A stretch of 34,182 bases of DNA from a virus (Duplodnaviria; Caudoviricetes). The stretch is taken from positions 1 through 34,182 of the IMG/VR virus record IMGVR_UViG_3300037125_000003; one strand, 5' to 3'. This document shows positions 1-34,182 of this stretch, piece after piece (positions within the stretch are counted from its first letter, which is position 1; each line of letters starts with the position of its first letter). The translations under genes and the position numbers were made by a program. The notes beneath the pieces are model-generated. The model saw only the letters and a program-made list of their open reading frames with translations, did no database searches and had not been told where the DNA came from.

Positions 1-1157
1 TTACCTTCTTTTTCAGCGAGACCCCATATCCGAGTAGCCTCTTCGGGGAAAGACTGTAAAAACTCAGTCCCCCCTTCTGCTAAAGCTGCCCCTAAAAAAG
101 ATTTTATTATATTTTTAGTACCTGTTGTTTTAAAAGCACTCATTAACTTTGATAATGGTATAAGCTCTAATGCACCCTGGATTGTAGCATTAGCAAAAGC
201 AGCGGTAGCAGCACGTTCGGGTGTAACCTCCTGGTCGCTTAACTCTCCGTATGTTGTACCGAAAATATAACTACCTATAAAAGTACCACCGGCTAAAGTA
301 CCACCCAAACCCGCAGACCCTATAGTCCCTGCTAACTGTGGTAGCATTTCAACAAAATCATAAGCATATTTACTAAACCCTGTCTCATCTAATGCCTTTC
401 CAGGGCGTAATAAATCACTTTTACGAGCATCCTTATATGAGTCTATCATTCCTTGCCTGTTTTCCTCTCCTAATGCTAATTGCACCATAGCAAGAGGTCT
501 CAATACCGGAGAACTTAACATACCTTTTATCAATACCCCGTCTTCTTTTATTGAGTCATTAATAAGTTCCTGGGTAGCCTGTATACCAGCAAATCCACTT
601 CTCACCAAACTCTTAGTACCCTGTTTTAACTGATACCATGATTTATTAATCCAAGACGAATTATTTAAAATATGATGCTCTATATTCCTAAGACCCTCTA
701 CGTCGTCTTTAGCAAGCTCCATTTTCTCAGGATTAGATAACCAAGACAAAGTATAAGGGTATTTAAAATTACCTTTATCATCCCTTTCAGTGAGCATATT
801 TATAACATTTTTAGCTTCTGCAATACCCTCAACTTTAGCAACATTTCTTTGCACAGTATCTTTAGGCATTTTTGTTATATTAACTAACTTATTAACCTTC
901 GCTGCTACATCAGGACTTATACCTTTTGTCTTTAACAGCGACCATTCTAAATTGCCTTTTGAAACACGCATAGCGTTTTCAAGGTCTCCGGTTTCTATAA
1001 CGGTATTCTCAATCTCAGGTTTCTTATAATTAGGTATCTCAACGTCGCTAGGTAAAGTTTCTTTAGGCGCGTTAAGAGAACCTACACGCGTTAAACTTAC
1101 ACCTGTATCTTTGTCAGCAGTATCATTATTAAGCGTATCAATTCTTTCAAGTTCCAT
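1..1157 (-). CDS. Large internal virion (ejection) protein, N-terminal part; runs off the window edge
   Basis: Not in ORF track (no stop in window). ATG at 1157 overlaps upstream stop (TAATG). Reads MELERIDTLNNDTADK...YPYTLSWLSNPEKMELAKDDVEGLRNIE... Position after two other ejection-type genes. Confidence 0.7.
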   Translation of the reverse strand, partial: MELERIDTLNNDTADKDTGVSLTRVGSLNAPKETLPSDVEIPNYKKPEIENTVIETGDLENAMRVSKGNLEWSLLKTKGISPDVAAKVNKLVNITKMPKDTVQRNVAKVEGIAEAKNVINMLTERDDKGNFKYPYTLSWLSNPEKMELAKDDVEGLRNIEHHILNNSSWINKSWYQLKQGTKSLVRSGFAGIQATQELINDSIKEDGVLIKGMLSSPVLRPLAMVQLALGEENRQGMIDSYKDARKSDLLRPGKALDETGFSKYAYDFVEMLPQLAGTIGSAGLGGTLAGGTFIGSYIFGTTYGELSDQEVTPERAATAAFANATIQGALELIPLSKLMSAFKTTGTKNIIKSFLGAALAEGGTEFLQSFPEEATRIWGLAEKEG

Positions 1158-2854
1158 TATTCACCCTCATTATCCTCTACGGTAACAACCTTTTTATCAG
1201 GAGTCTTAAACCGGTAAATACCCCAAGCTCCCCCGCCCTCCGGCGCATATAAAAGCTTTTCACCTTTATCATTTACATTTATATAACCTCTTATGTTTTT
1301 ACCGTCTACGGTGTAATCAACCCACTCCGCACCGTCCGGTAACCCAACCGGCCTGTCATCAGGTTTTCCGGTTTTACCTTGCTGTTTCATCTTCCAATAA
1401 GGGGTATCCCAAAAATCGCCGTTTACATCCATTTCCATAAACATAGTATCTTTAATCTTATTAAGCTCAGTTATAGATTTACGTTTTTCAGGAGGAAGGT
1501 TATTTACCTCTTCCTCAAATTTCTGTCTTAAATATAAAGCGCCGTCTATATCATCTTTATCAACTGCGCTCTTAACTACCTGGTTAATGACGGAACTTAA
1601 AGATTGAACCTCGGTAAAAGCTCTTGAGTCCCTTTGCATTTTTGATAACTGTTTTATATCAGCGGGACTTATCCTACTTAAATACTTATCCTCTTTAAGA
1701 TTTATCTTAACCAGTTCAGACTTTGGCAAATTAGTAAGTTCAAGCCAAAGTTTCATATCCGTTTTTATTTTCTTACCTATGCCTTTATCTGCTTTAGCGT
1801 CATCTATAAGTTTCCTTTTCCAGTTATATAACTGTGATTGCTGTTTAGCTGGTAAAGAATAAGGGATTTTATAATTTTCAGGGTCTTTTGCGCATTTATC
1901 AAACTCAGCCTCAAAAACTTCCCTTGCGTATAGCTCATCAGCGTCATTCTTATCTTTTTCTTTTTGATTAACAAGTTTTCTTGTAAGAGCCTGTTTTTCA
2001 GGGTCTTTAATTTTATTAACGGACTCTAATTGCTTATCTATAGGCATACCACTAGCAGCGAGATAATTAGCCATTTCCTCAGAGTCTTCTTGCACACTCA
2101 TCTTTTCTATAGTCTTTTTCATTTTATCGCGTGTTCTAGGGTCAAATTTATCCCAATTATCATTCATATACTTGATTGCTTTATTAGGAGACACGGAAGC
2201 TACAGCCTCCGCAATATTGCTATGTAGGTTGTTAACAGCCTCAGAAACTTTAGCATCTTCTATATCCTTACCAAAAACAGAATACTGACTGCGTACATTA
2301 TTTTCTATATCTAATTCTGCCTCTTTAACAAGATTAGGATTATCATAACTTGATATAGCTTTTTTTATAGCGGTGTTATTCTGTGCGTCTTTTGTCGCAT
2401 TATCGTAATCCAAAGTAGCTTTATATTCATACCTACTAAGTTCCTCAGCATATCGTTTAGCAGTAGAATCAAAAGACGCTGCAAACATTTCTTTTTGGTT
2501 CTTTTTCATTTCTTTGGTTATTTCGTTACGGTATTTATTTACCTCGCTCTGAAAATTAGTTGTAAGACCCATAACGTCCTTACCTTTACGGGACATAAAA
2601 TCTTGTTTCAAATTTAGTAAATGCTCATCACCTTTACGTACCTCATCCCTTACAAAAGCTTTAGACTGAGTTACCGCTACACGGGCTAAGGTATTTGCTG
2701 TTTCGCTTAAAGCACTACCAAAATTTGAAAGGTCTCTGGCTTGCTGCCCTCCAAAATCATCGGCGGTAACATTTATATTATGCCTTTCAGATACACCACG
2801 TCCACCACCAACTTGTTGCTTAACTTGATTTCTTAAAACAGGTACTTTAGGCAT
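1157..2854 (-). CDS. Internal virion/ejection protein (T7 gp15-position analogue)
   Basis: 565 aa, helical; MPKVP N-terminus typical of these proteins; synteny after nozzle, GNAT-like and gp14-like genes. Confidence 0.6.
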   Translation of the reverse strand: MPKVPVLRNQVKQQVGGGRGVSERHNINVTADDFGGQQARDLSNFGSALSETANTLARVAVTQSKAFVRDEVRKGDEHLLNLKQDFMSRKGKDVMGLTTNFQSEVNKYRNEITKEMKKNQKEMFAASFDSTAKRYAEELSRYEYKATLDYDNATKDAQNNTAIKKAISSYDNPNLVKEAELDIENNVRSQYSVFGKDIEDAKVSEAVNNLHSNIAEAVASVSPNKAIKYMNDNWDKFDPRTRDKMKKTIEKMSVQEDSEEMANYLAASGMPIDKQLESVNKIKDPEKQALTRKLVNQKEKDKNDADELYAREVFEAEFDKCAKDPENYKIPYSLPAKQQSQLYNWKRKLIDDAKADKGIGKKIKTDMKLWLELTNLPKSELVKINLKEDKYLSRISPADIKQLSKMQRDSRAFTEVQSLSSVINQVVKSAVDKDDIDGALYLRQKFEEEVNNLPPEKRKSITELNKIKDTMFMEMDVNGDFWDTPYWKMKQQGKTGKPDDRPVGLPDGAEWVDYTVDGKNIRGYINVNDKGEKLLYAPEGGGAWGIYRFKTPDKKVVTVEDNEGE

Positions 2855-2855
2855 A

Positions 2856-3422
2856 TTAGAATACCCCCTGTGAACTTAAATTAAAATATTGCTGAGTTAA
2901 TTGGTTAGCCCCTGTCAACACAGTAGAACCTATCTGTAACCCTGGGTCATACTCTTTTTCCTTCAAAAATTTAGCAGCATTTCTGTACTCTTCTGCTTGA
3001 GTCCTATACCCTTTAGCTACGTCCTGGTATTCCTCGGATTGTAACTTAGCATTATATCGTATTGTAAGTGCGTCATCCTCGCCCTGACGTCTTGTATCAA
3101 TCATAGTCTCTAATGCAGAACCAGAAGATACCGAAACGCCGGAAGCTGCATATGCCGATTTCTGAGACCCTCGCATTTCTTCAATAGCTTGTCTAAATTT
3201 ATTTTCTTCTTTATATCCGGCTCTTACAGACAACGACGCTAAACGTTCTGCCTTATCAGCCTGTTCTTCCGCTAAAATCGAATTTCTGTAATACTGGTCT
3301 GCTTTGTATAGGGCTGCCTCTTTTTGAGCATCAGCCTGTTTTTTAGCAGCATAAGCCTTTACCCCTGTACCTATCGCGGTTGACGCTATAGCCCCTATTC
3401 CTAATGCTACCTCTATACCCAT
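2856..3422 (-). CDS. Internal virion protein (gp14-like)
   Basis: Gly/Ala-rich hydrophobic N-terminus, coiled coil, GSQKSAYAASGVSVSSGSAL motif typical of podovirus gp14-like proteins. Confidence 0.7.
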   Translation of the reverse strand: MGIEVALGIGAIASTAIGTGVKAYAAKKQADAQKEAALYKADQYYRNSILAEEQADKAERLASLSVRAGYKEENKFRQAIEEMRGSQKSAYAASGVSVSSGSALETMIDTRRQGEDDALTIRYNAKLQSEEYQDVAKGYRTQAEEYRNAAKFLKEKEYDPGLQIGSTVLTGANQLTQQYFNLSSQGVF

Positions 3423-3425
3423 ATC

Positions 3426-3890
3426 CTAACCCCCTAATACTGCATACCTGTATACGGTATTTTGAACACCAATAATTTTTTTATCTTGAATCTTAAAACC
3501 AAGCCATTTATGCCAGGCTAAAGATATTTTATCATTTTCGTCTACCAACCCGACCAACTTATCAAACTTAGATTTAAGCGCTTGCAGAACTTTTATACTA
3601 CCACGTGCTACACTTAATCTATTATCGTATATAACGTCGGTAGCAACCATCCAAGTAAAACCTGTTACGTTAAGTTTTGAGTAACTTTCCACACCGAAAC
3701 ATATAAAAGGAACGTCGTCTAATAAAACAACCCATGACAAAATTGAACCGTCAAAACGTGTTTGTAACAGGCTGTTTACGTCCCCACCGCTATACTTAAC
3801 AGCGAAGGACACATCAGAAGTACGGAGCTTACCTTTTAGGTAATCAATGTGTTCCTGTTCAGCATTTACTAAATCAATCTTCCTCTTCAT
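3426..3890 (-). CDS. GNAT-fold virion assembly protein (T7 gp13-like)
   Basis: V-D-E-N...SLAWHKWLGF motif; sits immediately after nozzle. Confidence 0.65.
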   Translation of the reverse strand: MKRKIDLVNAEQEHIDYLKGKLRTSDVSFAVKYSGGDVNSLLQTRFDGSILSWVVLLDDVPFICFGVESYSKLNVTGFTWMVATDVIYDNRLSVARGSIKVLQALKSKFDKLVGLVDENDKISLAWHKWLGFKIQDKKIIGVQNTVYRYAVLGG

Positions 3891-6453
3891 CTACTAACCT
3901 CGGTGTTAATGTTAATATAGTCAACGGTAAAGGGTCGGTATTCCTAACAAATAAACGCCCTTCTTTTGAATCGCCGTTATCTATTGAAACCTCTTTTATA
4001 CCGGAAAATAGTTCCGTAGGTTGGTCGTAGTCTTCATTTTCTCTAAACCATACCTCGTATAAATCATCCTCACATGTGCCTATCTGTATCGCCCTGGTAT
4101 CTCTGACCCGAACAGCCACAGAAGGTATAGTACGTTCTTTATCTTGCACCGTATCGTCGCCCTCAGTAGCATATTCAAAATCAAGAGTTTCAATATCAGA
4201 GGTATAACCAAGACCTACATGTACTCTCGACGCTCTTGTATTTAATGTGATAGACCCTCCGGTTACTACCTTGCCACTTACCACGTTACCGTCAGCGAGT
4301 ATCTTTACAGTTTCACCCTCTAAATGGTCTAATCCTGCCAAAGTAAGATAGGCTTTTCTAACCTTTCCACCCTGGGAATACGCAGTAAATTCAGAACTAT
4401 CAATATCGTTACCGTCCTGGTCTTGTAGCGAGAAATTATTTCCGGCTGCATTAGCAACCTTAAATCTTAAATTATTAATTTCTGTCATTCCCTCGACTTC
4501 GACTATATCTACATAATCACCGTTGCTATAAGGATGCCCGACAACAGTAAGGACACAAGGGTCAGCTTGTGAAACATTACTAATGTCGTAAGGGTCATCG
4601 AGAGAAAGTCCGTCATCAACAAAGTACGAATCTTTAACGTCTGTAACATAATCATCCCTCACTGAAAGTCTTGGCATAAATTTTTCTATATGCTTAACGG
4701 TAGACCCGTTTATCTCACGTTCAACAACGACGTAAACCTCATCAACGCCCCCCGCTGTTCTTATACAAGATATGGATTTAAACTTACCGTTTGTTTCGTG
4801 TCTATGCCAGCCCCAAATTTGTTGTTCTTTAAAATATGTCAATCCTAATAATGTCCCGTCGTTTCTGACAGCCCATATAATAGAATCTGGATTTTGCTGA
4901 TAACACCATTCGACTATATTATAATCCCTAAATAAATGTTCAGCAAATATACAAAGGTTTTCACCCGTATAGTCATCGGAATCGTAACTATACCCTAAGT
5001 CACGTATAACGTTACCTGATGTCTCAATAAATAAAACTTTATTACCAATTTTAAGAGGTCTTACATTAGCACAGCCCCATTGACTTTGACGTTTAGCGTC
5101 TACACTTGTCTGCGTTATAGAACTATCCCCTGACCCTGGTCGCACCCTCCACTCACCACTTGAAGTAAGAAGTATTAAATCCTCTAAAGGTATAATCCAA
5201 CGTACCTCATTAACCTGTTCAGCGTTAAGAGTAAATTCGTAAGAGTCATCGTCTTTATTAGGAATAGATATATTAAAATTGTCAAACGCTGCTATGACCG
5301 ACCCAAAAAAAGTTTGAGGCGCATTATTAGGTCTGGCGTACACAAGACGCTGTTCAAAAAATTCCCCTACACCTGGGTAGTTACCAGCCCCGCTAAAAGG
5401 GTTATTATTTTGTGGAGGTACTTTAGTATAATCAGGGGTAATACTCGAAGCTTCCGTAAAACTGTTTGTTGAGGCTTGACCTATAAAGCCATATACTCCA
5501 CACAAAAACCAGTCTTTATAAACATTGTAATATATCGCACCGGATACAACAGTCCAAGTCAAAGTATTAGTAGGAGCGCCCTCTTCCGCTACAGAAGCCA
5601 CAGACTCTTCGCCCAACGCATTAACCGCAGTAACCACATAGTTATTACCCGTACCACCCATAGACGGGCTTGCCGGCGCTGCGATACCAGCGCCTATAGT
5701 AACAACGCTTATAGTCCATATATCATGTGCAGTTCTTGTGATTTTACGTTGCTGATACGACGGATGTGTCAAATACAAAGTATCAAAACTCTGTGTAAAC
5801 TTAACAAGAGGTAAATCAGCCTCGTCGTAAGGTAACGCCAATTCAAATATATAACCAGCTTCAAGGTATCCGTCAGCTTTTGAATCAGGGTCACTATTAT
5901 CGGAAAGCCGTACATAAATTGTACTGTAACCTAAACTATCGTTATCCCCGTATGCGTATTCTCCCGCAGCCAAAGACCCTAAAGTACCCTCTGACATAGT
6001 AGTATCCGCACCCCCTACGTCTTCATAAACGTATTCAGGTTCATCAAGTCCTGGGCCACCACCAGCGTCAAGCTCAAGATAATATTCGTTTGTACCACTC
6101 CCTGATGCAGTCCATTTATAAGTACCAGACTTTACAATATCAGTACCCGCCCCTGCGGACTCTATAACAAGCGCACCGTCCATAATAACACGCATACACT
6201 GGTCGCTAAACTCAAGCTCATACGCCTGAACTACCGAAAATTGAAAAGGTATTAATCTTACTACACCGCTGTTACTTTTCGCATTAGCTATAAATTGCGT
6301 ACCACCACGATTAGAAACCCCACCGTGAGGATGCGCAAAAAAGTTTTTCATAAGCCGTACAGCGGTAGCGTACTTTTCTAAATCCGTCCTACCATAAAGA
6401 GAAGGTGACCACTCACCGCCTACAAAATTTAATTGTGGTACTGATTTTGACAT
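3874..6453 (-). CDS. Tail tubular protein B / nozzle
   Basis: NFVGGEWSPSLYGRTDL start, HGGVSNRGGT, RLIPFQFS, WGWHRHET, HVGLGY, PLPLTIL end; 859 aa. Confidence 0.9.
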   Translation of the reverse strand: MSKSVPQLNFVGGEWSPSLYGRTDLEKYATAVRLMKNFFAHPHGGVSNRGGTQFIANAKSNSGVVRLIPFQFSVVQAYELEFSDQCMRVIMDGALVIESAGAGTDIVKSGTYKWTASGSGTNEYYLELDAGGGPGLDEPEYVYEDVGGADTTMSEGTLGSLAAGEYAYGDNDSLGYSTIYVRLSDNSDPDSKADGYLEAGYIFELALPYDEADLPLVKFTQSFDTLYLTHPSYQQRKITRTAHDIWTISVVTIGAGIAAPASPSMGGTGNNYVVTAVNALGEESVASVAEEGAPTNTLTWTVVSGAIYYNVYKDWFLCGVYGFIGQASTNSFTEASSITPDYTKVPPQNNNPFSGAGNYPGVGEFFEQRLVYARPNNAPQTFFGSVIAAFDNFNISIPNKDDDSYEFTLNAEQVNEVRWIIPLEDLILLTSSGEWRVRPGSGDSSITQTSVDAKRQSQWGCANVRPLKIGNKVLFIETSGNVIRDLGYSYDSDDYTGENLCIFAEHLFRDYNIVEWCYQQNPDSIIWAVRNDGTLLGLTYFKEQQIWGWHRHETNGKFKSISCIRTAGGVDEVYVVVEREINGSTVKHIEKFMPRLSVRDDYVTDVKDSYFVDDGLSLDDPYDISNVSQADPCVLTVVGHPYSNGDYVDIVEVEGMTEINNLRFKVANAAGNNFSLQDQDGNDIDSSEFTAYSQGGKVRKAYLTLAGLDHLEGETVKILADGNVVSGKVVTGGSITLNTRASRVHVGLGYTSDIETLDFEYATEGDDTVQDKERTIPSVAVRVRDTRAIQIGTCEDDLYEVWFRENEDYDQPTELFSGIKEVSIDNGDSKEGRLFVRNTDPLPLTILTLTPRLVDEEED

Positions 6454-7091
6454 TAATACCTAGACCTCACAAATGAATTTATAACCTCTGGCTTTTTCTC
6501 ATCCTCATTAGAATCCAAAGCCCTCGCATGTTCTATGAAAGCCATATATGAACCTAACATAGCTTGCTGTAGCTTTAAACTAGCCTTAATAGGATACGCC
6601 AACTCTGACGCTAATTTAAAAGCCAAAGCCTCAACAAAATTAGCATCAAATAAATTAGTATCTGTTATCCTAGCTGTGTATCTTAATTCTGCGTCTTCTT
6701 TGTTGGTTAAAATATAAACTCGGTTTTTATTCTCATTGGTTGCTTTTTTGAATTGAATAGGCTTAAAAGGTATATTCCTATTTCTATCCGTATCAATATC
6801 ATAAGATGTTCCGGTATTTACATAGTTATCTTTAAGTATTTCTCTCGCTGCAAGACAATCCGAGGGGTATTGGTATACATACTCCCACCCCGTAAATGTA
6901 TCTGTAGTAAGTGCTAAATCCTGGGTCTTACTCGCAAAACCCCAATCATGCGCCCTTAATACTGCGTCTCTTACTTCATCAAAAATCTTTTTACACTCTT
7001 TAGCCTCTCTACTTACACCGTCTATACTTTGTATATTTCTACCGCGTATTTTTGCTAAAGCCATATTACAAATTTTAACTTTACTTGCCAT
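6453..7091 (-). CDS. Tail tubular protein A / head-tail adaptor
   Basis: ICNMALAKI, LRAHDWGFA, YQYPSDCL, FVEALAFKLA motifs. Start revised to ATG 7091 (GGAGGG SD at 7100-7105). Confidence 0.85.
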   Translation of the reverse strand: MASKVKICNMALAKIRGRNIQSIDGVSREAKECKKIFDEVRDAVLRAHDWGFASKTQDLALTTDTFTGWEYVYQYPSDCLAAREILKDNYVNTGTSYDIDTDRNRNIPFKPIQFKKATNENKNRVYILTNKEDAELRYTARITDTNLFDANFVEALAFKLASELAYPIKASLKLQQAMLGSYMAFIEHARALDSNEDEKKPEVINSFVRSRY

Positions 7092-7104
7092 AAAAACAGC
7101 CCTC

Positions 7105-7136
7105 CATAAAAATATAAGGGGCAATTAAGCCCCTTA
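7105..7136 (-). terminator. Intrinsic terminator after head genes
   Basis: TAAGGGGC/GCCCCTTA stem (7115-7122, 7129-7136) followed by TATTTTT on minus strand. Confidence 0.7.
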
Positions 7137-7139
7137 CAG

Positions 7140-7379
7140 TTAGTTATTTTCGGCTGGTGTATCACCCTGGTTTTCGTCATTATCAGGAATATTAAATGTA
7201 TCTCTTACCTTTTTCAATACCGGTAAGACGATTATATCGTCGATTTTATTAGGTGTTTTCTCAACTGCGTTTTCTATCTTATCAATAGCCTTATCTACAC
7301 CCTCGATAACTTTGTCCTTTGGGAATACTTCACATAGCCCCTCTACTATTTTACCTATTACCTTTTCAAACATACCCAT
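7140..7379 (-). CDS. Hypothetical protein
   Basis: 79 aa ORF with GGGAGG SD, within late operon. Confidence 0.7.
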   Translation of the reverse strand: MGMFEKVIGKIVEGLCEVFPKDKVIEGVDKAIDKIENAVEKTPNKIDDIIVLPVLKKVRDTFNIPDNDENQGDTPAENN

Positions 7380-7403
7380 AATAAATTTTCCTCCCGTTAA
7401 AAT

Positions 7404-7652
7404 TTACGATAGAAGGTCTGACTCACTATCAACGTCGCCAATCAACATAGCTCTTGCCTCTCTATTTTGAAGCTCAAGCAGCGTCTTAGGTTCTTCTATC
7501 TGTGGTTTTTGTTTAGAACTCCTGGCAGCCCCACCGTTTACCTCTGAAAAATGATGTGGTACTACCTCACCAGGTTTGGAAGCCAGGGGTTCCCCTGGCT
7601 TCCAACGCCTATCTCTAAAGTAACACTCTGTATCACAAATATAATTAGGCAT
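7404..7652 (-). CDS. Small head-module protein (probable virion-associated)
   Basis: 82 aa directly after cement gene; N-terminal NYICxxxC...GEPL...VPxHF domain. Confidence 0.65.
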   Translation of the reverse strand: MPNYICDTECYFRDRRWKPGEPLASKPGEVVPHHFSEVNGGAARSSKQKPQIEEPKTLLELQNREARAMLIGDVDSESDLLS

Positions 7653-7667
7653 CCTGTTATGTCCCCC

Positions 7668-8075
7668 TTACCCGTTTGTCTGAGTATTAATTAGGAGACC
7701 AGCAGTTATTTTACCGGCAGAAGGTGTACCAACAACGGTGTAATACGCTCTAAGATACCTTTTGCTCAGCAAGGGTAAAACCCTACCTAACTTAAATTTA
7801 TAACCCTGGACGAGACTTGCAACCGCTATAGCGTCAGAACTAACAAGAGTTGTAGGGTCTCCAAAGTCTTCGTCATCATCTTCCTGTATAGAAACAGCTA
7901 CGCTTGTTCCTTCCGCAAAATCTTCCTCAGTAACCTGAACAAGTAACTCTGCGTTTCTCTCATTCAAGTCTTGAACTTTGGAATCATCCGCGCCCAGGTC
8001 GATTACGTTTGTACTAGCAACTGACTCGGTTACCGCCTGGTCGTCGCTAAAAAGGTTTTGTTTATCTAACAACAT
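7668..8075 (-). CDS. Capsid cement/decoration protein (Bbp16-like)
   Basis: MLLDKQNLFSDDQAVT...STNVIDLG...RYLRAYYTV..GKITAG; directly after MCP. Confidence 0.85.
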   Translation of the reverse strand: MLLDKQNLFSDDQAVTESVASTNVIDLGADDSKVQDLNERNAELLVQVTEEDFAEGTSVAVSIQEDDDEDFGDPTTLVSSDAIAVASLVQGYKFKLGRVLPLLSKRYLRAYYTVVGTPSAGKITAGLLINTQTNG

Positions 8076-8097
8076 AATCTATACCCTCCTTTTTAGA

Positions 8098-9099
8098 TTA
8101 GCTTACTGCGGACTCTGTATCTAACAGAGCGTCGCATCGTTTCACGGGTATTGTTCTAAAAGTAAGAACTTCCTCACCGTGCGGAGTCATCCTGTAGGAT
8201 ACTCTCATGTTATTCTGGCTAAGAGTTTGAAGGTCAAGATAAGTTTCTACAGTCTCGTTAACGTAGAATACTAATTTACCTCGTCTCTTTGACGGAATTT
8301 TATGAAGCGCCTTAATCATGCACTTAATAAGATTAGCACCAGCACTTACAGTACCGTCGTCAGACTGCAATAAGGATACGTCGATGTTAGCAATTCTTAC
8401 TACATATCTCCAATCCCTAAGAGTCAAACCAATATCCCATTTATAATGAGTTCGGTAACCCTGGTACATACCTCCGGCTGTATCCGTCAAGGTTACTTCA
8501 CCCAGGTTTTGACTATGCAATCCTGTCTTTTTACCTTTAGGGAATATACCGTGTACGGTAGTTTCGCCCCACGCTATCAACCAAACAGAAGTGTTATCAG
8601 AACCAGTACCTCCACCGTTTATAATATTACCGCCGTTTTCAGCAGTAGTGCTATTATAACGAGGGGAAAGCCCTAGAAACTTCTCAGGGTCGGTATCTGT
8701 GTTACCATAAAATAACGTACTCGCCATTTCCTGAGACATAGCCTCTAAAAATGCTTTGTCCTCTGACAACCTAAATTCGGCTGTGTTTCCGTTTAAGTCG
8801 GCCAAATCTTTATCTACCTCTGCATACGCTTCGAGCATACCGATAGTATCAGTGACCTGTACCGTCCTTGATTTACTAGGCTGAACGCCGTAGTTTAACA
8901 TTCTCCATGCAACTGTAGGCAATCCTGACCTAATGGTCGTTTTATGACCTGTAGGCAAATTACCTTCTACAAACGGCATATCGTCGAGAATGTAATTAGT
9001 CTCATTAAGGATTTCAACAATTTTCGCTACTTTCTTGTTGTCATCCATTCGTCTCGCCCAATCACTGAGCGATAACTTTGTCGCATTAATTGTAGTCAT
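8098..9099 (-). CDS. Major capsid protein (Bbp17-like, HK97 fold)
   Basis: LSDWARR, EGNLPTGH, RLSEDKAFLEAM, FLGLSPRY, DWRYVVRIANID motifs; 333 aa. Confidence 0.92.
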   Translation of the reverse strand: MTTINATKLSLSDWARRMDDNKKVAKIVEILNETNYILDDMPFVEGNLPTGHKTTIRSGLPTVAWRMLNYGVQPSKSRTVQVTDTIGMLEAYAEVDKDLADLNGNTAEFRLSEDKAFLEAMSQEMASTLFYGNTDTDPEKFLGLSPRYNSTTAENGGNIINGGGTGSDNTSVWLIAWGETTVHGIFPKGKKTGLHSQNLGEVTLTDTAGGMYQGYRTHYKWDIGLTLRDWRYVVRIANIDVSLLQSDDGTVSAGANLIKCMIKALHKIPSKRRGKLVFYVNETVETYLDLQTLSQNNMRVSYRMTPHGEEVLTFRTIPVKRCDALLDTESAVS

Positions 9100-9118
9100 G
9101 CTTTAATTCCCCCTTGAT

Positions 9119-9784
9119 TTATTTTTTCTCTTTTCCCTGGTCAGGGTATAAAACCTCGGCTGCGCTTTTTTCTTCGTCGCCGATACCTAAGCCTTCAACT
9201 ACTTTGTCCTCGCTAAAAGCTTTATGAATCCTTATAAGCATTTTTGCTAAACCAGGATTATCACCATACCCTGTAAGGTCTAGGAACTCAGCCATATCGA
9301 AATCAGCAAATTTCTTAATAACTGCTTTGCATTTAAGGACATTCTCGTCGTAATTCTTACCGCCAAACTCTTTGTCCTCTTTAAGTTCCTTTTCCCAATC
9401 CTTCCTTACCTGAACCCAATCGTCGCGTTGCTGTTTCTCAACAGCCCCTACAACGTCGTCATAAAGACCCGTAAGTTTGTCCGCTTTTTCCTGTTCAGTC
9501 CCTTCAAAATTAATAAAATCGGTAAACTTAGCCGAAAGCTCATCACTTACCGAAACACCTTCTTTGAAATTAAACTTAAACGAACCTTTAGGGTCGTCGC
9601 CCTTTGGGTCATCACCTTTTGGGTCATCACCTTTAGGGTCGTCGCCCTTTGGGTCATCACCTTTTGGGTCATCACCTTTAGGGTCGTCGCCCTTTGGGTC
9701 ATCACCTTTTGGGTCTTTTGGGTCATCCCCGCCAGTGTCATCTTTAGGGTCAACCGTTTTTAAATCATCATCTTCACCAGGCAT
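9119..9784 (-). CDS. Scaffolding protein
   Basis: Acidic low-complexity N-terminus; DKEFGG, TGYGDNP, SED, AEVLYP C-terminus; directly before MCP. Confidence 0.8.
   Translation of the reverse strand: MPGEDDDLKTVDPKDDTGGDDPKDPKGDDPKGDDPKGDDPKGDDPKGDDPKGDDPKGDDPKGDDPKGSFKFNFKEGVSVSDELSAKFTDFINFEGTEQEKADKLTGLYDDVVGAVEKQQRDDWVQVRKDWEKELKEDKEFGGKNYDENVLKCKAVIKKFADFDMAEFLDLTGYGDNPGLAKMLIRIHKAFSEDKVVEGLGIGDEEKSAAEVLYPDQGKEKK
9584..9728 (-). repeat. 15-bp coding tandem repeat (GDDPK x8) with 45-bp higher-order period
   Basis: ACCTTTAGGGTCGTCGCCCTTTGGGTCATCACCTTTTGGGTCATC at 9584 and 9629, partial at 9674. Confidence 0.95.
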
Positions 9785-9786
9785 AA

Positions 9787-10119
9787 TTAATCCTCCCCTT
9801 GTTCTAAATTAACCAGTAATTCTGGTATTTTATTTTTATCAGCTATCTGAACATCAGTAAGAAGCCAAAGCCCTATATTCCTTTCACCTTCCCTAAAATA
9901 TGTTTCTGAATTGCCCGTATACGTTGTACGGAAAAGATGAGTCCGGTTAAAGACCCTTTTAAAAAATCGCATCCCTGCGGGAGTTTTAAGGATTGTGCGA
10001 ACATCCTCAATCTCTTGTTCGCGTTCAATCTTATTCTTTTTCTCAGCAGCAGCGACCTTGCTCTTATCACTTGCATTGTGACCTGACACAGATAACCCCT
10101 TGTGTGTCTGAAATGACAC
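9787..10119 (-). CDS. Bbp19-like head-module protein
   Basis: EDVRTILKTPAGMRF...TYFREGERNIGL motif; start uncertain. Confidence 0.75.
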   Translation of the reverse strand: MSFQTHKGLSVSGHNASDKSKVAAAEKKNKIEREQEIEDVRTILKTPAGMRFFKRVFNRTHLFRTTYTGNSETYFREGERNIGLWLLTDVQIADKNKIPELLVNLEQGED

Positions 10120-10168
10120 GGTAAATTATGACACGCGTGTCATCCGTAACACATGTGTCATATAAGAC

Positions 10169-10198
10169 ATTATACAATTTTCAAAGTGTAATAGTAAA
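10169..10198 (-). promoter_or_regulatory. Putative sigma70-type promoter for head genes
   Basis: TTTACT-18 nt-TATAAT on minus strand, in intergenic gap after a terminator. Confidence 0.5.
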
Positions 10199-10292
10199 GA
10201 AAAAAGATTGATTTATCTTAAAATAGGCGTATTATTTTTAATTGATGTATGTTTCTTTTTTGGTATTTCACTTTTATGTACTCCATTTAGTT

Positions 10293-10322
10293 TAAAGCCC
10301 TTAACCTGCGCTAAGGGCTTTA
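10293..10322. terminator. Hairpin terminator after methyltransferase (possibly bidirectional)
   Basis: TAAAGCCCTTA / TAAGGGCTTTA perfect 11-bp stem, 8-nt loop. Confidence 0.65.
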
Positions 10323-10325
10323 TCT

Positions 10326-11030
10326 TTATTCAGGCTTCCTGGCCACACAATAAATAAAATTTTCGTAAATAACTACCTTTTTACTACGATAGTGTATGTC
10401 GGTAAACCCTACCTCGAAAAGCCATTGTCTTATCGTAGCCTCTTTAAAAAACCACAAATGGTCAGGATTCCCTAAATCCGTATCATCAGGTATTAGCAAA
10501 TATAAATACCCGCCAGGATTCAGCGTCCTAAACATTTTCCGAAGCATAGCAGGGGCATCCTTAAAATGCTCAAGTACATGACCCGCAATTATATTGTCCC
10601 ATTTAAGGGTCTCTGATAAATTCTCATACGCTGTGTTATGTGTATACGGGGTATACGCCCCTTTTATATATTTACACGCCCAGGGGTCAAGCTCAAGAGC
10701 TTCGTACCTATACCCACGTCGTAAAAACATAGGAGCATATATACCAATACCAGCACCAATATCAAGGATTGTAGATTCCTCCGGTTTACCTATCGGTATC
10801 TTAAAACCTATTTCCTCAAGGACAAGCTCAAATTCCGCACACGTTTTTGTATGATGCGGAATACCCTGTGATTGCCCGTGTAAATCCTCAAGATAATAAT
10901 ACTGACTATTATGCTCATGCGGTTTATGTAAAGTGCATTTCCTTAACGACCTCGCGCCCTCACAGGTATAACAACGTTCTACCTGACAACCACAAGATAT
11001 AGTTTCTATCTTACCTTTGCATTGATGCAT
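10326..11030 (-). CDS. Class I SAM-dependent methyltransferase with Cys-rich N-terminus
   Basis: ILDIGAGIG motif I, HVLEHF, LNPGGYL. Start revised to ATG 11030 (GGAGG at 11038-11042). Confidence 0.85.
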   Translation of the reverse strand: MHQCKGKIETISCGCQVERCYTCEGARSLRKCTLHKPHEHNSQYYYLEDLHGQSQGIPHHTKTCAEFELVLEEIGFKIPIGKPEESTILDIGAGIGIYAPMFLRRGYRYEALELDPWACKYIKGAYTPYTHNTAYENLSETLKWDNIIAGHVLEHFKDAPAMLRKMFRTLNPGGYLYLLIPDDTDLGNPDHLWFFKEATIRQWLFEVGFTDIHYRSKKVVIYENFIYCVARKPE

Positions 11031-11031
11031 A

Positions 11032-12825
11032 TTACGCCCTCCTAAAATGTTTTGGTACATCCCACCTATCGGTAGTTAGGGGTTCACCTTTAATATACTT
11101 ACGTCCCTGATAAAAACACACTTTTTCACAAATATAATTAGTAACTTGAGACTCAAATTCCCCTGGTTTACGCATCACAGCCTCTAACCTGGGGCTTCTC
11201 CTACCTTCCCAATTCTCTTGGAAGTACCCATGAGGTATATGTATAACGTCGTAATCCCATATTGGTAAAGCTACTCTTTTATCTTCGGGAAATATATTAA
11301 ACCCGAACTCTTTATCATCATACTCAGCAGTTTGACTGTTTTCTGGATAAAGATATTTACGTCCCTGTAATGACGACGCCTTAACATTAAATAACTGAAA
11401 ATAACCAAAAGGTAAATACTCTATAGCATTCCCCCTACGTCCCTCTACCTCAGCTATCTCCCTGCTTGCATATTTTCTAAATAACTCATTTTTGGGTAAG
11501 CCCCTATCAAAATCTTTGAAAAAGTTTGGTATTAAACCAATATGAGCAGCACCCCAACGTCGAGTATAATAAAGACAGCCAGGATTAAGCACATTCTTAA
11601 ATATCTTATCCTCAAAATTTTCAGGAAGTATTATATCAGCGTCCATTAATAGCACCCAATCTTTAGGTTTTAAATATGCTAACCCGTCATTAATTGCTTT
11701 TCCTTTTGCAAATACCGCGCCCCCGCTATGTATCCTATTTGATATTATACATTCAGCCCCATGTTTCTTACAGACTTTTGGTGTATACTTATCTTTGTCG
11801 TCAGTAACTACTATAACACGGTCAGCATGTTTTACGTTATGTGGTAATGTCATATCTAAATAATCGTCGTAACCTACAGACACCATTAACATATCAAGTG
11901 ATTTAGGCTTTATAGTATCGTTTGTTCCCGATACACGCACCCCGTCACTGCCTTTTAAGTAAGGCTCGCAACTCTTATTTACTTGATAAGTTTCAGCGCT
12001 ATAAGAACTACAATCAAAAATATTAACTTTACCGTTAGCAACTTTTTTACTCCCTATTTTTTCTAATACCTTTTTCATTTTAGGAGATATTATATCTACC
12101 CCACTATTCGCTTGTGTCCCAGGTACAGGAAGACACGCGCTACATAATTCACACCATTCTAATTGATAACCAAAGTCTTTAGGTTCACGCTCCCACCAAC
12201 CCGGCTCAATTTTCCAGCCACCAGCGCCATTAAATAACATATCCATAGAAGCAGCTACCTCACAAAAGAAAGCACCTTTAGGCGTTATGCTTGAACTCCA
12301 TTCACGCTGTAACCAGCAATTATCACGTAATTTATAAAACTCATTGTCAGGAATACCAAGCTCTTTACGAGGCAATAGCAAAGCCATGTGAAGCCCGCTA
12401 TTTGTATGGTCGTTTATACATTGGTATCCAAATGAATCCTGTATAAGCTCATAATGTTTATAATAACCCAAACCCAGGCTTGACCACAAGCCTTTTTTAG
12501 AACCCATACTTGACAAATTATTATCCCTATGCTTGGAAAAATCAGGAATAGGGTTAAAGTCTTTACGTATCCTTTTCTCGCTAAAGACGCTATTAAAGTA
12601 TTTCACAAATCGGTCAAATTCAGGGTGTAAGGTTGGCTCACCGCCCATAATACCTATCATACCCTTATACCCTTTTAATGAATCTACAGCCCGTTTAAAG
12701 TCTTTGAACTCCATAAAAAAGGGTTTCTTATGATGACCTACAAATCTGGTACAATTACTACATCCATGAGGGCATAGGTTAGTAATCTCTATCTGTATTA
12801 CTTTCTGATTTTTAGGACTTAGCAT
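11032..12825 (-). CDS. Radical SAM - GT-A glycosyltransferase fusion protein
   Basis: CPHGCSNC (CxxxCxxC), GGEPTLHP, CELCSAC; second half KGKAINDG...LLMDADIILP (DxD). Confidence 0.85.
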   Translation of the reverse strand: MLSPKNQKVIQIEITNLCPHGCSNCTRFVGHHKKPFFMEFKDFKRAVDSLKGYKGMIGIMGGEPTLHPEFDRFVKYFNSVFSEKRIRKDFNPIPDFSKHRDNNLSSMGSKKGLWSSLGLGYYKHYELIQDSFGYQCINDHTNSGLHMALLLPRKELGIPDNEFYKLRDNCWLQREWSSSITPKGAFFCEVAASMDMLFNGAGGWKIEPGWWEREPKDFGYQLEWCELCSACLPVPGTQANSGVDIISPKMKKVLEKIGSKKVANGKVNIFDCSSYSAETYQVNKSCEPYLKGSDGVRVSGTNDTIKPKSLDMLMVSVGYDDYLDMTLPHNVKHADRVIVVTDDKDKYTPKVCKKHGAECIISNRIHSGGAVFAKGKAINDGLAYLKPKDWVLLMDADIILPENFEDKIFKNVLNPGCLYYTRRWGAAHIGLIPNFFKDFDRGLPKNELFRKYASREIAEVEGRRGNAIEYLPFGYFQLFNVKASSLQGRKYLYPENSQTAEYDDKEFGFNIFPEDKRVALPIWDYDVIHIPHGYFQENWEGRRSPRLEAVMRKPGEFESQVTNYICEKVCFYQGRKYIKGEPLTTDRWDVPKHFRRA

Positions 12826-13048
12826 TCCTTATTATACCCTTTGCATGCATAATAATATTTGTAAGCTGTTCTGACATCTTATTAAGTCTTACATGTATAC
12901 TCGCTGGTGAAGATATACCCTCATTAATCTTACGCCAACTCGCACAAGGTAAAGACTTTGAAACAAATAAAGGGTTCTGGTTCTCTTTAATAAATTCAAC
13001 ATCCTTTACTGTTAAATCAAAAAATTCAACATTCTTTTCTTTACTCAT
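12812..13048 (-). CDS. Hypothetical protein
   Basis: 78 aa; overlaps both neighbours (translational coupling). Confidence 0.6.
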   Translation of the reverse strand: MSKEKNVEFFDLTVKDVEFIKENQNPLFVSKSLPCASWRKINEGISSPASIHVRLNKMSEQLTNIIMHAKGIIRNAKS

Positions 13049-13635
13049 AACTTATACCCCGCACATCCTATATGCTTAATCTCTTTGCTTAACTTGTTAT
13101 CACAAAATACACTGTAACCAAGTTTACGCGCAGCCTCACAAAACAAATAGTCTTCACCCAAAAAGTCTTTGCCCCTCCACTCTACATTGAAATACGGAGC
13201 TTTCATTTTCTTAAAGACTTTCATATTTATAAGTAAACACCCCGTCGCTATAAACCCAACCTCTGTAATACTATCGTCGGAAGAATTTACAAGCTGCTCT
13301 AACTTATTCCTACATGTAGGTTTAAAGGGCGTGTTACGCGTTGGGTAATTACAACCTATAACGTCCATACCAGAATCTAACAAACGTATAATAACGTCTG
13401 CCGGAAACACCATGTCCGAATCAAGAAATAGCAGATAATCAACTTTAAACTTCAATGCCTTTAATACTGTTTCATGCCTACCCTTTTGTACTATCGACGA
13501 CTTTACATTAATAAGGATAATATCTATCTTATCCTTTGACAACATTGTGTAAGACATTAACCGTGCAAGCGACATAGCAAAATCCGCATGTACCATATCG
13601 CCTGACGGTACACCTATAGCAATTTTAATACTCAT
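13045..13635 (-). CDS. GT-A fold glycosyltransferase
   Basis: YLLFLDSDM (DxD), GCLLI..VF, GEDYLFC, HIG motifs; GGGAGG SD. Confidence 0.85.
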   Translation of the reverse strand: MSIKIAIGVPSGDMVHADFAMSLARLMSYTMLSKDKIDIILINVKSSIVQKGRHETVLKALKFKVDYLLFLDSDMVFPADVIIRLLDSGMDVIGCNYPTRNTPFKPTCRNKLEQLVNSSDDSITEVGFIATGCLLINMKVFKKMKAPYFNVEWRGKDFLGEDYLFCEAARKLGYSVFCDNKLSKEIKHIGCAGYKL

Positions 13636-13659
13636 AATAACTTCCTCCCCAAGAGTTAT

Positions 13660-15336
13660 TTATTGACCCTGAACAAGTCCGTCAAGAACGCTGTCAGTGT
13701 TAAACCTTGTTTCACTAAGAGTTTTAGCTGTTTGAGCAGCATCTATCTGGTCAAGTTTTTGCTGTTCTTTAGCTGCCTGTTCTGCTCTTATCTGTCTTAG
13801 TTTTGATACTTCAATATCAGACCTGATAAGAGTAGGAGGCACATTAGCCATACTCGCGTATACATCCACAGCCTCATCAAAATCAAACTTATCAAGAACT
13901 TCGGGGTTAGCCTCTGCAAGACCAGAGATAAACATAGCTGTTTGTTCTACAGACGATATACCCGCCATTTTCTGAGCCTGTGAAAGTATAGATATGTATT
14001 CTACCTTAATATCTTTGCCCGCTAATTCCTCTGGCGGGTCAGGCAGAACACCCATATCTTCCATTATGCTAAATACCCTATCCATAGCTACGTCAAGAAA
14101 TTCGGTCTCAAGCCTTTCAACCAATGAGCCAACTTGTGAAAGTCTCTCACTTACTCGCTCAGCAATCTCCGTAGCTGTCATATTAGATTTATCAGCCTCT
14201 ATTATTGATAGGAATATGTTAGTATAAAAATGCTTGTCTATCCTATTCTCTACTCTTTCTATCTCAGCACCTAACTTATCAAGTGCAAGATTAACCTCAT
14301 GCACAGGAGTTATACCGCCTTTACCTTGAGTAGTATCGACGTAATTAATACCACCGGATAGAATAGTCCCACCTTTAGCTTTAAGTGATGTAGGAGCATT
14401 AAGAGGCGGGTCTACTTGCTTCTCAAGACCATTAAGCTTTTTCTCTTCCATAAGCTGTAGCATTTTTATATCGCCTAATGCGTTCATACCAGGAGACTCC
14501 CCGTAAGTATCAACGCCCTTAACCTTCCAGCGAGGGGCAACAAAAGGCATAGACTTATACCCGCTTTCCCTAAGCATCCGGTCTTTGTCCTCAGCGTCCA
14601 ATTCAAAATAAACAGACTTATAAGCCATACCTCTTTTATCGGCTTTTGTAGAATCCATACTACTATTAGGCTCAATAGTGTGTATAACTATAAAAGTCTT
14701 TTCTAAATCGCCTCGCTCTTTGCACTCCATAACCTCACGACTTACATTCTCTTCACCGAATTTGTCAATTAACTGCCTCGCTGTTAATTCAAATTTCCTA
14801 TAAAGGGTGTCCGGTCGGTAAGTATCATCAAGACCTATATAAAACTCACCTATCGTAAAAGGTCTACAGCGTATAATAGTTTTCCAATCTTGCTCAATAA
14901 GCATAGCATTAGTACCAAATACGCCTATTTCCTCATACAGATTATGAGCGCTTATATAAAAATTAGACTTTGCAAATATCTCAAGCATACCGTCTCTGAC
15001 CATACGCAACCATGATTTTACAGCCTCTAATTCCATAAGGTCTTTATCATTAACCCCTAACTCAAACCAGGGTTTAGACGGTGAAGTCATATTGCCTATA
15101 CCGTTTGCAAGTATACCAGCGTCTAATGTAGCCACACCATTAATGATATTTTCGTTTACCTTTCCACCGTCATTAGATTCCTCAGTGTCATTAGTTAAGT
15201 ACATAGACTTCCTGGGAAGCACAAAGTCAGCTAAATCCTTCCAATGCTCGCGCCATGTATCTGTTTTTTGCTTTAACTGCTTAAATCTCTGACGGTATCT
15301 GGTTGTTTTGTATTCATTCCTTGTATCCATAATCAT
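13660..15336 (-). CDS. Portal (head-tail connector) protein
   Basis: TSPSKPWF, PRW...YGESPG..ALGD, MTATEIAER, YISILSQAQK motifs; 558 aa. Confidence 0.93.
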   Translation of the reverse strand: MIMDTRNEYKTTRYRQRFKQLKQKTDTWREHWKDLADFVLPRKSMYLTNDTEESNDGGKVNENIINGVATLDAGILANGIGNMTSPSKPWFELGVNDKDLMELEAVKSWLRMVRDGMLEIFAKSNFYISAHNLYEEIGVFGTNAMLIEQDWKTIIRCRPFTIGEFYIGLDDTYRPDTLYRKFELTARQLIDKFGEENVSREVMECKERGDLEKTFIVIHTIEPNSSMDSTKADKRGMAYKSVYFELDAEDKDRMLRESGYKSMPFVAPRWKVKGVDTYGESPGMNALGDIKMLQLMEEKKLNGLEKQVDPPLNAPTSLKAKGGTILSGGINYVDTTQGKGGITPVHEVNLALDKLGAEIERVENRIDKHFYTNIFLSIIEADKSNMTATEIAERVSERLSQVGSLVERLETEFLDVAMDRVFSIMEDMGVLPDPPEELAGKDIKVEYISILSQAQKMAGISSVEQTAMFISGLAEANPEVLDKFDFDEAVDVYASMANVPPTLIRSDIEVSKLRQIRAEQAAKEQQKLDQIDAAQTAKTLSETRFNTDSVLDGLVQGQ

Positions 15337-15677
15337 AACCCCAATAAACGTTTTTTCTTGGTAGTAGCTTTACCCACAATACCTAAAGGACTTGTGGCTA
15401 TAGTCCCCGAAGCACTACCCCTTAAACGTCGCTGTCTGTCTTTAGACGCTTGCGAACTCGCTTGTATAGCTTTCGCAGCCTCTATGTTAGGTTTAGCCTC
15501 TTTATACGCATCAATGTCTTCCTTCTTCTCTTTACGACTAGCATTATGTATGTCAAAAGAAAGGGAGTACATTTCATCGTTATATTTAATAGCTAGTTCC
15601 TGGTTACCGGCTGCCAATGCCTCCTTTTTAAGTTTTTCAAGCTCTGCATACTTCGCCCTCATTTCTTCTAAAGTCAT
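15333..15677 (-). CDS. Hypothetical protein between TerL and portal
   Basis: C-terminal GTIATSPLG...KKRLLG typical of the small pre-portal gene in these podoviruses. Confidence 0.7.
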   Translation of the reverse strand: MTLEEMRAKYAELEKLKKEALAAGNQELAIKYNDEMYSLSFDIHNASRKEKKEDIDAYKEAKPNIEAAKAIQASSQASKDRQRRLRGSASGTIATSPLGIVGKATTKKKRLLGL

Positions 15678-15682
15678 AACCC

Positions 15683-17167
15683 TTACCTCCTTCTCTGTAA
15701 TGGATTTTTACCTACCTGAGCCTTACTGACATCACCTGTGTCAAAACGCTCAATAGCTTTCTTTTTTGTTACAGGAGCAGCAAAAGTCAAAGCAAGTGCG
15801 TCTCCCAGGTCTGGACTCAACAGCCCTAACTTCTTCATATCTTTTTTAGCTACTAACTGTATTTGACTATTGTTTGTTACAAAATACTCTACAGCAACTA
15901 AATCATCTTTAATATCTAAATCATACGGTAATGCAGCACCAAGTTTAAGCCATTCTTTTACATACTGCCACATTTCAGAACGTTTATTATAACAGTCCGG
16001 TCTTGTGCTAACACCACCAAACCAAACAGGGATAGGACTTCTACCAAGAGCATTAAGCTGGTCGATAACTCCGTTACCCATACCAGCATCGACAAAAGTA
16101 GCATCTGTATTATGTTTGTCCTCTAACTGTGCAACTATGTTAGCAAGGTCTATAGAATCAACCTCTCTACCCTGCCAAAGCAATGAAGACATAAGCCCCT
16201 GACGTAAAAAGATAGCACTTCTATCGTCGCCCATCCAAGCCACGTCAACACCTAGCACCTTTGCAGCAAAATTATATTGATGAGGCTGCAAATGCTTACC
16301 CATAGCAGCGTCAATTAAATCCTCTGGTATAAGCTGGCTAATAGAAGACCTGGGGAACTCACCACGAACACGCACCCTATAAAAGTCTGAATCGTACCCG
16401 TAATCCTCTCTCCATTCTGATTGAAGCTCTTTATTTGTTCCTTCCACAAATTCAGCGTCTATCTTAACATGCTGCCACCTATGCTTTTGACGTGCAAACG
16501 TTTGTCTGAAAAAGCCTGTGTTCCTGGTAGGGTTACCAAACAGTAAAAACATAGGCTCACCGTCGGTAAGACCTCCCTGTGCAACCTCGTATATCTTTTC
16601 CGGTACAGCACTAGCCTCGTCAAATATATAGAAAGGCGTAGAGTTAGCAGAGTGCAACCCTGCAAACGCTTCGCTTTGCTCTTCCCTACATGTCATAGCA
16701 TCACAACGCCAGGACTCAGGGTATTCTTTACTATAGAAAGTCATATTACCTTTTGTGTTATTATGCACAAACCGGTCTTTAGTTAATGATATTTTATGCC
16801 ACTTACCAAGCTCAGCCCAGGTTTTAGTCTTCAACTGTTCCCCTGTATTCGCTGTAACAACGCCCTTTGCAAATGGCCTAGTATCCATAATCCATTTAAT
16901 AATCCACGCTGTAAGTGCTGATTTACCTATACCATGACCGCTTGATACTGATTTCTGAATAGGCTTAACGGGATTAACACCGTCGAAAGAACGCTCAAGA
17001 ACTTGCTCTGCAAGCTCTTCTAAATACTTATGCTGCCAACGCCTTAGCCCCTTAAAACCTGATAGGATACCCTCATCCCAGGGGAAACACCAATACACAT
17101 AACCTACAGGGTCATAATAGAACCTGGATAAGTCTTGTACTAATTTATCCTCTACAACGTTATTCAA
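15683..17167 (-). CDS. terL: Terminase large subunit
   Basis: Walker A SGHGIGKS, Walker B YIFDEAS, GNPTR, nuclease GVDVA.GDD, SPDLGDALALTF. Confidence 0.95.
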   Translation of the reverse strand: MNNVVEDKLVQDLSRFYYDPVGYVYWCFPWDEGILSGFKGLRRWQHKYLEELAEQVLERSFDGVNPVKPIQKSVSSGHGIGKSALTAWIIKWIMDTRPFAKGVVTANTGEQLKTKTWAELGKWHKISLTKDRFVHNNTKGNMTFYSKEYPESWRCDAMTCREEQSEAFAGLHSANSTPFYIFDEASAVPEKIYEVAQGGLTDGEPMFLLFGNPTRNTGFFRQTFARQKHRWQHVKIDAEFVEGTNKELQSEWREDYGYDSDFYRVRVRGEFPRSSISQLIPEDLIDAAMGKHLQPHQYNFAAKVLGVDVAWMGDDRSAIFLRQGLMSSLLWQGREVDSIDLANIVAQLEDKHNTDATFVDAGMGNGVIDQLNALGRSPIPVWFGGVSTRPDCYNKRSEMWQYVKEWLKLGAALPYDLDIKDDLVAVEYFVTNNSQIQLVAKKDMKKLGLLSPDLGDALALTFAAPVTKKKAIERFDTGDVSKAQVGKNPLQRRR

Positions 17168-17696
17168 GCAGCCCTCCGTCGTCTATTACTTCCTCACTAT
17201 CTGCTTGCTGTGCTGCTATAATCTGTTCGCGCACTCTCAACCTGGCTTTGATAAGCTTATCCGCAAAATCCCCGTCAGCCTCAAGCTTGAGTTTATCTGT
17301 CTGAGTCCATTCGTCAGGCTTCCTACAACTAAGCCATTTAGCTATGGCCTTAACGTCAGGCGGGAAATGCTTAACAACATTATGCGTAATTATATTTCCT
17401 TCATAACAAAATGTCTTTTCCTCGACTATCTCATACCCTTTTGCACGTTCAAATAAAGCTCGCTCAACCTCTTCATCAGCAAATTGTTTCCAAAACTGTA
17501 GGCATTTATAAAACTCAGGATACAAACGTTTCCATTTATCCCAGGTAGACGTTGAAACACCAAAAAAGCCTGCCATGTATTCATCGGTATGACCATACTC
17601 AGCAAGCTTTTGTAACTGTTCCCTGTCAACCTGATGAGGAAAGTCAGGGTCTTTAGCTATCTTGTCTAATACTTCCTTTGTAAGTTTCTTTTTCAT
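17160..17696 (-). CDS. terS: Terminase small subunit
   Basis: HTH (MAGFFGVSTSTW), VERALFERAKGY, PPDVKA..WL; directly upstream of TerL. Confidence 0.85.
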   Translation of the reverse strand: MKKKLTKEVLDKIAKDPDFPHQVDREQLQKLAEYGHTDEYMAGFFGVSTSTWDKWKRLYPEFYKCLQFWKQFADEEVERALFERAKGYEIVEEKTFCYEGNIITHNVVKHFPPDVKAIAKWLSCRKPDEWTQTDKLKLEADGDFADKLIKARLRVREQIIAAQQADSEEVIDDGGLLE

Positions 17697-17703
17697 ACTC
17701 TTA

Positions 17704-18021
17704 CTACTTCCCTATAGTTTTCTTAATACCTTCCCAAATCATATACAGCACACCGGTAATCATACCACAAACTATTGTATACATTATCCACGTTGAAATC
17801 TTACGCCCTATTCTACGTTGAGACGCTATCCATTTATGGTTCTCTTTCATAAGCTCAAGACCATTGTCTAAATGACCCTCTCCTAAGTCGCTGACCATAC
17901 GGAAGAAAAAGCCCATTTCCTTAGCTTCTTTATCAGTAACATTAAATTGGCAAGTATGCGTATACTTACCTAACTCATTACTTATAGCGTCTGCAATCGC
18001 CTTTTCAAGCCTATTACCCAT
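17704..18021 (-). CDS. Membrane protein with one C-terminal TM helix (holin-like candidate)
   Basis: WIMYTIVCGMITGVLYMIW followed by basic tail; start revised to ATG 18021 after AAGGGG. Confidence 0.55.
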   Translation of the reverse strand: MGNRLEKAIADAISNELGKYTHTCQFNVTDKEAKEMGFFFRMVSDLGEGHLDNGLELMKENHKWIASQRRIGRKISTWIMYTIVCGMITGVLYMIWEGIKKTIGK

Positions 18022-18145
18022 AACACGCACACCCCTTAAAATAGATATTGCCTGATTGTCAACCCCTAAATACACAACCAGGCAACACCCATAAGATATA
18101 AACATGGAGGTATCTATATGCTAAGTTTAGCATAAATCAATATAA

Positions 18146-18643
18146 CTATGCAAGAAGTGTGTCAGAAATGACTTGATTAAGCTCTTGTATTTCAATCCAG
18201 GCAACGGATAAGCCTAATGCTTGCCACATATCCTTTGTAACACCATATAGCACACCAGGGGCTTTTTTAGTACCAGGATGACCATACTTATTAATCATCC
18301 GCTGACGAATGTTTGAGTCCTTTGCACGAGGGTTTAAACATAACTGAGTAACTACAGTCTTACGCGGTAATAACTCAATAACCTCATCCGCGCCCCAACA
18401 TTCTATAAATCTACCAACCCAAATACACGTTTGCAGCGTCGTATCTCCTACCGCGTTACCATATCCCTTTATTTCCTCTATTAACAATACCGTATTCCCT
18501 TTATCCGGTTGAGACTGTAAAAGTCCCCGCATTTCATAATTTTCTATTTTACCAATAGATATTATCCTATGCGTTTTAATCTCCAATAACGCATAAGCTG
18601 AGTAATCTGTTCCTGGGTCAATTCCAAAAATATACCGTGCCAA
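18146..18643 (-). CDS. RuvC-like Holliday junction resolvase
   Basis: IFGIDPG, LLIEE, KD.WQALGL RNase H-fold motifs; TTG start with GGGGG SD. Confidence 0.75.
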   Translation of the reverse strand: MARYIFGIDPGTDYSAYALLEIKTHRIISIGKIENYEMRGLLQSQPDKGNTVLLIEEIKGYGNAVGDTTLQTCIWVGRFIECWGADEVIELLPRKTVVTQLCLNPRAKDSNIRQRMINKYGHPGTKKAPGVLYGVTKDMWQALGLSVAWIEIQELNQVISDTLLA

Positions 18644-18716
18644 GTTCTTAAACCCCCTTTTACCAAAAAATAAGCCTGCGTTTTAGTATTTCCCTATGCG
18701 TATTTCTCCATAGGCG

Positions 18717-18753
18717 CAAAAGAAAAGCAAGCGCGCCCCCGAAAGGGGCGCGC
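18717..18753 (-). terminator. GC-rich intrinsic terminator
   Basis: GCGCGCCCC/GGGGCGCGC 9-bp stem followed by TTGCTTTTCTTTT on minus strand. Confidence 0.7.
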
Positions 18754-18768
18754 AGCGTTTCTTTATAG

Positions 18769-18792
18769 TGGCCATATGGCCATATGGCCATA
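18769..18792. repeat. (TGGCCATA)3 self-complementary tandem repeat
   Basis: Three exact 8-bp units with overlapping TGGCCA and CATATG palindromes. Confidence 0.9.
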
Positions 18793-19013
18793 TCGTATAC
18801 TGATAATACCTATAAATCTCAAAAATATATACTGCTATAATACTTTCAAGCTTGCGCAAAATCCATAGGCAAATCGTAGCAACTTCACCCCTATTTTGCC
18901 TAAATATTTTTGCTATATTAAGATTTTTTAACATTGTAACATTTACCGATTGCAAACTTATAATATTATTACCTTTTGAAGTAAATCGTTGACTTTTCAC
19001 AACATTAAAAAGC

Positions 19014-19178
19014 TGAAATGGACAGGCGTCCATATCGTTTTTGCCCGTCAATATTTTTATTACTTGACGTTTAATCCTACTGATAACATAGCCTATCGTT
19101 AATAATTTCAAGTAGTAGCACCATTTTAAAAAACGATATGGACATTGCCCGTCCAAATGGACACCGTTGTCCATTTCA
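19014..19178. other. Candidate replication origin: nested inverted repeats with TGGAC/GTCCA cores
   Basis: 15-bp IR 19028-19042 / 19129-19143; 11-bp IR 19014-19024 / 19168-19178; six TGGAC cores; lies downstream of primase-helicase. Confidence 0.5.
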
Positions 19179-19218
19179 ACATTTAAACTTACAAATTTGT
19201 CAAGTAATAGCAACATAC

Positions 19219-19506
19219 TCAAGATAATAACTCCATAGCTTTGTCTTGTAATTCCAAAGACTTAAAGCCTTTTCTGTCAACTTTTAGGGTATCATCAATA
19301 TGCGCGTCCAGTATATCCCTACATTTATCAGCGCTAATACTTATTTTACGATTTTCCATAGCATACCGTAAGGAATCCGCTGCATCCTGGTGTAGTGTCC
19401 GTCTCTTCCTGGGCTTTTTCTTCTTAAAAAGTTTTCCCCTTTCAATACTTTCAACCAGGATGTCCAGGTTGTTTAATACTTTAAATAAGTTAATCAAGAA
19501 TCTCAT
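19219..19506 (-). CDS. Hypothetical protein
   Basis: 95 aa overlapping primase stop; GGAGG upstream. Confidence 0.55.
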   Translation of the reverse strand: MRFLINLFKVLNNLDILVESIERGKLFKKKKPRKRRTLHQDAADSLRYAMENRKISISADKCRDILDAHIDDTLKVDRKGFKSLELQDKAMELLS

Positions 19507-21463
19507 TGTAATCTTCCTCCCCTTCCTGTATCAGAGTACAGGATACAAAATGTTTTACCCTTTTTTCAGGGCGTAGTTTATATTTAAAATGCTTATGCCC
19601 GTAAACAATACCTTTGTTATTACCCTCTTCGTCTCCCTCCATAGCCTCTTTAAACTTACGTAGAAAAGATTTAAAGGACATATCGTTAGCTACTAAATGA
19701 CTGTGGTTTTCATCTTGCTGTATGCAAGATACTACATCCCTTAAAGACATTTCTTGTTTAAGGTTCAAATACCTATCCAGGCATACACCTAAATCATACT
19801 CAAATGCTATGCGGTTAAGGTCAATATTCTCCTGTTCTATGTTATCCAATTTAACAGGCTCTATAGTACCAACGCTATCACCACATAAAAGGTCAACGGA
19901 TTTCTTCTCAAACCAGATAGCATGTTTAGCCGGAGGCTGTAGGTTAGCTTTGGCATTATCAAAACGCATATACCAGCCTCTACGCTCTTCCGGTATGCCA
20001 AATCTCGCTGCCTCTGTTACTTTCATTGGTGATAAATTGTGTGCTATCCTGGTTGCATTAATAAGAGAACTAGCACCCCTGGCTTTATTTTGGTCGTCAG
20101 CAGCCGTATTAGCCCCTGCCTTAGAGATATGATGAACAATACCGATAGCACAGCCTGTGCGGTCTATTATACGTTGAAAACACCAGGCTACTTTATCTAT
20201 CTGCATATTATCATTTTCGCTACATTCATGCGTTCTTACAAAAGGGTCTGCAATCATAACCTTAATATCATTATCCCGTATAAATTGAACGGCTGAGTCT
20301 ATGGCTTGCTGGTTTATAACAACCCCGTCTTTGCTGTTTTTAGCCAATATAAAAGGCTGCTCACGTCCTGAGCTTAAATGTATACCCTTTATATCTTTTA
20401 TTTTTATTTTATGATGTATGGATATAGCGGTAAGACGTTTTAACATTTCATCCAGCGGGTCTTCTGTATTATAGACCCATACATTACCGGTTTTAACAAC
20501 GTCAAAGCCTGTTAATGGCTTACCGGTTACAATAGAAACAGCGTCAAGTAGTGCCAAAAGGGATTTACCAACACCACCCTGAGATATGATAGTAGAAATA
20601 TACCCGCCGATGTATCTACCCTGCATTATCCAATCACGGGGCTTAAACTTTGCGGGTTCAGTGTTCTCACTGAGAACATGTTTAAAGTCTACAGGGTCAC
20701 ACATAAAATCACTTGCTGCGATAGCGTGTTCCGGTTTGTATTGTGATATAGACCTTGCGGTTATGTCTATCTCTTCCTCTTCCACAGGCTCTTCAAAATG
20801 ATACTCATTTACAGCCATTAACGCAGCTTTAATAGCTTCGTAACCCATACCTCTACGTCTCATAGTTCCGGCGAGTGAGGCTAGAGTCTTATTCCTTTCC
20901 CCTTCTTCCACTTTTACTTTATCGTCAAGGACTTCAATATCAGATATGCTCTTTTTACCAATAGCTTCGATATAAGCTTGCGGTGCTGATGCTACAGGGT
21001 ATGTATCATCAAGCTCATAGGCAAAATTATTTATTCTCGACCCTGGTGCTACAACATAACCGCCTCTGCCTCTGGTATCTAGTCCATGACCTAATTTACC
21101 CGCTGTAGTAGCGCCTTTACCTTTAAGATAAATATGTATACCTTCGGTTGGGGTTGTTACTACTGTGGTATCCGGTAATTGTCCAAGCTCTTCCTCTACT
21201 TGTTTTAAACTTTCAAACCCTGGCTTTGCTGTTTTGTTATCAACGTCGATAACAAGTAAATCCTCATCACAAAAGATGCCCCAATTACTTCCAGCCTGTG
21301 CAGTCCCGTAATTTTCTATCTTTTTTCGGTCTGCATTTTTAGCCCATTCTTGCCAATCCTTAACAGCGGGTATCTTTTTATTCTCTTTTATCGGAAAAAC
21401 TTTGAATCCTTTATCAAAAGCCCATAATGCCCCGTCTACAGGGCGTCTTATATGTGTAGGCAT
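19490..21463 (-). CDS. Prim-Pol primase + PriCT + RepA-like AAA helicase
   Basis: VFPI...K.P, NWGI, VIDVD, TPTEGIHIY, DTRGRGGYVVAPGS; GERNKTL; GGVGKS, IADP, VHH, ARGASS. Confidence 0.9.
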   Translation of the reverse strand: MPTHIRRPVDGALWAFDKGFKVFPIKENKKIPAVKDWQEWAKNADRKKIENYGTAQAGSNWGIFCDEDLLVIDVDNKTAKPGFESLKQVEEELGQLPDTTVVTTPTEGIHIYLKGKGATTAGKLGHGLDTRGRGGYVVAPGSRINNFAYELDDTYPVASAPQAYIEAIGKKSISDIEVLDDKVKVEEGERNKTLASLAGTMRRRGMGYEAIKAALMAVNEYHFEEPVEEEEIDITARSISQYKPEHAIAASDFMCDPVDFKHVLSENTEPAKFKPRDWIMQGRYIGGYISTIISQGGVGKSLLALLDAVSIVTGKPLTGFDVVKTGNVWVYNTEDPLDEMLKRLTAISIHHKIKIKDIKGIHLSSGREQPFILAKNSKDGVVINQQAIDSAVQFIRDNDIKVMIADPFVRTHECSENDNMQIDKVAWCFQRIIDRTGCAIGIVHHISKAGANTAADDQNKARGASSLINATRIAHNLSPMKVTEAARFGIPEERRGWYMRFDNAKANLQPPAKHAIWFEKKSVDLLCGDSVGTIEPVKLDNIEQENIDLNRIAFEYDLGVCLDRYLNLKQEMSLRDVVSCIQQDENHSHLVANDMSFKSFLRKFKEAMEGDEEGNNKGIVYGHKHFKYKLRPEKRVKHFVSCTLIQEGEEDYNEILD

Positions 21464-21482
21464 ATATTAACCTCCCTGTATT

Positions 21483-21716
21483 TCATTTAATTGGCTTACC
21501 TTTAAAAGCCGGATGCGTACTTGTCTTATTAAAATGCCATTCAATCCAGGGGACAGGCACATCCAAAACTTTTTTGCTGGCTTCCTCAAAGGCTAAAGCA
21601 CGGTATTGACTAATACCTATTTGTCTGTTTATAACAGCGGACACATACCGGACGTCAGCGCCTAAATGCTTTGCTAACTCCGTTATCTGCCCGTGTTTCC
21701 AAAATTGTTTTGCCAT
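21483..21716 (-). CDS. Cro-like HTH regulator
   Basis: ITELAKHLGADVRYVSAVIN HTH pattern; directly upstream of primase. Confidence 0.6.
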   Translation of the reverse strand: MAKQFWKHGQITELAKHLGADVRYVSAVINRQIGISQYRALAFEEASKKVLDVPVPWIEWHFNKTSTHPAFKGKPIK

Positions 21717-21720
21717 GCTT

Positions 21721-21960
21721 TTACTCTTCTCCTAATTCTTTTCGGGCTAATGCAATTTTATTGTTGTAAAGTTTGAGGGTTTGTTTTTTAAGGATGCTGA
21801 GAATATCCTCAAGGTCTTTTGATACATAGGTATCTTCTAAACTGAAAGAGGAATAACCCCTATCGTTTTGGTCGTTTACATTAACGGTGAATCCGTTATT
21901 AACTTCTGATAAATTTACATTAATTTGAAAATTAAAATACTTTTTTCTTTCTTTTGGCAT
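21721..21960 (-). CDS. Hypothetical protein
   Basis: Start revised to ATG 21960 (GGGAGG SD). Confidence 0.65.
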   Translation of the reverse strand: MPKERKKYFNFQINVNLSEVNNGFTVNVNDQNDRGYSSFSLEDTYVSKDLEDILSILKKQTLKLYNNKIALARKELGEE

Positions 21961-21977
21961 AATAACCTCCCTGTTAT

Positions 21978-22055
21978 TTAATATGTAGCTATGAGTATCA
22001 TTACAACCCACCAAAAAGTAGTTATAATAAAACACGCGATTTGTGCATTAGACAT
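21978..22055 (-). CDS. 25-aa hydrophobic peptide MSNAQIACFIITTFWWVVMILIATY
   Basis: Below ORF-track cutoff; AGGGGG SD 5 nt upstream; fills the gap between neighbours. Confidence 0.6.
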   Translation of the reverse strand: MSNAQIACFIITTFWWVVMILIATY

Positions 22056-22067
22056 AAATACCCCCTG

Positions 22068-22412
22068 TTATTTAATTAAATTGTTTAAGAAATTTTTTGC
22101 AGCGTCGTTAGCGATTTTGTGTAAAGTTTCATCCTGAATAAAACAAATAGACTCAGGATACTGTCTCCTGGCTTCGTCGAAAAACGCCATAGCGATATTT
22201 GATTGCCAGCCGTAATAATAATCCTCAGAACTTTTTAACTTTTCAGTCAGATAGTCCATAGCTTTTTCAAGGTTTGACTTTGGCTGTTTTACACCCTGTT
22301 TGCATTTTTCGCATACTTCATACTTAACAGGTTTGTTAGGGTCTGGACACCGGCACTGTGCTATGACAGCCCCGCACTCTTTACATTTAATAACAAAATG
22401 ACCTCCATTCAT
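22068..22412 (-). CDS. Hypothetical protein with CxxC...CxC...CxxC Zn-binding N-terminus
   Basis: Start revised to ATG 22412 (GGAGG at 22420-22424). Confidence 0.65.
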   Translation of the reverse strand: MNGGHFVIKCKECGAVIAQCRCPDPNKPVKYEVCEKCKQGVKQPKSNLEKAMDYLTEKLKSSEDYYYGWQSNIAMAFFDEARRQYPESICFIQDETLHKIANDAAKNFLNNLIK

Positions 22413-22486
22413 ACATAAACCTCCATATCTATTTTTGGGAATTTCCCAAAAAGTTAACTTTTTGGGATAAATTAAATTCATTAGAT

Positions 22487-22515
22487 ATTATGAATTTGAA
22501 AGCCATATTTGTCAA
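22487..22515 (-). promoter_or_regulatory. Leftward sigma70 promoter
   Basis: TTGACA-17 nt-CATAAT on minus strand. Confidence 0.7.
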
Positions 22516-22603
22516 ATTTTTTAATTTGACAAATTTTATTTTGCCCTGTAACCTTTGATAGTAAAGGGTTTCAGAAAAATACGCAAAAAAGAATTATTTT
22601 TTA

Positions 22604-22632
22604 TTGACATCCTGAATTTGTAGGAATACAAT
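22604..22632 (+). promoter_or_regulatory. Rightward sigma70 early promoter
   Basis: TTGACA-17 nt-TACAAT with A/T-rich UP-like tract upstream. Confidence 0.8.
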
Positions 22633-22665
22633 GAACCTATCAAGTCGGAAATAGGAGGATTTAAA

Positions 22666-23487
22666 ATGCAAGTATTATCAAAGGAATTTTTAAGGGAACA
22701 TGTAAGCTCAATTTTCTCAGAAAGCGCATACGGAGAAACTTCAAAAGATTATCAACTTTACCCTACTATTAACGTAGTAGACTCTTTTGCAAAAGAGGGC
22801 TGGTTGCCTGTTCAAGCATCACAGCAAAAAGTAAAGAATGAAACCAGGGACGGATACCAAAAGCATCTTATAAGGTTTAGGCATATTGATAATGTGCATA
22901 ACCCAAAAGGTGAGTTATTACCTGAGATAGTTCTTACCAATAGCCATGACGGAAAAGCAGCCTATAACTTAATGGCTGGTGTCTTTCGCCTGGTGTGTTC
23001 CAATGGTCTTGTAGTACCAGAGGGAACAGTTAATAAGGTAAGAGTAGTACACAAGGGAACAAGGCCGGAGGATGTTATTGAGGCTTCTTATTCTGTTATC
23101 CAGGACTTACCTAAAGCTATGAATGAAATAGAAGAAATGAGAGCCATAGATTTAAGTTATGAAGAACAACAAATATTTGCTATGGCAGCTCATAACCTTA
23201 AAGTTAAAAACCAAAAGGAAAAAGAATACGACGGTAAAAGGACTATGAGGTCTATAGCTGCGGATACTACCGGATTGCTATACCCTAGACGTTGGGATGA
23301 TAAAGGCGACGACCTTTTTAAAGTTATGAACAGAGTACAGGAAAACATAATTAAGGGCGGTGCATATATCAGAGACAACGGTAAAAGGAAAAGAACCAGA
23401 GAGGTTAAATCTATTAACGAGAATATCAGACTCAATACTTCGATATGGATACTTGCTCAAGAAATGAGGAAACTTAAATCTGCGTAA
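22666..23487 (+). CDS. DUF932 (DUF945/YafZ-like) family protein
   Basis: KHLIRFR, PEIVLTNSHDG, GVFRLVCSNG, RVQENIIKGG motifs; AGGAGG SD. Confidence 0.85.
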   Translation: MQVLSKEFLREHVSSIFSESAYGETSKDYQLYPTINVVDSFAKEGWLPVQASQQKVKNETRDGYQKHLIRFRHIDNVHNPKGELLPEIVLTNSHDGKAAYNLMAGVFRLVCSNGLVVPEGTVNKVRVVHKGTRPEDVIEASYSVIQDLPKAMNEIEEMRAIDLSYEEQQIFAMAAHNLKVKNQKEKEYDGKRTMRSIAADTTGLLYPRRWDDKGDDLFKVMNRVQENIIKGGAYIRDNGKRKRTREVKSINENIRLNTSIWILAQEMRKLKSA

Positions 23488-23501
23488 GGAGGAATTAAAC
23501 C

Positions 23502-23903
23502 ATGTCAACAGGGGCGGGGAAAGCCCGCCCCAATTTTTATGGAGATAATTTTATGAGTGATATTAGAGATATTAATTGGAGTACAACAAAAGAAGATTGC
23601 GAAACTATAAACGCTATAGCAAAAAGGGCTGTAAACATATTTAAAAAATTTGGTATTAAGACTTCCTATATCCATTTAAAAATGGATTTAACGGCTTGTC
23701 ATTGTAACGGAACACCATTAAAGCTTAAAGAGCTTTTGGATGCAGATAATTTTAATTTCATGCACGATGTCGCCGGTATAGAAAATAGTATTAACAGGAG
23801 AACAGGCAAAATAGAAAATCATTTTTTACCTAGATTTTCAAAACCTTGTAACTGCGACCAGGATACTATTTGTGTAAAATGTGCAGATATACCATTAATA
23901 TAA
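23502..23903 (+). CDS. Conserved phage early protein (DUF6874-like); start 23502 or 23553
   Basis: DLTACHCNG.PL.L..LL.AD.FNF.HDV.GI...FLPRF motif. Confidence 0.65.
   Translation: MSTGAGKARPNFYGDNFMSDIRDINWSTTKEDCETINAIAKRAVNIFKKFGIKTSYIHLKMDLTACHCNGTPLKLKELLDADNFNFMHDVAGIENSINRRTGKIENHFLPRFSKPCNCDQDTICVKCADIPLI
23511..23539 (+). terminator. Terminator-like hairpin after DUF932
   Basis: GGGGCGGG GAAAG CCCGCCCC followed by CAATTTTTAT-type T run. Confidence 0.55.
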
Positions 23904-23910
23904 GGTATGC

Positions 23911-23957
23911 TTAATTATTGCTATGCAGCCCTACGGGGCTGCTTATGGAGTAATTAA
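23911..23957 (+). other. Long imperfect intergenic hairpin (RNase III-site-like)
   Basis: TTAATTATTGCTAT-GCAGCCC-TACG-GGGCTGC-TTATGGAGTAATTAA; no U-tract. Confidence 0.5.
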
Positions 23958-23991
23958 ACTCTAAATTAAAGTTTAAACGGAGGATTAGATT

Positions 23992-24135
23992 ATGTTAGCT
24001 GAACACATTGTAAAACAGGTTATCGAGTTAAGCCAGGGAGAAAGGATTAACAACGAAAAGAAAAGGACTGAACAGATTAATAAGCTCTTACGGCTTGTGG
24101 ACAACTTTATAGAAAGGCATCCACAATATAAATAA
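23992..24135 (+). CDS. Hypothetical 47-aa protein (MLAEHIVKQVIELSQGERI...)
   Basis: GGAGG SD; below ORF-track cutoff; fills gap. Confidence 0.65.
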   Translation: MLAEHIVKQVIELSQGERINNEKKRTEQINKLLRLVDNFIERHPQYK

Positions 24136-24155
24136 AATGGAGGAACAAGAACACA

Positions 24156-24446
24156 ATGAAAAGAGGAAACATTACATTTTTAGGAACAGTAGAAGGGGAT
24201 GTAAGATACACCCAGGGAACAACACAAGACACGGATACGGTAGACCTATGTGTACGTATAGACGGTGAGGTTTATTCCCTGGTGAAAGGCAAAGGTAAGC
24301 TTGCGTTCCTGGTAAACAAACACGACGTAAAACACGGTACTAAGGTTATGGTTACAGGCGAATTTGCGCCAAGACTAGCAGAAGCCGACGTAATAGCGTC
24401 AGAGATTATCCTGGTTGACAAAATGGAGGTATTAAGCAATGTATAA
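24156..24446 (+). CDS. OB-fold, SSB-like protein
   Basis: NITFLGTV...GKLA...KHGTKVMVTG...IASEI pattern resembles SSB/PriB. Confidence 0.5.
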   Translation: MKRGNITFLGTVEGDVRYTQGTTQDTDTVDLCVRIDGEVYSLVKGKGKLAFLVNKHDVKHGTKVMVTGEFAPRLAEADVIASEIILVDKMEVLSNV

Positions 24447-25023
24447 ACTAATTATAACAACGCTGATACTTTTATTTTTAGTATCCTGCGGGGGCAACCC
24501 CGTAGGATTTCAGGATACGACACCAGGGGAAATAGCGCCAGAGTTACAGCCTTATGTTGACGCCATAGCAAACTACGCTTTAGAGTATAATGCACAGGAA
24601 TTTCATAACCGTATGCAGTATATCGACGTAGTGTTGTCAAACAGCGAGAAAGGGCAAGCTTTACTTGAGGGTGAACCTATGCACGACGCTGGACTTACTT
24701 TCCCAAGAGGTACAGAAAGGTCTATAGTAATAAACGCAGACACATTTTTTCTGTATGATAAGGAAGAGGAACGTCTTATTTTGGTGTTGCATGAGTTCGG
24801 ACACGCTACCGGTGATGAAGTATCAAACGGGCAGCATATAGAGGACGTTGTTTACACCGTAGAATCATCAGACCCTATATCTGAGTATACGCAGCCCCTT
24901 ACTATGCCCTTATCCCTTATGAGTAGCAATAATTGTTTATTAGCTGCTTACTTTTGGGATAAGTACCAGGAGTTTTATTTAAGAACATTTTTTGATACAA
25001 GATTAAACAGGACTTGGAGGTAG
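24439..25023 (+). CDS. Lipoprotein with zinc metallopeptidase motif
   Basis: Signal peptide with lipobox LVSC; HEFGHATG...H and SLM Met-turn-like motif. Confidence 0.7.
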   Translation: MYKLIITTLILLFLVSCGGNPVGFQDTTPGEIAPELQPYVDAIANYALEYNAQEFHNRMQYIDVVLSNSEKGQALLEGEPMHDAGLTFPRGTERSIVINADTFFLYDKEEERLILVLHEFGHATGDEVSNGQHIEDVVYTVESSDPISEYTQPLTMPLSLMSSNNCLLAAYFWDKYQEFYLRTFFDTRLNRTWR

Positions 25024-25027
25024 TCAA

Positions 25028-25390
25028 ATGATTAAAGATATTATGGACGATATTAAAGATATGGTTATCACGGAAGACTTTGAACGAATTATGAATGCAG
25101 CCGTAAGAGATATTTGCGCTCAGTTTTTTAAAACCGTAGCCGGTGAAACTGAGCGCACTTTTAAAAGAGAAGAAATTTTACTTGATAGAAATAATATATT
25201 CTTAAACCTTTCGCTGGCTTCCGCTTTTCAGATTATAGAAGCAACAGCAAAATCCGTTAATAGTGTACCTGGTACAATACCAGGAACGGAAGCAATAAAT
25301 GAACAAACAGCGAAAGAAAGCATAATGGCACATATTGACATATTGATAAGGGATTTAGATTTAACAGCAACTTTATTGAGGTGTAAGTAA
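25028..25390 (+). CDS. Hypothetical protein
   Basis: 120 aa; GGAGG SD. Confidence 0.7.
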   Translation: MIKDIMDDIKDMVITEDFERIMNAAVRDICAQFFKTVAGETERTFKREEILLDRNNIFLNLSLASAFQIIEATAKSVNSVPGTIPGTEAINEQTAKESIMAHIDILIRDLDLTATLLRCK

Positions 25391-25734
25391 TGGTTTGGGA
25401 CAATTTAACAAAGGAACAAGCTCAGAGGGCTTATAATTTAGTGTATGAGCAAGCACATGAATACCTAATGAAACAGGTAGAGGAACGTATGCAAGAATTA
25501 ATGAGTATAATACCAGAACAATTTAGAAAGCATTACCGTATAGAAATGGAAAAACTTGAAAATTTAGAAGAAAGACGGGTCAATGTAGAAGCTAAATTTT
25601 TTGATAGTAAAGAGGGTTTAATTTCTAATGCTTCTCATTTTGAAAAAGTTAGGTTTGAACTTAAAGAGATAAAATTTATATGTTCTTTGAAACCCTTAAC
25701 TGAATTTATAGACGAAAGGAGAAGAGTAAAATGA
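25390..25734 (+). CDS. Hypothetical protein
   Basis: 114 aa; TAATG coupling. Confidence 0.7.
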   Translation: MVWDNLTKEQAQRAYNLVYEQAHEYLMKQVEERMQELMSIIPEQFRKHYRIEMEKLENLEERRVNVEAKFFDSKEGLISNASHFEKVRFELKEIKFICSLKPLTEFIDERRRVK

Positions 25735-25958
25735 ATTTTTATAACCCTATGAATGAAAATCTCTATATAACAGCGGTAAAAGCTAAAGCAGAAATACTAC
25801 AAAAAGTTATACCGGTGTCATGGGTAGAAAGCGGAGACCGTTTTTATATGAGATATGACGAAGAAACGGAGAAAGCTTTAAAGAATTGGGATACTTTTAT
25901 TGTATCAGTCTTAGAAAAAGACGAGGAAGAAAAATTACCAAGAGGATTAAGAGATTGA
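25731..25958 (+). CDS. Hypothetical protein
   Basis: 75 aa; ATGA coupling. Confidence 0.65.
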   Translation: MNFYNPMNENLYITAVKAKAEILQKVIPVSWVESGDRFYMRYDEETEKALKNWDTFIVSVLEKDEEEKLPRGLRD

Positions 25959-27556
25959 AAATAGTTTTTAAAGACAATAAATTTTATGTTAAAGCTGATA
26001 GTCACTTAGTAAGTAAGCTACAGCGAAAAGGTTTTAACTTTGATAAGTCTACAGGCTTATGGTTTACACCTTTTATCGAGAATATGCGTAAAATTGTAGG
26101 GTCTTCTAAACTGCAAAAGTTTGAACAGCTTTATGCAGATAGAATATCTAAGAGTATGAGTCTTTACGGCGATACTCTTAAAATTCCTATTCCGACAGGT
26201 CGAAGCCTATTCCCGTTTCAACAGGCTGGCGTCGAGTACATGGTATCATGTTTAGACATTAGCGACGGCGGTATATTACTAGCCGATGAAATGGGGATAG
26301 GCAAGACTATCCAATTTATTGCTTTATGTAATTACCTGGGTAGTCAAACAGGCATTATTATTGTACCGGCTTCTTTAAAAACTAACTGGCTTAATGAATG
26401 GCTTAAATGGTCTACGCAAAATCGTCGTCTAACAATAGATATAGCACAAGGTAATAACTTCCCTGATAGCGATTTTGTAATTATAAATTATGATATAATT
26501 ACCAGACACATAGACGCTATTAGTAGTCGTAAATGGGATATAGCAGCTTTAGATGAAGCTCATTATATCAAAAATTATAAAGCCAAAAGGACAAGGGCTA
26601 TCGTCGGGGAAAGGGGTAAATTCCCAGGGGTTAAAGCCCCTGTGAGGGTTGTTATAACGGGAACACCAATATTAAACAGACCTATAGAATTATTTATGCC
26701 TTTAAAATGGGCTTTCCCTCAAGGCTTTTTTAATCAACTCAGTTATGCAAGTCGATATTGTGATGCAAAACGTACACCTTTTGGTTGGGATTTTACGGGG
26801 GCGTCGCACCTGGACGAATTACAAAATATGCTTAGGTCTACTATTATGTGTAGACGCTTAAAGTCTAGCGTATTACCACAGCTTCCGGCTAAGACCAGAC
26901 AAGTTATTGAGATTGATGCCAATAGCCAGGTAAAACGCAGACTTAAACACGAGCATAAATTTTGTGAGCAAAAAGGATTATTCGACGACGATTTTAATGA
27001 GGTTATCAAGAATATGTCAAATATGCGTAAGTCGCTGATGTTTGATGAGATAGCAGAAGAGCGACGATTAAACGCTATTGATAAAGTACCTTACGTTATT
27101 GAACACCTTGAGAATTTAATAGAATCCGGTCAGAAGGTAGTTTGTTTCGCTTGGCATAAAGAAGTTATTAAAATGATATCAGAACATTTTAATAATGACT
27201 TACTTACTATAACCGGTAATACGCCAATACAACAGAGGCAAAAACAAGTAGATATTTTTCAAAATATAGATAGGTACAGGTTGCTTATTGGTAATATAAA
27301 AGCTGCCGGTGTAGGCTTTACTATGACCGCTGCAAACGTTTGTGTATTTTGTGAGCTTCCCTGGACACCAGGAGAAGTAACCCAGGCAGAGGATAGGCTA
27401 CACCGTATAGGACAAGATAGTAATGTGTTAGTACAGCATCTTGTATTCAGAGGAAGCATTGACGCTCTTATGGCTAAAGCTATTGTCCGCAAACAGGAGA
27501 TAATAGAGAAAGCCGTAGATAAAAAGTTAACCAGGGAGGAAGAAATTTTATTATGA
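25955..27556 (+). CDS. SNF2-family helicase
   Basis: LADEMGIGKT, DEAH, TGTP..NRP, QAEDRLHRIGQ. Start probably TTG 25955 (TTGA overlap) rather than 25886. Confidence 0.9.
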   Translation: MKIVFKDNKFYVKADSHLVSKLQRKGFNFDKSTGLWFTPFIENMRKIVGSSKLQKFEQLYADRISKSMSLYGDTLKIPIPTGRSLFPFQQAGVEYMVSCLDISDGGILLADEMGIGKTIQFIALCNYLGSQTGIIIVPASLKTNWLNEWLKWSTQNRRLTIDIAQGNNFPDSDFVIINYDIITRHIDAISSRKWDIAALDEAHYIKNYKAKRTRAIVGERGKFPGVKAPVRVVITGTPILNRPIELFMPLKWAFPQGFFNQLSYASRYCDAKRTPFGWDFTGASHLDELQNMLRSTIMCRRLKSSVLPQLPAKTRQVIEIDANSQVKRRLKHEHKFCEQKGLFDDDFNEVIKNMSNMRKSLMFDEIAEERRLNAIDKVPYVIEHLENLIESGQKVVCFAWHKEVIKMISEHFNNDLLTITGNTPIQQRQKQVDIFQNIDRYRLLIGNIKAAGVGFTMTAANVCVFCELPWTPGEVTQAEDRLHRIGQDSNVLVQHLVFRGSIDALMAKAIVRKQEIIEKAVDKKLTREEEILL

Positions 27557-27846
27557 GTAACTTATTTTTAAAAATGGAAGCAAGTACAGACGGAAAAAGT
27601 TTTCACCTTATACATTTTTGTCAATACTGTATGAGTTTCTTAGAGGGTAAAGATATCCAAAATTATATAAATAACCCAAAGGGGGCTATGCACATAGAAG
27701 CCTCAAAAGACGATGAGGTATTTATAAAAGAGATAAAAGCTATAGAGCCTGTTACTATGTATCAATGTAGAGAATGCTCTGGATTAACTATCTCTATTGG
27801 TGATAAAGATTATTCATTAGACGACATATTAAAGGGGGTAAATTAA
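27553..27846 (+). CDS. Hypothetical Zn-ribbon protein
   Basis: CQYC and CREC; GGAGG SD. Confidence 0.65.
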   Translation: MSNLFLKMEASTDGKSFHLIHFCQYCMSFLEGKDIQNYINNPKGAMHIEASKDDEVFIKEIKAIEPVTMYQCRECSGLTISIGDKDYSLDDILKGVN

Positions 27847-28236
27847 ATGGATAAAAAAGATTTTCTTGAATTAAAAATAGGGCAAACTCTATTATTCAAA
27901 AATAAGGTGGTACGAATAAGAGCTTTATCTAATTTTACACAGGATGATGTTTCAGCTCCGAACTATTGCGTTATGTTTGATAATGGAAAAGGAAAAGAAA
28001 GCACCTTACATCAATGGGACGAAATACGCACACAGTGTAAACCTTTTAATGGTAAAGGTATCTTAGATACTGCCCTTATCATGGACGCATTAGGTAATGA
28101 CCAACTTTTAAAATATAACGAGGAATTAGGTTGTTTCGGTATAACCTATGTCCATGCTTTTTTAAATGAAGATAATGAAATTGTAGCAGAACATATCCCG
28201 TTAGGGGATTTATATAAATTTGAAAAAACAGATTGA
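27847..28236 (+). CDS. Hypothetical protein
   Basis: 129 aa; AGGGGG SD. Confidence 0.65.
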   Translation: MDKKDFLELKIGQTLLFKNKVVRIRALSNFTQDDVSAPNYCVMFDNGKGKESTLHQWDEIRTQCKPFNGKGILDTALIMDALGNDQLLKYNEELGCFGITYVHAFLNEDNEIVAEHIPLGDLYKFEKTD

Positions 28237-28261
28237 CAAGGTTTTATTTTATAAATATTAT
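28233..28261 (+). promoter_or_regulatory. Internal sigma70 promoter
   Basis: TTGACA-17 nt-TATTAT. Confidence 0.75.
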
Positions 28262-28297
28262 GCAATTATGCGTATTTTTTAAGAGGAGGAAATACCG

Positions 28298-28654
28298 GTG
28301 AAAGAAATTAGAATAAATGACTCAAAATCTTATAAAGATTATTATGAGCAAACGGTATTAGAAGCCTTTAAAAGATTTTTTGGTGACTTAGTAAAGGTTC
28401 AAAGTTCAAGGTATACCATACAGAAAGGTACGGAAAACAGCGAATACGCAGTTTTTATAGTGTGTATTCTGGTAGAAAATAAATTTGAATATTACGTGCC
28501 TATAGATGTAATATCGGAAACATTTTTAGCTGCTCTTAACAAAAATAGCTTTTGGTTTACCGTAAATAACTTAATGCCTTATGCTGAAAATGCTAAAATA
28601 GAATTAATGAAATTAAAAGGGAGGGAATTAACGTGTCAGAAAAACAAAGATTAA
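28298..28654 (+). CDS. Hypothetical protein
   Basis: 118 aa; AGGAGG SD, GTG start. Confidence 0.7.
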   Translation: MKEIRINDSKSYKDYYEQTVLEAFKRFFGDLVKVQSSRYTIQKGTENSEYAVFIVCILVENKFEYYVPIDVISETFLAALNKNSFWFTVNNLMPYAENAKIELMKLKGRELTCQKNKD

Positions 28655-29271
28655 CAATTACCAGGGCTTTAAAAGAACTCAAACTTTTAGACGCTCGCAT
28701 TACCAAAAAGATAGGGTCTTTTCACCCTATGGGTCTTAAACAAAAACGTGCCGGCGAAATGGTACTTGATACTTTTAAAACTGTTAATGAATTTAACAGC
28801 GAAGTAAGTAAAGAGTATCAGTCTATTAACGACATAATCGAACGACGTAGGAAGCTCAAACAGGCTATAGCTATTTCAAATGCTACAACTAAAGTGACTA
28901 TAGCGGGTCAGGAAATGACTGTTATAGAGGCGCTAGAGTCTAAAACTACAGCCGGACATAAAAAACTGTTAATGGACAGAATGTCAGCAAGACTCAACGA
29001 AATGAATAGGCGCATAGCCTTACACCAGGATAAGTTAGACGCCAATGTAGATAAAATGATTGATACTAATTTATCTAAAGATAGAAAGGCTGATGAGGAA
29101 GAATACAAAAAGATAGTTGAACCTTTTATGGCTGATAACAAACTTACAAAGGTTGACCCTATCGACGTTGAAAAAGAGATAAAGAAAATTGAGGAATACC
29201 TTGAAATCTTTACCGCTGACGTAGATATTTGTTTAAGCGAAAGCAACTCAAAAACGGAGATTGAGATTTAA
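28633..29271 (+). CDS. Coiled-coil protein, DIP1984/DUF6847-like
   Basis: TITRALKELKLLDARI, KLKQAIAISNATTKV..TVIEAL, VD..LSESN.KTEIEI pattern; family recognised from memory, not searched. Confidence 0.65.
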   Translation: MSEKQRLTITRALKELKLLDARITKKIGSFHPMGLKQKRAGEMVLDTFKTVNEFNSEVSKEYQSINDIIERRRKLKQAIAISNATTKVTIAGQEMTVIEALESKTTAGHKKLLMDRMSARLNEMNRRIALHQDKLDANVDKMIDTNLSKDRKADEEEYKKIVEPFMADNKLTKVDPIDVEKEIKKIEEYLEIFTADVDICLSESNSKTEIEI

Positions 29272-29279
29272 TGTATAAC

Positions 29280-29635
29280 AGCTTCCATATACTACGAAAA
29301 CTTAAACTGTACTCCCTTTGGGCGGTAGGGGTTATTACCGCCTATAAAATAGTTATGCTAAACTATACAGCGTGTTGTAGGTTCAAATCCTACAATTCCC
29401 GCCATATAAACAGGGAATTTAGCTCAATGGTAGAGCATCTGCATATCGGAGCAGAGGGAACGCAACCCTTACATGAACGTTTAAAACGTAAAGTTTGTTT
29501 GGTAAAGTTTGTCCTGTCAAAATGTAACGCTGAAAATGTAAAGATTTTAGTTTATAGAAATCTTAGGGTACTGGTTAATAGTTTTGGTACAATGACTTTT
29601 GTTTTCCACTAAGCTGTAGTGTATGGAGGCTTTTT
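29280..29635 (+). ncRNA. ~350-nt structured ncRNA with permuted tRNA-like domain and periodic tract
   Basis: 16-bp closing stem 29280-29295 / 29616-29631 with two G-U pairs, then T5; internal 10-bp hairpin 29319-29344. Confidence 0.8.
29372..29455 (+). ncRNA. Circularly permuted tRNA-like element (T arm-acceptor 3' strand-CCA precedes acceptor 5' strand-D arm)
   Basis: GTAGG-TTCAAAT-CCTAC-AATTCCC-G-CCA, 8-nt linker, then GGGAATT-TA-GCTC-AATGGTA-GAGC-A-TCTGC-8nt-GCAGA. Confidence 0.85.
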
Positions 29636-29653
29636 ATTTAGGGAGGTGTCGGA

Positions 29654-29887
29654 GTGAGCTTTACAAATTGTAAAATAGTTATGTACGAGGTAATGGAAAC
29701 AAAAAAGAAAACAAGACAAAAACCAGCGTTTATTAAAATAGCAGTTGATGATGAATTTATAGATAAACTTCATGGCACTATGTTTGCTGGACTAAATGAC
29801 AAGTTACCTATGACTTGTTTAAGTTTGTGTTGGGACGAGCCACAAAAAGAAAGTAAAGAGGGTGTAAATGAAAAAACCAATAGATAA
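29654..29887 (+). CDS. Hypothetical protein
   Basis: GGAGGT SD, GTG start. Confidence 0.65.
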   Translation: MSFTNCKIVMYEVMETKKKTRQKPAFIKIAVDDEFIDKLHGTMFAGLNDKLPMTCLSLCWDEPQKESKEGVNEKTNR

Positions 29888-30122
29888 ATTATTTCAGAAA
29901 AGTTTTAAAGTTTATGAATGTCAGTATGAAAAAAAAAAAAAAAACTGCCAATTGTTAAAAGAAAAAGAATCAGAGCTTACCAAACTGAGGGACTTGGTTG
30001 AAGATGCAAGAGAACTGATAGATTACGTTGCTGGTAACGATAAACAGTATTCTATGGTTTTACATGCCAAAAACTGGCTTGATGACTATAAGGAGCTACA
30101 AGATGAAAAGACTAGAAGGTAA
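29868..30122 (+). CDS. Hypothetical protein containing an A16 run
   Basis: 84 aa; overlaps neighbours. Confidence 0.6.
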   Translation: MKKPIDKLFQKSFKVYECQYEKKKKNCQLLKEKESELTKLRDLVEDARELIDYVAGNDKQYSMVLHAKNWLDDYKELQDEKTRR

Positions 30123-30417
30123 CAGAATCTTAGAAAACTGTGGACAATGCTCTTTAAAAATTCACTTATTGCCAGAAAAAGGATTAGGACATTTAGGCTA
30201 CAAATGCAGTAAATTAAATATCAAAGTTGAACCTAACACTATCCACCCTAAATGCCCGTTGCAGACGGTTGAGGTAATCACAGACGAAGAAACTATTGGC
30301 CTATTTGAAGAAGCTTTTTGCTATGACGAATTTGGAGTTGATTCCATTATATTAGTAAAAAAGCTAAGGAGAGTGAGTAATGGAAATAGTAATAATACAA
30401 ACATGGTGTCACCCTGA
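30103..30417 (+). CDS. Hypothetical Cys-containing protein
   Basis: Start revised to ATG 30103 (AAGGAG SD); CGQC...C...CPL. Confidence 0.6.
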   Translation: MKRLEGNRILENCGQCSLKIHLLPEKGLGHLGYKCSKLNIKVEPNTIHPKCPLQTVEVITDEETIGLFEEAFCYDEFGVDSIILVKKLRRVSNGNSNNTNMVSP

Positions 30418-30568
30418 ATTTGGTGGTCAACAAACAAGAGTAAAAAAGATAGAATTAACTGCTGAAAATGTTGGACTGATTAAAGATACATATAAAAAAA
30501 TGTCTAATAAAGATGACCTATATAAACATACAGCAATATATGTTCAGGCTAAGGAGGTGTCGGAGTGA
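30380..30568 (+). CDS. Hypothetical protein
   Basis: 62 aa; AAGGAG SD. Confidence 0.6.
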   Translation: MEIVIIQTWCHPEFGGQQTRVKKIELTAENVGLIKDTYKKMSNKDDLYKHTAIYVQAKEVSE

Positions 30569-30888
30569 AAAGAGTAAGGAAAAATAAATTTTTTAAATCT
30601 TATGTAGTCAATATCTTTTGGCTACTTGTATTCTCAGCAATGATGCTTCATATCTATTTTTCAAGGCAAGACGACCAAACACAAGAAACACTAAATGTAC
30701 AAGTCAAAAAGCAATTAACAGCAACAGAAAAGAAAGCTAAAAAGGCTGAACGTAAAATGATAGCCGAACTCAGGCACAGCTTTACAGTGTATGCTAAGTC
30801 AGTGAAACAAGACCCGCTTACAGCGTGTATAGGATATATGGCTAAAGAGGCTGACGTTTGTCTTATTATTTTTGAGGGAGGTAACTAA
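30565..30888 (+). CDS. Single-pass membrane protein
   Basis: Basic N-terminus, then VVNIFWLLVFSAMMLHIYF. Confidence 0.65.
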   Translation: MKRVRKNKFFKSYVVNIFWLLVFSAMMLHIYFSRQDDQTQETLNVQVKKQLTATEKKAKKAERKMIAELRHSFTVYAKSVKQDPLTACIGYMAKEADVCLIIFEGGN

Positions 30889-31179
30889 ATGCCCGTAAAT
30901 GATTTAAAGAATTTTAGTTTTGATTTTGTAGAAAAAATGAAAAACAGGGTTAGAGTATCACATCATAAATACGGCGACCTGGAAAAAACAAAACAAGACC
31001 CTACCATACATAGGGACGAGCTTAGAAATGCAGAAAAACGTATTAAAGATTATAAGGAAACAGGTAATACCGAATACCTTATAGATGCTGCTAATTTTTT
31101 AATGTTTGAATTTATGGAAATGCACGGGGCTTTTATACCAACAGATAATAACGAAAGAGCTTTTATAGTACAAAGTTAG
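30889..31179 (+). CDS. Conserved phage protein, possibly all-alpha NTP pyrophosphohydrolase-like
   Basis: KYG...YKETGNTEYLIDAANFLMFEF motif; function is inference. Confidence 0.5.
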   Translation: MPVNDLKNFSFDFVEKMKNRVRVSHHKYGDLEKTKQDPTIHRDELRNAEKRIKDYKETGNTEYLIDAANFLMFEFMEMHGAFIPTDNNERAFIVQS

Positions 31180-31183
31180 AGGG

Positions 31184-31612
31184 GTGTGTATGAATATTTT
31201 AGGGGAAGCAATTACCAAAATACGACAGGAGAAAAATATATCTCAAAAAGAACTCGCTCATACTATAGGGATAGCCCCCTCATACATGAGCGACATAGAA
31301 CGCGGTAGACGAAATCCCAAAATGAACCTATTAGCATGTATAACATATGTACTTTATCACGATAACAAACATGATTATTCTGACTTTTACCTATTCGAGA
31401 AATATATCGAGGGCATGGAACAAAGATTAGGTAAATTATATTTAGAGGCTTTAGAGTCTTACGAAAATACAGGAGGTAACAATTTGAAAAAACAGACAAA
31501 AGGAAGTCTAAAAACCGAGACTGAGAGTAAAAAGAAAAAGGCAAAAAAACCTATGCTTAAAAAACCAAAACTAAAAGGCGTAGAAGAAAAGGGAGGGAAA
31601 AAGAAAAAATGA
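31184..31612 (+). CDS. XRE-family HTH regulator with Lys-rich tail
   Basis: IRQEKNISQKELAHTIGIAPSYMSDIERGRRNP. Confidence 0.85.
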   Translation: MCMNILGEAITKIRQEKNISQKELAHTIGIAPSYMSDIERGRRNPKMNLLACITYVLYHDNKHDYSDFYLFEKYIEGMEQRLGKLYLEALESYENTGGNNLKKQTKGSLKTETESKKKKAKKPMLKKPKLKGVEEKGGKKKK

Positions 31613-32298
31613 GTATTGAAAAAAACTTAGAAAGGATTGCAAATGCACTTGAGGCGATAGCTTTTGGTGAAAAAGGTACAGACCTAGACAATCACACAAC
31701 GGAAGCAATGGAAGCCGTGGATACTTCTGAGGGTAAAAAACCGGATAAAGCCAAAAAGACACCCAAAAAGGGCAAAATCGAGCTTGTAGACGCACCAGGG
31801 GACTTACACCAGTATCTACCAGGCACAGAGTTTGAAGAGCCAAGAGACAGGCGGAGAAGGATTATAGACGGGCTTAATAACTTTGGTATAGAGTTCCAGC
31901 AAAAACAGGCAACTGATTACCTGGAAAAGTTACTGACAAAGACTTTCGCGGAAAGGGGGTATAAATACGAGAAAATCGAAAAAACTACACCCACACAGCC
32001 AAAACCCGCTGCCAGCGCAGAAAAGGAAGCCGGTATATCTTTGCCCCAACCACCGGCTAAGGAAGAATCCCAGGAAGAGTTTGACCTATTAGGAGAACCA
32101 GCAAAGGAAGAAGTAAAAACCGTAACTTTTGAAGAACTAAAGGTTAAGGCTTCTTTGTACCTTAAAACTTTCAAGGTACAAAAGACGGAAACCCTTATCG
32201 CAAAGTACGACAAAAGTGAAAAACCAAAGCTTTCTGGTGTACCTGAAAAAGATAGATACGCATTATACCAGGACTTTATAAAGGGGTTGACGCTATAA
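31609..32298 (+). CDS. Hypothetical protein preceding DUF2800
   Basis: MSIEKNLERIANALE start, low-complexity linker, KLSGVPE C-terminus typical of this position. Confidence 0.7.
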   Translation: MSIEKNLERIANALEAIAFGEKGTDLDNHTTEAMEAVDTSEGKKPDKAKKTPKKGKIELVDAPGDLHQYLPGTEFEEPRDRRRRIIDGLNNFGIEFQQKQATDYLEKLLTKTFAERGYKYEKIEKTTPTQPKPAASAEKEAGISLPQPPAKEESQEEFDLLGEPAKEEVKTVTFEELKVKASLYLKTFKVQKTETLIAKYDKSEKPKLSGVPEKDRYALYQDFIKGLTL

Positions 32299-33557
32299 TG
32301 AGTAAAAAAGTACCACAAGAAAGAGAACACGCAAGACTCGCACCGTCAGCAGCTTCACGTTGGATGTCTTGTCCAGGCTCTATAGCTTTGTATGATGAAC
32401 TACCAAAAAATAATAAGGTTAAAACTTACGCCGAAGAAGGAACAGCAGCGCATCAATTAGCGGAGTATTGTTTAAAGCAATGGGTAAACGCGGATATTAT
32501 GTTAGGCGCTGATATAACTGTGCCGGAAACAGGGAATAAATATCCGGTAACTGAGGAAATGGTAGAAGCAGTACAAGAGTATCTTGATTGTATCAGGCAA
32601 GATATTACCGACGAAGAAATACGTCTTAAAACTAAACTTTGGGGTCTTGAGAAACGCTTTGATTTAAGTTGGATACACCCTGATATTTTTGGGTCAAATG
32701 ACTATTATGTTTATAAGCCAAAAGAAATGAAGCTTAAAGTTTATGACCTAAAATACGGGAAGGGTGTCATTGTAGAGCCTGAACATAACCCTCAGCTAAT
32801 GCTTTACGCACTTGGGGCTTTACATGATATATACGAAAACTTTTTTAAAGCTAAAGGCAACGACGATATTACTACATTAGTAGATACTATTGACTTAGTT
32901 ATCGTTCAGCCTAGAGCCTATCACCCTGACGGTAGTGTAAGGTCATGGACAATAAAAAGTAGAGACCTTATGTATTGGGGTGTTAACGTAGCAAGGATAG
33001 CAGCGTTAGAAACTAACAAGGAAGATGCTAGACTTAAAGTTGGTAAACATTGCAAATTTTGTGAAGCACAGGCGACTTGTCCCGAACAGGTAGCTTATTC
33101 TTGCGAAGTAGCCAAAATTGATTTTGCGGAAGATAGACCTTGTTTCCCTGACCCTTCTATGCTCGCGCCGGAAGATATATCAAAGGTACTTGAGTTGTCT
33201 GAGGCCATAAGCGGTTGGGTTGACAAAGTAAAGGACTACGCAAAACAACAAATGGAAGTAGGGGTAAATGTCCCAGGTTATAAATTGGTTAATGCAAAAA
33301 CAAACAGGGTGTGGAATGAAGACGCTGACCTTGAACTCGAAATGATACTAGGGGACGAGGCGTACAAGAAAAAACTCATTACACCGGCACAAGCTGAAAA
33401 GCTTTTAAAAAGTATGGGTGAATCTGTTAAGGTGTTAGACGGGCTTTGGTACAAACCAGAACCAGGGAAGACGATAGCACCTATGAGCGACAAAAGAAAA
33501 GAAGTCTTAGGGGATGATGCCGAATTATTTTTGGATGACCTGGACTTACTAAACTAA
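32298..33557 (+). CDS. DUF2800 Cas4-like PD-(D/E)XK exonuclease
   Basis: HARLAPSAASRW..CPGS, EEGTAAH, GSND, DLKYGKG, NPQLMLYALGA, HCKFC...CP. Confidence 0.9.
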   Translation: MSKKVPQEREHARLAPSAASRWMSCPGSIALYDELPKNNKVKTYAEEGTAAHQLAEYCLKQWVNADIMLGADITVPETGNKYPVTEEMVEAVQEYLDCIRQDITDEEIRLKTKLWGLEKRFDLSWIHPDIFGSNDYYVYKPKEMKLKVYDLKYGKGVIVEPEHNPQLMLYALGALHDIYENFFKAKGNDDITTLVDTIDLVIVQPRAYHPDGSVRSWTIKSRDLMYWGVNVARIAALETNKEDARLKVGKHCKFCEAQATCPEQVAYSCEVAKIDFAEDRPCFPDPSMLAPEDISKVLELSEAISGWVDKVKDYAKQQMEVGVNVPGYKLVNAKTNRVWNEDADLELEMILGDEAYKKKLITPAQAEKLLKSMGESVKVLDGLWYKPEPGKTIAPMSDKRKEVLGDDAELFLDDLDLLN

Positions 33558-33568
33558 GGGGGTGTAAA

Positions 33569-33838
33569 TTGGAAAAAAAGGGTGTTTTAATTACTGAAAA
33601 AGAGTATGCGGAATACATGGATTACAAAGATGCACTTGGTAGTAAATACGACAAACTAATTGAGAACCGTATAGCTACCTGGCAGAAATTTTTTAAAAGT
33701 ATTCCAAAAAGAAAGCTCAGTAAAATAAAACTTATTATTAAAATACCCTGCATGTCGAAGGAACAAGTCTACGCTTTAGCGGAGACTGTAGGCAGGAGTA
33801 TAAGGAACCGAGAAAACATAAAAGTCGAAGCATACTAA
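33569..33838 (+). CDS. Hypothetical protein
   Basis: 89 aa; AAGGGGG SD, TTG start. Confidence 0.6.
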   Translation: MEKKGVLITEKEYAEYMDYKDALGSKYDKLIENRIATWQKFFKSIPKRKLSKIKLIIKIPCMSKEQVYALAETVGRSIRNRENIKVEAY

Positions 33839-33882
33839 AAACTAAAAAACGTCGAAATATCTCGACAAAGGAAGGTAATCGT

Positions 33883-34182
33883 ATGAACGAAAAAACAGTT
33901 AAAAAAAGTTTAGGAAAAATCAAATCACCGGAATTTAGGGTAAGCTACCCGCATGTCTTTAAACCACAAACACCCCCAGGGGCAGACAAACCAAAATATA
34001 GCTTGGTAATGCTGTTCCCGAAAGGTACTGATTTTGCAGAAATGAAAGAACTAGCTAACGAAGCTATCAAAAGGAAATGGCCTGACCCTGCAAAGAGAGC
34101 AGCCATACTAAAAAATCCCAAGTTTAGAAAACCTTTCAGAGACGGAGACTTGGAAAGGGGAGATAAGCAAGGGTACCCTGGA
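33883..34182 (+). CDS. DUF2815 ssDNA-binding protein, partial
   Basis: Not in ORF track; FRVSYPHVFKP...KYSLVMLFPK...PFRDGD; follows DUF2800. Confidence 0.85.
   Translation, partial: MNEKTVKKSLGKIKSPEFRVSYPHVFKPQTPPGADKPKYSLVMLFPKGTDFAEMKELANEAIKRKWPDPAKRAAILKNPKFRKPFRDGDLERGDKQGYPG

Follow-up and report, generated by a model that had tools for sequence, protein, structure and literature searches.

Organization of the gene-RNA cassette

The window analysed here, 34,182 nucleotides long, is the entire linear virus record G000 (estimated completeness 80%), with head, connector and internal virion genes of podovirus type on the minus strand and early and replication genes on the plus strand. The locus under study comprises a gene for a 212-residue protein (the partner gene) and, behind it, a large non-coding RNA (the carrier) that contains a circularly permuted tRNA module (Table 1). 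A sigma70-like promoter candidate precedes, in this order, a 118-aa open reading frame (ORF), the partner gene and the RNA, and its support is the match to the consensus, the window holding 8 sigma70-like sites against 10.5 expected from shuffles. Parts of the 28300-30000 region were present in three wetland metagenome runs, none of the three recorded as RNA. Elsewhere in the window, a methyltransferase gene, a radical SAM-glycosyltransferase fusion and a second glycosyltransferase-like gene lie between the connector and head genes (10326-13635, minus strand) as a possible DNA or virion modification cluster, and a long A run within an 84-aa ORF (29929-29944) is a possible slippage or assembly-uncertain site.

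Table 1 Features of the cassette, with positions in the window.
Feature	Position	Strand	Remarks
Sigma70-like promoter candidate	28233..28261	+	11/12 consensus matches
Partner gene	28633..29271	+	212 aa, mostly helical; phrog_1491; distant DIP1984/3kdq fold
Carrier non-coding RNA	29281..29630	+	~350 nt, closed by P1
P1 5' strand and motif	29281..29300	+	P1 5' strand 29281-29295, ending in conserved CGAAAA motif 29295-29300
Pseudoknot (predicted)	29313..29343	+	29313-29316 with G run 29328-29331, loop of hairpin 29320-29343
Hairpin with UGCUAA-type loop	29350..29365	+	Recurs just 5' of the module in relatives
Alternative pairing	29364-29370/29439-29445		6/7 pairs
Anticodon-stem 3' strand equivalent (39-43) and variable loop (44-48)	29367..29376	+	5-nt variable loop; G46, U48
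T arm	29377..29393	+	5 bp, 7-nt T loop
Acceptor stem and closing segment	29394..29419	+	7 bp; G1-C72, G2-C71, G3-C70
Acceptor 3' strand	29394-29400	+
G73	29401	+
CCA	29402-29404	+
Linker	29405-29412	+	8 nt
RNase P site (predicted)	before 29413	+	Putative cleavage
Acceptor 5' strand	29413-29419	+
U8-A9	29420-29421	+
D arm	29422-29436	+	With U8-A9 and A26 spans 29420..29437; A14, A15, G18-G19, A21 present
Local hairpin or closing strand	29438..29455	+	5-bp hairpin 29438-29442/29451-29455 with 8-nt loop, or strand closing on 29368-29370
A-rich repeat track	29474..29561	+	Family period 7 nt, irregular in this copy
3' domain	29562..29613	+	Closing stem 29562-29566/29609-29613
P1 3' strand and RNA end	29616..29639	+	P1 3' strand 29616-29630, then U run 29631-29639, likely RNA end

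The label of phrog_1491, 'tail fiber protein', was unsupported by either the structure model or the fold search. The modelled partner protein (pLDDT 90.7) best matched DIP1984 (PDB 3kdq) with VIA Z 11.4, rmsd 5.5 and 150 aligned, against a next Z of 7.1 and for a query that is itself a helical protein; 3kdq was also the best Foldseek row (E 0.011) and the best PDB sequence row (E 0.011). The protein differs from DIP1984 in being ~60 residues longer and in having no match to the NF038048 or DUF6847 profiles; 7 of 75 relatives matched NF038048 weakly, and a DUF6847 cluster in the Atlas (0.86) is taken as a lead only. The net charge is near neutral (+1), with +9 in residues 1-90. No known RNA-binding domain was among the domains identified, and no nuclease or PADLOC family was matched.

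Relatives of the partner protein were found in 728 of 50,697 phage records, T5 included (T5.085), and among bacterial genomes, where the best 80 of 108 protein matches were used. The loci collected (labelled L###), from the best 80 matches per scan and with two scans centred on a module-rich clade, numbered 384 with the window; the 370 with at least 400 nt downstream formed 210 clusters. A locus scan based on a single protein gave no matches. Because the 111 flanking proteins were unrelated from locus to locus, we consider the gene and the RNA to form a unit. No neighbour conserved between loci suggests a pathway. An RNA-repair operon was discarded as a conserved neighbour (one RtcB and one T4-type RNA ligase among the 111 flanking proteins), as was SOS control, LexA-like boxes lying upstream in 1 of 210 clusters, the control level. 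Just upstream of the cassette in L035, within a tRNA cluster, lies a permuted tmRNA gene (RF04321; 3477-3857).

The ~340-600 nt behind the gene held no credible same-strand gene in 10 annotated loci examined; in the phage T5 record (L224; 43067-44143), T5.085, labelled tail fiber, is followed by a gap of ~440 nt. Among the 188 clusters with a 3' anchor, 146 had P1 paired at 9 or more of 10 positions (swapped controls: mean 6.6, maximum 12). These 146 carriers feature a CGAAAA/GGCUG junction; the 3' stem was fully paired (5/5) in 120 and a U run, the likely RNA end, was present in 69, while a CCC/GGG pseudoknot-like arrangement was seen in 88, an uncontrolled count. Autocorrelation of the repeat track peaked at 7, 14 and 21 nt, and the closing stem and the 3' stem covary across the sequences compared. 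No Rfam family matched the carrier in 17 loci searched at the gathering threshold or in 20 loci at E 0.5. A 113-aa ORF over the RNA (29271-29612) was taken as a chance frame since it has no Pfam or PHROG match and open frames of at least 100 aa cover only 4 of the 146 carriers. In L090 a second CGAAA-plus-pseudoknot start is nested in the first, possibly through internal duplication. The preliminary description had placed the module within a larger RNA, which these data support, but left unnamed the DIP1984-like upstream gene that is the RNA's cassette partner.

The permuted tRNA module and its relatives

The permuted tRNA of the window, which lies 105 nt downstream of the partner gene, is real. 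Direct inspection of the letters located the T arm, 7-bp acceptor, G-CCA, 8-nt linker and D arm, as well as the local stem with its 8-nt loop, exactly where they had been reported. The strict T-acceptor-D pattern occurred once in the window and in none of 1500 block-shuffled windows, a loose version giving 6 matches in 60 shuffles. Since neither ARAGORN nor the Rfam tRNA model found a normal tRNA in the window, the module is not the boundary between two adjacent tRNA genes. Elsewhere such boundaries do mimic the permuted topology, scoring up to ~43 bits with the permuted model and 61.8 bits for a near-duplicate tandem pair in L090, and matches in L019, L058 and L090 were dropped for this reason. 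Once the halves were rejoined in silico, as had been proposed, ARAGORN called a tRNA in both layouts (107.2 and 111.9); the window holds no normal-order cloverleaf with a 7-nt anticodon loop, a tRNA being recognised only after the halves are swapped.

Misassembly, raised in the preliminary description as a possible explanation, is unlikely and was rejected on the basis of contigs from two runs that cover the module without a joint. In run X1, possibly the source sample, a single contig spans 28849-30200, and in run X2, from another study, a contig over 29216-29512 differs in the differences listed only at the unpaired positions 29409 (linker) and 29450 (loop). An integration-site remnant was also rejected, none of the 51 window ORFs scanned being an integrase and the helices covarying.

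Folded alone, 29377-29436 adopts three arms (MFE frequency 0.65, z -3.54), and within the full RNA the pairing probabilities are 1.0 for the T helix, 0.96 for the acceptor helix and 0.49 for the D helix. By inspection, with numbering from general tRNA knowledge, the positions of the tRNA tertiary contacts are present: U8-A14-A21, A15-U48, G18/G19 with U55/C56, U54-A58, C13-G22-G46 and A9-U12-A23.

The segment that follows the D arm may form either of two structures: the local hairpin, preferred by energy, or closure on 29368-29370, preferred by the family. The 6/7 pairing that had been proposed to tether the module is present in the sequence, but it overlaps the hairpin 29350-29365, which leaves only ~3 of its pairs able to form alongside that hairpin. 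Canonical closure in the window has 3/5 pairs and clashes with the hairpin, whose loop motif recurs among relatives, whereas the local hairpin has a perfect stem, though an 8-nt loop, and is favoured by ~7 kcal/mol, tertiary terms excluded. Over 44 modules, anticodon-stem closure accounts for 181 of 220 pairs against 110 when shuffled; 33 modules close with at least 4/5 pairs in the canonical register, and in 8 the D arm is followed by a perfect local hairpin, several of these modules retaining a 7-nt anticodon loop and apparently joining the carrier through the variable arm. L172, the module most similar to that of the window in these segments, closes via the anticodon stem. We considered, and rejected, the idea that a hairpin just 5' of the module is a distinct anticodon-loop decoy: YU-GNN-AA hairpins were enriched (7/32 vs 0.0) along with RU-GNN-AA hairpins (5/32 vs 0.08), and the motif is thus a UGNNAA loop whose anticodon character is not clear. 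This hairpin, found in the window and in many relatives, could make a U-turn or T-loop-type tertiary contact.

The slot between the pseudoknot and the repeats held, by pattern-based detection in the 210 clusters, a permuted module in 44, a normal-order tRNA in 4, a T arm only in 9 and nothing detected in 153; because sampling was enriched for the module-rich clade, 44/210 is not a frequency. The T arm lies 76-189 nt after the stop codon. On inspection, the 'T arm only' group included permuted modules (L023, L027, L091), apparently normal-order ones (L206, L356) and a decayed module (L329), and model R1 detected the previously unseen modules of L027 and L091 at 65 and 62 bits. Slot labels changed 21 times on the protein tree against 40 when shuffled, and all slot states are represented among the proteins nearest to that of the window. 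Erosion is seen among close relatives: the CCA is lost in L318, acceptors are short in L229, L306 and L345, a T arm only persists in L307, L315 and L320, and L230 has no module; the close relatives of L039 and L047 similarly show CCA loss, shortened acceptors and T-arm-only remnants.

Other layouts also occupy the slot. L047 (4716-4830), L023 (4686-4800), L242, L243, L334 and L360 are permuted with a Leu/Ser-type D arm, a preserved anticodon hairpin and an apparent variable-arm join, and L047 and L023 also encode CCA and are nearly complete permuted tRNAs. Normal-order tRNA-like genes are found in L011 (4710-4782), L024, L092, L239, L206 and L356; annotation tools would call them tRNAs, and most have damaged acceptors or odd anticodon loops.

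All four tRNA helices covary, as judged from aligned modules. In 36 of the 44 modules, L047, L088, L242, L243, L334, L350, L355 and L360 being left out, most for having another layout, 95.1% of the cells were paired, 18 of 21 pairs showed two-sided changes and covariation reached 0.78 against 0.18 when shuffled and at most 0.14 when slid. The Levitt pair is G-C or A-U in 39 of 44 modules. The conservation of U8, G18-G19, T54 and C56 is circular, as the search required them. The T-stem sequence is free to vary, with two-sided changes in 4 of 5 T pairs and a YrlA-type stem in 2/44. A 7-bp acceptor is present in 30/44 modules (lacking in 14/44), G1-C72 in 20/44 and CCA in 6/44, or 7/47 with three added rows and 7/18 among long-loop modules. 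The seven CCA-bearing modules, from several separate branches, all combine G1-C72 and G2-C71 with a linker of 6 nt or longer. The CCA frequency, far above chance, fits both selection for processing and a recent tRNA origin. Since CCA is lost and acceptors are shortened among relatives, it is the elbow and not the 3' end that the family keeps.

Relation to YrlA and other structured RNAs

The YrlA-like topology suggested in the preliminary description was borne out. The module has the T arm, closed acceptor and D arm in the order of the YrlA permuted domain, together with its tertiary contacts, and shares with YrlA an anticodon-stem attachment in most relatives, a variable acceptor length, a 5'-3' closing stem with CGAA and the feasibility of RNase P cleavage and CCA in the 7-bp subtype. 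The only Rfam match over the module is a partial one to YrlA (RF02553; 28.9 bits, E 0.021, model 27-81 only), and 9 of 20 relatives' loci scored 25-42 bits, all short of the 69-bit cut-off. The carrier differs from YrlA in its length of ~350 nt, its predicted pseudoknot, 7-nt repeat track and 3' domain, its DIP1984-like helical partner in place of Ro60/Rsr, its encoded CCA, and a T stem that lacks the near-invariant sequence of YrlA; the module is moreover optional and exchangeable with a normal-order tRNA or with other permutation points.

The resemblance to Y RNA is real in the CGAA core of the closing stem, CGAA being a motif that matters for phage Ro60 binding (PMC12135203). This core occurs in 120 of 146 carriers, the anchor having partly required CGAA, and the full GNCGAAN0-1G 5' motif was matched in 3/146, the window having the CGAA core only. 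T5-like carriers (L004) match the full motif and have no tRNA module. In agreement with the earlier observation, no Ro60 gene was found in the 80%-complete record, and neither Ro60 nor TROVE lies within ~4 kb on the same strand in G000 (>4.5 kb on each side) or among the 111 flanking proteins. TROVE was found in none of the 13 near-complete module-bearing virus records and in 1/33 records; among the 43 cassette-bearing bacterial genomes it was present in 5 and not found in 38, four of the five being from one lineage (Sericytochromatia/Blackallbacteria) and three of those four having a module. Cassette genomes of this lineage with a TROVE protein are L118, L121, L124, L131 and L158, of which four have the module, and L095 and L096 carry the module with no TROVE match. 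The feature is not a stand-alone Y RNA, nor do we file it as YrlA despite its shape; it is a YrlA-like tRNA mimic on a different protein-RNA cassette that is apparently undescribed.

No description of the cassette was found in the literature searched by title and abstract opening, a scope outside which most subscription papers lie. 'PAIR/RypA', presumably the name of a gene-ncRNA pair, may or may not be this cassette. The sections seen of PMC7824862, PMC10383478 and 10.1101/2023.04.06.535777 do not describe it, and the YrlA match tables in the supplements of PMC4201824 could bear on prior notice.

In two-piece tmRNA (RF04321), as in the window copy, the acceptor 3' strand with its CCA lies ahead of the 5' strand, and the linker between them would be removed. 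The window copy differs in its full D arm, in G3-C70 at the place of the G3-U70 alanine determinant, as had been reported, and in having no tag frame and no ARAGORN or Rfam tmRNA match, so that the suggested comparison with permuted tmRNA models came out negative. GOLLD and ROOL are found near tRNAs or carry them. They too are large ornate phage RNAs (10.1101/2024.12.08.627333), from which the present carrier is distinguished by the absence of an Rfam match and by its fixed partner gene. Algal and archaeal circularly permuted tRNA genes share the closed acceptor loop and ends joined at the anticodon stem, but are circularised and reopened into working tRNAs (discussed in 10.1101/312249), whereas here the ends continue into a large RNA and leave no way to reconstitute an anticodon.

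Proposed role of the module and alternatives

Sequence comparison shows a gene-RNA cassette with a slot of interchangeable contents, covarying helices, a covarying Levitt pair and a 7-nt repeat track. Rather than working as a tRNA, the module likely imitates one as an optional element of an undescribed RNA-protein particle, and we assign a probability of about 0.5 to the reading in which it serves as an optional tRNA-elbow bait. The RNA would be co-transcribed with the partner gene from 28261 through 29630 and would bind copies of the partner protein, most likely via the repeat track and the CGAAAA/GGCUG junction. The module would fold into an L shape, its T and D loops may be modified by host enzymes as in YrlA, and the displayed elbow would draw host tRNA-handling proteins; acting as a decoy or docking site, it would allow the particle to engage, or to titrate away, a tRNA-binding protein of the infected host. 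YrlA effectors are themselves predicted to read the elbow (10.1101/312249). The decoy role put forward in the preliminary description is possible, but most modules lack the loop at which anticodon nucleases cleave.

The module probably originated from two adjacent or duplicated tRNA genes, as the tandem near-duplicates of L090 likely illustrate, some lineages having retained the CCA while it eroded elsewhere. The window copy belongs to the intact subtype that RNase P could cut by analogy with M. smegmatis YrlA, which has a 7-bp acceptor, is cleaved by RNase P and gains CCA, most YrlAs being uncut (PMC4201824); on this precedent the cleavage proposed earlier is plausible. For this copy only, at slightly less than even odds, the RNA would be processed into two pieces that P1 would keep together, through an RNase P cut ahead of 29413 and trimming by 3' exonucleases as far as the encoded CCA at 29404; the CCA end would remain uncharged, charging being improbable.

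A bolder version, which we offer tentatively and think rather less likely, would make the cassette a widespread and undescribed class of ribonucleoprotein, of phages and bacteria, in which the DIP1984-like protein polymerises on the 7-nt repeats and a plug-in slot shows repeatedly captured tRNA shapes; in this phage, host RNase P would open the plug-in, and the tethered, uncharged CCA end would trap host proteins that sense or cut tRNA. The captured shapes would come in several permutations, joined through the anticodon stem, variable arm or acceptor stem. The class would parallel Y RNA without Ro60 and would occur in phage T5 with no plug-in.

The elbow-bait reading has its best-surviving rival in a module that merely aids folding, stability or processing without an effector target, a captured tRNA fold shielding the carrier from nucleases or providing an RNase P site for its maturation, which we regard as unlikely though worth serious consideration. 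A slot that takes permuted, normal-order, partial or no tRNA would suit it, as would a T stem that is unconserved, unlike that of YrlA, and nuclease protection was raised as a role of the YrlA domain by Chen et al. (PMC4201824). Plain hairpins, however, would suffice for stability, the Levitt pair covaries (39/44), and a single slot repeatedly holds tRNA shapes that differ in origin and layout. The lack of a detected module in 153 of 210 clusters and its erosion among close relatives also fit a dispensable passenger.

That the two-piece RNA is aminoacylated at its CCA end and used, as two-piece tmRNA is, seems improbable. It would accommodate the perfect 7-bp acceptor, G1-C72 and RCCA of this copy, the exact placement of CCA in long-loop modules against a chance of 1 in 64 per module, and the 7-nt anticodon loops of L047, L023, L242 and L243. 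The CCA can equally be a vestige of tRNA origin, and it is lacking in 40 of 47 modules; with CCA in 7/47 and a 7-bp acceptor that is not conserved, charging is not the family's job, and the earlier proposal of an aminoacylated two-piece RNA is not supported as the conserved function. In this copy it is unlikely as well, there being no anticodon, G3-U70 or long variable arm and no tmRNA call.

The self-contained, two-part cassette in unrelated neighbourhoods might also suggest a protein-RNA toxin-antitoxin-like or autoregulatory pair whose repeats sequester the protein with the tRNA module as passenger. The combination of repeats with a predicted pseudoknot is reminiscent of type III antitoxins, but the RNA lies downstream, the repeats are of 7 nt, and the protein has no nuclease or PADLOC match, which makes this quite improbable. 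Least probable is a giant Y RNA binding, via its CGAA motif, a host or phage Ro60 encoded elsewhere: the CGAA-bearing closing stem, the weak YrlA scores, the ~20% of G000 that is missing and the TROVE lineage, three members of which have the module, speak for it, against the sub-threshold scores, the rarity of the full motif and of TROVE, and a length of ~350 nt compared with 80 to ~220 nt.

The effector of YrlA is an open question, and this family presents the tRNA elbow in the same way on a scaffold that is unrelated and has no Ro60. The role of the elbow can be tested directly, because close relatives differ naturally in having the module, lacking it or carrying it in another permutation. 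The carrier follows the gene in 728 deposited phage records, T5 included, and the contents of its slot document both the origin and the decay of permuted tRNA mimics.
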